DNA of 63,936 nt, the filler included, from Reticulomyxa filosa (Eukaryota; Protista; Foraminifera): the NCBI GenBank assembly GCA_000512085.1. It is 17 parts of 17 records of this genome, joined end to end, with 100 filler letters (N's around TTAATTAATTAA, not from the genome) between each part and the next. Parts side by side here need not be neighbours in the genome. Positions count along the whole stretch, not along the records: positions 34,825 to 46,716 come from ASPP01010848.1; 16 more parts are not named here. The stretch is one strand, 5' to 3'. The position numbers and the translations under genes are program-made. Positions 1 to 63,936 of this stretch are shown one piece after another. The notes under the pieces were generated by a model. The model worked only from the letters and a program-made list of their open reading frames with translations. It was not told where the DNA came from and did not search any database. How positions within the stretch are numbered: position 1 is the stretch's first letter; each line of letters begins with the position of its first letter.

Positions 1-77
1 TTATTATTTATTATTTATTATTATTATTCCCGTGTTCAATCGTGCCAAGCCAATCACAAACACAAACACAACATAAC

Positions 78-1181
78 TTGATAGTAGTTTTCAAATTTCA
101 CTAATGTTTGAGCTGTGACTTTTGTAAAGATTTTCGCTATTGGGCCTTGGCTTGCATGTGGTGCCTCTTTGTGAAACAGTTCCAACGTATCTATTCATTG
201 TTCGTTATTATTATTATTATTATTATTATTATTGTTATTATGATTATTGGTTGTTATTTTATATTGTAAGGCAATTGTGTATATTGCAAGAACGCAAAAA
301 CAATACAACATTTAGTGTGTTTTTTTTTTTGTAATTTTATTGCATTAAAAAAAAAAAAAACAATAAAAACTTATGCACAACCAATCAAAAAGCACACACA
401 CGCACACAAGTAAACTGCTCATCAATCGCTGTGCGTATTCTTGTGCAGCAGTTTCACGGACTTGATGTAATTTACCTATTGTTTTTGTTGTTTGTTTGGG
501 AGAGCATTACCAGAACATCCAAATCGAATACAAGATATATTATACATATATGTACATGTATATATATATATTTTTTTTTTTTTTTAAAGAAAAGAGAGAA
601 AGGGGGTGGAGGGGATGACGAAACCGATGACTGCGTCCAAATGGTGGTTTCGAATCAATTGCTCTTGTGTTGCCTCTGCTGAGCACATTGGACAATTGTG
701 TCTTCCCATTTGTTGTTGTTATTGTTTTTTTGTATGTTATCGTTATCATATTTGTTTGTATTGTTCCAAAGAAACACATGACTCAAACATTTAATAGGAG
801 GAAAGGGGAGGAAGAGAAGCGTGTACGCAATTATTCACAATTTTTTTTTTTAATAAAAAAAATCCTATGATTTGGAGTTTTTTCTGGCCCTTATATAGCC
901 CTTGCTTCGAAATACCAATACAAAACTTGCGATTTAGACATTCTTTGATACATTTCTCACAAAAATTGTGTCCGCATGGTGTCATATGTCCTCGAGATAT
1001 ATCGTCAAAACATATCGGGCACGTAAAGTATTCCATCACATCATCAATCTTTTTTGTTTGTTTTTTGTTTGTGTTTAAACTACCGCCGAAAAATAAACGC
1101 AAAATGAAGAGAAGATGTTTGCTCAAATCTTGCCAGAATTGTCGCAGAAGATTGCGATTTTCTTCTTTTTATTGGCAACAT
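78..1181 (-). CDS. C3HC4 RING-finger protein (E3 ubiquitin ligase), multi-exon, 3' end runs off the window
   Basis: Exon ~1048-927 gives FTCPICFDDISRGHMTPCGHNFCEKCIKECLNRK. A GT-AG intron joins in frame to exon ~702-625 HNCPMCSAEATQEQLIRNHHLDAVI, completing the RING. Further helical exons at ~475-407 (KLHQVRETAAQEYAQRLMSSLL) and ~190-78. First exon (ATG 1181) is uncertain. Confidence 0.85.
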
Positions 1182-1536
1182 AATCGGTCTTTAAAATGTG
1201 TCTTGATGGGCGGTTTTTTTAAGACGGGAAACTCACAATGGACGGTGAGGAGAAACAAAGCAGAAATCCCACCTGTACAAATTATTGCATAATACGTCTT
1301 TTTAGCAAAAAAGTTGCGTCTAAGAGAAATTAAACGCTAGCACATCAAGCATATATCCCTTTCCCTAAACTCTTCAACTAAAACTGAGTTTTCTTTTGTG
1401 AAGACAGCTTCGTTACGTTCAAACTTTTGTTTACAGCTAGTTGGTTTCTTCAAAGAAACGCTGAGGCCACTTTGACAAAAGTTCAGTAGTAAAAGTTCTG
1501 TTTGTTTGACTCTTTTTAATTAACGCTGATTGAAGC

Positions 1537-1875
1537 ATGTCTAGTAAAAACGGTGGCAAAGGAGAGAAAATGCTTCCAGTACTTGGAGGGATTGTTGGAT
1601 TAGCAACTGTTCTCGGAGGTAATTTGCATACAACGCCTTATTCCGCTTTGAACCACTGAATGGAACAGGCTTATCTTCATGCTAAGCAAAACAAAACAAA
1701 AAAAACAGTTGGCGCTTTGGCGTACCATGAGCAAAAACAAGTGGACAAAGCCAAAAAAGATGCAAGAAAGACCCAGAAAAAGCAAGAAGAAGCATTAAAA
1801 GAGGCAAGAGACGCAAGAACGAGAGCAGATATCGCAAACAAACAAGTTGAAAAAGGCCAATCGCCAACGATTTAA
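1537..1875 (+). CDS. Small 82-aa single-pass membrane / coiled-coil protein
   Basis: join(1537..1618,1709..1875) with intron GTAATT...AAACAG. Gives MSSKNGGKGEKMLPVLGGIVGLATVLGVGALAYHEQKQVDKAKKDARKTQKKQEEALKEARDARTRADIANKQVEKGQSPTI; the hydrophobic segment spans the splice junction. Confidence 0.7.
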
Positions 1876-2518
1876 TTTTACTTTTGATGTGTCACACGGA
1901 TTAGAAACAACAAATGGTTTTTGCTGGTAATGTAGCGAAAACAAAAGCTGAGTGTTTTTTAACATTTTGAAAACTCGTGGATAAAAATTATGGTCCTAAC
2001 CAATTGATAAGTATCTTATAATTAATAGTTTGAAAGATGTTGGCATGTTACATAGAGGCCATGCACCAATTATTCATAAAATATATATTCTAATTCTACT
2101 AAGTAAAGTATTTAAAAGCAATTTGCTTCGCTTTATTCCGTAAAAAAAAGTCTTTAGATATGTTTTGTTAGTTCATAATTTTTCAGTCGTCCTTGAAGAA
2201 ACTAACTCTCACTGCAAAAAATTTCTTTGTAATCATCCGTGCATTTGGAGTGGATGCCCCACACGTTCCGAACGGTGGACCAAAACAAAAAATTGTCCGT
2301 TTTTTAGAACAAAAACTGTGAATAACTTAATTTTTTTTTATTTAAGCGGGTCACGTATTGTGGAATCCACTCTGAACAAAAGACTTTTATTCCTGTGTTA
2401 CACAAACATACACACCAAGCGACTTCAGCAAAAGATTAAAAAGTTCAAATGTTCTTTTTGGGGGATATAAGGCTTGGCTTCTCTTTGTTTTTTCCACAAA
2501 GGAAGAAATAACAGAAGG

Positions 2519-3410
2519 ATGATTGCATCTGATAACGAAGAGGAGATTCTAATACCACAGTTGGCAAGTGGTTTTTGTTTCTACAGTTGTTGTAGCACAC
2601 AGTATAGTTCGTTTATGATGAATAAATGAAAAAAAGACTGAAAAAGAAATAAAAATACTAGAAGTGAGATAGGATGGATTAGATAGTTTGAAAAGATTGT
2701 AAGTAGATTGTTGAGTAAGATATGTCATATATATTTTGTCAGTTTACACATAAGCTGTTTTTTTTTTATATTAGACTAAATAAATATTTGAAATTGACGC
2801 AAGTTCTAGAAGGACATGAAGGTATAATAAGAAGTGTAAGATTATCATCAGATGGAATAAAATAATATTATCATTGCATGATAAAACAATACGAATATGG
2901 GATGTAAAAACATGGAAAGAAATACAAGAAATAGAAGGACATTAGATTGGATTTATGTGGCGAATTTTCTCCAAATAAGAATGACATAATAGCATCGTGT
3001 TCACAAGACAGCAGTATTAGATTATGGGATTTAAACACAGGAAATGAAGTAATGAATTGTAAGAGTCTAATAATACTGACAACAATCAGTGATAGATATA
3101 AATTATTTGCCAGATGGCAAAAATATTATCAAGTTATTACGATTGAACAATAAAAATATTGGAGATAAATTCTGGTAAACTAATACAAACATTAACATAA
3201 CATAATGATGAAGTAATAAGTGTAAAATTTTCATCAAGTGGTAAAATGATTGTATCATCATCTAGTAATATTATCTTATTATGGGATATTCAATTTGGCA
3301 AAAAATCAAGAATTTAAAGGATATGGTTATTCTGTTATTCTTGCTAAATTTGCCCAAATAATAAGTATATTGTTTCTTGTTCAGAAGATAAGACTATAAG
3401 AATATGTACA
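2519..3410 (+). pseudogene. Degenerate WD40-repeat gene
   Basis: WD motifs LEGHEGIIRSV..., DKTIRIWDV, IIASCSQDSSIRLWDL and IVSCSRDKTIRI, interrupted by several stops and frameshifts. Confidence 0.85.
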
Positions 3411-3469
3411 TTAACGATTTTTATTAAAAATCAAATATATTTTTGGATTCCAGGATGAATAGATATTAT

Positions 3470-4673
3470 TTAAAAAAAGAATTTTGGATAATGTTGATTT
3501 TCGTGAAGAAACATATTGTTCATTTTAGGGTGATCTTTTTTTAGCTTTCAATTATACAGTAGATTGCAAAAAAACTGACATACCTAATGGCACTATATGA
3601 ATAGAATCGATTTCCTCCATGAAAAATAAAGATTTAAAACTAATTTTTAAAAAAATATCTACTAATATTGTAGTTTTTAAATATTAAAATTTTTTTTTAA
3701 AAATTTCAAAATTTTGTTGAAAATTATAAAAGACACAAGTCTAATTTTTTTTAAAAAGTATCTACGTGACTTAAAGATTCCTAAAAGATTTAAAAATTTC
3801 TTATTTTTAATACAGGTTCAATTTTTAAAAATCATTTGAAAAAATCATATTTTTGATTAACCTAGAAAAAACTTATCATAAAACCAATTTCATATTTAAA
3901 AACTACAAGATTAGTAAAGATTTTTAAAAAAATTAGGTTTAAATCTTTATTTTTCATGGAGAAAATCGGTTCTCTTCATATAGTGCCATTTAGGTGTGGC
4001 AGTTTTTTTTGCAATTTACTGTATATGGAAGCGATGAAATTCACTATGTGGAAAAAAGAATGGTAGAATACTGGTGATAGAGAAGTTTAAAAGACAAATA
4101 TTTGTGGGTGTAACATCATAGTGTGTGTGCTTTGGTGCTAAAGGCATTAATATTTTTGCAAAATTGAAAGAAGAGTTAATTTCAAAATGTGTAAAGAAAT
4201 ATTATTATGAAATGCTTCCATATTGCTTATACAATAATAGAAACTGATTGTTTTTACAAGATAACGCAAAGAGCCACAAGTACAAAGCAGTAAATAAGTG
4301 GATTGAACAAAGCAAAATGAATGTTATTAAGTTCAATATAAATTCGCTTGATCTAGGCAATAATCAAAGCAAAACTTTACAAATGTGATCAAATGATAAT
4401 AGAAAATTTTTTTAAAATGTGAAAAAGTGAAAAAGATATATGCAAAAGCTAAATACCAAAACAAATGCAAGCTATTATCGACACCAAAGGAAAGCTAACA
4501 GTGATAAAAAATATTAAAAAAAAATTTTCAAATTGTAAAAGGAAAAAATTTTTTAGTCTAGGACGACTTTATTTAAAAGCAGTATCATTCCAATATTTGT
4601 AGATATTTAAAAAAAATTTGGATTGATTGTTATTTTTCATGTAGAAAATCAATTATCTTCATAAAGTACATTT
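3470..4673 (+). mobile_element. Decayed Tc1/Tc3-type (IS630-Tc1-mariner) transposon
   Basis: Translated fragments: DNVDFREET (first-D region), FQLYGSD (cf. Tc3 FNLDGPDG), CFGAKG, FLQDNAKSHK (cf. FQQDNAxxH), NSLDL (cf. SPDL) and QAIIDTKG (C-terminal motif). Right TIR relic at 4591-4673. Confidence 0.8.
3557..4021. mobile_element. MITE (465 bp) with ~130-bp terminal inverted repeats
   Basis: 3557-3684 (CAGTAGATTGCAAAAAAACTGACATACCTAATGGCACTATATG...) is the imperfect reverse complement of 3892-4021 (...CATATAGTGCCATTTAGGTGTGGCAGTTTTTTTTGCAATTTACTG). TATA flanks both sides; no internal ORF. Confidence 0.9.
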
Positions 4674-5213
4674 AATTTAAACACAATATGCAAGTTTCAC
4701 AAAACAAGAATTAGCGAAAAAAATAATGAATTTAATACCGGTTTTTATTGAAGAGAAATAATTTTTTTCAAAAGTTTCAAGTTTTACGTATCTATTTTTA
4801 TCATTAGCTGTTATGTTGAAGATATAGTGATTCGAAAATATTTTAGGTCAGAACATTGAGAATCCAACGTATTTCGCCATTATTAATCCATCTTTGGTAT
4901 TCCATCACTTGGGCATCATCAATTTTCATAATTTCGACAATTTTTTGAAAACAAAGCATTTGTAAATGGAAAAAATTACTTTTGGGATCTGTGTCCTTCG
5001 AGTGTTGCCAAAATTGCCTGGCATTTTTATAACTTATTCCTGGCCTTTTTGCAATGATTTGTGTGTGTTTGATCTTTTTGCTTGAAAAAAGAAATTGAGG
5101 GAAGATCCAGTTGTCAGATGTCAAATCATGCATAGTCCGTTCTGGTAAATACATACAAAGTTGCACATTGCAACATTTGTTGGGCAATGATAGCAAATCT
5201 TCCCAGTACCTAA

Positions 5214-5313
5214 NNNNNNNNNNNNNNNNNNNNNNNNNNNNNNNNNNNNNNNNNNNNTTAATTAATTAANNNNNNNNNNNNNNNNNNNNNNNNNNNNNNN
5301 NNNNNNNNNNNNN
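5214..5313. other. Artificial contig-joining spacer (first of 16 identical 100-bp spacers)
   Basis: 44 N + TTAATTAATTAA (stops in all six frames) + 44 N. Spacers start at 5214, 8263, 10547, 15537, 23483, 25440, 27145, 31593, 34725, 46717, 48008, 49454, 50585, 54898, 56280 and 61525. Confidence 0.98.
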
Positions 5314-7036
5314 TTGTTGAATGCGTCTTCGAAGTAATTGAGCCCAAGGTGTCGCTGCTGCACTTATCTGGTAAATGCCCTTTGTGCTCTGATTGTGCAA
5401 GCGAGCTAGATTTACTGTGCTTTGCATAGCTCCTTGTCTTGTGTGTTTTTGTGTGTTTCTGGGAAACGAAATCTAATCAGTAAGTAATGGAGAACGGAGG
5501 GGATTGCTTGTATCTTAATTAAGTTAGTTTCTGAAGCAAAAATAAATGTTTTAAATGATAGTACAATCCTGCGTGCCTTGCCAAAAGTTCAATAATAATT
5601 TGAAAAGTTCAAACAAAAGACGCATTTGATTTTGATTTTGTTTTTGCTTGTGAGATGGAATGTTGTCATTCATATTTGTTTTCTTTTCAACTTACTCTCA
5701 CTGCTCGTCACACACGATTGCTGTCTCTGATTCCAATCTCCAAACATTGCCTTTTTTTCTTTTTCTTTTTCCATCATTGATCTTGTCCTTTGAAATCAAA
5801 TAATCAATCTTCAGTTGCTTCATTTTTATCAATTCCATTTGATTAATATAATTGGAAAACCCATCACGAATAAAAAAGGTGTGCAATTCGATTTTTCATA
5901 TAATATCATCCAATAAATATATCGCGATAACTTATTTTTTTTTCAATGTTGCCGTAAATAACGTTAAGTCTGTCTTTGAACAAAACAAATAACAACACAA
6001 AACGTTGCATGTATCCACAAAAGTTATTTTCACTAATTCCTGACAAGGGCAAGCAGGTATCAAGCTTTGTGGTTTGTTGTCAAAGGACAAACATTACACA
6101 TGTGAAAATAAAAAAAATTGAACTGCACTCCCCCTTGCCACTTCCTGTTTTAGTTGATTTTATCTAATTTTAGTTTGATTAAATAGCAATACTCACAATT
6201 TGATAAATGAAGATATTTTTTGTTGAAAAATACAAAAAGAAATTATGACTGATTAAAGAGTTTTTAAAAGGGTATATATGAAAAATAGAATTTAGTGAGA
6301 CATGTTTATAGCACATTAGATTGGATGGAAAAAAAGGAATGATGCTTTTTTGTATCGAAAACAACACCAATTTAAAAGACAAAGTGATATTTATCACGTC
6401 TTAGCACTGTGAAACTTTTGTTTTTGGTTTTGCTTAATCAAAAAATGAAAACATTATTATATTTTTTGCAATGAAACACAAAACATAAAAATTTTTTATT
6501 AACTCAGGAATACAGATATCTGCTTTTCGCACAATTTTTATTAAATTAGAACATTTTACATGCATTTCCCTAACTTCTTTTAAGAATTGAGTTACAAAAA
6601 CAGGAAGTCCAAAGTATTTGAAGAAGCCATTCCATATTTAAATATGCAAAAACACATGACAATAATTAAAAAAATGTCCAGATCTGAAAAAGAATTGCAG
6701 CACGATTTTGGTACTGTAATAACCGAAGAAACAGTAGAAGAAATGAAAGGTAATAATGTCTCCCCTGCAAAAAAACAAAAAATTAACAAAACAAACAATA
6801 AAGTCTTACTACTGAGTTTGCACACGAACTTATATTTTTTCTCTTGTTGGTCAATGCACTTTAACTCTTTTTTTTTTTTTTGCATTTTTGGGGTACACTG
6901 TGTCGTTGTAATTCAGCATCACTTGGATACTCACAGATAGACATACTTTGATGTGGTAAGCAGTTATATTAATGACATGAATGATTACATATGTCTACAA
7001 GAGAAAAATAAGACAGCAAATGAACAAGAAATCTTT

Positions 7037-8219
7037 TCAATTGGAAAGGACCTCTCTTTGTTTGAAAAAGGAACTGTGTAACATTTTGAGTGTATGCCTG
7101 GTCTTCTAATGTACAACAAACAAGTAAAGAAAAAACCATTAAAGCAACAATACAAACCTCAACAAACAAAAAAACAAGACAAACAAAAAAAATTTCCCAA
7201 GTTGCTCATTTCGATTTTTTTTTTTCTTTGAGGAAAGAAAAAAAAAATAACAACACAAAAAAAACAAGTTAAAAAAAAAACAAACAACAACAACAAAAAA
7301 GAGGATGTTATTCTGCCTCACTTCCGCTGCTGTATGAAACAACACTCTTTCTTCAGACAAATCGGATAAAATTAATTCTTCGTCTTTGGATTTGTTTTCC
7401 ATGTACTTGAGTAGCAACGCTCTGCATTTTTCATCAGAGATCAAGTCAATAGGTTTTTTATTGTCTTGTGTAATGTCATTGGGATCGGCTCTTTTGGAAA
7501 GCAGATACTCCAAAACGGGATAGTCATTTCGAAATGCCGCGACATGTAACGGGGAAAATCCATCCAAGCCACTCATGTCAACCCTGGCCCCATTTTCAAC
7601 GAGGAATCGGATGATGGGCAAATCGCCACGCTCAACAGCTTTATGCAATGGGGTATGGCCATTTTGTTCGCGGAGATTAATATCCTAACAACAGAAAACA
7701 GATGTCAAGTAGTATTGGAAAGAGGTAAACACATTTCAGAGACAATGCAATATATAACATAAGGTCTATTCTTGACCAACACTTGGATGGCCTCCAATGA
7801 TGCGTGGAACACGGCATAATGCAATTCGGTGCTTCGAGGCTCAAGTTCAGATTGTTGAGGCTGTTTGCGAGTGGAGAACCTTCGACTGGATTTTTTACGC
7901 AAGTGTACAGAGGACAATCCTTGATACATGGATTGGTGACGAGTTTTGTTCAAGTCCTGCTTTTTGCCATTGGCTTTGTGCGACTGCATTTTCTCCATAT
8001 CATTTATGTGTCGCTTTTGGATATCGTCCATGCTGTTGTTTCGAGCCTTGTGGCGAGGTCCAGAAGAGCCAGAAGAAGAAAGAGGAAGAGGCGGAGGAGG
8101 AGAAGTAGTAGTTGCAGTAATTGCACTTTCTGTTGCAATCGTCACACCATTCGAATCTATGTCAATGTCGTTACCTTTTCGAAGTCGAGTCTCTGATTGT
8201 GATTTTAATGGCAGTTGTC

Positions 8220-8262
<43 letters not shown>
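7037..8262 (-). CDS. Ankyrin-repeat protein, 5'-truncated, 3 exons
   Basis: TELHYAV..., intron, then DINLREQNGHTPLHKAVERGDLPIIRFLVENGA, GFSPLHVAAFRND..., KKPIDL. Last exon TRHTLKMLHSSFFKQREVLSN* (TGA 7039-7037). Confidence 0.9.
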
Positions 8263-8385
8263 NNNNNNNNNNNNNNNNNNNNNNNNNNNNNNNNNNNNNN
8301 NNNNNNTTAATTAATTAANNNNNNNNNNNNNNNNNNNNNNNNNNNNNNNNNNNNNNNNNNNNTTTTTTTTTTTTTGGCCTTGTAG

Positions 8386-9044
8386 AAACCATTTCAATCC
8401 AAACGCAACAAAGAAATTCGTAGAGAACCAGGAGACGACCCAGATAAAAAGACAAGCGACCTAGATCGAAATGTCGTAGAAATGGACCCAGAATGTGGCC
8501 ATCACTTTAGTGGAGAGGCACGCAATTTGATTAAAGGTTTGCTGTGCAAGAGACCAAAACGCAGATTAGGAGCAAATGGAATCAAAGAAATTAAAGAGCA
8601 TCCGTGGTTTGATCCCATTGATTTTGGACTGCTGGAAGCAGGATACTTGGACCCTCCTCATGTTCCGTCGGTAGTTTTCATTTTCAATAAACAAACCAAA
8701 AAAAAAAAACAAAAAAAATGTGTGAGTGGATATAATGTTTTGTGTTTGAATAGATGGATAATGTAAATACTGACAACTTACAAAACATGGGTCCTCCATT
8801 GCAGGATCATAAGTATGAACGTGTGAAAATAAAACCAGAATTTTTGGAGTCCTTGCACAATTTTCCTTTCATCTCCAACAAAGTCATCCAAGAAGAAATT
8901 GTCGAGTTATTGCAAAAGATTAGGCTACAGCGCAGACAATCACAAGACCCCACCGATACTGATACAGATCCCTTTGGTTTCATTGAACGCGGGGGCAGTC
9001 AGCGGACTGCGGGCTCGTGTTTGAAGAGATGTGCGTTGATGTAA
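8386..9044 (+). CDS. C-terminal part of an AGC kinase, G-protein-coupled receptor kinase (GRK)-like, ending in a CaaX box
   Basis: join(~8386..8670,8754..9044): FSGEARNLIKGLLCKRPKRRLGANGIKEIKEHPWFDPIDFGLLEAGYLDPPHVP (AGC subdomain XI and tail), IQEEIVE (cf. GRK WQNEMIE), C-terminus CALM*. Confidence 0.8.
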
Positions 9045-9749
9045 GATGCAGGTCAATCTTGATATTTTTATTTTTATTTTTTTTGTCCATGGCTCATTTA
9101 ACCAAAAAAAAAAAAAATAACAATAAACATTATACATATATACGAATATAACAAATCATTAGCTCGACGCAAACAAAGACAAGTTTGATTTGGATGTCTT
9201 TATTTCGGGGCTATTTTGTGATTGGTTTTTATTTTTATTAACTTATTAATTGGTCTTTTTTTTTCCCCTCTTCTCTTGTCTTCCTTTCTTTATGGTGAAT
9301 GCATTTCGGGAGGTAGTTATTTTTTTCTTTTTATTTTTTGGATTGTTATTTATTTGTTTGTGTGTTCCTGTTGTTTTGTTTTTCCATGGTCAGTCACTAC
9401 GGGATATAGTCATATTTCTATCGACCTTCTTCTCTTACACAAGAAGCGTATGTTTAACTTGAAAATTTATTGCGTTATGTCACAATTTTTATTTTTCCAT
9501 CTTGTAAATAAGCGCACAGACACAGAGCGTGCATCAATGGACAGGTTAGTGAGGACGTTATAGTATGAGAGAGATGGTACTTTTGAGAAAAAAAAAAGAG
9601 GTACGACAAAGGGATGGACGTAGTCACTGGGTATATTAAAAAAAAAAATTTGTTAAATAGAGGAGGAGGGATAATAAAAGGAAATGACACAATACTTTTC
9701 CAACAGCCTTGCAAGCAGTACAACAAAAGAAAGGAAAAAAAAAAAAAAT

Positions 9750-10525
9750 TAACTTTTCAATCTCTTGGATCAAGTCTTGGGTGTTTCGCACACAATTTCT
9801 CAAATGCGCCTCATTTTGGAATCGGACTTTGAACTTTGTTTGTGCATTTGGATCGCATTTCAAACGAGTGTTCATCTTGCACTCAATATCTAATTTTTGG
9901 CTCATTATGCTCTGCACGGATAAGAGTTGACGATAGACCCCTGACGTATGCATAGCCTTTTGGTGTCGTATTGATCATTGTGTTGCATTGTCTTTGTATT
10001 GAGCTTATTTGATCATAACAAAAAAAAAAAAAAGATATTTTGAAAGAGTAGAAAGACTACAAACTTTGACAAATGCATTTGAATTGGTTCGCGCGGATTG
10101 GTCGAGATTGCGAGTATTGCGATTGGTTCCACAAAGCATCAATTCAGTGATCAATTGGAACAAACCAAAATCGACACGGTGAATTTGCAGCCGCTCACCC
10201 AAGACTTCAATTGTATCTGAGTGATCGAATATCAAGTCGCGACATCCTTATGTTTATTATTGTTATTGGATATTGCAACTACATACGTATAATAATATAT
10301 ACATACATACATACATAATGTATATATAATATACAATTTAGATTAACTTTGATCATGTCTTGCCAAAGCGATTAAAAACCTCAAAATTTTGGAGATTAAT
10401 TTCAAATGAGGCTCACTGCGATTGCAAGACCGTAGTACATCATACAGACTTCCCACCACATTGTGTTGTGTGATACGATCACCGACATTCGGTACGTGCA
10501 GCAGCAACATTTCTTTTGTACGCAT
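9750..10525 (-). CDS. ASPM: C-terminal HEAT/ARM-like region of an abnormal-spindle (ASPM/Asp)-like protein, 5'-truncated, multi-exon
   Basis: LYDVLRSCNRSEPHLKLISKILRFLIALAR matches the ASPM C-terminal IRSCNRSxP motif. Further exons at ~10248-10066 and ~10000-9755. Confidence 0.6.
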
Positions 10526-10646
10526 GTTTTTTTTTTTTTTTTTTTTNNNNNNNNNNNNNNNNNNNNNNNNNNNNNNNNNNNNNNNNNNNNTTAATTAATT
10601 AANNNNNNNNNNNNNNNNNNNNNNNNNNNNNNNNNNNNNNNNNNNN

Positions 10647-10688
<42 letters not shown>

Positions 10689-10736
10689 CAGACTTTTGTA
10701 ATAATCATTATTTCTTGTTTTTCTTATTTGTCTTAG

Positions 10737-11179
10737 GAATTGAAACGTTGCAAAATGCTAAACGCACTTGTGCCATTTATGTTGGAATTGGTGATACCAA
10801 TACCAACGAGTTTAACGCAATTTGGTATAATCACATCAACATTACTGTGTTTGACGATCAAACCTATCCAGTTTACCCAGGCCATCCAAGGATTAACGAC
10901 GTGGTCTACATTGACAAATTTAGTCAGCCTTCGACTGACCCTTGTCTCTCTGAGTTGCTGACTGCTGGGTATGGAAGTATCAGTCCCGAGTATCTATACC
11001 GCTATGTAGCCCCTGTTTTGCAAACTGGCTCCTTGCATGTCGCCGTCTACGATTTTGCCAACGATCAAATGTTTATCAGCAATGCTGCTGCATGGATTCC
11101 AGGGCAACCACAACTCAAGGGCTATGAAAGACCGTTCATTCAATTGGATATGGCCTCGGTTTTGTCAGAAAAATTGTAA
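10737..11179 (+). CDS. C-terminal part of an acid-ceramidase / Dcd1-like Ntn-hydrolase family protein
   Basis: RTCAIYVGIGD, VVYIDKFSQPS and QTGSLHVAVYDFANDQMFISNA...YERPFIQLDM resemble the C-terminus of Dictyostelium Dcd1-type proteins. 5' end lost at the contig edge. Confidence 0.6.
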
Positions 11180-11649
11180 ACTTTTTTTTTGGTAATTTTG
11201 TTTTGCTAAAATTTTGTCAATTTATTATTTTTTCAGATACATGTCTCAAATTTTTTTGTTTGTTCTTACTTTGTGGATAACATTCTTTCATTTTTCCCAA
11301 ATAATTCAGAAGACCTCTTGAACCTTTTTTTTTTGTATCATATTAAAGGCAATATTTTTTTGTCAAAGTGGATTCTTCTTTGAAATTACTGTTGTCTGCA
11401 CGATGACACCAAAGAGTTTCTTTACTGAATTAGTAATATATTAAAACAACTCAAAATGAATCGTTTCCTTAGTTGTTAACAGCAGAATACTGTGACAGTC
11501 TTCAGACAGTATCTAGTGTTGACCAAAAAAAAAAGATGAGAATCGTTCAGAAATTTCTTTTTGAGCTTTGCGGCCCAAAACTTTTTCTTTTTTTGTTTGT
11601 ACTTCAAGTTTTTGGTTTAGTATTTTCTTTTTGACTATTATTTTGTAAA

Positions 11650-13151
11650 ATGACTACTCCAGTGTGTCTCTTGTCAGTGGGTATCGCATACCCTCCTTAT
11701 GGTTACGATGTGAAATCATTCAGTCAAATGATGAAGGAAAGCGCAGAATTTGTGGTAAAGAAACTTGATCCTTCCAAACCCGATCAAAAAAAACGTATCG
11801 ACGACATTCAAGAAAACGCGAACTGGGTGATCGGTTTGGCGGAAGCAAGTGGAATTGAAAAGCGACAATCTCATGTAAAAGACCTTTTGCAATTTTACAA
11901 AGAGCGTAACTTTTGCCCAACAGTCCAAGAGCGAGCAGAGATATGGAGAAAAGAATGCCCTGCGTTGGCGATGAAAGCAGTAGACAAATGTTTGTCCAAC
12001 TGGGGCGGGGACAAAAACCGAATTAAGACAGTAGTTGCACACAGTACAACTGGTTGGGATGTCCCCGGCTTGGCACACCATGTGATCTTCAACTTGGAAT
12101 TGCCCCAAGATGCTCGCGCAGTGCCAGTGATGTTTGTGGGCTGTCAAGGAGGTATGACGATATTATACGTGGGCAAGGTAATTGCAGAGAGTGAACAAAA
12201 CGGCGGTGACTTGGTAATGGCAGTGGGAGCGGAAATTCAAACCATATTGGGACGATTTTACGACGAAAAATGCAGTTTGGAACGAAGCATTTACATGCCC
12301 ATGGTGTTGTTCGGAGAGGGAGCAGCCGCTTGCATCATTGGTCGTCCTGACCTGAGCGTTGACGGAAAGAAATTTCCTTTGTGGGAATGGGGAAACCTGG
12401 GCGCGTATTACATCCCAAACACCAGACACGTGTTGATGATTGGCATTTCTGAGGAAGACGGATTGTACATTGAAAACTCGATTAAAAAAGAATTGCCGGT
12501 ACATTTGAACGCTGAGCTGACCAAACACTTGGGCAAGTGGTTGAAACACGCCTTGGGTGTTAATATCAATGATGTCGATTTTGCGGTTCACCCTGGCGGT
12601 CTGAAATTACTTAAAAAATTTTGCCAAATTAATTGAAGACATGGGATGTCAAGATTCGGAAAGCGCTACCAGATATTCGACCAGAAACTTGGTCACTTAC
12701 GGAAACTTGGCCAGCGCTGCCGTCCTTTTCATTTTGCATGACTTGGTCCAAAAATCCACGAAAAATCACATCTACTGCGTTTAGTAGAAAAACAAAAAAA
12801 AGGGGGGGAGGAAAGTCGGAGAGGGGCTGCCGAGGGGAGAAAGTTGCCCACTTCATTTTTTAGGTTATGAAGTACGAAAACGAAAGTGTTCATTACATAT
12901 CATACCCATTTTTTTTTACTAAGACCAAGTTGTTTGGTTGATGTGATGAATAGATGGCCATGGGACCTGGAGTATGCATGGAATACGGCGGGTTGCATCG
13001 CTATGATCCTTCCAAAGGAACAAAAAGAAAAAGCCAAAGCGGACAGGGAGGAAGCTCGTCATTTACCTGGATTTTGTTGACTTTGGTTGTGGCTTTGATT
13101 GCTTTTATTGCTGCTGGGTATACTGTAAATGACGTCAAACAACTTTTGTGA
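11650..13151 (+). CDS. Type III polyketide synthase (chalcone/stilbene synthase fold) with C-terminal transmembrane anchor
   Basis: Catalytic Cys in MFVGCQGG, LFGEGAAA, His in VHPGG. After removing one A from the A6 run at 12613-12618 the frame continues to YGNLASAAVLFIL (catalytic Asn). Intron 12779-12953, then MAMGPGVCME (cf. FGPGLTVE) and a hydrophobic tail. Confidence 0.92.
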
Positions 13152-13918
13152 GCTTTTCAATTTGTTTTATTGGTGTTTTGTTGCTTTGTTTGTCTTTTAT
13201 TTTGTTTATTTTTCTTAAGCTTTCGGTGCATTTATTTTTTGCAGCGTTTGTACTTTTACTGCATCTGATTCTACTTTTGGAGATTTTTCAATTTGTGCTT
13301 TATGGCTTGTTTCGGCTAATTTGTTTTTATTGATAGGGCATAAATCTTTCATTAAAGAAAAAAACTCACGAAAGGAAATCTTTTGAAACGGAAATGGTTT
13401 AAATGTTTCTTAACTTTGAAGTGAATGTTGTTTTTGTCACATTAAACATGAACGGTCATCAGGGGGATACAGCTAAGTGACCCTCACGGCCAGATTTTTC
13501 CGCAATTTTTTTTGTGAGAAACGATACGAAGTTTATAAAAAATTTGTGGCAACGTTAAAAAAGAATGACTTTCTCAAACAAAAAATTGCGTACAAACATA
13601 TAAAATCCTTTGGGTCGTGTCTACTGTTTGACTTACTTGTGCCACAGGTTCCTTTTTTTGATTGAATGCACTGCAATAAATCACTTCATGAGAAAAAAAC
13701 ATGTTTATTATTTTGCAAATTGTTTTTTGATCAAAATAAAAAATGTTCAACATATTTTGTTGTTTTTGTTTACTGTTTGTTGAGTTAATTCAATGAAAGA
13801 GGATTTTACGATTTGACAAAGGAATACTGTTTTCCATTAAAATTTTGATCCGAAAAGACGATAAACGATACACAACTAAAAAACACACAAACACATGTGC
13901 GTTGTTTTTTTATTTATT

Positions 13919-15505
13919 TCAATTAGTTTCAAGTTTTTCATCATCAATTTTGACTTTCAAAAGCCCGGAAATATTATATTCTCTGTGAATTTTCATGGCC
14001 AATTCCTTTTGCATTTCATAACGTAAAGTGTAAAGCCCTTGCTCATTGGAATATAGTTCGGATAGATATTTGCAGATATTTTCATCAAAGTGGTGAAGTA
14101 CACTCCCAATTAACCTGGCAAGATCTTTTGGCTCGATATAGTCAAGAACTGCCGGGGGAGGTATTTGAGCTCCAAAGACATGAGGCGGCTTGTGATCTGA
14201 GCCAAATATTTTATGTATATTGTCGAGTACAATTTTCACTTTATTTAATACTTGTGGAACGCCAATGCTCTCACCAACAATTTCTTTTCCCACAATTCCC
14301 CACAAATGGCGAGTGGGACAAAAATCTTCGTTTATATATGAATATATATACATGTATATATTTGTGTTGACATGTATATTTCTTGAGATTCAGAGGGAAG
14401 AAAGAAAAGTGACAAAACTTGGTACACGTGAAAAAGAAATGTGCAAGAGTTGGCAAAGTAAATGTGCATTATATTCCAAATTGGTAGCAATATCCTGAGC
14501 AACAAGCAATAGTATTTGCTGCGTAAGACCGGAAAACAAGGGAAGAAATACATTTTGTTTGGAAGTAGGAGGCTGGAGATGAGTATATTGTGCGAGAATC
14601 CACGCCCACAATTGGACAGACCACTCAATGGTTTTGGGTTGAATGTGCACACTACTTTTGGATGGAGACTGTTGTACGCTAAAAGCATTGCGAACATCGA
14701 CAAGCTGAAACAGCTCATGAATATATTGCAATGTGACATCATTGGCAACAATCACTTTCGAGTTTTGCAACGACGAAAATTGTTCGAATAACGAGACCAG
14801 GCTGTTATCCGAATTCGGATTGTATTCGCTACTCTCCATAGAAAAAGTGTTCATATGATAAAAATAGTTTGTATTACCAGCGTTCACGCCGAACAACAAA
14901 TTCAAGCCACACAAATGATGGAGGACATACAATCCATTGTGTAAATCTCCATTCATCAAACACAGATGCAATAACAAATTCAATACATTCGTGTGCTGCC
15001 AATACCGACCTTTGGGTAGACTTTGCAGAATGTCCACTAATCTTCTTGGGACTTCCTAAGTTTACATCATTTCAATCAATTACAAAAAAAAATTATATAC
15101 ATATATGTGTACATAAATATACATGTACATATACAACATATATAATAAACCTCATCACGTATTGCTTGAGTTTGAATATTGATGATAGAATCCAAATCAA
15201 AAGTTTGCATTGTCTGTGAGCAAATGATATCTCCAAGACATTTCAAGGCATCCGGTAGAGATATGACTCCATCGAAAAAGAAATCTAGTTTTTGACACAA
15301 CAATGGGAGATGGCTATTGGTCGAATACAGGTCGTATTTTTCACAAACCATGTCATAAAACTTGTCGCAAAGCTCCTCATCTTGGTCGTGCGTTTGTATC
15401 CAACTATACATTTTACCCAAGTACTCATTCACCAATTGGACTTGCAAGCTTTTGCCGGAGAGTTTTGAGACTGATATCAAATGCAAAGGCAAAAGAGTAA
15501 AACTT

Positions 15506-15536
<31 letters not shown>
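13919..15536 (-). CDS. Hypothetical helical protein, 5'-truncated, at least 3 exons
   Basis: Three successive minus-strand ORFs (15492-15076, 15037-14390, 14353-13919) separated by (TA)n-rich intron-like segments; no recognisable domain. Confidence 0.6.
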
Positions 15537-16947
15537 NNNNNNNNNNNNNNNNNNNNNNNNNNNNNNNNNNNNNNNNNNNNTTAATTAATTAANNNNNNNN
15601 NNNNNNNNNNNNNNNNNNNNNNNNNNNNNNNNNNNNGATTGCTTAAAAACAATAATCGTCCTATTTCTTATTTTTGATTTGTTGTAAATTAATCAAAAAA
15701 TTACAAAGATTTTATTTTTTCTACAATGACATCAAATTACTTCAAATAGCTAGTTTTTTAAAAAATCCCTTTGGAAACACTTTTGAAAAAAATTTTAAAA
15801 AAATAGAAAAAAACAATGAATAATAGTGAATAAATACAATTGAAAGTAAAATAGATCAATTTTATAATTTTTTTTTGTAATTTGACAACTGAACGTTTTT
15901 CTAATGTAATTATAGCGAAAATCGATGTTTTCGTTCACCTTATTTTGTTTGATCTAGGGGTGGCCCCTTCGAGTAATGTTGAAAATGAGATGTTGTGGAA
16001 ATTTTAAGATTTTCTCGCGTGGAGCAAAGGATATGAGTGAATTGGTAGTTCATAATTGCTATTACGAAAGAATCTTTGGAAATTATATTTTGTACACGAG
16101 TTAGAACGTGGTGAACTTATGATAGTCGAAGAAAAAAACAACATTACATAAGGCACGAAAAATTTTTAAAAAAGGCAAATCAGTCTTTAGCAGTGCATGC
16201 GAACTGCGCGTTCAGTCCATCTTTTTTTTTGGACGCGTGCAAACAAAAACGTTTTTATTTACGCTATACAAAAAAAAATTTCTTATAGGCTGAAACCTTG
16301 TTGCTTTTAAATTGATGAAGTTTATGAGATTATGAACGCTGATTGGTTATTAACTATTCGATGAAGGTAAAGATATTGTTTCCATCGCATATGGATGATA
16401 AAGACCATTTACTGCTTTTAAAAACAAACGCAAGATTGACGAAACGAAATTAGTGACAAGAAAAAATCAACGACAGAGATGAAGCCACAAATAATTCTCA
16501 AAGTGAAGTATCAAAATGATATTTGAAAAAAAACAATGCTTTTTAAAAATGTTATCTTTTTTGCCGAACTTGCAAAAAAGATAAGTGTCAATTGATCTAT
16601 CCTCTTTTTTGGATTTTAGACTGAAGTTATATTATGTGAGAAGTAGGATTTGTTTGAACGTTTGATCGTTTACTTTTTGTTGTTGTATCAAGTGAAAAAA
16701 TTTAATTTCTTTTGTAAATGCCACTAAGTTTTGTTATAAACGTGAATAAAAAAATAATTATTTGAAAGATTAAGTGGAAATTGTATGATAGGCACAATAT
16801 TAATCTAAACAGAATATCAAATTACATTGTTAAGCAGACCACTAAAGCTACAAATCTTTAAGGGTTGCCAACCATCACAGCAACTGCATGCTTTATATAC
16901 ATAACTGCGAACACGCGTGATAAAACATATTGAAGGAAAAAAAACGT

Positions 16948-19900
16948 TTAAGTCGTTTTTGTAGGACGTTCCAAGAATTCCATCAAATCTTTTTTCATTT
17001 TAGTCAAGCATCCTTCCAAATGTGTGACATGATCTGCCAGGTTTTCAGGTTTGTATTTTGCGTACACAGTTAATGCCTTTTGGGCCTCTTCTAATTGCCA
17101 GCGAAGCGCTTCCTTGAATTTCTCTGCTACTTGCCTTTCTTGAGGAAACTCATCAAAGTAGTCGCTGTCAAAGAAAGCTTCCTGGTACTTTGCAACTCCC
17201 CCCATGACAGCCGCATCCAAGACTCCGTTTACACTCATTGAAAGCGATCTAATGTCATGTGACGGGTCATTTTGACAAGCTTCAACTAATTTGACAAGCT
17301 CTTGTGTCTTGGTATTCAAATTGTTTACGGCAGTTTGTAAAGGTGTCAACGTCTTTGCAATTTGTTTGATAACAGGAATACGTCTCCGGATGGAGGGAAT
17401 GACTTCTTCAGCGATTACGTATACTTGAATGATCCATAAATTGCGAAATTCATTTTCTCCCTTTTTTTTTTTGACTTATCGACATACGTAAAATAGAATG
17501 TGTTTAGTTCCATCTCGCGATAGTATCTCTTGATTCGCAATGGGGCTTTGGTTTTATCCCATTTGAAATCCTCGCCAGTCATTTCTTCGGGCGAAGAAGG
17601 GTTGAGCTTGGCAATCCGGATGAACTGTCCCTTGAAATCAGGAGACTCGTACTCCGGTTGGATGGGGTCTGATGTATTAATGATCTTGGCATCCTTCCAT
17701 TTGGCTTTGATACGATCTGTAAAGTCAACTACCGTTTCAAAACTTCTGGCTCGTCCACTGCGATAAATAAAATCGGCCCCACGCAAGTCACTCGGAAAGT
17801 CACCACGAAAAGAGAGTAAAAAGTGCGAATGAAAAACGCGATCATGCTGATATATAAACGTTCGGGTCAATTTCTCTTTTTCAAACTGAGCACTCCAAGC
17901 ATTAAAGTCGAATAGCAATGTTTCATAAACTCGCGATAGCTCTTGACATACTTTGGCTGCCATTTCCCACGCTTCGCCAATTTGAAACTGTTGATAGGCA
18001 TTCTCGAGCAATTGTACGTGTCTCTTCCACTCGGTTTGTTCTTCCAAATAAATGGCAGGCTCGCCACGCAATACGCGATCGGACCATCGCAAGTTTGAAG
18101 CGTGCTTCATATAACATTGGCCGGCTTCAATGCTATTGCCCAATTGTGCATGCATTAAACCGAGTCTATGAATGTGACGATTGTACATTTCCACTTTTCC
18201 TCTTTCTTCTAAATAGTGAAGCAGATTGAGAGTCGCCACTGTGCGTTCGTCTTCGTGCAAAGCATCAGTGGGCAACTTACGTAATTGCGCCAAATAATCG
18301 TACAACTTTTCAATCTCTCGAATGAATTGCTCGCCAATATTTTTCAATTCGCTTTTCGAATTTGCAAGTTTCGCATTGACTTGTTTGCGGAAAAAGTCCA
18401 AATGGTCGTTGATGATCTGTTCGTCATTGCCTCCATATTGCGTCGTGAGAAAATCCACTTGGTCAATAGTGTGCGCCTCTACGTTTTTGATTTCATTGGT
18501 TAATTCGAACTCCGACTTCAGCATTTGAAAGTATACGTCCACAACAAACTCTTCAATCTCAAGCACTTCCGAGGTGCTTGCGACAATGGCATGTGGTACC
18601 ATTGTTTCTGCCAATTCAACCGTGTGTACTTGCAAGATGTTCCAAGCATTTGCACGAAATTGATCAATTGCAATCGTGCGAACGTCGCCGTAGTGTTCGC
18701 GAACGAGCTTTGCATTTCCTTCGGTCATGGCCTCTAATGCGAGATCTTTATGAGACAGAAAGAGCATGCCCAAGTCAAACCAAGCGCTCCAGAGATCCTT
18801 GTGGAAGGATTTGCCCATATAATTGGACTGCAATGTCGCACCAAACCACGAAAATGTTCGCAGCACAATTTCGGCTTCGACCATTCTCATGAAGATCCAT
18901 TCGTGTGGGAATACAGACTCCACCAATAAATTTGTGCAGCACTGTAGCACTCCTTGGATCAATTGAGCCGCATAGCTCTCTGACTGTGCTTTTTCTTCTT
19001 TGATGACGTTGTCAATGCGTTCCGATTTTTGCGAAAAGGTTTCTGGTTTGGCGGTGCCCCCTGTCAACAACCGCGCCATTTCTGCGATTGTGACTAAAAA
19101 CGTGCGATGGATTGTGATTTGATCCGTGGAGATGGATTCGACACTCGGGATCGACAGTTCTTGCTCTTGCTTGGATGGGTTTTTTTCAAGTGTCCTCCCA
19201 AAAATACGCGGGGCCTTTGAGGTATCACAAAGGTCGACTTTGCGTATATTGTCCAACACGATAAAGTATTTCAGTAACAAATGACCAAAATGCTGCAACA
19301 CACTGTCCGATGGCTCACAGCCTTTTCCGTCATGGACGACACGAACTGTATTTCTTTCAATCGACTTCAAAGTGCGTGGCTTTTTCGGATCTAAATAGGA
19401 CACACACTTTTCGATGATCATGGCACAAAGGATTTGTTCATCAACGCTTTGCGACATGTGGAATGTCAACTCCTTTGCCAGACACGGCAAAAACAAATCG
19501 ACAACGTCTCTTCGGGAAAATTTAGGATGTTCCAACAGTCGCATTATCAAAAGCAGTTTTTCAATGCCATTTTCAAAGTCCGTATTTCGAGTGCATTCAA
19601 TGAATTTGACCGTTCGTTTCATAATGTCTTGTGATTCTTGACTCGGAAACGAGGCAAACAAATTCAAAAATCGTTGAATCGCAAAGCTCTGCACGGCAAG
19701 CACAGTTCGAGGCTCGGTCAGTCCCATGACCCGATTTAAACAATCGAAGAGGACATTGAATCGATGTTCGTATTCCGCCTGAATTCGAGCTTTGGACTCT
19801 TTGTCCTGTTGAATTTCGAGATCGACCGATTTCTTCATTAGCATGAATAGATAATGAATGCCGCGGACTGATTTCAACATTTGGCGACTGAGTTCAGCAC

Positions 19901-21855
19901 CCTGTCGATTCAAATCCGGAGACGCATCTTTTGTGTCGATTTTCTTGGCATCGTCGGAGGTCATCCATTTGAGTAACTTTAACAATTGATCAGCCAACAC
20001 TCTCCATAGTCCGGGATAGTCGAATCGATTTTGGATCCACTCTTCGATCCGAGTTTTGAAGCGCATATTCATGCCTTTGTAAACCTCGCCAAGCACTGCG
20101 ACCAATGCAAAAAAGCTCTGCTCCGTCATGGCCAAGTCTTTTTGTAACTTGGACATGATGTCGAACACGACTTTCATGTATTCGTCAAATACTTGCATGA
20201 CGTCCTCAAATGCCTTTCGTGACGCTCTTTGCATTGCAGGAGCAAGTATCTTTGGATCTTGATCTTCCCACGTCATAAATGTGTGAATATCGTTGTCGGG
20301 CAACACTTTGGTCGAACAAAAGCGAAGATACACTTGGATTTGCTTGCTTTCGGACTTTAAAATAGGATTGTTCAAATAGCCGGTGAGCTTTTTGTCCATT
20401 CGATATAATTCCAAGGAATATGCTTTATTTGCTTTAATTTGTCGAAGCTTGGGATCAAACAGAGGCAAAAATGCAAATCCTCTTTCATCCATTTTTTTAA
20501 TGGTGGCAGGCGTGTGCCAAAATGAAAATAGCAAATGACATTTCTCCAAATCCTTGATGCTAGAGGGCACTGACACGACATACGTCTGATTAATCGTTGG
20601 ATCATTGGAATGATAAAATACCGGCGATTCGCCTTCGCTTTGGGGTCGGGCCATGTCTCCACGTCCCATTGCCACCATTCCTGCGACTTGGTAGTCTTCG
20701 TTCAACAGTGATATTTTGCACATCACGTTGCATGCTGATCGCTTGTTGCGTTGATTGACATGTACATCCAACAGCGTTACGTACAGCTCGTGTCTATCCG
20801 AGTGGATTTGCGGGTTTATTTCCAGAGGATGCACGTGGGCCACTCTGCCATTCAACGAATAGCTTTTCTCCACTTCTTCACACGAACCTTGGTACAATGT
20901 CAGCGAATGGGCAATGCCATTGGAAAGAGGGGCAATTTGAAATGGACCACTTTTTTTTTTTCGATTAAATCGAATGGCAATTGCGCAAAATAGTATTCTT
21001 CTTTCGGACAATATATTGGTGCTGTGCTCGCTTCAAATGTTGTCTCCATGCCAATGCTGCGAGTCAATTTAGAGAGGTGCTCACGCAAAGGGATCACTGT
21101 AACTGCATACGGACGCACCACCTTTCTCAAATTCGCGTTCTTTTTTTTCCCATTGTTGTCCGTTTCCAAAGGTTCCATACGATAGATCTTGCCAATTATA
21201 TAGAGATCTTTATCAAGGTCTTCTTGTCTCAAATCCCGAAATAATATCTTCTTATTGGCCTCTTCGCCCACTGTGGGAACATTTTTATCCGTTAACGTCA
21301 AGCAATGCTCTTCTCTGTTTTCAAAGACATCATTCGCATTGCCCTTTTTCAACATGCAATCCATCACACATTCTCAACCAACGCAAAAACGCAAACGATA
21401 GTTTAAACTTAACGTCAGAAATATCTTACGTTTATCATCAAAAATCGAAAATAATAAAGTCGTCTCATTTTGTCCATTAAGATCGCATTTCTTAATGTCA
21501 AGTGACAATTGATAAATGGGTTCACCTTCTGCTCTCAATATATCACTTTTGTCATCGTCTTCAAACATTGAAGAGACTCTTGCATTCAAAACCTTGGTAT
21601 TGGTGTGAAATCTACGCACACATGCTCATTTGTTTCGTGCTTGTCTATATATGGGGAACACTATGCATATAAACTACATGTAACATACGAGATCAGTTGC
21701 TGTACTGTAAATTTGTCAACTTTCGAGCCTTCCAATTCTTTCGGCACATATATTTCTAATCCTTTTTCAGCTATTTCGTCCTCTTCTTCAAATTTCATGT
21801 CAGTGAGACCTAGCATTGCCAAGTGTTTCGATTTTGATCTGGGAAGGCCTGACAT
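16948..21855 (-). CDS. DOCK-family Rac GEF (DOCK1-5-like; DHR-1 C2 and DHR-2 domains)
   Basis: DHR-1: RHELYVTL...SPVFYHSNDPTINQT...CHLLFSFWH...FAFLPL. DHR-2: MYNRHIHRLGLMH...EAGQC, ENEFRNLWI, TPLQTA, LSMSVNGVLDAAVMGGVAKYQEAFF. Two short 5' introns and two frameshifts in homopolymer runs (~20955, ~17465). Confidence 0.93.
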
Positions 21856-22499
21856 TATTCTGTTTTGTTAAATTTCACACCGCAAACTGATGGAATTATT
21901 TTGATAGAGCCTTTGTTCGTTTGGAAAACATTAACAAAAGACTCCTTGCAGTGTTTACTAACACGAGCCAAAACTTGTCAACACTGTGAAAACTGTGGAA
22001 AAGAAAGTGTGGGTTAGGAACTTTCAAGACGATTCGAATATCTCAACTAAAAAAAAATGTTTGCATCTATGGGGTGTGCTGACTGTCACTTTGACCGGCA
22101 CAAAGTGTAATACGAAAAATATTGCTGTCCCAGCGGCTTTTCAATAAAAAAACAAGATAGTTAAATCTAGGAAGAATATAAATGACAGCAACAAAACAAG
22201 AAGAGAGACGAAAGAAGTGGAGTAAATTAGTTTGAGATAAAAGGGGTTCCAAAGTTTCACTAAACAAGCTTCGAAACTCAAATAGATTAGAATGGATTAT
22301 TACTTTTGATAAAATTGTCGCAAGACATGTTAGTTTCGAGTTTCTTTTTTTTATTCAAGTGACTTTATCAACACAGGACAGAAATTTTACATGGTATCAC
22401 GTGCAACAAGTACATAAGGTTTTCAGCAAATGGTTATAAGTTTATGTTAGTGTCAAGTGATAAAACTATCGAATATTAGGTGCAACTTCTGAAAAAATT

Positions 22500-23482
22500 C
22501 AAGTTTTTAAAGAATATCTGAAATAATTTGAATTTTGCATAATGAGAGTACCATTATTTTGCTCAGAATAAGACAATCTGACTTTGAGTGCACATCCAGT
22601 TCAACATCAAATGGAAGAATAGATGATTTACATAATGTGATATCAATACTTGATGTCATAAATGTATTATATGTAATCCATTGGTATGATTTGCATTCCA
22701 ATATCCTCCAATGACCGGAAGTTATAATCGATGTCCTTCTTCTTTGATATGAATCATTCTTGCAATAAACAGATATTGAATAAAATCAGTTGATGTTATT
22801 CTGTAATATCAATAGACTGCTGATTATAGATCTGCTTGCATATTGGTATTCGCAATGTTGATTAGTCTCTTGATTTATTTCATATCACCATCTGCATAAA
22901 TATCGGGTTAATTGATTGCAATAAGAATTTTAATTGATGGAATGATGATTTAATATCTTAAAATTCAAGTCTTAGCTTTTACCATTGAATATCCATATCT
23001 TCCAATGTCTCCTTGATTTCTCAGCTTTCGCGAGTTGATACTCCTCCGATCACAATGTGCTATGTTAATTTCCTTGATTCAGTCACAATGATAAGTATAA
23101 CACTTTCTTCTTGAGAGTACTTGTAATGGACACTGGTCTTTTGGATGTTATAATAAAAGCTGCAGAACATTATCGACTTCTTATGTACTGGGCAGCTATT
23201 TCCACTCAACACGACTCATACATCAAGCTTGGAACTTATCGGATTGCGACAATATGTTTCTCTGGGTTGCATGGAGATCTCTTCGACACAGAATACATGA
23301 TATTCTTGTTTCTCCCTAGAATTGATTGTACATATTCTGGGGCTGTTGATCTCTGATAACTCTATTCTCTGACATGAAACACTACTGAAGGAGACAGATA
23401 TGTGATTGAACTGCGTGGAGGTTCTGCTCCAGCAGTTTAGCTTTCGAATCGAAGCCGTTGATATTATTCTGGAAAATGATTA
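22500..23482 (-). mobile_element. Degenerate non-LTR retrotransposon (LINE) APE-endonuclease relic
   Basis: IIFQNNINGFDSKAKLL...SHICLLQ (EEP first strand and LQE motif) and TFMTSSIDITL...HSKSD (cf. TF..S.ID...SDH), with many stops and frameshifts. Confidence 0.65.
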
Positions 23483-23582
23483 NNNNNNNNNNNNNNNNNN
23501 NNNNNNNNNNNNNNNNNNNNNNNNNNTTAATTAATTAANNNNNNNNNNNNNNNNNNNNNNNNNNNNNNNNNNNNNNNNNNNN

Positions 23583-23979
23583 TCCAGAAACAAAAGAAAA
23601 AGAGAAAGAAAAAGACAAAGAGGAAGAAGAAAAAGCAAAAGAAAAAGAGAAAGAAGAAAGAACAAAAGAAAAAGAGCAAGGTCAAGAGCAAGGTCAAGAG
23701 CAAGAAAGAGAAAAAGAAGAAAAACAAAGAGAAGAAGAAAGCAAAGAAACAAAAAACTCAACAACAACGTCCGCTGAAGGCACATCAGTAACAACAGAGA
23801 AGGAAGTGAATGAAGATAAACCCAAAGATGTAGAAAAATCTGATATAAATAATGAAGCGGAAGTTTCTGATAACAACTCACACAAAAAATCGACAGAAAC
23901 TGATGATACTAACAATAGTGACGATACACATACTCAAGAAAAGCAAAATGAAAGTGCGAACAATTCGTTACCTTCGTAA
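23583..23979 (+). CDS. 3' end of a gene: K/E-rich low-complexity tail
   Basis: Open frame from the contig edge, PETKEKEKEKDKEEEEK...NESANNSLPS*. Confidence 0.6.
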
Positions 23980-24609
23980 CGTTATCAAAATGGAAATTTC
24001 TTGTTTACCTGATTTTATCCGAGAAAAAACGGTAGTTTCAAACATTATCTCTTGCTGTAGCTTTTCACAAAATAAAAGATACAATTCTATCTTTCCATTA
24101 TATTCATGCCACAGGGCTAATTTACAAAGTTTTCTTTTTTCTATTTGTCAAAGAGAATGCCCCCAAAAAAAACAAGTAGTGATTTGAAGTATTATTCAAA
24201 TGTGTCCATGCATGCGATGGAACTTTTTTGTATTTGCTGAAGAAAAAATCAAAAAAGTTTGATGCGAGAAAGTTGAAGAGAATAGTCCTAATTGTTTCGA
24301 CTTTTTATCAAATCAATCTCAGTCCAAAATGATGGTGACAAACAAGTTTTTAAAAACTGCTTGCCATTAAGGAGTCCTTTTTTTTGATATTTAGCTAATA
24401 TTGGAAAAAATTGTTTGAAATTGTTAGTCTGGCGTTTCTTGGACCAAAGAAAGTAGCAATCAGAGGAACAAAAAGATCATTTTTTATCAAACAAACAAAA
24501 ATCAGAATTTTTACAAGCAATAATGGACCAAATGTTTACTTAAGTCAATTGAATTGTTCGATTTTAAAGTTCAAGTGATTTAATCATTTGAAATTATCAC
24601 AAAAAAAAC

Positions 24610-25371
24610 TTAGTAGCTAACAATGTCTTTGATGGCTTCGTAAATCTTAAATTCGCTTGGGAAAAAGAATTTTTCAAATGCCAAAGGAAATGGTGTGTCC
24701 ACACCAGTCACTCTCTTGACTGGCGCTAATAAATGCAAAAACAAGCTTCTTGTATTGTTGCCGCAATCTCTGCTCCAAATCCGCCGGTTAACGTGGCCTT
24801 TATTTTTTTTTGGTATTTAATTTGTTTCGATTTTTCTTTTTTTTTCACTGAGTCATTTGGAAAAGGGGTAAAATCTTTTTTTTTGTCGATGAATTTTTGT
24901 TAAGTATGCAGCAAGATGATAACTTCATGTGCAACGACAAGTCTGCCAGTTTTTTTGACGGATTCAAGAATAGTTTGTTGATCCCAAGGTAGTATAGTTT
25001 GTAAATCAATGATTTCAGTCGATATTCCATCTCTCTCTTTGGCCATATTGGCAGCGGTTTGAATTGTCTGCAAATGAGCACCCCAGCCAACGACAGTAAC
25101 GTCAGTTCCTTTTTGAAGAACTTCAGCTTGGGAAAGTGGTAAAGTGAAATCACCAATCGGAACATGTTCACGAGGAAATTGATAAATGCGCTTGCATTCA
25201 AAGAATAAAGTTGGATTTTTGTCCACTATTTCATATCAAAAGCATTTTTTTTCTCTCGTTTTGTTTTTTTGTGCAGCACAATCTCCGACCAATGTATGAA
25301 ACAAAACAACTTAACATATGGAGCTTCTCAGCAATCCTTTTGCTTGTTTGGCAGATCGTGGAATGACAACC
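24610..25371 (-). CDS. BCKDHB: Branched-chain 2-oxoacid dehydrogenase E1 beta subunit, 3' exons
   Basis: [18 protein letters not shown] / [14 protein letters not shown]...[13 protein letters not shown]...[10 protein letters not shown]...[13 protein letters not shown] / [47 protein letters not shown], with GT-AG introns. Confidence 0.93.
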
Positions 25372-25539
25372 TACACCCCCCCCCACCACCAACATTTAAA
25401 CAAACAAATTATTACTACCCTTGAGCTTTTTTTTTTTTTNNNNNNNNNNNNNNNNNNNNNNNNNNNNNNNNNNNNNNNNNNNNTTAATTAATTAANNNNN
25501 NNNNNNNNNNNNNNNNNNNNNNNNNNNNNNNNNNNNNNN

Positions 25540-25573
<34 letters not shown>

Positions 25574-25589
25574 TTGTTTTAAAATACTA

Positions 25590-25968
25590 TGAATTCTCAT
25601 GGTTAATTTTACAATTAAGCATCCCAGGAATCACAGCATCGAAAAAAGATGTTAATCCTTCGCTCATAAAACCATTCCATATAAACACGTGATCAGATTG
25701 CACGTTTTCATCAAGAGTGATACCCAGAAACAGAATTGTCTCAGTCACAAGTGTTTGACGTTTGTGTTTCAGGAGCCAATCGTTGAATCTTTTCTTTAGT
25801 CCATCGTATTTATCTTCCAGTTTTTTTGTCACAGGGTTGTGGTTATCTTGTTGAGCTTGAGTGACTTGAGATTGCGCTTGTGATTGTTTAATAATAATAG
25901 GTTCTATATAAGTTGGTGTTCTTCCCTGTAATTCAGTTTCATGTTGTTTTTCTTTTTCTTTTTTTTTT

Positions 25969-25999
<31 letters not shown>

Positions 26000-26683
26000 T
26001 TTCTCGTTTCTTTTTTGCTTTTGCTTCTCCAACTTCTTCTTTTGCTTCTTTTACTTCTTCTTCTTCTTCTTCTTCTTCTTTTTGGTCTTTAACACTTTTT
26101 AACTCAAATATTCTTTGACTTTTAAAAAATACGAAGGAAAGTCAAGAACGCTTTTCACGTCTGAAAAGATTACTTGTGACTGTGCTGCGTCCACGACCAC
26201 ATCTTCCATTTCGAAACCCTTGAATTCAATTGGCAACAATATGTTCATTTCCTTGTTATTGTAACAAGCTTCCAAGAGGAACAAACGATCAAAGCACGGG
26301 TTCTTCCTTCCAAATTTGTATAAGAGCTTTCTCACTTGTAACAGCGTTGACAGCTTGTTAATAAAGGGGCTGCAATATCGTTCTATCTTATCCACGCATA
26401 CAGGCCTGACTAGTAACCCGTCGAGCATATCTGAGTTGGCAAACACCTGGAAAAATGTCTTTGAATGGGACCCAAGCTTGATTGATCTTGTGATATGCTG
26501 CCAAATTTAATCGCAACAAGTCAGTCTGTATGTCTTCTATGTCTGCCGCGTGCAAATGTTTACACGCTTTCCAAATCGACTTTATTTTCTTTGAAAAGAA
26601 TGATCTGCTTTCAGTCGCCAAACTTAGCAAAACCAGAGGAGGAATTGTATACGTTTGTGGCGAGGCATCATCTGAGCCTTTAA

Positions 26684-26736
<53 letters not shown>

Positions 26737-27073
26737 AACAAATGGTATGTATACCTCCAGAAAACTGAATGATTTGCATCTCTTCCAACTGCTGAAATGT
26801 ATACGTCTTTGAATCGATGTTCACTGCTGTTTTGGTCTTGTTCACCTTTCTTCTCAAATAAAAGTCAGCCCAAATATCATTCTCAACTTTCTTACTAAGT
26901 TCAAACGCCTCTTTATTTCTCTCTTTCCACAACTCGACAAGCATATTTGTGCTCGAATACCACGCGTTTATACTTTCCTCTTCTATTTGTTCATCTTCCT
27001 CCGATTCTAAGTATGCGTCCAGTGCTTCTTTTGATGACTTGTTGGTACACATGGCGCGCAGGTCTTTGATCAC
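25590..27073 (-). CDS. Internal fragment of a protein with a putative PD-(D/E)xK nuclease motif (Crinkler-like?), frameshifted
   Basis: Successive ORFs 27073-26624, 26630-26388, 26446-26099 and 25832-25587. Motif NPCFDRLFLL...LLPIEFK. Confidence 0.4.
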
Positions 27074-27107
27074 CTGATTACTTAATGTCTACACATACAT
27101 TTATTAT

Positions 27108-27144
<37 letters not shown>

Positions 27145-27244
27145 NNNNNNNNNNNNNNNNNNNNNNNNNNNNNNNNNNNNNNNNNNNNTTAATTAATTAA
27201 NNNNNNNNNNNNNNNNNNNNNNNNNNNNNNNNNNNNNNNNNNNN

Positions 27245-27984
27245 ATTATTATTAATGTTATTAATGTTATTATCATTATTACTATTGCTATTATTATTAT
27301 TATTATTGTCATTATTGTTATGATTATCGTTAGGTACATTAATGGGAACATTAACAACATCGTCACCCATTTGCAACTCCGTCGCTGCGGATAGTGTCAC
27401 ATCGGAATAGTCTCTGAAATAAATATGAGTATGTTTGGGCTGCAACTGCAAAGTGGCGGACGATACAATAGTAAAGTACTTATTCAACAAGATATAGTCA
27501 TCCGATCCATTACTGAGGGGATTATCATTGACGCAGTCTGCATCTTCTTTGCTATCGACTTTGTCACTTTTTGTCATTTTTATCATTTTTGCTTCGATTC
27601 TCTTGTTTCGGTCCAAGTTCTGCTTTTTTTTCGTCCATTTTTATTTCTCGTGAGGCCTGTCTTTTCTTTGGAACTTTGTTTGTAATTTCTTTGTCTTTAT
27701 CTTTATCTTTATCTTTGTCCCTCCCTCGGCTGCGATCTCTTTCCTTCTCAGCATTGAGACCGTGTCGTTTCTTTTCCCATACAATGTACAAGCGCGTCTT
27801 GGCATATCTCTTTTCCACAGCATGTTGGTCGTACCAATGGCATTGCTGGGACATGATAGTATTGAGATCGAGGGGGATGTTGGCCGCGTGTTCCGGGAAC
27901 AGAGTAGTGTTGATAACGGGTCCACCACTACCGGAGTCAAAATAAGGTAATTTCGGACTTTTGTTATTGTCATTGTCATGGTCA

Positions 27985-28037
<53 letters not shown>

Positions 28038-29883
28038 GTTATTGTTATTGTGTTTGCCATTGTGATTGGCACTGGCATTGGCATTGACATTTATATTATC
28101 ATTATCATTGGCAATAGCAACTTCAACACATTTTTTGGAAGCTAAGGGTTCAACTCCTGACGAAGACGAATACGAGCCGGAGGAGCATCCAACGTCACCA
28201 GGAGACTCACTCCATAGAGGACCCTTGCCTCGATGCAACTTCGTTCGTCCGCGCTCTTCTCCGTTTGCATCTTCTTTTGGAGTGGCCAGTTGCAACACCT
28301 TGGATGTCAGCAGCATCTTTTCCCTCGTCGGCATCCCCGGCGAGTTCTGCGGTAGTGGTGTGCTCTTTGCAATTATCATCTCAGATAACACCGACGAGTC
28401 TTCTCGACTGTTGCCACTTTCACTTTTCGTTGCAGGCATTGCTTTTTGTTCGCAATATCACAAACAAGGATGACATGTGGTATGTGTTATACGTATATGT
28501 ATACGTATGCGTATACGTATACGTTATATATGTATATAACTTGGTAGGCCATTGACAGGTAACAAGCGATGTTGAGGAAAAGTGGTTGGAAAAATGGAAT
28601 GTATTGGTGTGATGACAAATGGCGGCGGACGAACTGTGGCAGGCACGCTGGGAACAAAAGCAATATCGCGACTGTCTTGTGTCAGATTGCGAGTACTCAC
28701 ATCTGCATCCATATCTCTATCCATATCTCTGTCCATCGCGTTTTTGTTGGACGTCTCTGGAATGTACTCCGCAGCCGCGAGCAGCTTTTTGCGGATGCGC
28801 TCGTCTTGGATCGGTTGATTGGGGTCCTCCGGCAAGCGGTCGATGCTTATGGGCGACATCGCGTCATTCGCAACAGACGTGGTGACAGTGGAGGTGGAGG
28901 TGGACATACCTGCTCCTCCATGGTCCTTCGGCACACAGTTGCTTGGAATTTTTATGTGATAACTCAGGTTCGCCTCTTTGTTGCCTTTGCTTTTGTGTCC
29001 GTCGTCTTTATTCTGTATATTCTTTGCGAGAATATTGTCTTTATCGTTGTCCTACATACACACACATACACACACACACATATGTATATGATTGTGTTTA
29101 ATTCATCACTTTTTTTTTTTTTTTTTTAATTTCCTTTCTCCCACCCCCCCGTTTTTTTTTTTTTTTTTGGATGAACGTAACTATGTCACATTGGGGAGAG
29201 AAGGTATGACCAGGTTTATGATTGCTGTTATCAAAGGGTGAATGATGGCTTGGTTGTCGCAGCTCTGATCCTGGCATAATGGACTCTTTCTTTCCATCTC
29301 GCGCTCCTTCCAATGGACTAGGTATCCAATGGATATGCAAGTGATTGGGCTGACTGTGGTCTATTCCTCCTGCTCCGACGCTTATCGTTTTCATTATATC
29401 TGCACTGGTTTTGCTCCTCTTACGATGTCCTACACCTTCTCTTCTTCCTCCTCCTCCTCCTCCTCCTACGCCGCTTTGTTGTAGTCCTTTACCACTTATG
29501 GGAGATGGACCAAGTCGCATGTCCCCTTGGGACATGCTTGCAATTGGCAGTAACGATGTCGAATGCCATAACTGATGTTGTCCCAAAGGGGTGCTCCCAT
29601 AGTCCGGCGTGCACGATCGTCCACTTTTTCTTTTACGAGTCGACGAGTTTTTCTCACTTTCTTTCGTTCCTTCCATGCCAGGCCCAGACACTTCTTTTCC
29701 ATGCTTTTCTCCTTCCATTTGTTGTACATTGTCTCGCACGTGCTGCAAACCTCGTGTTCCTCCTATCGCTTTCTTTCCTAGCTGACGTGGCTCGGTCGCC
29801 AACCGAGCTTTCTGCAACAGTACAGTTGACGGAACTGATATCAGTGGTGCTTGTTCAGGATTTGTGACTGTATTTGTGGTCAT
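27245..29883 (-). CDS. N-terminal low-complexity region of a large multi-exon protein (3'-truncated)
   Basis: ATG at 29883; successive GC-richer ORFs with poly-N, poly-G and DK tracts separated by microsatellite introns; no domain recognised. Confidence 0.6.
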
Positions 29884-30615
29884 TATTCTTTATCAATATG
29901 GAAAAACCTCACAAAATAAAGACCATAATCTTTTTGGCGAATCTCAAATTTCACTACAGAGGTTTTCCTTTTAATCCACGTTTTGCTGCTTCCACAAATT
30001 TCTCAAAAGATAATCACTATAAATTATTTAAATTGTCTTAGATGCTAAACTTCATGTTAAGAAAAAAGAAAATAGTGTTAAACACAAGGATATATTGTTT
30101 ATAAATGTGTTTCGATAAAAAAAAAAATTGTAAAAAAAATTTTTATTTTAAAAAATAGTAAATACATGACACTTGATTTTTAAATGTAAATTTGTCACAT
30201 TTGCAAAAAGATTCTTGCAATTATTGCAGAAAAATATAAATGCTCCTGTCCTTGGTTTTGACAAAGTGCAGAAAACATTTGGAAACAACCGGAAAAAAAT
30301 ATTTAATAACAGTAGCAATAACATTGTTACACTGGTACAAAATGGAAACTGTTTTGCAAATGAAAATATAAGACATATAGCGTTGCCAAACAGGCAATGA
30401 TACCTGAGAGAAAAGAAGAAAAGGGCAAAAAAAAGCAAAAGACAGGGGAGAAAAATCAAGTCAAAACTGTCTTTGAATAAAAATCTTGTTAATCAATAGT
30501 AAAAAGCGAAGCACATTTGTAGAAAGCCCTATTTGAGACAAGCACAAATAACGACATCAACACACAATAGCACTCTCCCCCCCCTTACACAGTCTCGAAC
30601 CTTCCATCGAAACTA

Positions 30616-31540
30616 ATGTCTTCACCAGCAAAACGACGCGCATCGTTCAGGGAGATGATAATTGCAGCGATTACAGCAGACCCGCACTCGGGAAAAGGGA
30701 CAAGTCGTTCGTTCATAGCGAGTTACATTAACAGCAACTACCAGAAGTCGAGCACAGGGACGCAGTTCAACACGTACTTGAACAGAGCATTAAGAGAAGG
30801 AGTGGAGAATGGGATATTGAAATACGGGAAGACGAATAAGCGATACAAGTTGACCTTACAAGAAAAAAAGAAAAGAAGCAAGACCTCGGATTCCTCTGCC
30901 TCTACCTCGGTGTCCTTATCACGTTCTAGAAGAAGAATAGTTTCAAGAGCAGACACTTCAGCAGCGACGACCAAGAGATCCAAAAAAAAAGGGGTCGCCG
31001 AACCCAAAAAAGCGGCACAAAAAAAAAAGTTCAACGACAACAACAACAGCAGTTCCCTTGCGACGGAGTCAACGACGAAAGTTAGGCACAGCGACTCTGA
31101 ACGCGCGAGCTCCAACCGTGAGGCGGGCAAGAAGAAGCTTTTCGCAGCAAAAAGTTGTCACCGGGGCCTCCACAGTTACCACGCGGAATACGGTCGAAGG
31201 TGTTCGCGTGAGAGTGCGGAGACTGTCACGACTTGGCGTGGTGCAATCTGCCAGTCGCAACTCTGTCACAGCAGCAACAACAACAACAGTGCCAACGGCG
31301 ATAACAAGCCCACCGAGACGAGGAAGACGAACTAGTCGAGTATCTATTGAAACAGCTGTGCAACCTTCTTCTTCTTCTTCTTCTTCTTCTTCTGATACTG
31401 CTACTGCTACTGCTACTGCTGCTCTTTCTGAATCTTCACAATCTACAAACGGTACTGGACCATCTCGTAGACGAGGACGAAGACGCTCGGCTTTGCCTGG
31501 AGACATCCCCGATCAATTGCCTGCTGAAGATACCCAATAA
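30616..31540 (+). CDS. Linker histone H1/H5-type winged-helix (H15) protein with a long Arg/Ser/Thr-rich tail
   Basis: SFREMIIAAI...KGTSRSFIASYINSNY...YLNRALREGVENGIL....YKL fits the H15 pattern (MI..AI...G.S...I..YI...Y...L..AL...V..G.L). A one-base shift in an A run at ~30982-31028 links to ORF 31058-31540. Confidence 0.8.
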
Positions 31541-31692
31541 ATTTTTATGCTGCTTCAGCGCCACTCATTCTTGTCTCTTCTTCTTCTTCTTCNNNNNNNN
31601 NNNNNNNNNNNNNNNNNNNNNNNNNNNNNNNNNNNNTTAATTAATTAANNNNNNNNNNNNNNNNNNNNNNNNNNNNNNNNNNNNNNNNNNNN

Positions 31693-32275
31693 AAGGATGT
31701 ATTTTACATTTTCATCCTTCTATGAGAAGAGCAAATATGATATATAGCTGTGATGTATCATGGATATCTCCATTCAAACATGAAAGAGAAATTTTATTTT
31801 CTAAATCTAATTTTTCCCAATTTTGTAGGGAAGAACATAAAGAATTTTCTGCATGGAATGCGAAAATAGAGAGTGAAGATGAAAACACACAAATGATATT
31901 ATTGACATGGACAATATATGATCAATTCATCCGACAAACTATGTCTATAGTAAAATGTGGAATCATTCCATTGATTTAAATCTCATCTATATCGTGTTAA
32001 AGAGTTTTCAAGGAAGTATGGATCAAGCATTGAAATATTTATTAATATTTGAAAAATGGAGAAATGAAACAAAGAATAAAATGAAATATGAAGAAAAAAA
32101 GAAGGAATTTATGGAAAGACGCTGTTGCAATCACCATATCAATTTATTTTGTATTTCTGTTACAGAAGGGAAAACATCAAAATATACTCCCATTGAATTA
32201 GCAATAATGGCTACTGTCAGAAATGGTTTGCCATTTGTTGAAACAAATAAAGAGATATATAATTTTAAAAGATAG
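31693..32275 (+). CDS. 3' fragment of a protein with a putative ADP-ribosyltransferase-type ExE motif (frameshift ~31950)
   Basis: GCILHFHPSMRR...CDVSWISPFKHEREILF resembles the DIS.IS.F..E.EIL signature of R-S-E clade ARTs. Confidence 0.5.
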
Positions 32276-33478
32276 TTAACAAATTGATAAACAATACATT
32301 CAACAATATCAATCACTTTTTTTACTTTTATGATTGCAAACAAAATTGAATTAAAATTGAACGATATTGACTAAATTTTCCATTCGGTTTTTTTTTTGTT
32401 TTGTTTTTGGAGTAGTTTTTTTTGAAGAAAAATTAGAGTAAAAATGAAGTTTTTTCAATAGTCAATAAAAAAATCTTGATACATTTAATCGTTCTTATTT
32501 TCTCTAATTGGTGTAAGACATTTGATTGATGTTTTATCTATTAGATTCAAATAAAAAGATCAAAAGTTGTTGTTATTGAAATATGATTATTTTCATCGAA
32601 TGGATGATCTAAAAACATTTACTTTGTCATTTTTTCATTTTTTAATGAGAAAATATTTAATTGTGTTTTAAGTAGCAAACGTATGTTGTATGAATTCAGT
32701 GGTTGAAAAACTGAGAATTATTCACCATTAAAAATTTAATGACTAAACTTGAAATATTTACTTATACGAGTGAAATGGAGATAAGAATTTTCATCACTAC
32801 AACTTTCAATGATTTTTAATGTGCCAATTAGAAAAAATTACTTTTTTAGACAAATAAATTGATTATTTGAAAATATAAATAATTTCAGTAATTGGCTTTT
32901 CAAAAAATTATCAAGCACCAAAAAAATTAAATTTTGATGAAGATATTCATCAAAACAAAAATAAAAAAACGTGCATATGAGATAAAAAATTTTCTTGCAC
33001 ATATCAAAAGAGAAATATGAATAACCAAATACAGACAAACAAATTTTGATTGAAATTTTTGAAACATTCAAAAAGATTGAATAAAAAACCAACAAGGCTA
33101 CATGATTTGTAGATTAGAAATTTAGAAATGTGATATAACAAGTTAAAAGTGTGAATGTAGATGTTGATAGAAAAATGAATAAAATTATTCATCACAAACA
33201 GAACATTACAAAATTGAAATATTCTATATGATAAATGACAAATTATTGTTGTCTCCACCAAGCATTATAAATGATTCTTGATTTGTTGTTGTTTCATTGT
33301 CTTTATGTATAAAAATTGTTTTTAATTTTTTTTATTGCTGATTTCAGTCATTTATTCAAATAATTCAGGATCAAACATGCATCGAAATCATCCAAGAAAT
33401 TGTTTAAAGAAGAAACCATCGTGTCAATTGAATAATTTGAAAATTTGAAAATTTGAAAATAAAGAAAATATAATGAAA

Positions 33479-34724
33479 TTATTTGTGGCGACTATTAAAT
33501 GGTTTTGGATCGATATTTTTGATATCATTTGATGATAATTCAATTCCATAAATTGTAATTCTTCCTTTTCCACCTTTATTCATTCTATTTTGATTTCCTC
33601 CAATACATTTGATAGTTCCAAAATTTTGTTCCAATTTATTTTGATGAAATTGATGTGGAGGTCGATAATATATATGTGGATTTTTACATTGATATTGTAA
33701 TTCAATTGATATTGACCCTCCACTTCCACCACCACCGCTAATGCTTCCATCCCCTCCATTGGATTGAATCGAGCCATAATTAATCAATTGTTGTTGAATT
33801 ATCAATTCAATGATTCCACCTCCACTTCCTCCAAAATAAATCCCAACACTTCCACCTCCACTCCCAAAACAAATTTCTTTTAGCAAAGTCTTTTCTCCAT
33901 ATGTGGCTCCACCTTTTTCCAGAGTCCGATGACGCATCTACTTCTCCTCCTTTCGTTCCATATCCACCACCACCAGCACTCGACTTTCCAATTCCACCCT
34001 TTCCAGGACCCTGATTCGAAGGATATCCCAATACCGAGCAGTCAATGTTGGAGGAAGAATGTTTAATCCATAGATGACTTGTCTTGATCTTTAGATGTCC
34101 AAGTTCTTCTTTATCGATGGTTCTATCACAATCGACAGTTAATGTGATATTTTTCTCCAACTAAAAATATTCCAAAATTGTAATTATTCCATTCGTTGTT
34201 TTTAATTTAATTTGCCTATAATTTTCACTCACCAATAGAAAATCCACTCCATTTTTTAGACTTGGAAAACGAAGCATTGAAATCATATGCTCACAATTTT
34301 TGTTAAATTTAAACCTGGCAATATCTTGTTCTTTTTCTTTTTGTTCATTGTCTTCATCGTCATTATCTTCTTCGATTAATGTGTTAATATCAAGTCGACG
34401 TTTTCGAATATTTGCATTTTGCTTATATCCTTTGGATTGACCAAATTTGATTTGACATTGTTTCAACTGTTTTTTAAATTCAATGTTTTGTTGGATAAAA
34501 TCTAGTTTTAATTGTTGGATGTTAGTTATTAATGTAGTCATTGTTTGAATTTTGTCCAGTAATTTATCTTTGAAATCGTCAATTTGTTTGCCTTGTTCAT
34601 CGCATTTTCTTTTTACAAGTTTTTCCAAGTTAGTAACATTCATATCAAATTTAATTTTCAATTGTTCAATTTGTTGATGTTGTTGTTGTTTTAAATCATT
34701 AATAGTTTGATTCATTTCTGTTTT
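33479..34724 (-). pseudogene. Coiled-coil plus glycine-rich repeat protein, frameshifted
   Basis: Three staggered ORFs (34715-34161, 34160-33807, 33937-33479) with GGGGYGTKG, FGSGGGS, GGGIIELI and GGGGSGGSI motifs; at least 2 frame breaks. Confidence 0.7.
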
Positions 34725-34824
34725 NNNNNNNNNNNNNNNNNNNNNNNNNNNNNNNNNNNNNNNNNNNNTTAATTAATTAANNNNNNNNNNNNNNNNNNNN
34801 NNNNNNNNNNNNNNNNNNNNNNNN

Positions 34825-34859
<35 letters not shown>

Positions 34860-35386
34860 GCATATACATATACATATATGTATATGCATATGTATATAAT
34901 ATTGTTATTGTCTTCAGTTTTCTTGAATTCAAAATGCAACACGGATATAAATGTACATCCTTTGTATTTGTACAAAGGTCGATGAATTCACTTTTTTGGT
35001 TCTTTTTATTATTTGCATTGTGTGCACAGATGACGAAAAGGGGCTCACATCTGCAATTGCCGGACACAAAACGACTGTGTGTTAACTTTGTTCTTTTTGT
35101 GTTTATTTTTGTTAGCGTGTGAGCCGGTTAATCGGTAAGACGACAAAAGGTGTATACGTGCAAATGCCATTGTGTGTGTGGGGGGGTGTGTGACTGCTGA
35201 AACAGTGTGGAGAAGTATGGTAGCAATGGCAACGCCTTGTATCAAAGAAACAAGTATCGATTGTCTCAACTCATTGAAAAACAACTTTCTCATATTGTTT
35301 GTTTGTTTGTTTTTTTTTTTATATATACATATATGCATATAGGTTTTTTTTTTAAAAAAAAGGAACAAATAAAAAACCTTCAATGA

Positions 35387-35421
<35 letters not shown>

Positions 35422-35514
35422 GCCTATGCCACTAACTTGTTGCACGTGACCCCAAATCTATATCCATATATCCATATACACATATATGTACATACACATA
35501 TATGTATGGATAGC

Positions 35515-38500
35515 CTTTGACGGTACGCAGTATTGCCACGCCAATGCCACGAGCCTCGACTGCAGGAGATGATGTCGGTCGCGATTCCTCAGGCAGCGTA
35601 ATGATGGACAACCGCGCGACGACGTTGAGCGTATCGTATTACGAAAGACCTCATTATTGGAATAACCCGACAGTGTTTCAAGAAATATTCCAAATAACGC
35701 CCAACGAAGACGAAATGCACTGCTATCGTGAGTTGATGAATATCATGTTCAGTGCACATGACGCTCGTGACACGATCGGAATTGAAGCCATTGCTCCATT
35801 CATGAAAGCGATGCAAATATTGCGAAAAGAAGATAACGCCATTGCCCATGACAATCGAGGATGGATATTCGCTATTGACAATCTTTTGTCTGTGCTACTA
35901 TATCGAGACGATTATTTTTATTACAAAACCAATTTGGTGGGAGGTTCGATTAATATACATTAATTATATATATGTATATACATATATATCCATATATATA
36001 CACATATATATAATATACATATATATACATGCATATACAAAACGTGTGTACATGCACTGGTATACGTAAACTTAACAAAAACAGAGTTACAACTATCGCT
36101 GACGCTGGAATTGGACGCGAACAAGAGTTTGAAGGACTTGGAAGACCGTAGTCTGCTGTACCACGTGAAAGAGGCGATTATTAAAGGATACAAAGGCATT
36201 CCGTCATTGACGAGCGAGGACGAGATGCCCAACATTGCACACGATGACATAATAGTGAGAAGCAAGACATTGTTGACAAAGTGGTACGACCTGCGACATG
36301 CGAATCAACGCGTGCATATCACATTTGGAATTTGCGTGGATGACTCGGAGATATTCCATGGGAGCAAATTGCAGTTTTTGTTTCACGTGATGGCATCGTG
36401 TCTGTCCAGACATGTTTTGGATCGAAAGTCGTTCCTGCCAATGTTCCAAAACTATACTCGCAGCAAGCCGTTGGGATTTCGACTTATCGACGCCAAGCCG
36501 AGTGACTTGAAAGTGTATCCGTACAATGACTACGTGAGTCAGTCGCCGGACAGTTTCGTCATCGCCGATATCCAAAGAGAGTTTTCAAGAGCATTTCGAG
36601 AGGAAGAGTTATTGTTAAACACGGAGCAATACGTGTCCAAAATTATTGAGCGGAACATTGTTACGAATATATAAAAAAAAAAAAATAATAATAATAATAA
36701 TAAAAAAATAGTGATCCAATAAGATAGTAAGACATTAACATTAACTTTAATATATAACATATATATATATATATATATACATATGTATATATATATATAT
36801 ATACATACTTATATGTGTATATGTATATATGTATATATAAAGGTTTTATGGCTCAGTGAGTTTGTAAAGAAGGTGCAACCGAAAATGATATTGGAAGAAA
36901 CAGCAAAGAAACAACAACAAGAATTCGAAGACCAAGCGATAAGCAAGAAGCAAACCAATGACACAATGCTGTCGGAAGTGGATATAATGGACGAGTTGCA
37001 ACGAGGCAAAAGTGAACCTGTTTCGCATCCTTCTTTTGCGCAGCAACAGCAACTCTACGGACGCAAGATATGTTGTAACAAATGCGAACTCACGCTGGTC
37101 ATGTTGGCACTGGCTATTTTGTTATCTGGAGTGGTGGCCATTAGTGGTTTCATTTCTTGGAAAGTGTTGTTACGTAACAAACGTTTGTTCATTTTTTTTT
37201 TTTCCCCTTTTTTTTTTTTTTTTTTTTGAAAAAAAAATTCATGCATGTGCGTTATGTACAAAAACGTATGTAAAATGTATACGTATAAACACATATGCTG
37301 AGGATAATAGGAGCATACCTTTGTATGCGACACTGAAGGGTGTAATGAAAATGGGTGACTCGGTGTTAGGCAATTCGACAGAGTTGATAACCGATCAATC
37401 GTTTTTCGCAAGCGAGCGCTTTCTCGACTTTTCGCAGTCGATTCGATTGCCACTCAACACGTCCGACCCACTCGAGACACTATACGAAAGCTATTTCCGA
37501 CCCGTCATTGTCGAGCCGACCATTGACGGCGTGTTTGGACTAGTGCGTGATCAAGACACAGGGTCGGTATTTGTTCAAGGCATTATGCTGGAGAAACCTT
37601 ATCTGGTGGCTTGCACGGGGATATTGGAATTGAGCAATTTTTCGTGTCAAAACTATCTTCCGAAAACGACGTTGGAAATATACGGAAACGCGTTTCCGAC
37701 CACTTCGCTGACTGGACTTTTGAATGACACATGGGACTATCGTCATGAGGCAAATGGCAGTACGTATCAGCGTTTGTATTGGTTCAACGACGAGGCCTTG
37801 GGAGGTTCGTCGTCCAGCGTTTGGATGGTGCAATTTCGTTACAATGCGCAATTTGACCAAATGGTGGCCGTGGTGGTGCGATCGTCGCAGATTGATGCAA
37901 AGTATGCCTCGTTGAAGTTGAACTTGGGAGCAGTGGTGTATTGGGTCAGCGACGACAAATACGGTGACGTAATTGTGTCATCGGTCGGCCAAAAGGGCTA
38001 TCAATTGACGGAACACACGAGTGACGACAGCAACATTGCATTGACCAGCTCGAGCGCAGTGTTAAGTGGAGGTGGGAGTGGTGGCAACGCAAAAACGCAT
38101 TCACAGGTGATCTCCGACACCGTCAAAGACCTTTCCAAATGGCAGAATGACGACGCTGCATACGCAAATGGACGCTTCTATGAAACAGTCTTTGCGAATA
38201 ATCGTAAGTATTACATGTACACCCGTCGCATCCAATTGGTGTCGCCGTCGCTCATGCAGTTTTGGTGTATCGTGGTGTATCCAGAAACAGAAGTGAACAA
38301 GAATGCAGATAAGGCATTTACGGTGGTGGTGGTGTTGACGACATTGGCGTGTATCCTCGCGGCAGCCATTGGGTGTATCGGACAAGCAGTGCCATTCATC
38401 CCAAGCGATGAGCGTTATCGCTTGCACCCATTTTTTAGCAGTTTCGAAAAGAACGCAAAGATGAGAGCGCCGGACGCAAACACGGTGAAGGATATCATGA

Positions 38501-38580
38501 CCAAGGCAAAGGAGCAAAAGGAGCGTGCCATGCATGAGCTTCACCATGTGCAGACAGTAGCAGTAGCAACAGCAGCAACA

Positions 38581-38620
<40 letters not shown>

Positions 38621-41600
38621 CAATTGCACAATCGCATGGTAATAGCAATGAAGAAACTGATGACTCAACCGAGCCAGGCAAGGATCATTCGAGTCGTAAT
38701 GGCAATGTAAATAATAACTACTTGCAGCCAACAAGAGTGAGTGATCCACCACCATCATCATCATCACTTATTCCAGGAGAAAGTGAACATTCCAAATCCA
38801 ATGATAACAATGACAATGACAATGACAATCACACCATTGATCGGAAAAATAGTCACACAAACACAACCAAACGTGGACACTCGGCGGGAGATGTATTAAA
38901 CCCCGCAAATGCGCACATGGCGATCGCTCTGCACTCCGACGACGGTCCTCACGACAAAGACAAGGCGAAACAAAACGATTTACGATCGAGACGCGCACGC
39001 ACGTTGGATGAGGCTCTGGTCAATATCCTTGCCAAAGACCCGAATAATAAGACGCTGTCGGTGAAGCAGGCCAAGCTGCAAATCCAAAACTGGAAGAAAG
39101 AGGAGCAGCGCAAGCAGATGCAATCGGGCATTAAGCGACAACTGATGCGATCGATATTCAATCGCGAGTCGTCGCAGTGGCAAACGACATGGGGATTGAT
39201 GGCATCACGCGCCCAAATCATTTTATGTACTTTGGTGTTCATTTTCATTGGCCTAAGTTACTTTGGCTGTCGTTCGTTGGCAAAGCAGGCGATCAATGAA
39301 ATGAAGCAAAACTACATGTCCATATCTGCGCGAATTGGCGAGCTCGGGATGGAGTTTGAGTATTTTAAAGGAAGATTGATGTTGCAAAACTTTAAGCGTA
39401 CATTGAGTGCGACATATTACACCACAGACGCGAGAGGATTGATAGTGTACGACTTTTGGAAAGACTATGACGTGTTGGGAGTGGTGACAGTGGAGAGTGC
39501 ATCGCAAAACGATTCGACGAGATTGACAACGGGATACGCATTAGTGGACTCGACCACAGTAGTGACATTGGACTTGAACACGTCATGGAAGCAGTGCTTG
39601 TATTGGACAGGAATGAACGGGCTATAACGTGCAAGATTGCAACACTTGGACGGCGAGTCAAGAGTTGGTGGACAATTTGCGTGATGATGGGAGCATCGTG
39701 GCCTGGTCCGAGCCGTATGCGTGCTTTGAAGGCGTTACAGTGTGTTATTTGGGTCTGTATGAGACCATTCGATCCAATACGTCCGTGGTATACATTGGAG
39801 TGCTTCTGTCATTCCAAGACGTAGCTTACATTGGCGAGACGCACATTTGGAAGTCGAGTGGCTTCTCCACACTGCTCGGTAACTATGCGACATTGACCAT
39901 GTCCGATCTCAACTTCTCCATGTTCGCAATGACCAATGCACGTCATAACACAAGATACTTGTTCAATGCCACCGACTACTCGCAATGGTATTTGATCGAA
40001 TCCACGTCCAAAGACTTGGTGTCATTCACACAAACTCAATACGACACCACACTACCTTATGTCACTCACGCCGATTCATCCGAAGACGCCACCGTGTCCA
40101 CCGTCACACAATATCTCATTCAACCGTCACCCAATCAAATTCCAAACTCGAATCAACTATCACTGCTCAAACAGATCTTTGCCTATCCCACCATCGTGGT
40201 CTACGTATACAAAGACTCGCTATTTATCACCGGCGACGACAATTGGACTAAACTCGATTGGATCTTTGTACTCAGCGTCTCCGAGCAAGTGTTTAGTGGT
40301 GACTTTGATCAATACGCCGCGCTTGGCGTCATCTGCGTCGGAGGGGCCCTCATCATCCTCGCGTACATCTACAGCGTGGGACGACGCAATTTCGACTTTG
40401 TCATCACGCAGTGGGAAGACGAGTACTTGGGGTCGTTGGCGAATCATTATGGCTGGAGCGAGTTTGCGCAGTATTCCACCAAGCATTTTGGATTGGATGA
40501 CGCGCAGCTGTTTGCACAAGAGGAGCGTCAGCTCCTGCGAGTGTTGTCTGACGACAAAGAGCAGCGCAAAGAGGAAGAGGAAGAGGAAGAGGAAGACGAA
40601 GTGATGGGTATTGAGCAGGAGTTGGAGAAAAAGCGAAACGAAGAAGAACAAGAAAGAGAAAGAGAAAAAGATAAAGATATAAATCTTGAAGATGATGATG
40701 ATGATGATGATATAGAAGAACAAAATAAAAAAGAGGGGGAAAAAAAAAAAAAACAAAAAAAAAGTTACAAAAAAACTTTACCTTTGGTCATAATAATCAT
40801 CAGAGATTGATCTCCAACAACAACAACAACAATAACAATAACAATGATGATGATGAAAATAATATGATTGAACAAAAGAACAGCTTGCTCGACGATAATG
40901 CAAAAGGTGGACAAGGGGACGGATGGGCGATCAACTCCGATATCAATGTGCTCGAATTTATATCGGAAAACATTCGACAATCTGTTCGTGACGCTTGCTT
41001 GCAGAGTTGGATGAGAGAAAATGACACCACCAGTAACAATCCGACGTCGAGACAAGAGATGCTAGACCACTATCACAGACGCGCATTAAACCATATCAAG
41101 CAGGCAATTCAGGGACTAAACATAATCACAGTCGTGCAGATCGAACAGACCGATAAACACCTTTGGCATCGATTGGGGTTGTATACGTTCCACACCAGTA
41201 CTTTTTGGGTCACTTTTTTGCATTGTGTCATGGCCGCACATTTGCTGCTGGCCTTTTGGAAACCGTACAGCTCCGACATTTTGCGTCGACAACATGGATA
41301 TAGCAAAGGCGTCGTTGTCACCGAGTGTCTATGTTTGGTGGTGGAAATCATGGACATTTGGATGACCGGTCTCATTCAATTCCGATGGCAGGACAGCGAG
41401 GCCAATCCATTAGTATCTCCTGTGCAACAAACGCGCATCTTTGTCACTCGTATCATTGTCACTCTTTTGGTCATCATCGATCTTTGCATTGCCCAAACTT
41501 GGTATTTCGTCTTGTCCGGATACTTGGATGTTCGACCCTTAATACTGATCTTGGCCAATGACAATCTCTTGGGATCTTTGTATGCCTTCCTCATGACCAT

Positions 41601-43700
41601 GTACGAGGCCAGAGACGGCATGTTGTTGTATCTGGTGGTGTGGACCATCGCTGCCGTGGCCGGCACACTCACGTTCCGATTTGACGTGTTTCTCGAGTAT
41701 TCCAATATCCAGTCCTTTTACAACTTCATTCGGTCCATGATGCAAAGCTTTGTCTTTATGGTCTCTGGTGAAAACTACGAAAACATTGTGTATGCCGCCG
41801 TGGCCAAGTCGCAAGGGCTTATCTTTTATTTCATCCTGCTCACCATTTCCGGTACCTTTCTCGTCATTCCATTGGTCGTGTCTAAATTTCAAGAAGGTGT
41901 TATATGTGTTATGTGTATATACATATATGTACATATATATGTATATATGTACATAACATATATGCGTCACATGACCTCAAAAAAATATATTATAAATTAT
42001 ACGTATATGTATATGTATATGTACATGTATTTTTATTTTTTTTTTGTTCATGTGAAGCGTTTAGTGCCATTTATAGCGATGAAAGAGAAAGACGCAAATT
42101 CTTTAAACGCACTGGGTTTATTGCAGCCTTTTGCTTGGTGAACTTGGACAATGACAATGTTGTGTCGCCCACCGAGTTTGAATCGTTTATTAGCTATTTG
42201 AAACGAATCCCTGGAAAGGAGGCCAAAGAACTGGTTCGCGGCTTGCAAGGATTCGATAACTTGGACGACGATGGCAACGACCAAATAGAAATCAACGAGT
42301 TTGTGGTTCATTTGGAAAACATTTACAACAGACCGACAATCACTGATATTATTGAGGACGACTCACTTCGCACGTGGCTCCGAACTTCGGTGATTGAAAA
42401 AGAGTCATTCAATCAAGCCGTGCTGGTGATCATTTTCACAGAGGTGATGTTATTGATGATGTACGGTACATATCCTGGCAAGTTGTCTTTGCGAATGTTG
42501 GACATTATGTTGGGCATTTGTGTGCTGTTGAATGGGTTTGATGTGTTCATCAAATTGGTCGTGTATGGTTGGGATTACTATTGGAATACTAGCGAATGTC
42601 GTGTCATTCCATTGATTCCAATTGTCAACTCGATGCATACTTCCGACGAATCCAATCATAGCATTCGTCGACCATTGCCTGCTACCGAAGGACTGGTCCA
42701 GTCCATGAGCTCCTCGATTCGATCCAGAGACGTAACAAATCATGGGATGATGTATGGACCTCCACGTCAAGATGACCCATTGGAATTGCTGCATCGACAA
42801 TTTGCACATCGTTTGGACTTGGTCATTGTGTGCGTATCCGTCACATTGTTTATCGTAAGTAGGACGGCCTTTGGCTCCAATTTTTCTTTGGACAGTCAAG
42901 AAAACTACTTTTGGGTTCGCTTGGTCATGATCTTCCCATTATTTCGTATGTTGACGCTCATTCGAACTACTCGCGCGGCCGTGTATACTGTGTTCAAAGT
43001 CATCCCCAGATTCTCCAGTTTGTTGGTACTCATGTTGTTGGTGTTCTATGTGTATGCCATCTTTGGAACTGCCTTGGTCGGAAATCAAATCGAATATCTG
43101 ACTTTGGGTCCCTCGTCATTTGTCTACTTTGGCTTTGGCACTGTCGCACAAACGTGGCTATCCTTGTTCCAAATGCTTGTCAGCGAAGGCTGGAATAACA
43201 TCATGGACGAAACCATCATTGCTACCAACAACTTTGCTTGGGCTTTTTATTTCATGACCTTCATGTTCATTGTCACTCTGATTTTCACCAATTTGTTCTT
43301 TGGTATGGTGCTCGCCGTCGTCGACGAAATCGAAAAAGAAAGAAAGACCATGGACGATGAAAACAGAGGTGGACACACTGGCACTACGTTCAACAGTCCC
43401 CACGATCCTAATCACAATGTCGATCCCAGTCGTGCCTTGCAAGTACTTCAAAGCAATCCCAGCATTGTTCGCATGAATATTTCCATTGATCCGAGTGAAA
43501 ATGCCGACTCCTCCTTTGCTCCACCCGCCAATGGATCATCCAGGATGCTGCTCAATCGAAGTGGGGGTCACACTTCTTCACTTCATCCCAACTCAGCTGG
43601 AGGTCGGCTTGCTGGAAAGAGATCTGGCTCGACTGCCTTGACCATCAAGAAATTTCAAAAGAAAGAAAAATCTTTGCAATACATACCGCAAAGAGGATAA
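35515..43700 (+). CDS. Giant membrane protein: two TM-Cache-like-TM sensor modules followed by an EF-hand two-pore (2x6TM) cation channel
   Basis: Exons ~35515-35943, ~36085-36660, ~36843-37186, 37311-41896 (homopolymer shifts at ~39620 and ~40729-40775) and 42058-43700; probably more exons 5' to the contig edge. Channel repeat I ~41150-41890 (VRPLILIL; FVFMVSGENY), EF-hands 42140-42300, repeat II ~42410-43330 (FRMLTLIRTTR; LFQMLVSEGWNNIM; FTNLFFGMVL). Confidence 0.8.
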
Positions 43701-44059
43701 ACCGAGTTGCTCCAAATCATTTTGCATAAATTCATAACAAATCATTGCAACACCTTTTTTTCAGATTTGACATAAATGAAGGCTTATTTCCCATTGCTTT
43801 TTTTTTTTTTTTTTTTTTTTTGTGAGGTTGTTTTAGTTAGTTTCATTCATGCAAGCGATTATTTTGTGTAATAAAACCAAATTGTTAATGATGTCTTGCC
43901 ATGCTTTTTTGATCTCGTTTTCGTTAACAACTCCCAAAACACGGATTTTCTTCACGCAATCTTGCAACAAGTATTTATGTTTTTGTCGTCTGTAAGATAA
44001 ATTGAATATCTATTAATGTCTGCAAGTGGACAAAGAGCAGCATAAATCTCACAGTTGAA

Positions 44060-44965
44060 GAAATAACAAACATTTGCGAGAACTTTAACAAATGGCAAGA
44101 CTTTGACTGACATATTATTTTATGCCATTTCGTTTAATCAATAATTTATACAAATATTGGATAGGTTGTAAGAGACGAAAAAAACAAGGCATGAACATAG
44201 AGAGGCCCTGCAAGCGCCAAGACCGAAAACTACGACTCGACAGTGGCAACCGCGAATTCGCAAAAAAAAAAAAAAGGGTCGATGGCGGCGATAAGACAAT
44301 GGATGATGAAGACGGGCCCAATGCCAATGACATGTTCAGGTATTTTCAACGATGTCTGGATGAGTTGTATCAAGGCGTATGGCAAATTGTGCAATTGTGC
44401 AAGTTATCGAACTGTCCTCGAGCGATTTTGCGCTGTGTGCATTTGCTGCTGGACAATTATGACAAATACAGTTGCATATTAAGAGAAACTTTTCCATCAA
44501 TTTTATTTGGAGAAAAGAATTCCCGATCTACGACTATTTGAGTGATGACCACTGAGGGCTACAAAGTATTGCGTGTTCCGAAAAGTGAGTATACTATATC
44601 AAATGTATTACCATATTCCAATTGGAAACATCACCTCAGACATGCGGATATCAATCACGAACTTGTTCTTTTTCAAATATTTGACTGATTACAAGTTTGT
44701 ATGGTGGATCGGCGAGAGCAATCGTCCGGACTTGGTAGGCTTAGATGAAGACAACAATTTGTATGAAAACGAACAATCGAATACAGTCATTAATGCTAAG
44801 TGCGCTTATTGGAGCATTTGTGTGAAACTCCATATATGCTATCTAATTATCACCACAGTTGTCCAATCAGAGCATATTCAATCTATTCAGTTGGACGCAC
44901 ATGACTTTATGCAATATTGGCTCAACAACACTGATGACAATGCTGCTGCGGAAAATATCATTTAA
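44060..44965 (+). pseudogene. Disrupted coding-like segment, product unknown
   Basis: Coding-like composition split into ORFs 44122-44541 and 44573-44965, with stops that introns do not obviously explain. Confidence 0.35.
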
Positions 44966-46889
44966 TTCATTGATATGGAGCGACTATTGAAAATATTTAT
45001 CATATAAACAAGTGAATCTCTCCAAATAGAACATTCAAAAGCAAATAATCCAATACATTTCTTTCTTTTTATGTTGTTTTCAACAAAATTGCACTGAGAA
45101 TCTCTAATTTCTCTTTGCAAATGCAAACAGGTTGAAAAAAGGACAAACAATAATAATGATTGATTTTTGCAAGTTTGGATTTATTTTTGAACAGGAAAAT
45201 CTTCAAATAGGAAGTTCTTCTGCTTTGCATTAAAAAAGGGAATTACATTCTTCATTTAATTATCCATTTATCAAAAAACATAGATTTTTCCAAAAATAAT
45301 AATTTTATTTCATATTAAGTATTTGTGTACTTTTTTTTGAAAACCACAAATAACTCTTGTCCAATTCAATCACATGCAATTGTCAATATTCGAGAGTAAT
45401 GTGTAACTTAACAGTGATGCGCATAAGGTAATTTGAACAAGAATCGAAGACATAAAATGAAATTGATGAAAAACACATTAATTGCATTTAAATCTTTTAA
45501 TTTCTCTTTGAAATCACATTTAATCACTTTATGAGTATTTTTTGAATTCAATTCATTGTTATTCACAGAAAAAGTCTTGATTGTGTATCTCTTTCTTTAG
45601 ATATAAATAAAATCAATTGGTTGCACTTCGGTGAAGCTATCACAAAAAAGTATTAAACTGATCATGATTATCATTCACAAATACAGTGGATTGAATATTT
45701 CATTTCATAAAGATTATTAATTTGATTTTTAAAATATTATCACAGCTTTTTTTTCAGTAAAATTTGTTTATTTGGAACTTTATTTTCCATTTCTTTGCGT
45801 TCTTTTGTTTCAATGATTTTTTGTTATTGTCAAAGTCTTTTAAATATCACTTGTACTATGAGTACTATAATTGTTGTTTGTGTTTAATAAACAAAGCTTA
45901 TATTTTTGTCTTTTGAATACGTTACATTACTTGTGATTTGCTTTATCATTTAAGCTAACTTGGCATGTTGATTATATATTTTTATAATCAAAAGATTAAA
46001 ATGCATTTAAATCTAGTTTATTAATTTAATAGTATTTACTAACTGAATAAAAAACAATTGCAACAATGGAGAGAAAAAGAATACTGGAAAAGAATAAATA
46101 TTGAATGGAATATATGTTATAACAAGGAGTACCAAACATACTATTGATAAAGAAAAAGATAAAAATAATGTTATCATTTGCACATGAGATAGTCCTAGGT
46201 ACGCGTTCTAAAAAAACTACTCAGTTCTCCTTTTTCCTTTTTCATAGTCCTTAAATGATGAAGCAATTTCGTTTCGTTCTTAAGAAGAGAAAATTACAAG
46301 ATTGTACTGCAGCAAGTTTTTTTACTTTTATCTTTTTGCAATTGAACTTTTAAATTGTTTGAGTTGAAAAGTCCTAAAATTTTCCCCTTTTATGGACAAT
46401 AACCAAGCAACAAAGCAAAACTATTTAAATAAGAATAAATATACTGTATTCATTTTTTGCGTGAAATTTACAAATAAAATTTCATAAATGTTTTACCTAC
46501 TTCTCATATGATTTCAGCATTTAGAACAAATTTTTAAAAATTTTTAAAATGAAAACAACTCGTGGCACAAATTTATTTTCAAATGGTGTGATTTTTATTC
46601 AAAAAGAATTAGAGTTGGCACAAAACTCCCCCAGTTCAACAAAACTTCAAAAAAAAATTCCATAATAAATTCATCTATCATCCAACTAAAAAACCAAGAA
46701 CCAAAAGGAAGAAGCTNNNNNNNNNNNNNNNNNNNNNNNNNNNNNNNNNNNNNNNNNNNNTTAATTAATTAANNNNNNNNNNNNNNNNNNNNNNNNNNNN
46801 NNNNNNNNNNNNNNNNTGCATATATATATATATATGCATATATATATATATATATATATGGATGTATATGATATGCACGTTTATATACT

Positions 46890-48007
46890 TTGTAACATAA
46901 CAAAGCCAAATGAAGCAACTACAAACACATGGGAATCGGATTCGGAATTGTCTGATTTGCCTACGAACACGAAAGCAAAAGCAAAGGCCAAAGGGAAAGC
47001 GCAAGCAAAGACAACCTCAATCCAAAATGCTATGCAACAAATAGTGACCTTATCGACGCTAAAGAGCGAGGCAAAAGGCGATGAAGAAGATGAGGATGAA
47101 GATGAAGATGAAGATGAGGATGAGGATGAAGATGAAGATGAAGATGAAGACGAGTATGAATACGACGACGAAGACGAGGATGAAAAGGACAAAAATGGAA
47201 ATGGAGATAAGGAAGACTCGGAATTGTCGAGCGACGAAGTGGTGAATTATTTAAACTCGCCAACGTCTATCCACGTCAAACAAAGACCACGTGAGAAAAC
47301 GCGAGTTGAAATGGCGACTCCACAGCTGCAGCAAAGGCCAACCAACACCCGTAATGCAACGGAAGAAGAGAAGAAGGAATGGAATAAAAAGAGACAGCAC
47401 AATGACAACACGAACAATAATAATAATAATAATAATAATCCTGAAGGTATGATAATAAAAAAAAAACACTCTTCATATATCGAAATCGATGATATGTCGG
47501 CATCTCATACGTCTCAAAGATCGACCCAAGTGCAAACGCAACACACTCGCAATAACAGCAACAGCGTGCTTAGCACGAGCACGCATCACACTCAGAATCA
47601 CGAGCATTACAATGATAACGATAGCGACAATGACAAGATTCAAGATACGTATTGGAATGACAACACAGAGGACGAGAAGATCAAAGCCAATATGGCCAAC
47701 ACAACGCACGGCGGAGGTGGTGGTGGTGGTGGTGGTGGAGGTGGCGGCGGAGATTCGCATCGAACCGTAGTAGTGGACCACAGTGCAATGAGTTCGCCAC
47801 GACAGAGCCCATCCCTATCCTCGGCGTCTTCAAAGCACGTCATCCCTCGCCATCCGAGTGAAAAGTCTGTCGACCACAGTGGTAATAAAACGCCGCGTGC
47901 CTTCAGTTCCGCCAACCCTCCCAACGCCATTGCCAATCACATTAGTAATACGAGCAGCAGCAGTAGCAGTAACACTAGCAGTAACACTAGCAGTAGTAGC
48001 AGTGGTA
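46890..48007 (+). CDS. Internal fragment of a low-complexity (D/E-, N-, G-, S-rich) disordered protein
   Basis: Open frame through to the contig end with (ED)n, poly-N, poly-G and poly-S tracts. Confidence 0.6.
47082..47182 (+). repeat. (GATGAR)n coding minisatellite; one of many simple repeats, e.g. (TTA)n at ~205-245, 8221-8262 and ~27987-28045, (CT)n at ~35390-35416, (TA)n/(TATG)n in introns
   Basis: Directly visible tandem repeats; many contigs end in such tracts. Confidence 0.9.
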
Positions 48008-48892
48008 NNNNNNNNNNNNNNNNNNNNNNNNNNNNNNNNNNNNNNNNNNNNTTAATTAATTAANNNNNNNNNNNNNNNNNNNNNNNNNNNNNNNNNNNNN
48101 NNNNNNNATTTCCAAGATTAGTCAGCTATCGATCTTGTTTTTTGCATTACATACAGTCTTTCTTTGCACTATTTTTTTTAAATACATGACAATAAAAAAC
48201 TTGACACATTTATAGACAACCTTTCAAAAAAAAAATCTCAACTGACCAATCAGTCCTGCCAACTTATTGCTGTCACTAAATTTATATGTGTCATCGCATC
48301 CCCCCAATGGAAGACTTGTCAATGAACAGTTCCTTGACCTGTCAAATAGTCCTACACTTCGAATACCTCGGATGAGAACAAGTCCTTGTTCAATTCAAAA
48401 TTCGAATGTGTATCTTTTCTGTTTTCATTTGTAAAATTTTTTACACGAACGCAGTATGGACGATGCACTTTTGTAAACACTACAACGGGTGCTGCTGCAA
48501 CGACTTCGTCAATCAATTTTTTTGCGTTGGATTCGCTCTTTGCCTACACGAACAGAAACAAAGGTCACAGCTAGTTCCAAATTTAATGGCGTTGTGCTTT
48601 TTATGTGGATAAAGGAACATGATCAGCTACTGACCATCTCTTTTCTTCAGCAAGCTAAGAAATTTCAAATGGAGTTTTTAAACCAAGTGATCATTTTTTT
48701 TTCAAATCTAGAGGTTTTTTTTATAAAAATTACGTGTTTATTAATATTTTATTAAAAAGTGCAAATTTTTATAATTAAAAAAATAATTCAACTTTTTTTA
48801 CATTTTTGCACGATAAATCGTATTCTTGTCCTTTTTGTGATCATAAAGAATTTTTTTTTCAGGGGGAACTAGGTTTTGAAAAAAGGGGAAGA

Positions 48893-49453
48893 ATGGCAAT
48901 AGCAAAACCATTGGCTCAGAATTTTTATGGCCCAAGATAAAAAGAACATCTTTGTGAAGATAGATTTAACAGCTGTGCTTAACAAAGACTTGAAAGTACA
49001 ACTAACGCGAGAAGGTCTAAGCTTCAGTGCCACTTCACGAGGCAAACAGTATGGATTCACTGGAAATTGGAATTTGATTTCTAATTCAAAGATAGCCCAG
49101 TATTCAATCAAAAGGGTTGTGTCTTTTTGAGCCAAAAGAAAAGCATCGAATGCATGGTGACCCCATTGATTGGCCAAAGAATCGTAAAGTTCTTTTTTTT
49201 TGTTGGTATCTACATATATACATTCACAATTCAATATTGCATCTTTCCGCTCAAAAAAAAAAAAAATAGGGACAAAAAAGAAAAAGACATCATACAAAAT
49301 TGGTTGGAAAAAGTTCATCGACGAATATGACAGCGACAAACAAAGAATTAGATATGACAACAACGATTGGAAAAAACACGAAACCAAGACCAACACCAAC
49401 AGCAAAAGAATGGGACGAGCTGAGCTAATATGGCAACATTTATGTGACGATGC
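48893..49453 (+). CDS. p23/CS-domain (HSP90 co-chaperone-like) protein, frame-disrupted
   Basis: AQDKKNIFVKIDL...DLKVQLTREGLSFSA...QYGF and KKKKTSYKIGWKKFIDEYD resemble p23 (WAQ...; K.DW.KW.DEDD). Breaks may be errors or pseudogenisation. Confidence 0.55.
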
Positions 49454-50710
49454 NNNNNNNNNNNNNNNNNNNNNNNNNNNNNNNNNNNNNNNNNNNNTTA
49501 ATTAATTAANNNNNNNNNNNNNNNNNNNNNNNNNNNNNNNNNNNNNNNNNNNNGAAACTGGTAATGACATCAATCCGTATCGTGATCGGGTCACATTTAA
49601 ATATAGAATCAAATTATATTTCAATTACAGTAGTTTGAAGAAAAATAGCACAATAGCAATAATTTTTTATTTTTTTAGATAAATATTTCGTAGTTGATGC
49701 TATCTAAAAAAAGATAACAACAATTGAAACCAGACACCATTTGAACTTAATCATAGTTTTGTTTGACCCAACTAATTGCAATTGTTGCAAAGAGAGAGTA
49801 AAACATTGAAGGCATTGAACAGTGAAAATTTATTTGCTTTTTGGTGGTTGGATGCGCAAATTCTAACAAATGAGGTGTTGTGCATGAAAATAATTTCTGT
49901 TCCAATTACATTCATATGAATGTTTGGGAACTTCTTTTCTGGCAATAAAATCCTAATTCCAAGTACTTGGATTGCAAGAGTATTTGTGTTATAATTAATC
50001 TAAGAGAGCACATCTTTTTTTCTCCATGTTGCGACAATTAATGGAGCAGCTCATCAAATTTTTTTTCATTTCAGATCACAATAGAAAAATGTATTTGTTT
50101 GGGCCGCGATGACAGCACCTTTTTTTCGTATGGTGTTATCATTTTGGATGTCTTGGATTCACACTGACTCTATTCTTTTTTGACAATTGTTACATTTTTG
50201 CAGAGGAATACATTGAAGGAACTCTCCATGTTGTATATGTTTGGCTTCTTAGATTGTTTGAAGAAAGAAGAGCAAAAACCACTTTCGTGATGTCTAAGAG
50301 AACTTTTTCTAAAAGGAAACTTTTTTTCTGGAAGAGAAAAGTCATTACTCAAGAAAAAGTAAGGATTCGTTCCAAAAAAGCAATTCCAATTTTCAATTAC
50401 CTGTTTTTGGAATAACAAAAAATGAAATAATATACAAAAATTTTAACAATTATTTTTTTCAAATTGTTTTGTCAAAAATGTCAAAATATTACAAAAAATT
50501 GCAAATTGGCCTCTTTTTTATAAATATTTATGAATTTTGCAGTTATGTCTTACTTAAGAAAAAAGGTCTTTTTTTTTTTTTTTTNNNNNNNNNNNNNNNN
50601 NNNNNNNNNNNNNNNNNNNNNNNNNNNNTTAATTAATTAANNNNNNNNNNNNNNNNNNNNNNNNNNNNNNNNNNNNNNNNNNNNTTTTTTTTTTTTTTTT
50701 TTTTTTGGGA

Positions 50711-50746
<36 letters not shown>

Positions 50747-50751
50747 GAATA

Positions 50752-53178
50752 GAGCAGCGTTGCCATTTCATTTGCAATCGAAAATCAGTGAATGTTTGGA
50801 AAATTTGTTGGCGTTAGAATGTCGCCATGTCACTCAGACCTTGCAAGCGCTTGTCGAAACAATTGACGAGAAATGGTTGCCGAAAGAGATTTCCAAACAA
50901 TCCTTGCGTGCTGAGCTCACTGACATGGCTAACGATTTGATGAGAGACTACGTAATTGAATTGAACTTATTATTAAATGGATTTTTTCAACAGCAATTTG
51001 TCGATCAAACTGTTTATTTATTTATTTATTTTTTTTTAAAAATAAATTAATAATCTTTTTTTTTTTTTTTTTTGGTGCTGTCGATTGTTTGCAGTGCCCT
51101 TCAGCGACGTCAAAAAATGGACAACAGAGCAATTACTGTTGCAATTGGCCAGTCTTCACAACAATGCCTGGAATAGTCACTTCTGGACGCCTGCCACAAC
51201 GTATAAGCTGTATCTGTCCGGTCATGCGCATGGGTGTGCCTCCGTCGGTGGACGTAGGTACATTGTCTCGCTACAATACATACAACTCAAATAACTTTGC
51301 ATGTCTTTACCTCATTCAGTTTGCCTGTGCAATTGCTTCGTTTTTGTGTGTGTGTGTGTGTATGTGTGTATATATATGTATATTGTTTTTTTATTGCTAT
51401 TTTGATAAAAGACGCTTAGATAAGATTCAGGAAATGATTGCGAATACAAATGTTCACTTGCCACTTGCAGTTACTATATGCAATATACTTATCTGTACAT
51501 ACATATATATATATGTACGTGTGCATGTTGACACACACAAACGCACACACACACACACACATACAAGAGCACGATGGATTGCAAATCTAATGATGATGAG
51601 CTGTGTAGCCAAAGAAGTGGAGGCGAGATTTCAAAATCCCATGATTCACAATTCGATGAAGAAGACAACAGTGACAATATCAATGGGAATAACGATGACG
51701 ATAACGACGGGATCGCCGAGGCGGATAGAGAAGCAAAAGAAATGGTGAGTGAAATGGTAAATTTGGTACTTGGAATGACAGAAAAGGATGAGAGCAAAGA
51801 AGGTGATCGATCCAACGATCGCATGCAAAACGAAATATGGAGCCAGTTGTTGTCTTATAAACACACTTTGGAGCCTTCTTTTCATTCCTCAGTGGAGTCA
51901 CGCTTGTCTCGCACCGTGCAAGGGTTCCCCGCGTTACGCGACTTACTTAGCGCATTCCCCAGTGAATTGGCTTGCTCGATCTTTAAAGAGCAATTACAAT
52001 GTCCTCACGATCATATTCGAGATATTACTTTGCAACGAGGATGTCAGCCTGTGCTTCGATTTTCTGCCAACCATTTTGTCACCATTTCACAGCATATTGA
52101 TTTGGACCAATTCATTCAGTGCTTTCAGGTCTGCACTTAAAAAAAAAAAAAAAAAAAAAGAGTTAATCCATTTTTTCATTCCTCTTTGGCAAATAAAAAT
52201 GCATAGAAATATATGCAAATTTATGACGAACGCCAATTATTGTCCATCTTTGAGGACAATGGAGTTGCAGGGTATCGATTACATCAGGTGACAGGCGTGA
52301 TCCGAGGATCGAATGAACCGGAGTCGGTACGTACACTAACGGCTCTAAATTTTCGAGTAGGCCGACTATGGACTCCAAAACTTGAAGTAATTCACAACGC
52401 CATTGACTTTTGGGCGAATTTAGAAAAATCCGCTTCGATTCTAGTGTTAGGTCCGAACACAGCTGAGAAGGCGGCAATAATGCGTGAATTGACGAGAGTA
52501 GCCAGCCAACATTTCCGAACGGCGTTAGTGGACACGAGATCGACAATTGGAGGTTTTGATGATTATCCGGTTGGATGCGGATTGGCCATGCGCTTTTTGG
52601 TGAGAAAAGGTAGTGTTGATCATCAACACCAAATCATTGATCAAACTCGCTCCATTTCACCTCAGGTTGTCGTAGTTGGAGAAACAATTAACGAAGATGA
52701 TATTGGTGTCTTGTCCAAACTGCAGCGCGAAGGAATTCGTGTAATTGTCGGTACAAATGTTCATTCATTATCAACTTTACTTCGAGATGAAACCTTTAAT
52801 CCATTATTGCCAGTGGCTGTGCCAATGGAGGGAGGTCTTTCGACACTCCATTTCTCGCACACTTTGCTATCGCCTCATTTGCTTGTGCTAGAGTTGAACG
52901 CTACTGCCTCCAAAGTTAGGATGTACAAGGATATTCCGGATGCAGTTCGACAAGTCCGTCAGAATATCCAGCCAAAATGCGATACGTTTGTGTTGAAATG
53001 GGACGAGACCGATTCCATGCTAAATCCAAGCCAAATCCATCATGCTATGAGTCGTAGGTACAGCAAACCTTTGGCTACTTTGATACAACAAACTTTATCT
53101 GCGTCCAAGCACACACCATCACGTGTTGTTTGTCCAGAAAAAGAATTTGTATTTACGCCTCAACAAAACTCTTCATAA
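50752..53178 (+). CDS. Multi-exon protein with a C-terminal Ycf45/SpoIIIAA-like AAA domain, Walker motifs degenerate
   Basis: LHQVTG..LTALNFRVGR, SILVLGPNTAEKAAIMREL, LVDTRSTIGGFDDYP, QHQII, SPQVVVVGE and REGIRVIVGT align in order with Ycf45 LHRIS..GLTCRVGR, SILLLGRPGVGKTT.LREI, IVDTSNEIAGDGDIP, QHQVM, PEVIVIDE and ERGVQLVGT. Confidence 0.75.
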
Positions 53179-53589
53179 ATATGTATTCCTTGAGCTGACA
53201 ATTGATATTAATTCACATCCAAAGCGTAATTTTATTTTTATATATTTATTTATACGTATGGCATATATTAAGTAAATAAGCGACAAAAAAAAAATTTCGG
53301 AACTACAAATGCATTTAGTAAATTTTTTTTAAAATGCAATTGTATTCTTTTTTTTTTTTTTGTAATTGTTCTTTTTTTTTTTTATTCATTTTCCAAAATT
53401 AAAAAAAGTATGAAATTTGTCAATCATCAACCGTTTCTTTTTTTAAAAATTGCAATATTTCAAAAAGGTACAAAATATGTCGCAATTCGATAAACTCACT
53501 CCGTGGAATAAGAGATTGTTCACTTTCGTGCAAGAATTAAAACAATATTTCAATATTCACATTTTCACATTTTTAAAGAAATGTGACAG

Positions 53590-53900
53590 AAACAATGGTT
53601 TGGTACACTTTGTCAAACTCAAACGTTTTTGTTTCGATTTTTGCCACCACGTGCTTGCGACTGCAAATTCGACATCACATTGTTGATATTATTCATTTGC
53701 ACCTCTTCTTGACTGTATGTACACAAGATGCATTCAACACTCATTTCACTCGAGCTATCATTTTGCAAAAGTGGTCGAATACGGTAATATACACGGATGT
53801 TGTCTTTCATCTCTTGAATCACATTCAAGTACTGGTGACTAAGTGCCACACTTCACGTCCATAGTTCTTCAATGCTTTTTGGGCCTTTTCTTCTGAAGAG
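53590..53900 (-). pseudogene. Kinesin-14 neck / motor-start fragment
   Basis: YLNVIQEMKDNIRVYYRIRPLL (cf. N.IQELKGNIRVxCRxRP), then after a frameshift KTFEFDKVY; the rest of the motor is absent and there is a stop upstream. Confidence 0.7.
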
Positions 53901-55780
53901 TTTACACACAAACATTCCATATTTGTTATGATTCTTAAATAAACAAATATATACGTATATAAATTAGAGACTCAATATTAACTGAAGCATTTGACCCTAC
54001 TGACAACAGACATGAGCAAGGTTTCGTCATAACAGGAGGTCGCTAATACCTTTGGAATGATTTGGTTTCATTTCAACTAGTGCTAACGACATATTTTTCA
54101 TTTCAATCAGAATTGCTTGTTGCTGCAATTTCAGTTTCGATATTTCGTCTTCAATTTTTCAACTGGTTCACCTATAGTCCTTTCTGGTTTTTGTTTTTAT
54201 TTTCCGAAATTGAGCAATTGAATATTCATCAAAGAGAATATACATAACATCATATCTAATGTATGTTTACATAAATGGATACCAAAGGGAAATGTGAAAT
54301 ATTGGGACTCTTTGATTATAATTAACGATACGATATATCAAAGAACAAATCATTTGATAATCTTTTGGGGAAGTCAGGACTACAAGACATCACTCTACAT
54401 TTCAATTCTACAGACAAGTAGCAGCGAACTCTTTGTTGTTTGTTACTAAACACAAACATTACAAAGTTAAAAAATAAAAAACTTGAACCACATCCCCCCA
54501 TCTGACACTTTTTTTAAAAAAAAACTGGTTAATTTTTAAAAAATCGGTTCAAAAAAAATCAAAAATGACCCACAAATCACAAAAAATGACCCAAGTCAAA
54601 CAAATTCAAGAACACTTCGTGCTAGTCAATAGTATTCATTTTTTATTTTTTAGAGAAAAAAAAATTATTTGAGATTTGACCTTTATGTTATTTGGCCAAT
54701 AATGTTCATTTTTTTACTTTTTCATTTATTTCAAAATATTTATAATTGAAAAAAACAAAAAGTAACACACCAACATTAAACACAACGTGAAAAGCAGCAA
54801 AAATAGATAATGAAGAGATTGCAAAATAAATCAAACAAATTTTTTTTGCAATGCTGTACTTGATATTGCAACAAATCACTTCATAACTAAATTTTTTNNN
54901 NNNNNNNNNNNNNNNNNNNNNNNNNNNNNNNNNNNNNNNNNTTAATTAATTAANNNNNNNNNNNNNNNNNNNNNNNNNNNNNNNNNNNNNNNNNNNNTTG
55001 TTCAATTATTTATATCAAATGTAAATAATAAGCAATGCTTTACATCAATTGCTGGTTAATATCAATTTTCGTTTTTTCAAAGTGTTGTGGTCTGATGTTA
55101 AGTGATGTGTTAATACTCTATTTCTCACTCTCTATCTTCTCTGCTGATATAAGATAATATCTCACATTTGGTCAATACAAAACAAAATAGACAAGTAAAT
55201 AAATCTTATTTCTTTTCCAATACAAGATGGCTGCTGATATAAACAGAATGAGGCGCAAATATGGATGCAGACGATGATGCAGAAAGAGAGCCAGAGTGAA
55301 GATGACGCAAAACGTGTTCGAATGTTTTTCTGTGACTGAAATAATGTTATTATTTTGTATATTTAATTGCAACCGTTCTTGCGCCTTCAAGACTTGCAAG
55401 AAAAACACTTCATAGTGTGTCTTAGTCTGAATACCTTCTGTTTTGTTTTCTTATGTTGTCTGTCTTTTGTTGGGTATGGTGACAGTTTGTTTTTTTTATT
55501 TTCAAATGCTGCTCCAGCTTTTTTAAAAGAAATTCTTTATTCTTCTACCAACACAGTTATCGGAGAATTTTTGACAAAGTCTTTTTTGTTTTAAAATAAA
55601 GATATCAAAAAATGCATATAACTTAATTGTTTAAAATAGACAAGATTGTAAACACATCACACAATGTGAAATGTTCATGCAATTAAATTTTCAAAAAAAA
55701 TTCTATTTCTCACTTTTACAAAAAAAAAGGAGAGAACAAAAGGGGAAAAAAAGATATCAAAAAAAAAAAGCTAATATAGC

Positions 55781-56279
55781 ATGGACGAGATAAAAGATAA
55801 TGTGCCGAAGCAACATCGTCGAATGTCCTATGATTCGAGCAAAATCGCAATGTCAGGCCAAGGAACACGACGTCGCGGTCCGGTGAGTAAAGAGAGCACA
55901 GATTTGTTATCAAAGTACGTGTCGTCATTGACAGACGAGCAGAAAAACGAGTTGGTGAAGACATCAGCAGACTTGACGGCGGAGCGCAACCTGAAGCGTT
56001 TGGAGTTGCGACTGGAGGAGGCATTGGACCAAAGGAATCAAGCGACGGAGGTGATAAAGAACCTAGCCAAGGAGAACGAGGAGATGAAAATGGAGAACGA
56101 GGAATTGAAGTCGATGGTGCACATGAAGGAGCACGACTTGAAGCTTCTGACCAAAGACAATGCTTTATTGAACGAGTTGTACGAAGAAGAGAAGATTAAA
56201 TATGAAGCAGAGCTTCTTAAATTGGAAAAATTAAAACAAGATATGGTCGAAAAGGAGGCCGAGTTTGAGCTGCACACAC
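55781..56279 (+). CDS. Coiled-coil protein, 3'-truncated
   Basis: ATG 55781; heptad-like E/K/L-rich sequence open to the contig end. Confidence 0.65.
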
Positions 56280-56471
56280 NNNNNNNNNNNNNNNNNNNNN
56301 NNNNNNNNNNNNNNNNNNNNNNNTTAATTAATTAANNNNNNNNNNNNNNNNNNNNNNNNNNNNNNNNNNNNNNNNNNNNTTTTTTTTTTTTTTTTTGTAT
56401 TGTTTGTTGTTTTTTTTTTTTTTGACGTGAGAGTTATACTAAGTTTTTACGTATTACCTTTTTTTTTTTAT

Positions 56472-57728
56472 TCAAAAAAAAAAAAAATTTAATCCTCCAC
56501 GCATAGTGTTGGGCATGTTGTGTAACGTAGTAACAATAGTAGTGGTTAGAAATACAGAACCTTGATAGCAACGAGCAGTGTCAGCAATTCGGTTAATTTG
56601 TGCCTCTTGTGGGTCTTTGCTGGAACAGAGACGCGGCGACGACTGGCAGTTTCTACAGAAAAACAATGCTTGCTGTTGCAACTTCTGGCAATGGAGTGGG
56701 CACTGTCCGTTGTTGAGTGCAAGTTTTTGGAATTGCAACTCGCCTGTATCCCAGCAATTGGGCTTCATTGAGTCCTTCGATATTGCACACATAAAGTTCG
56801 TCACTGTTGCTACGCTTTCGAGATAGTCACAATCGTTTTCCACTTTTTTTTGGATTTTGTTTTGTTTATTTGTAATGCTCAACTTGGTTCTTTTTTTGTT
56901 GTTGTTGCGTGTGTATATAGATAAAACTGAACAAGTAAATGTTTTGGGATCATAGCAATTGGAGGAACTATTGTCTTGACATTGCGAACACCACTCATAA
57001 GCGTACACAGGAGAAATGGACTGTGAGTCTTCCAATGACTGTACAAAAGTGGTCATATTTTTGTTACTGCTGGTGATGTCTTGCTTGTCACAGGTATCAT
57101 TGCCAGGACAAGATTGCTCGTCGCATTTTTCAGACCGGTCACTATTTGCATTGTGCAAAAAAGGTTAAAAATCATAACAATAATAATAATAATAATAATT
57201 TTCCTTGTTGTAATAAATAAACAAATAAATAAGTAAATAAAAAGAAATGAAATAAAATGAGATACGTAACGTGGACATCCCTTCTCTCCAAACAGGTGGT
57301 ATGGAGATAAATCGTAACAACTGATCGTTTTGTTATTGTACGGGATCGTAAATGTGCCATTGCAACCCTGGCACCAAAAACCTCCGGCGATTGTCGGTTG
57401 TCCACCGTACACCTGGTTAATGTATTCCTCCAACGCGTTTGCACACGTCAAATCACAACTATTTAGAGTGTGATCCCATACCGAACAGGCGTCGAACATC
57501 GCCACTATGTAGTTGCTGCAATTTCTCACATCCTTAAAACAATCTAATGCTTGCTGGTCACAATATTTGCCAAAACAATCTTTTTTATTGTAAGTGGTTT
57601 TTGTTTTTTTTTATGCTTTTTTTTTTTTTGGAGATCACTACTACTTTTCTTTTCTTGTCTTTTGCCTCAACTGCTCAAAAAAAGTGACGCTATCCATAAC
57701 ACTTTGAGCATTATTTTCTTCGACATAT
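56472..57728 (-). CDS. Cysteine-rich, probably secreted or surface protein with a GAS1/GFR-alpha-like first repeat, multi-exon
   Basis: Signal-like MSKKIMLKVLWIASLF near 57728 (frame break in a homopolymer run). Exon with CDQQALDCFKDVRNCSNYIVAMFDACSV...CDLTCANALEEY...WCQGC; further Cys-rich exons at ~57145-56925 and ~56845-56540. Confidence 0.6.
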
Positions 57729-57947
57729 TTCAATTTTACTTTGTCTCAGGACTTTATTCAGCTTTCCGTTTCAAGGAACGAGGGAAAAAAAGGAGAAACA
57801 AGTGCTTAACACGTTTGAAAAGACTCTTTAAACAAAAATTAGACATGCAAAGGACAAAATTTGACAAAAAATTTGAATAATATGAATATATGTGCAAGTT
57901 CTTCTTTTGCAATGAAAGAGTTAGATTCGTGCTAGTGAATACAACAT

Positions 57948-58140
57948 GCAGACTTTTTGCGCACGTATGTGACAAAACCGAGTGCGATAAAAAAAATCAA
58001 ATTGGATCACCAGCGAAACGAAAACAAAAAAAAAAGCATTGACCCATGCAAACATATAGTTCAAATGTTCAAATTTTTATTAGTACCAAAATCAAAACAT
58101 TTGTCAAAAGTAAATTTTTATGAAGTTTCTAAGTAAATAT
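57948..58140. repeat. Diverged direct duplicate of ~58600-58835 (3' end and 3' flank of PSMG1)
   Basis: Shared blocks in the same order: GCAGACTTTTTG, TGTGACAAAA, AATTGGATCAC, ATGCAAACATAT, CCAAAATCA.AACATTTGTCAA, AGTTTCT..AGTAAAT. Confidence 0.8.
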
Positions 58141-58733
58141 CAACATTTTGAGAATTAAAAAAGAAGTGTGATTCATGCAAAATGAAAATTGTATATATTT
58201 GTAATCTTTTGTTAATTTCAAATAAAAAATATATATATATAAATAGAATGCCCTTGACTTGGACAACAATATTTTCAACAACAAACATTATAAATTAAAC
58301 TTCAAAATGTAATTGTATAAAATAAGAACATGAGTCACACTTTTTTTAAAAAAATTTATTCAAAAGTTACTACAGTTCCTTTTTCTCTTAGTTTTGTCAA
58401 TTGTTGAGCGATCTCTTTTCACGTAAATGGAAATTTATGTATAAATCTTAAATATGTTCAACAAACTCGCTCAAAGTTTTTTCATTATCAAAAAATTTGT
58501 AAAGTGTAGAATTGGATTTATTAGAAATGATTACACATGCGCGAGCCCTTCTTTCACAATGACAGAATAATTCTATTTGTGGCTAAATGAACGTCAGCGC
58601 GCAGACTTTTTGTATGCGTGTGACAAAATCAGAACGTGACAAAAAAATAATCAATAGACTATTCCTCAAAATAAAAATTCAATTGGATCACTGATGAAGT
58701 GGAGGACCAAAAAACTGAAAAAAAAGCGTTGAT

Positions 58734-59814
58734 TTATGCAAACATATTAATTCCAGTGTTCAAATAATTTCTGTTAGTGCCAAAATCACAACATTTGTCA
58801 ACAATCCATTTTTGCAGAGTTTCTTCAGTAAATTTTTTGTCAGAGAGTGATTTCTGCAACGCTTGAAAGAGACAATCTTTCAACCCTACACACTCAAAGC
58901 ATAGCGCCTGAAACAATTTGCAAAGCATTTCACTCATGAAATCTAAATCGCTGATACAAACATAAAGAATGGCATTTTTATTTTGCACTTCACATAAACA
59001 CAATATCGACGCATTAACCGAAGAGACAAGATTTCCACTTTCCAAGCCGACAGCCTGACAGCCACTTTTGTCAGTTGTTGACATGTTTTTTTTATCTTCC
59101 TTTCTTTCCTCAGTCTTATTATTGTTATTGTTATTATTTAATTTATACGCCGTTGTCGTAATGTATCGTAACAACGGAAGTGACAATTCTTTATGATTTT
59201 GGACATAACGTCCTCGAGACATTTCGTCCAGCAAAAATAATTTTTTGTGTTGGTTTGAAGTGAGACAATAAAAACTCGCTCAATAGATTGCCGTTGGCAC
59301 AACGAAAGGATATGGGGACATTTACGTATACTATGCGTGGACCCTTGTCCTTATCCTTGTCCACCAGTGAACACGATCCATAGATGTCCACATACTCAAT
59401 ACGATCGCTTGACTGGGGTGCGTTTGTGTACTGAGATGCAAAGTTAAAACTTATCAGCGCATCTCCTGAAGGCCCTTGCTCCGCACTCAGTTTGGGAAAT
59501 GCTTTCGGCCTTGCTTTCGAAACGGTTTTTATTCGCCCTATTGGCTTAAAGTCAAATACAAAGCTTTCTTTACTCGTTGTTTGTTGCTTTGTTTTCACGT
59601 GCTTGTTCAATCCTGGCCCTGAGGAAAATACGCAGTGAAACATGTGATACGCGCGGTTGGTCGCAACAATCAAGTAGTCGCACGTTTGCGGTGCCGTGTA
59701 CGCTTTGTTTGACCATTCGATTTCTAATTCATCTTCAAATTCATAATCAGTATTAAGCTCTTCTTCTGTCAAATATTGAAAATTCCTATCCCAAGACTGA
59801 TCAAAATTAGTCAT
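58734..59814 (-). CDS. PSMG1: Proteasome assembly chaperone 1 (PAC1)
   Basis: ORFs 59814-59191 and 59234-58734 joined by a homopolymer frameshift at ~59240. PLLRYITT and LESGNLVSSVNASILCLCEVQNKNAILYVCISD match PAC1 PFLR.L.T and LEQPNIVHDLPAAVLSYCQVWKIPAILYLCYTD. C-terminus NMFA resembles the HbYX tail. Confidence 0.72.
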
Positions 59815-60593
59815 GGCAAAATATTATTATAAAAAATTTTAGGGTGACAACCTTCTAACCTGTTTTTTGTCAACAACAGCCTTTTTCTTCTTGTTGGAGT
59901 AAAGTAAAATAGTCATTTCGCTTAGCAACAGCGTTAATATCTCTAAAATTATGCAAAAAGGCTATAAAAACCTTTATAATTAAAATGTAAAATCATTATA
60001 ATTACTAGTTCAAAGCAATAGATTTAATTGCAAAAAAATCAAATTAAGTTGAAATGAATTCATTATAACTACTGTTTTATTGTTTCTTCATGAAAAAAAT
60101 CGATCATCTCTGTAGGTGTCAACTTTCTTTTGCATTCTATTGTATATTTGATTTTTAATAAATTTTTCGAAAAAACTAAATCAAAGATATGCTTTTTCAT
60201 AATTTTTAAAACATTTTCCCAGATTTTAGATATTTTTTTATAAATTCAAAAAAAAGTGCTTTTCAGATTAAAAATTAAGTATTCGTAGAGAAAAATTTTT
60301 CTAGAGTTGTTTTTTGTTATGTGGCTTGTGATCATAGATCGGTTTATTTGCTTGTGAGCAATCTTATGATATGTTCGGAGTTTTTAGTGGTTGACTTACA
60401 AATACTGAGGAATGATCAAATGCAAGAAAATGAAAGTTAGGCCGAAGATGCAAATGAAAGGACAGAAATAAGAGGATGTGAGCACTTTGTTATTCTTTGA
60501 ACAATAAATGTAACAGAATGGTGTGTTCAGTCTGTGTCGAAGAGGTAGGCCTGATCTGTTTTGTGTCTCTTGGATTTTTTAAAGAAAATGATT

Positions 60594-60976
60594 CTAGAGA
60601 ATGTAGCATATTGGATCGGAACTGGACGTATCTTCTGATATCTGTGAGTCTTGTGGCTGTTCGATTATAACCTTCATATCCCCATTTCGCTCAACAGTTT
60701 GCCTGTCTGTCGATAAGTTTTTCACGACAACCTCAATCTGCAAGTCACTGATAAGGACTCCGTTTTGAGACAAGGCAGGCCATACACAATAAGACACGAT
60801 AGTACCATCGCGAGCACTGGTATGAAATTTTTTATGAATCTCTTCATCAAATGGACGGCCATCCATTCGAAATGAATTCGGAGTCAACACAAGTTCTGGC
60901 TCTTGCAATATTGCACACCAACTCCATTCTTTTACATTCTTCGCATATTTTTCTATCAACTCCCATATTTCTCTTT

Positions 60977-61007
<31 letters not shown>

Positions 61008-61524
61008 TGTATCCCAAAGAAACAGCATCTTTTTATTTTTATTTCATTTAAACAAAACAAAGACATAACGGTGGCAGTTCAACGTTGCCAATGGTCTCAA
61101 TTACAATTTGATTCAAATTCTCAGCAAAACCATTTGGAAAAAGTGTACGTTCGTAGCAAGGTAATAAAAGATTGTGATATTTTCTCAAATAAAATTGACA
61201 CAAATATCTTGTCAAGTCGTCCTTTTTTTTTTTGTATTCTCTCTTGTTGCTGTTTTTGTTTTTGTTGTTGTTGTTGTTGTTGTTGTTGATTGTCGTTAGT
61301 CGACTTTCTTTCTTCTTCCATCTTCTCTTTCTCTCCTTCTTTGATTACATGTTCGATGCATAATGTATTTTGAATTTCTTGATACACGTTTGTCTTATAT
61401 GATTTCACATGATCATATACTTTAATCAAGATATTAAATAGCAATTCATGACATGTTTCAAAACAACTTGCTTTGGATTGGCTCGGATTATTTTGTCGCA
61501 ACCATTTTGTTATTTGTTCTTGGA
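60594..61524 (-). CDS. 3' part of a protein with a MIEAP/GIL1-IRKI-like C-terminal domain
   Basis: YAKNVKEWSWCAILQEPELVL...FDEEIHKKF...VSYCVWPALSQNG..I....VVV resembles the W.M..Q.P...FD...H...VWP.L motif of that domain; upstream exon ~61524-61350. Confidence 0.5.
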
Positions 61525-61624
61525 NNNNNNNNNNNNNNNNNNNNNNNNNNNNNNNNNNNNNNNNNNNNTTAATTAATTAANNNNNNNNNNNNNNNNNNNN
61601 NNNNNNNNNNNNNNNNNNNNNNNN

Positions 61625-61827
61625 CAAGTGATAATACAATTCGTTTTTGGGATATTCGATCAAATAAAGATCAATTGTATATGATCAAAGGAGATGAAAA
61701 AGGAAATAAAGTAATATATTGTCTCAAATTTATTGTATTGAAAAAGAAAGCAAATAGAAAGAATGTTACATATGATTTGAATTTGTGTTATGGTTCATGC
61801 AAAGGTTTCATTCGTATTTGGGGATAA
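61625..61827 (+). CDS. C-terminal end of a WD40-repeat protein
   Basis: SDNTIRFWDIRSNKDQLYMIKGD...CLKF...LCYGSCKGFIRIWG*. Confidence 0.8.
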
Positions 61828-62919
61828 TTTATTGTTTTGTCGAATAATAAATGAAAGTGTTTTTTATTTGAAAAGTTTGATTAAAAGAAAGGTAAGGTGA
61901 TATTAAATTTGTTTGATTTAATTGGAAATTGTGTTTTGTCTTACTTTGCGTGCAATATTTTTTGAAGAATTCGAAAAGCATAACAAATAAAATTTATATC
62001 CAAATATGAATTAATTGCAAAATATTTGCAGTACATTTTTTTTATAGTATTGAACACGATTCATGACATAAATTCTTTAAAAATTTAAAATATTATTGTC
62101 ATTGAATTTTTTCAAAAAATTCAACAATAGATATAATAAAGGGAAACAGTGTTTTACATTTGAAATGTGAAATAGTTAAATTAATCCTTATAAAAATCTT
62201 GCTTGTATTAAATGATTTTGGCTCGATATTTTTGTTGATATTATGTTTGCATTTCTAAAAAGTGCTGCCTTTTTTGTTAAGCTATTATCCGCTTTCTTTG
62301 TAGGTAGTTTCTTTTTCCTCAGTTGTTTCATTATTATTTGTTTGTTTGACACCAAACAATTTTTGAACAGTGATAATTTAAGATTTTTAAATATCCAATT
62401 CTTTTCTGTTTTGTTTTAATTATAATATCAATTCCAATAATTTCACGTAAAGAACACACATAATGTAATGCAATGCATCCATTGATATTGCATTTTTACA
62501 CATAAAAGTTGTTTTATTTCTGAAGCAAGATGTAGTGATGAAGCGTCAACTGTATTCGTTGCCCCATAAATTTATTGGAAAAATATATATGATAACAAAA
62601 AACGAAGGATTAAATAATGACCAAAATAACAAGAATAATGTAAAGCTGCAATAATAACAACGATCAAACCAAGGGAGGAGATTAAAAATATAAACTTTGA
62701 ATTTTTGTGTGTCCTAGCTTTTTTTTTGTTTGCCAATATACTGACTTCTTCTATGAAGAAATAATTTACAAATTATGCAGTCTTTAAATATTGTTTTAAA
62801 TTTAAAAAATAAAGTAATATTTAGATCAAAGTGATTTAGGAAATGGAAGAGAAGATATAATTGCTTTGTTTAATTAATTATTTATTAAAAATCAAAAATA
62901 TTTCCTACTTGTAGACGAA

Positions 62920-63206
62920 AAAGCACATAAACAACAAATTACATGGATAGTGAAGATGAATAAAACAATTTTCATCATCAAGTGATAAAACAACTAATTT
63001 ATGGAATGTGAAACAATTCAAAAGACATTCTGATCGTGTGATGGTAAATTTATTATTTTATGTTCATTGAATGATACAATTCGAATATGGAATATTGAAA
63101 TATAATTGAATATATTCACAAGCTGTGAGATATGTGGATGTATCTCAAAATGGAAATACAATTGCATCAGGCTCTACTGATTGCACTATTCGAATTTGTG
63201 GATAAT
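62920..63206 (+). pseudogene. Degenerate WD40 gene fragment
   Basis: SSSSDKT, DTIRIWNIE and NGNTIASGSTDCTIRICG* with multiple frameshifts. Confidence 0.75.
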
Positions 63207-63936
63207 CAACATTCACACAAATAAAATTTTTCTTTTTTAATTTATGTTCCTTTTGAATAAAATATTTATTGAACTTTGACGTCTAAACACTTAAACATTT
63301 TCTTCAAGTTTACTTTTTGCTTTTCTATAGTCATTGTTTGACACAGACAATTCATATTTTCATATTCAATCACTTTTGTTCGTCGTTTACATTACTTAAT
63401 TGTAATTAATATGATTCATGTATGTGATATCGATAAACAAACAAGTTCGATCATTTAATAAATATTCACACTGTGTGAAATTTACTTGCTCTTCATCATA
63501 GGATAAAATCATTTGTTTTTGGGTGTAAAATATAGATCAAATGAATTACAAAATGCGATATTATCTGGATTAGATGATTTCAGTATTTGTCGTGGATATT
63601 CCATATGATCAGCAAATTTAAGTATTCAAAGCATATACATGTTGGGTTTGGGTTGCAGGAGAAAATGCTGTTTTGATAATGTACCTTGTTATTCTTTTGA
63701 TTTTATCCTATTTTGCGTGTTCGATGCTATACAAAAACAATCTAAAAAATTAATTGTGAAAAAAACACATCTTGCAATTTATTTTACTATTTGGATACAA
63801 TTTTAATTAATTATACTTTCAACTTTTTAAAAGACATTAAACTCAGCTTTTTAAATTTTTTTAAACAACAAAGTAAGACAGAACAAATCTTTTAATACTT
63901 GCATTTAATCAAATCAAACTTTTCAAACAAAAAAAA

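What the first reader, a model, noticed from the sequence alone, without database searches (positions are those of the whole stretch)
37085..43700. Two Cache-type extracellular sensor modules apparently fused to a two-pore channel: a candidate new ligand-gated ion channel
Seen: TM (LVMLALAILLSGVVAISGFISW), ~330-aa domain ending FWCIVVYPETEV, TM; a disordered linker; TM, ~350-aa domain with WSEPY (39704), IGVLLSF and LDWIFVLSVSEQVF, TM; then a 6TM-EF-hand-6TM channel. Established: WxxPY, GV(h) and W(h)4VP.. are hallmarks of dCache sensors in bacterial chemoreceptors and kinases; in animals dCache domains sit in the separate alpha2delta subunit of Cav channels, and characterised TPCs have no such extension. 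Inference: one polypeptide of well over 2000 aa couples small-molecule sensing directly to channel gating. Caveat: continuity needs two homopolymer corrections (GGG at ~39620; A/G runs in 40729-40775, where both frames are open), though no intergenic space exists at either point.
Basis: partly seen in the sequence, partly recalled or inferred. Interest (0 to 1): 0.92.

Follow-up and report, generated by a model that had tools for sequence, protein, structure and literature searches.

The report
Cache sensors fused to foraminiferal channel
A freshwater foraminifer (Reticulomyxa filosa) encodes a giant membrane protein that joins two bacterial-type extracellular "Cache" sensor domains to a two-repeat calcium-channel-like pore, and other foraminifera have the same undescribed design, which could be a new way of coupling chemical sensing to ion flow.

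Summary

- **Organism and annotation.** The piece is a Reticulomyxa filosa contig. GenBank annotates only the last 928 aa, as "cation transporter".
- **Layout.** On the + strand, ~35.5-43.7 kb, I find in order:
  - a cytosolic N-terminal region;
  - TM1, domain D1, TM2;
  - a low-complexity linker;
  - TM3, domain D2, TM4;
  - an acidic linker;
  - a 6TM repeat, an EF-hand pair and a second 6TM repeat.
- **Continuity.** The window has two frame breaks, at GGG 39619-21 and in the G/A runs of 40729-40807. Intact ORFs bridge both homologous sites in an R. filosa paralog. So do single transcript ORFs of Nonionella stella (2886 aa) and Bolivina argentea (1609 aa), and a Tara Oceans scaffold.
- **Paralogs.** Three further R. 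filosa loci are collinear with the window; one of those contigs ends at TM4.
- **D1.** It models as a complete double-Cache sensor (Z 13-18 against bacterial chemoreceptor ligand-binding domains).
- **D2.** The long helix and distal module match Cache folds (Z 9-10). The proximal half is poorly modelled. Pfam sees no Cache domain in either.
- **Channel.** It has two-pore-channel architecture, but both selectivity filters carry a glutamate, as in Cav channels.
- **Missing evidence.** No read or RNA evidence for R. filosa could be obtained.

The parts
35517..35960 (+). N-terminal cytosolic exon A (homology starts about 35631).
   Evidence: tblastn with paralog P0004 residues 1-335 gives 51% identity and E 1e-121 across exons A and B. 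N. stella P0009 residues 447-706 give 24% identity and E 8e-18. No Pfam family matches.
36111..36671 (+). N-terminal cytosolic exon B. An AT-rich intron of about 140 nt separates it from exon A.
   Evidence: The region is collinear in L001 and L002.
36843..37163 (+). Exon carrying the pre-TM1 segment and TM1 (37101-37163). ATG 36885 is internal to this exon.
   Evidence: Homology to P0004 residues 335-446, P0005 and P0009 residues 878-913. Hydropathy supports the TM helix.
37164..37302 (+). Intron with a GTGTTG donor and an AG acceptor, phase 0, AT- and T-rich.
   Evidence: Read from the sequence. The frame changes from 0 to 1, and the paralogs continue directly from TM1 into D1.
37303..38322 (+). 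D1, an extracytoplasmic double-Cache (dCache) domain of about 340 aa.
   Evidence: The AlphaFold2 model has pLDDT 66 and pTM 0.68. Foldseek's top hits are almost all dCache ligand-binding domains, at E 5e-7 to 1e-5. VIA-align gives Z 13-18 with 220-263 aligned residues over model residues 1-340. Embedding neighbours are dCache_1 clusters at 0.96. Pfam finds nothing.
38323..38388 (+). TM2.
   Evidence: Hydropathy 2.74. Conserved in all homologs.
38389..39213 (+). Cytosolic low-complexity linker with T, N, D and S runs. It is basic just before TM3.
   Evidence: Translation and composition.
39214..39270 (+). TM3.
   Evidence: Hydropathy.
39271..40312 (+). D2, the second extracytoplasmic Cache-type domain of about 350 aa. 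A one-base frame break at the GGG run 39619-39621 interrupts it (frame 1 stop at 39625-27). WSEPY starts at 39704.
   Evidence: The two window pieces abut without loss against intact D2 of P0004, P0005, P0006 and P0009. The model of paralog D2 has pLDDT 58. Foldseek's top hits are all dCache or CHASE domains, at E 1e-4 to 1e-2. VIA-align gives Z 9-10 at rmsd about 3.3 over model residues 22-202. Embedding neighbours are dCache_1 and MCP-like_PDC_1.
40313..40387 (+). TM4.
   Evidence: Hydropathy. It is followed by basic residues (GRRNF).
40388..41199 (+). Cytosolic linker. It comprises a conserved post-TM4 segment (WEDEYL...), an acidic and lysine-rich low-complexity stretch with the second frame break (both frames open 40729-40807; G5, A13, A9 and A7 runs), and a conserved pre-S1 segment.
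   Evidence: One paralog ORF, L001 14949-16409, covers both sides of the break. The stretch is continuous in P0009, P0011 and L005.
41200..41896 (+). Channel repeat I (S1-S6). Its S4 has a single Arg, and its filter is SGENY with Glu at 41770-41772.
   Evidence: Six hydrophobic segments. The profile hits only human TPC2 repeat I, at E 4e-4, with GEN aligned to the TPC2 TAN filter. Pfam finds nothing on this piece.
41897..42057 (+). Intron with a GTGTTA donor and an AG acceptor, phase 1.
   Evidence: Read from the sequence. The splice product matches homolog P0002 across the junction. GenBank model P0001 reads into this intron.
42123..42314 (+). EF-hand pair in the linker between the two repeats.
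   Evidence: Pfam EF-hand_6, _7 and _1 match at E 0.004-0.01, below the curated cut-offs. Homolog P0002 carries PF13499. The loops are conserved across foraminifera.
42405..43330 (+). Channel repeat II (S1-S6). Its S4 has four conserved basic residues (about 42918-42974), and its filter is VSEGW with Glu at 43185-43187.
   Evidence: Pfam Ion_trans at 3.5e-24. The best PDB matches are Cav3 T-type channels at 1e-18 to 4e-21, then bacterial Nav channels. The filter Glu aligns with the Cav3.1 E/E/D/D locus. Conservation is shown.
43331..43700 (+). Cytosolic C-terminal tail and stop codon (43698-43700).

Best explanation
**What it is.** This is one multi-exon gene of Reticulomyxa filosa, running from at least 35.5 to 43.7 kb on the + strand. 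It encodes a 16-TM protein of more than 2,500 aa, a member of a small foraminiferal family.

**Order of parts.**
1. A conserved cytosolic N-terminal region of unknown fold.
2. TM1, dCache domain D1, TM2.
3. A cytosolic low-complexity linker.
4. TM3, Cache-type domain D2, TM4.
5. An acidic cytosolic linker with a conserved pre-S1 segment.
6. A channel with two 6TM repeats and an EF-hand pair between them.

**Shown.**
- The architecture is conserved as one reading frame in other foraminifera.
- D1 has the dCache fold.
- D2 has a Cache-type distal module.
- Repeat II belongs to the Ion_trans family.

**Inferred.**
- The two frame breaks in this window are most likely single-base errors at homopolymer runs in the assembly.
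- Like every two-repeat channel, the protein should dimerise. That would give a four-fold pore ringed by four glutamates, so a Ca2+-permeable, Cav-like pore, with four Cache modules on the extracellular or lumenal face.
- Small-molecule binding in the Cache pockets would move the flanking TM helices, as in bacterial chemoreceptors and kinases. Through the conserved post-TM4 and pre-S1 segments, that movement would modulate gating.
- Gating would also be controlled by voltage (S4 of repeat II) and by cytosolic Ca2+ (EF-hands), as in plant TPC1.

**Confidence by claim.** About 0.9 for the single-polypeptide architecture and about 0.3-0.35 for direct ligand gating. The overall figure of 0.6 covers the broader claim that the Cache domains act as sensors regulating the channel.
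For: **Organism.** GenBank protein P0001 of R. filosa sits on an 11,892-nt contig, the same length as this piece.

**Collinearity.**
- R. filosa loci L001 and L003 show all segments in the same order and on the same strand. L002 does so up to its contig end at TM4.
- N. stella P0009 (2886 aa) and B. argentea P0011 (1609 aa) carry D1, D2 and the channel in single ORFs. If, as I infer, these EukProt entries derive from the study in PMC8153729, they come from polyA RNA assembled with Trinity.
- On Tara metagenome scaffold L005, one alignment spans D2, TM4, the linker, repeat I and the EF-hands.
- JGI contig L004 shows the same order.

**Bridges over the two breaks.**
- The window's two D2 pieces abut exactly against intact D2 domains.
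- L001 ORF 14949-16409 covers both sides of the second break.

**Selection.**
- dN/dS against the paralog is 0.06-0.11 downstream of the breaks.
- The window copy is no more diverged from N. stella than its paralog is.

**Folds.** D1. D2. Embedding neighbours.

**Topology.**
- TM spacing places D1 and D2 outside and the channel N-terminus inside.
- N-glycosylation sequons run at 1.75 per 100 aa in D1 and D2 against 0.65 per 100 aa in the cytosolic parts.

**Channel.**
Against: - **No direct evidence for this copy.** No reads or transcripts of R. filosa itself could be examined. Real frameshifts in this particular copy are therefore not excluded.
- **No sequence-level Cache match.** No Pfam or PDB sequence match to Cache was found for D1 or D2, even with profiles.
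- **Weak models.** The alignments behind both models are shallow (6-8 sequences). The D2 model is weak (pLDDT 58), and its proximal half is unresolved.
- **Loose coupling.** About 270 aa lie between TM4 and S1, much of it low-complexity. That argues against tight mechanical coupling.
- **No known binding motif.** The amino-acid-binding motif of dCache_1AA (Y, R-x-W ... Y ... D) is not evident by eye in D1 or D2.
- **No functional data.** Ligand, ion selectivity, subcellular location and oligomeric state are all untested.
Confidence: 0.6

Rival explanations
1. The fusion is real, but the Cache ectodomains are not a gating switch. They act as a built-in counterpart of the animal alpha2delta subunit. 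Possible roles are folding, trafficking or surface stability of the channel, or binding to matrix or partner proteins, with any ligand effects slow and indirect.
For: In animals, dCache domains accompany Cav channels as the separate alpha2delta subunit, and the gabapentin and amino-acid site there acts on trafficking (PMC8915833). The TM4-to-S1 linker is long and partly low-complexity. The pore is Cav-like in its filters.
Against: The foraminiferal domains have no VWA insertion (no VWA hit). Each is bracketed by its own pair of TM helices, like a bacterial transmembrane sensor, rather than being a peripheral or GPI-type subunit. The post-TM4 and pre-S1 segments are conserved between R. filosa and N. 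stella, which suggests they carry a function.
Confidence: 0.3
2. The family is a fusion, but this particular R. filosa copy is a recently inactivated pseudogene. Its two frameshifts would then be real mutations rather than assembly errors.
For: There are two independent frame breaks in one gene. At least three paralogs could cover its function. No read evidence contradicts it.
Against: Both breaks lie in homopolymer runs. No in-frame stop occurs in about 1,300 codons downstream. dN/dS is 0.06-0.11, and there is no excess divergence from the outgroup. Paralog L001 shows a similar frame break at an Asn-codon run, which points to a systematic assembly problem.
Confidence: 0.1
3. As in the GenBank annotation, R. 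filosa has separate adjacent genes: a double-Cache membrane receptor (or two), and a 928-aa channel starting at ATG 40864.
For: GenBank models split the window (P0001 begins at MIEQKNS). They split paralog L001 into 1479-aa and 1066-aa proteins.
Against: Only 54 nt separate the frame-2 stop from ATG 40864, and the channel frame is open from 40729. The paralog ORF runs from the post-TM4 segment into the channel. Orthologs in two species and on two environmental contigs are single ORFs. The GenBank models demonstrably misread an intron.
Confidence: 0.03
4. D1 and D2 are not Cache homologs. They would be unrelated alpha/beta ectodomains whose predicted models resemble PAS-like folds by chance or through model bias.
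For: No sequence-level match to any Cache family. The alignments are shallow and confidence is moderate to low. PAS-like folds are common.
Against: D1 matches full-length double-Cache domains end to end, including the long N-terminal helix and both modules, at Z 13-18. Essentially all top hits are dCache ligand-binding domains. The embedding search points independently to dCache_1 for both domains. The TM-domain-TM context is the canonical one.
Confidence: 0.04

Closest known systems
Plant two-pore channel TPC1 (for example Arabidopsis TPC1) and animal TPC1/TPC2
   Same: Two Shaker-type 6TM repeats sit in one chain with an EF-hand pair in the linker between them, the plant TPC1 layout. Repeat I's only solved relative by profile search is human TPC2 repeat I. 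The first voltage-sensor-like domain is poorly charged and the second is charged, as I recall for TPC1.
   Different: It carries about 1,700 extra N-terminal residues with four more TM helices and two Cache ectodomains. Both filters carry Glu (GEN in place of TPC2's TAN, and SEGW), which TPCs lack. Repeat II is closer to Cav3 and bacterial Nav channels than to TPCs. Location and lipid or NAADP regulation are unknown.
Cav alpha1 with the alpha2delta subunit (and CACHD1)
   Same: dCache modules sit on the extracytoplasmic side of a Ca2+-channel-type pore. The filter Glu aligns with the Cav3.1 selectivity locus.
   Different: Here the Cache domains are in the same polypeptide, each bracketed by TM helices, with no VWA insertion. 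PMC8915833 reports the VWA insertion for all Pfam-detectable eukaryotic dCache_1 proteins. The pore has two repeats rather than four.
Bacterial dCache_1 chemoreceptor and histidine-kinase sensor domains (PctD, TlpQ, McpX, Tlp1, TlpA/TlpC, PctA-C, Mlp24, HK1S-Z)
   Same: D1 superposes on them over the whole double module (Z 13-18), and D2 does so over the helix plus distal module (Z 9-10). The TM-sensor-TM topology is the same.
   Different: Sequence identity is 5-13%, and no Pfam match is found. The output is an ion channel rather than an MCP, kinase or cyclase module. The amino-acid-binding motif is not evident.
GPR158/GPR179 (Cache-domain class C orphan GPCRs) and plant CHASE-domain cytokinin receptors
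   Same: These are eukaryotic membrane receptors that use a Cache-type ectodomain. GPR158 (7ewl) and the AHK4 sensor (3t4k and related entries) appear among the D2 structural matches.
   Different: The transducer differs: a 7TM GPCR or a histidine kinase there, a voltage-gated-type cation channel here.
Ionotropic glutamate receptors
   Same: This is an analogy only: a bacterial-type extracellular small-molecule-binding domain fused to a tetrameric P-loop cation pore.
   Different: The sensor fold is unrelated (periplasmic-binding-protein clamshell versus Cache). The pore is 2TM-type without voltage-sensor domains. Ligand gating is proven for iGluRs and unproven here.

Membership tests
Cache superfamily, double-Cache (dCache) extracytoplasmic sensor | An extracytoplasmic domain bracketed by two transmembrane helices | tested here: met
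   Hydropathy places TM1 and TM2 around D1, and TM3 and TM4 around D2. Homologs show the same layout. Basic residues lie on the cytosolic sides, and sequons are enriched in D1 and D2.
Cache superfamily, double-Cache (dCache) extracytoplasmic sensor | A long N-terminal helix followed by two tandem PAS-like alpha/beta modules, distal and proximal | tested here: met
   This holds for D1. The model's secondary structure and VIA-align give Z 13-18 with 220-263 residues aligned end to end to PctD, McpX, TlpQ, Tlp1 and others. Foldseek gives E 5e-7 and probability 1.0.
Cache superfamily, double-Cache (dCache) extracytoplasmic sensor | The same two-module fold in D2 | tested here: inconclusive
   The model of paralog D2 has pLDDT 58. 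The helix plus distal module match at Z 9-10 and rmsd 3.0-3.5. The proximal half (model residues about 205-360) has low confidence, and only some alignments extend into it. The window's own D2 could not be folded because the frame break leaves it without a single reference.
Cache superfamily, double-Cache (dCache) extracytoplasmic sensor | A significant match to a Pfam Cache model (PF02743 dCache_1 and relatives) | tested here: not met
   No Cache family appears at E <= 1 for the window pieces, paralogs or orthologs. Profiles of D1 and D2 find no Cache chain in PDB sequences. Only embedding neighbours point to dCache_1.
dCache_1AA (amino-acid-sensing subclass) | The AA_motif: Y, R-x-W, then Y 13-17 residues later, then D (PctA numbering Y121, R126, W128, Y144, D173) | tested here: inconclusive
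   The motif definition comes from PMC8915833. By eye, D2 keeps the P-Y of WSEPY but has no R-x-W 13-17 residues upstream, and D1 has R-L-Y-W instead. No residue-level structural alignment was available to settle it.
Two-pore channel (TPC) family | Two homologous 6TM (voltage-sensor plus pore) repeats in one polypeptide | tested here: met
   There are six hydrophobic segments plus a pore loop in each half. Repeat II matches Pfam Ion_trans at 3.5e-24. The repeat I profile matches TPC2 repeat I from S3 to S6 at E 4e-4. The two repeats were not detectably similar to each other by BLAST or hhalign.
Two-pore channel (TPC) family | Closest sequence relatives are TPCs | tested here: inconclusive
   For repeat I, the only PDB hits are human TPC2. 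For repeat II, the best hits are Cav3 T-type channels and bacterial Nav channels, and no TPC appears in the top 60. No phylogeny was made.
Two-pore channel (TPC) family | Uncharged Asn-type selectivity filters (TAN and VNN type in human TPC2) | tested here: not met
   Repeat I has G-E-N aligned to TPC2's T-A-N. Repeat II has S-E-G-W, whose Glu aligns with the Cav3.1 filter E/E/D/D. Both are conserved in foraminiferal homologs.
Two-pore channel (TPC) family | An EF-hand pair in the inter-repeat linker (plant TPC1 type) | tested here: inconclusive
   The window scores E 0.004-0.01, below Pfam's cut-offs. Homolog P0002 carries PF13499. The loop residues are conserved.
Two-pore channel (TPC) family | Endolysosomal or vacuolar location, and gating by PI(3,5)P2, NAADP, or voltage plus Ca2+ | not testable with these tools
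   This needs localisation and electrophysiology.
Eukaryotic alpha2delta/CACHD1-type dCache proteins | A VWA domain inserted into a dCache_1 domain | tested here: not met
   No VWA hit appears in any piece or homolog. The D1 model is an uninterrupted dCache. The feature is stated in PMC8915833.
Ligand-gated ion channel (functional class) | Pore opening controlled by ligand binding to the extracellular domain | not testable with these tools
   This is an inference from the architecture only.

The most novel reading that the evidence does not exclude
Foraminifera possess a previously unrecognised class of ionotropic receptor. In it, bacterial-type double-Cache sensors, covalently built into a TPC/Cav-like two-repeat Ca2+ channel, directly gate the pore in response to extracellular (or vacuolar-lumen) small molecules. 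This would be a cis version of the Cache-Cav partnership that animals have in trans (alpha2delta), and a second case, after iGluRs, of a prokaryotic sensor domain captured by a tetrameric cation channel.
Probability: 0.3. Interest if true: 0.92.

Novelty: new variant of a known kind. Interest (0 to 1): 0.8.

Why it matters
- **New domain combination.** Cache domains are the commonest extracellular sensors of prokaryotes. In eukaryotes they are known mainly from alpha2delta/CACHD1, GPR158/179 and CHASE receptors. I found no report of a Cache domain fused to a voltage-gated-type channel.
- **Missed by standard annotation.** Pfam does not see these Cache domains, and the GenBank gene models split the protein.
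- **If the Cache modules gate or tune the pore.** This would be a new ionotropic receptor class. It would be a natural experiment on how Cache sensors talk to Cav/TPC-type channels, relevant to how alpha2delta and gabapentinoid sites work.
- **Foraminiferal physiology.** It would be a candidate chemosensory Ca2+ entry pathway in foraminifera, whose pseudopodial behaviour and, in marine species, calcification depend on Ca2+ handling.
- **Channel evolution.** A two-repeat channel with Cav-like glutamates in both filters bears on the proposed two-repeat intermediate between one-repeat and four-repeat channels.

Tried and rejected
**Sequence searches that found no Cache**
- Pfam on all window pieces, paralogs and orthologs gave no Cache, VWA or other ectodomain family.
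- D1 and D2 profiles against PDB sequences gave nothing relevant.

**Internal similarity**
- D1 and D2 show no similarity to each other by BLAST.
- Repeat I and repeat II show none by BLAST.
- hhalign aligned only the overlapping ends of my two alignments.

**Read evidence**
- The look-up of sequencing runs listed only two 'synthetic metagenome' DNA runs holding 9% of the words, and no RNA run.
- Afterwards I sent those places, and the whole GenBank model P0001 that translates them, to no search tool.

**Other tools**
- The metagenome-contig scan failed with alignment A2 because it has no sufficiently conserved stretch. The scans found no confirmed relatives with P0009:1640-2110 or P0013.

**Short intron as an alternative to the breaks**
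- At 39620 the paralogs and N. stella read straight through the homologous loop.
- At about 40764-40803, a GT...AG of 40 nt does not restore the channel frame (read).
- I rejected both.

- The joined, frame-corrected and spliced protein has no reference, so I never submitted it to any tool. All searches were done piece by piece, and D2 was folded from the intact paralog instead.
- I made no phylogeny of the channel against TPC, Cav and Nav families, because reference sequences could not be fetched by reference.

Full report
**What the piece is.** The piece (34825-46716) is eukaryotic. Coding stretches of about 44-48% GC are interrupted by AT-rich, microsatellite-like introns. A search with the C-terminal channel part returned a 100%-identical GenBank protein, "cation transporter [Reticulomyxa filosa]". 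It is 928 aa and sits on an 11,892-nt contig, exactly the length of this piece. The organism is therefore the naked freshwater foraminifer R. filosa. That GenBank model starts at ATG 40864 and reads into an intron.

**Check of the observation.**
- TM1 is at 37101-37163 and D1 at 37303-38322.
- TM2 is at 38323-38388, followed by a low-complexity linker.
- TM3 is at 39214-39270, and D2 at 39271-40312 with WSEPY starting at 39704.
- TM4 is at 40313-40387.
- Repeat I has six hydrophobic segments (41200-41896).
- A weak EF-hand pair follows (Pfam E 0.004-0.01).
- Repeat II matches Pfam Ion_trans at 3.5e-24.

The two frame breaks are real features of the assembly.
- Frame 1 ends at 39625-27, while frame 2 is open from 39617. 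Removing one base from GGG 39619-21 joins them.
- Frames 2 and 1 are both open over 40729-40807, across G5, A13, A9 and A7 runs.

- Two introns are needed: 37164-37302 (GTGTTG...AG, phase 0) and 41897-42057 (GTGTTA...AG, phase 1). A 45%-identical homolog reads straight across the second junction and so confirms it.
- The gene continues upstream. Exons at about 35517-35960, 36111-36671 and 36843-37163 match the N-terminal cytosolic region of a paralog (51% identity, E 1e-121) and of the N. stella ortholog. ATG 36885 is therefore internal.
- The contig edge may cut off the 5' end.

**Is it one polypeptide?** This was the key caveat, and comparative evidence answers it.
- *D1 search.* An exhaustive HMMER search with D1 found only seven relatives among 1.84 billion representative proteins.
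- *N. stella.* One relative, P0009, is a 2886-aa protein of the foraminifer Nonionella stella from EukProt. In a single ORF it contains a long N-terminal region, TM1-D1-TM2, a linker, TM3-D2-TM4, an acidic linker, an EF-hand region and Ion_trans.
- *B. argentea.* A search seeded from P0009 found P0011 of Bolivina argentea, 1609 aa. It starts inside TM1 and runs through D1, D2 and both channel repeats.
- *Source of those two.* Transcriptomes of both species were made from polyA RNA assembled with Trinity and TransDecoder (PMC8153729). That the EukProt entries derive from that study is my inference.
- *R. filosa paralogs.* Three further loci are collinear with the window, segment by segment. L001 and L003 run through the channel, and L002 runs to its contig end at TM4.
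- *First break bridged.* In L001, ORF 13281-14756 contains TM3, all of D2 and TM4 without interruption. The window's two D2 pieces abut exactly, in a variable loop between a conserved C-x-x-W and a conserved D-C, when aligned to four intact D2 domains.
- *Second break bridged.* L001 ORF 14949-16409 runs from the conserved post-TM4 segment (WEDEYL...FAQEE.QLL) through to the end of channel repeat I. It therefore covers both sides of the window's second break.
- *Tara scaffold.* Tara Oceans metagenome scaffold L005 (GC 0.23) is collinear with P0009 residues 782-2513. One alignment on it spans D2, TM4, the linker, repeat I and the EF region.
- *JGI contig.* L004 shows the same order.

The GenBank split into separate genes is therefore an annotation artefact. 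Paralog L001 was split the same way, into 1479-aa and 1066-aa proteins.

**Are the two breaks errors or mutations?** I could not test this directly.
- Only two low-share DNA runs were listed and no RNA run.
I sent those places to no search tool afterwards.

The indirect evidence favours assembly errors.
- Both breaks lie in homopolymer runs.
- About 1,300 codons downstream remain open.
- dN/dS against paralog L001 is 0.06-0.11 downstream of the breaks, with dS saturated.
- The window copy is no further from N. stella than the paralog is: 42.7% against 42.4% identity in repeat II, and 31.8% against 27.0% in D2.
- Paralog L001 has a similar break in an Asn-codon run.

I put a real, recent pseudogene at about 0.1.

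**What are D1 and D2?** Sequence methods see nothing.
- No Pfam family matches at E <= 1, even for the intact orthologs.
- Profiles of either domain find no relevant PDB sequence.
- D1 and D2 show no similarity to each other.
- Language-model embeddings place both next to dCache_1 and MCP-like_PDC_1 clusters, at 0.93-0.96. I treat this as a lead only.

*D1.* I folded the window's own sequence with eight homologs, giving pLDDT 66 and pTM 0.68.
- The model has a 40-residue N-terminal helix, then two alpha/beta modules and a C-terminal helix.
- Foldseek's top 50 PDB hits are almost all double-Cache ligand-binding domains: TlpC, PctD, TlpA, Tlp1, Tlp3, Mlp24, PctC and HK1S-Z. They score E 5e-7 to 1e-5, probability 1.0.
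- VIA-align gives Z 13-18 with 220-263 residues aligned from one end of the domain to the other, at rmsd 3.2-4.
- D1 is a dCache domain.

*D2.* The window's D2 has no single reference because of the frame break, so I folded the intact paralog D2. It is 45-55% identical to the window pieces, and the window pieces were included as alignment rows.
- The model is weak, with pLDDT 58.
- All top Foldseek hits are again dCache or CHASE sensors, at E 1e-4 to 1e-2.
- The long helix plus distal module superpose at Z 9-10 and rmsd about 3-3.5.
- The proximal half is not resolved.
- D2 therefore certainly contains a Cache module in the canonical context, and it is probably double.

*Comparison with known eukaryotic dCache.* Neither domain has a VWA insertion. 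Gumerov et al. report that insertion for all Pfam-detectable eukaryotic dCache_1 proteins (PMC8915833). Their amino-acid-binding motif is not evident by eye, so the ligand class is open.

**Topology.**
- TM spacing, basic residues on the cytosolic sides, and a higher density of N-x-S/T sequons in D1 and D2 (1.75 against 0.65 per 100 aa) put both Cache domains on the extracytoplasmic side.
- The same evidence places the N-terminus, both linkers and the channel N-terminus in the cytosol.
- A voltage-gated-type channel requires exactly this arrangement.

**The channel.**
- *Repeat II.* It is a clear Ion_trans domain. Its best solved relatives are Cav3 T-type channels (1e-18 to 4e-21), then bacterial Nav channels. 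Its S-E-G-W aligns with the E/E/D/D selectivity locus of Cav3.1. Its S4 keeps four basic residues across foraminifera.
- *Repeat I.* It is divergent, with no Pfam hit on the window piece. A four-sequence profile nevertheless finds human TPC2 repeat I (S3-S6) as its only PDB match, at E 4e-4. The foraminiferal G-E-N aligns with TPC2's T-A-N filter. Its S4 has one Arg.
- *EF loops.* They are conserved.
- *Overall.* The architecture is that of plant TPC1: two repeats with an EF pair between them. The pore chemistry is Cav-like. A dimer would present four glutamates, which suggests Ca2+ selectivity; this is inference from established Cav biology. It fails the TPC filter criterion, so I call it TPC-like in build rather than a TPC.

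**How it most likely works.**
- *Shown.* The evidence establishes a single chain with two Cache ectodomains in front of a two-repeat EF-hand channel, conserved from monothalamid (R. filosa) to rotaliid (N. stella, B. argentea) foraminifera.
- *Assembly (inferred).* The protein should dimerise into a four-fold pore.
- *Sensing (inferred).* Ligand binding in the distal Cache pockets would displace the flanking TM helices. Through the conserved post-TM4 and pre-S1 segments, that would modulate a gate that also responds to voltage (voltage sensor II) and cytosolic Ca2+ (EF-hands).
- *Main rival (0.3).* The Cache modules may serve as a built-in counterpart of alpha2delta, with roles in trafficking, stability or partner binding. 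The long, partly low-complexity TM4-to-S1 linker fits looser coupling.
- *Direct ligand gating.* I rate it at about 0.3-0.35.

**Novelty.** Five full-text searches found no description of a Cache domain fused to a TPC, Cav or other voltage-gated-type channel, and no description of these foraminiferal proteins. The library is incomplete, so this is absence in what was searched. Pfam and the GenBank gene models both miss the architecture. I classify it as a new variant of known kinds, a new domain architecture. It would become categorically new if ligand gating is shown.

**Limits.**
- The structural alignments are shallow.
- The D2 model is weak and comes from a paralog.
- There are no R. filosa reads or transcripts.
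- There is no channel phylogeny.
- The taxonomic identity of the two environmental contigs is unknown.
All searches were made piece by piece by reference.

Noticed in passing
window 35517-36671 (+); L001 9872-11079; P0009 residues ~447-706: A conserved cytosolic N-terminal region of at least 340 aa precedes TM1 in the window, in the paralogs and in N. stella (24% identity to the latter). It has no Pfam match. In N. stella about 450 further residues precede it. Its fold and function are unknown.
   Followed up: partly
window 40864-43700 (GenBank model P0001); L001 10001-18454; L003 58-6807: The GenBank gene models of R. filosa split each family member into two or more proteins. P0001 translates part of the intron 41897-42057. 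P0006 is named 'HECT domain-containing family protein', yet I found no Pfam match at all in it.
   Followed up: partly
L005 (Tara Oceans metagenome scaffold, 6158 nt): An environmental scaffold with only 23% GC carries the same architecture and is 44-80% identical to the N. stella protein. It presumably comes from a marine, possibly planktonic, foraminifer with a very AT-rich genome. Its D2-to-EF-hand stretch is one uninterrupted alignment.
   Followed up: partly
L001 12397-12460: Paralog L001 has its own frame break inside D1, at a run of Asn codons. This suggests that indel errors at simple repeats are systematic in this assembly.
   Followed up: no
window 44122-44965 (+) and 45000-46716: Two short ORFs of 139 and 130 aa lie downstream of the channel gene. 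The last ~1.7 kb of the piece is very AT-rich (GC 0.25-0.28). Neither was examined.
   Followed up: no
window 36760-36830, 41897-42057, 35960-36090: Introns and spacers are built largely of (TATG/TATA)n-like microsatellite sequence. They translate into Y/I/C/M-rich pseudo-ORFs that gene callers have read as coding.
   Followed up: no
They lie in a microsatellite-like intron. I worked beside them and sent them to no search tool afterwards.
   Followed up: no
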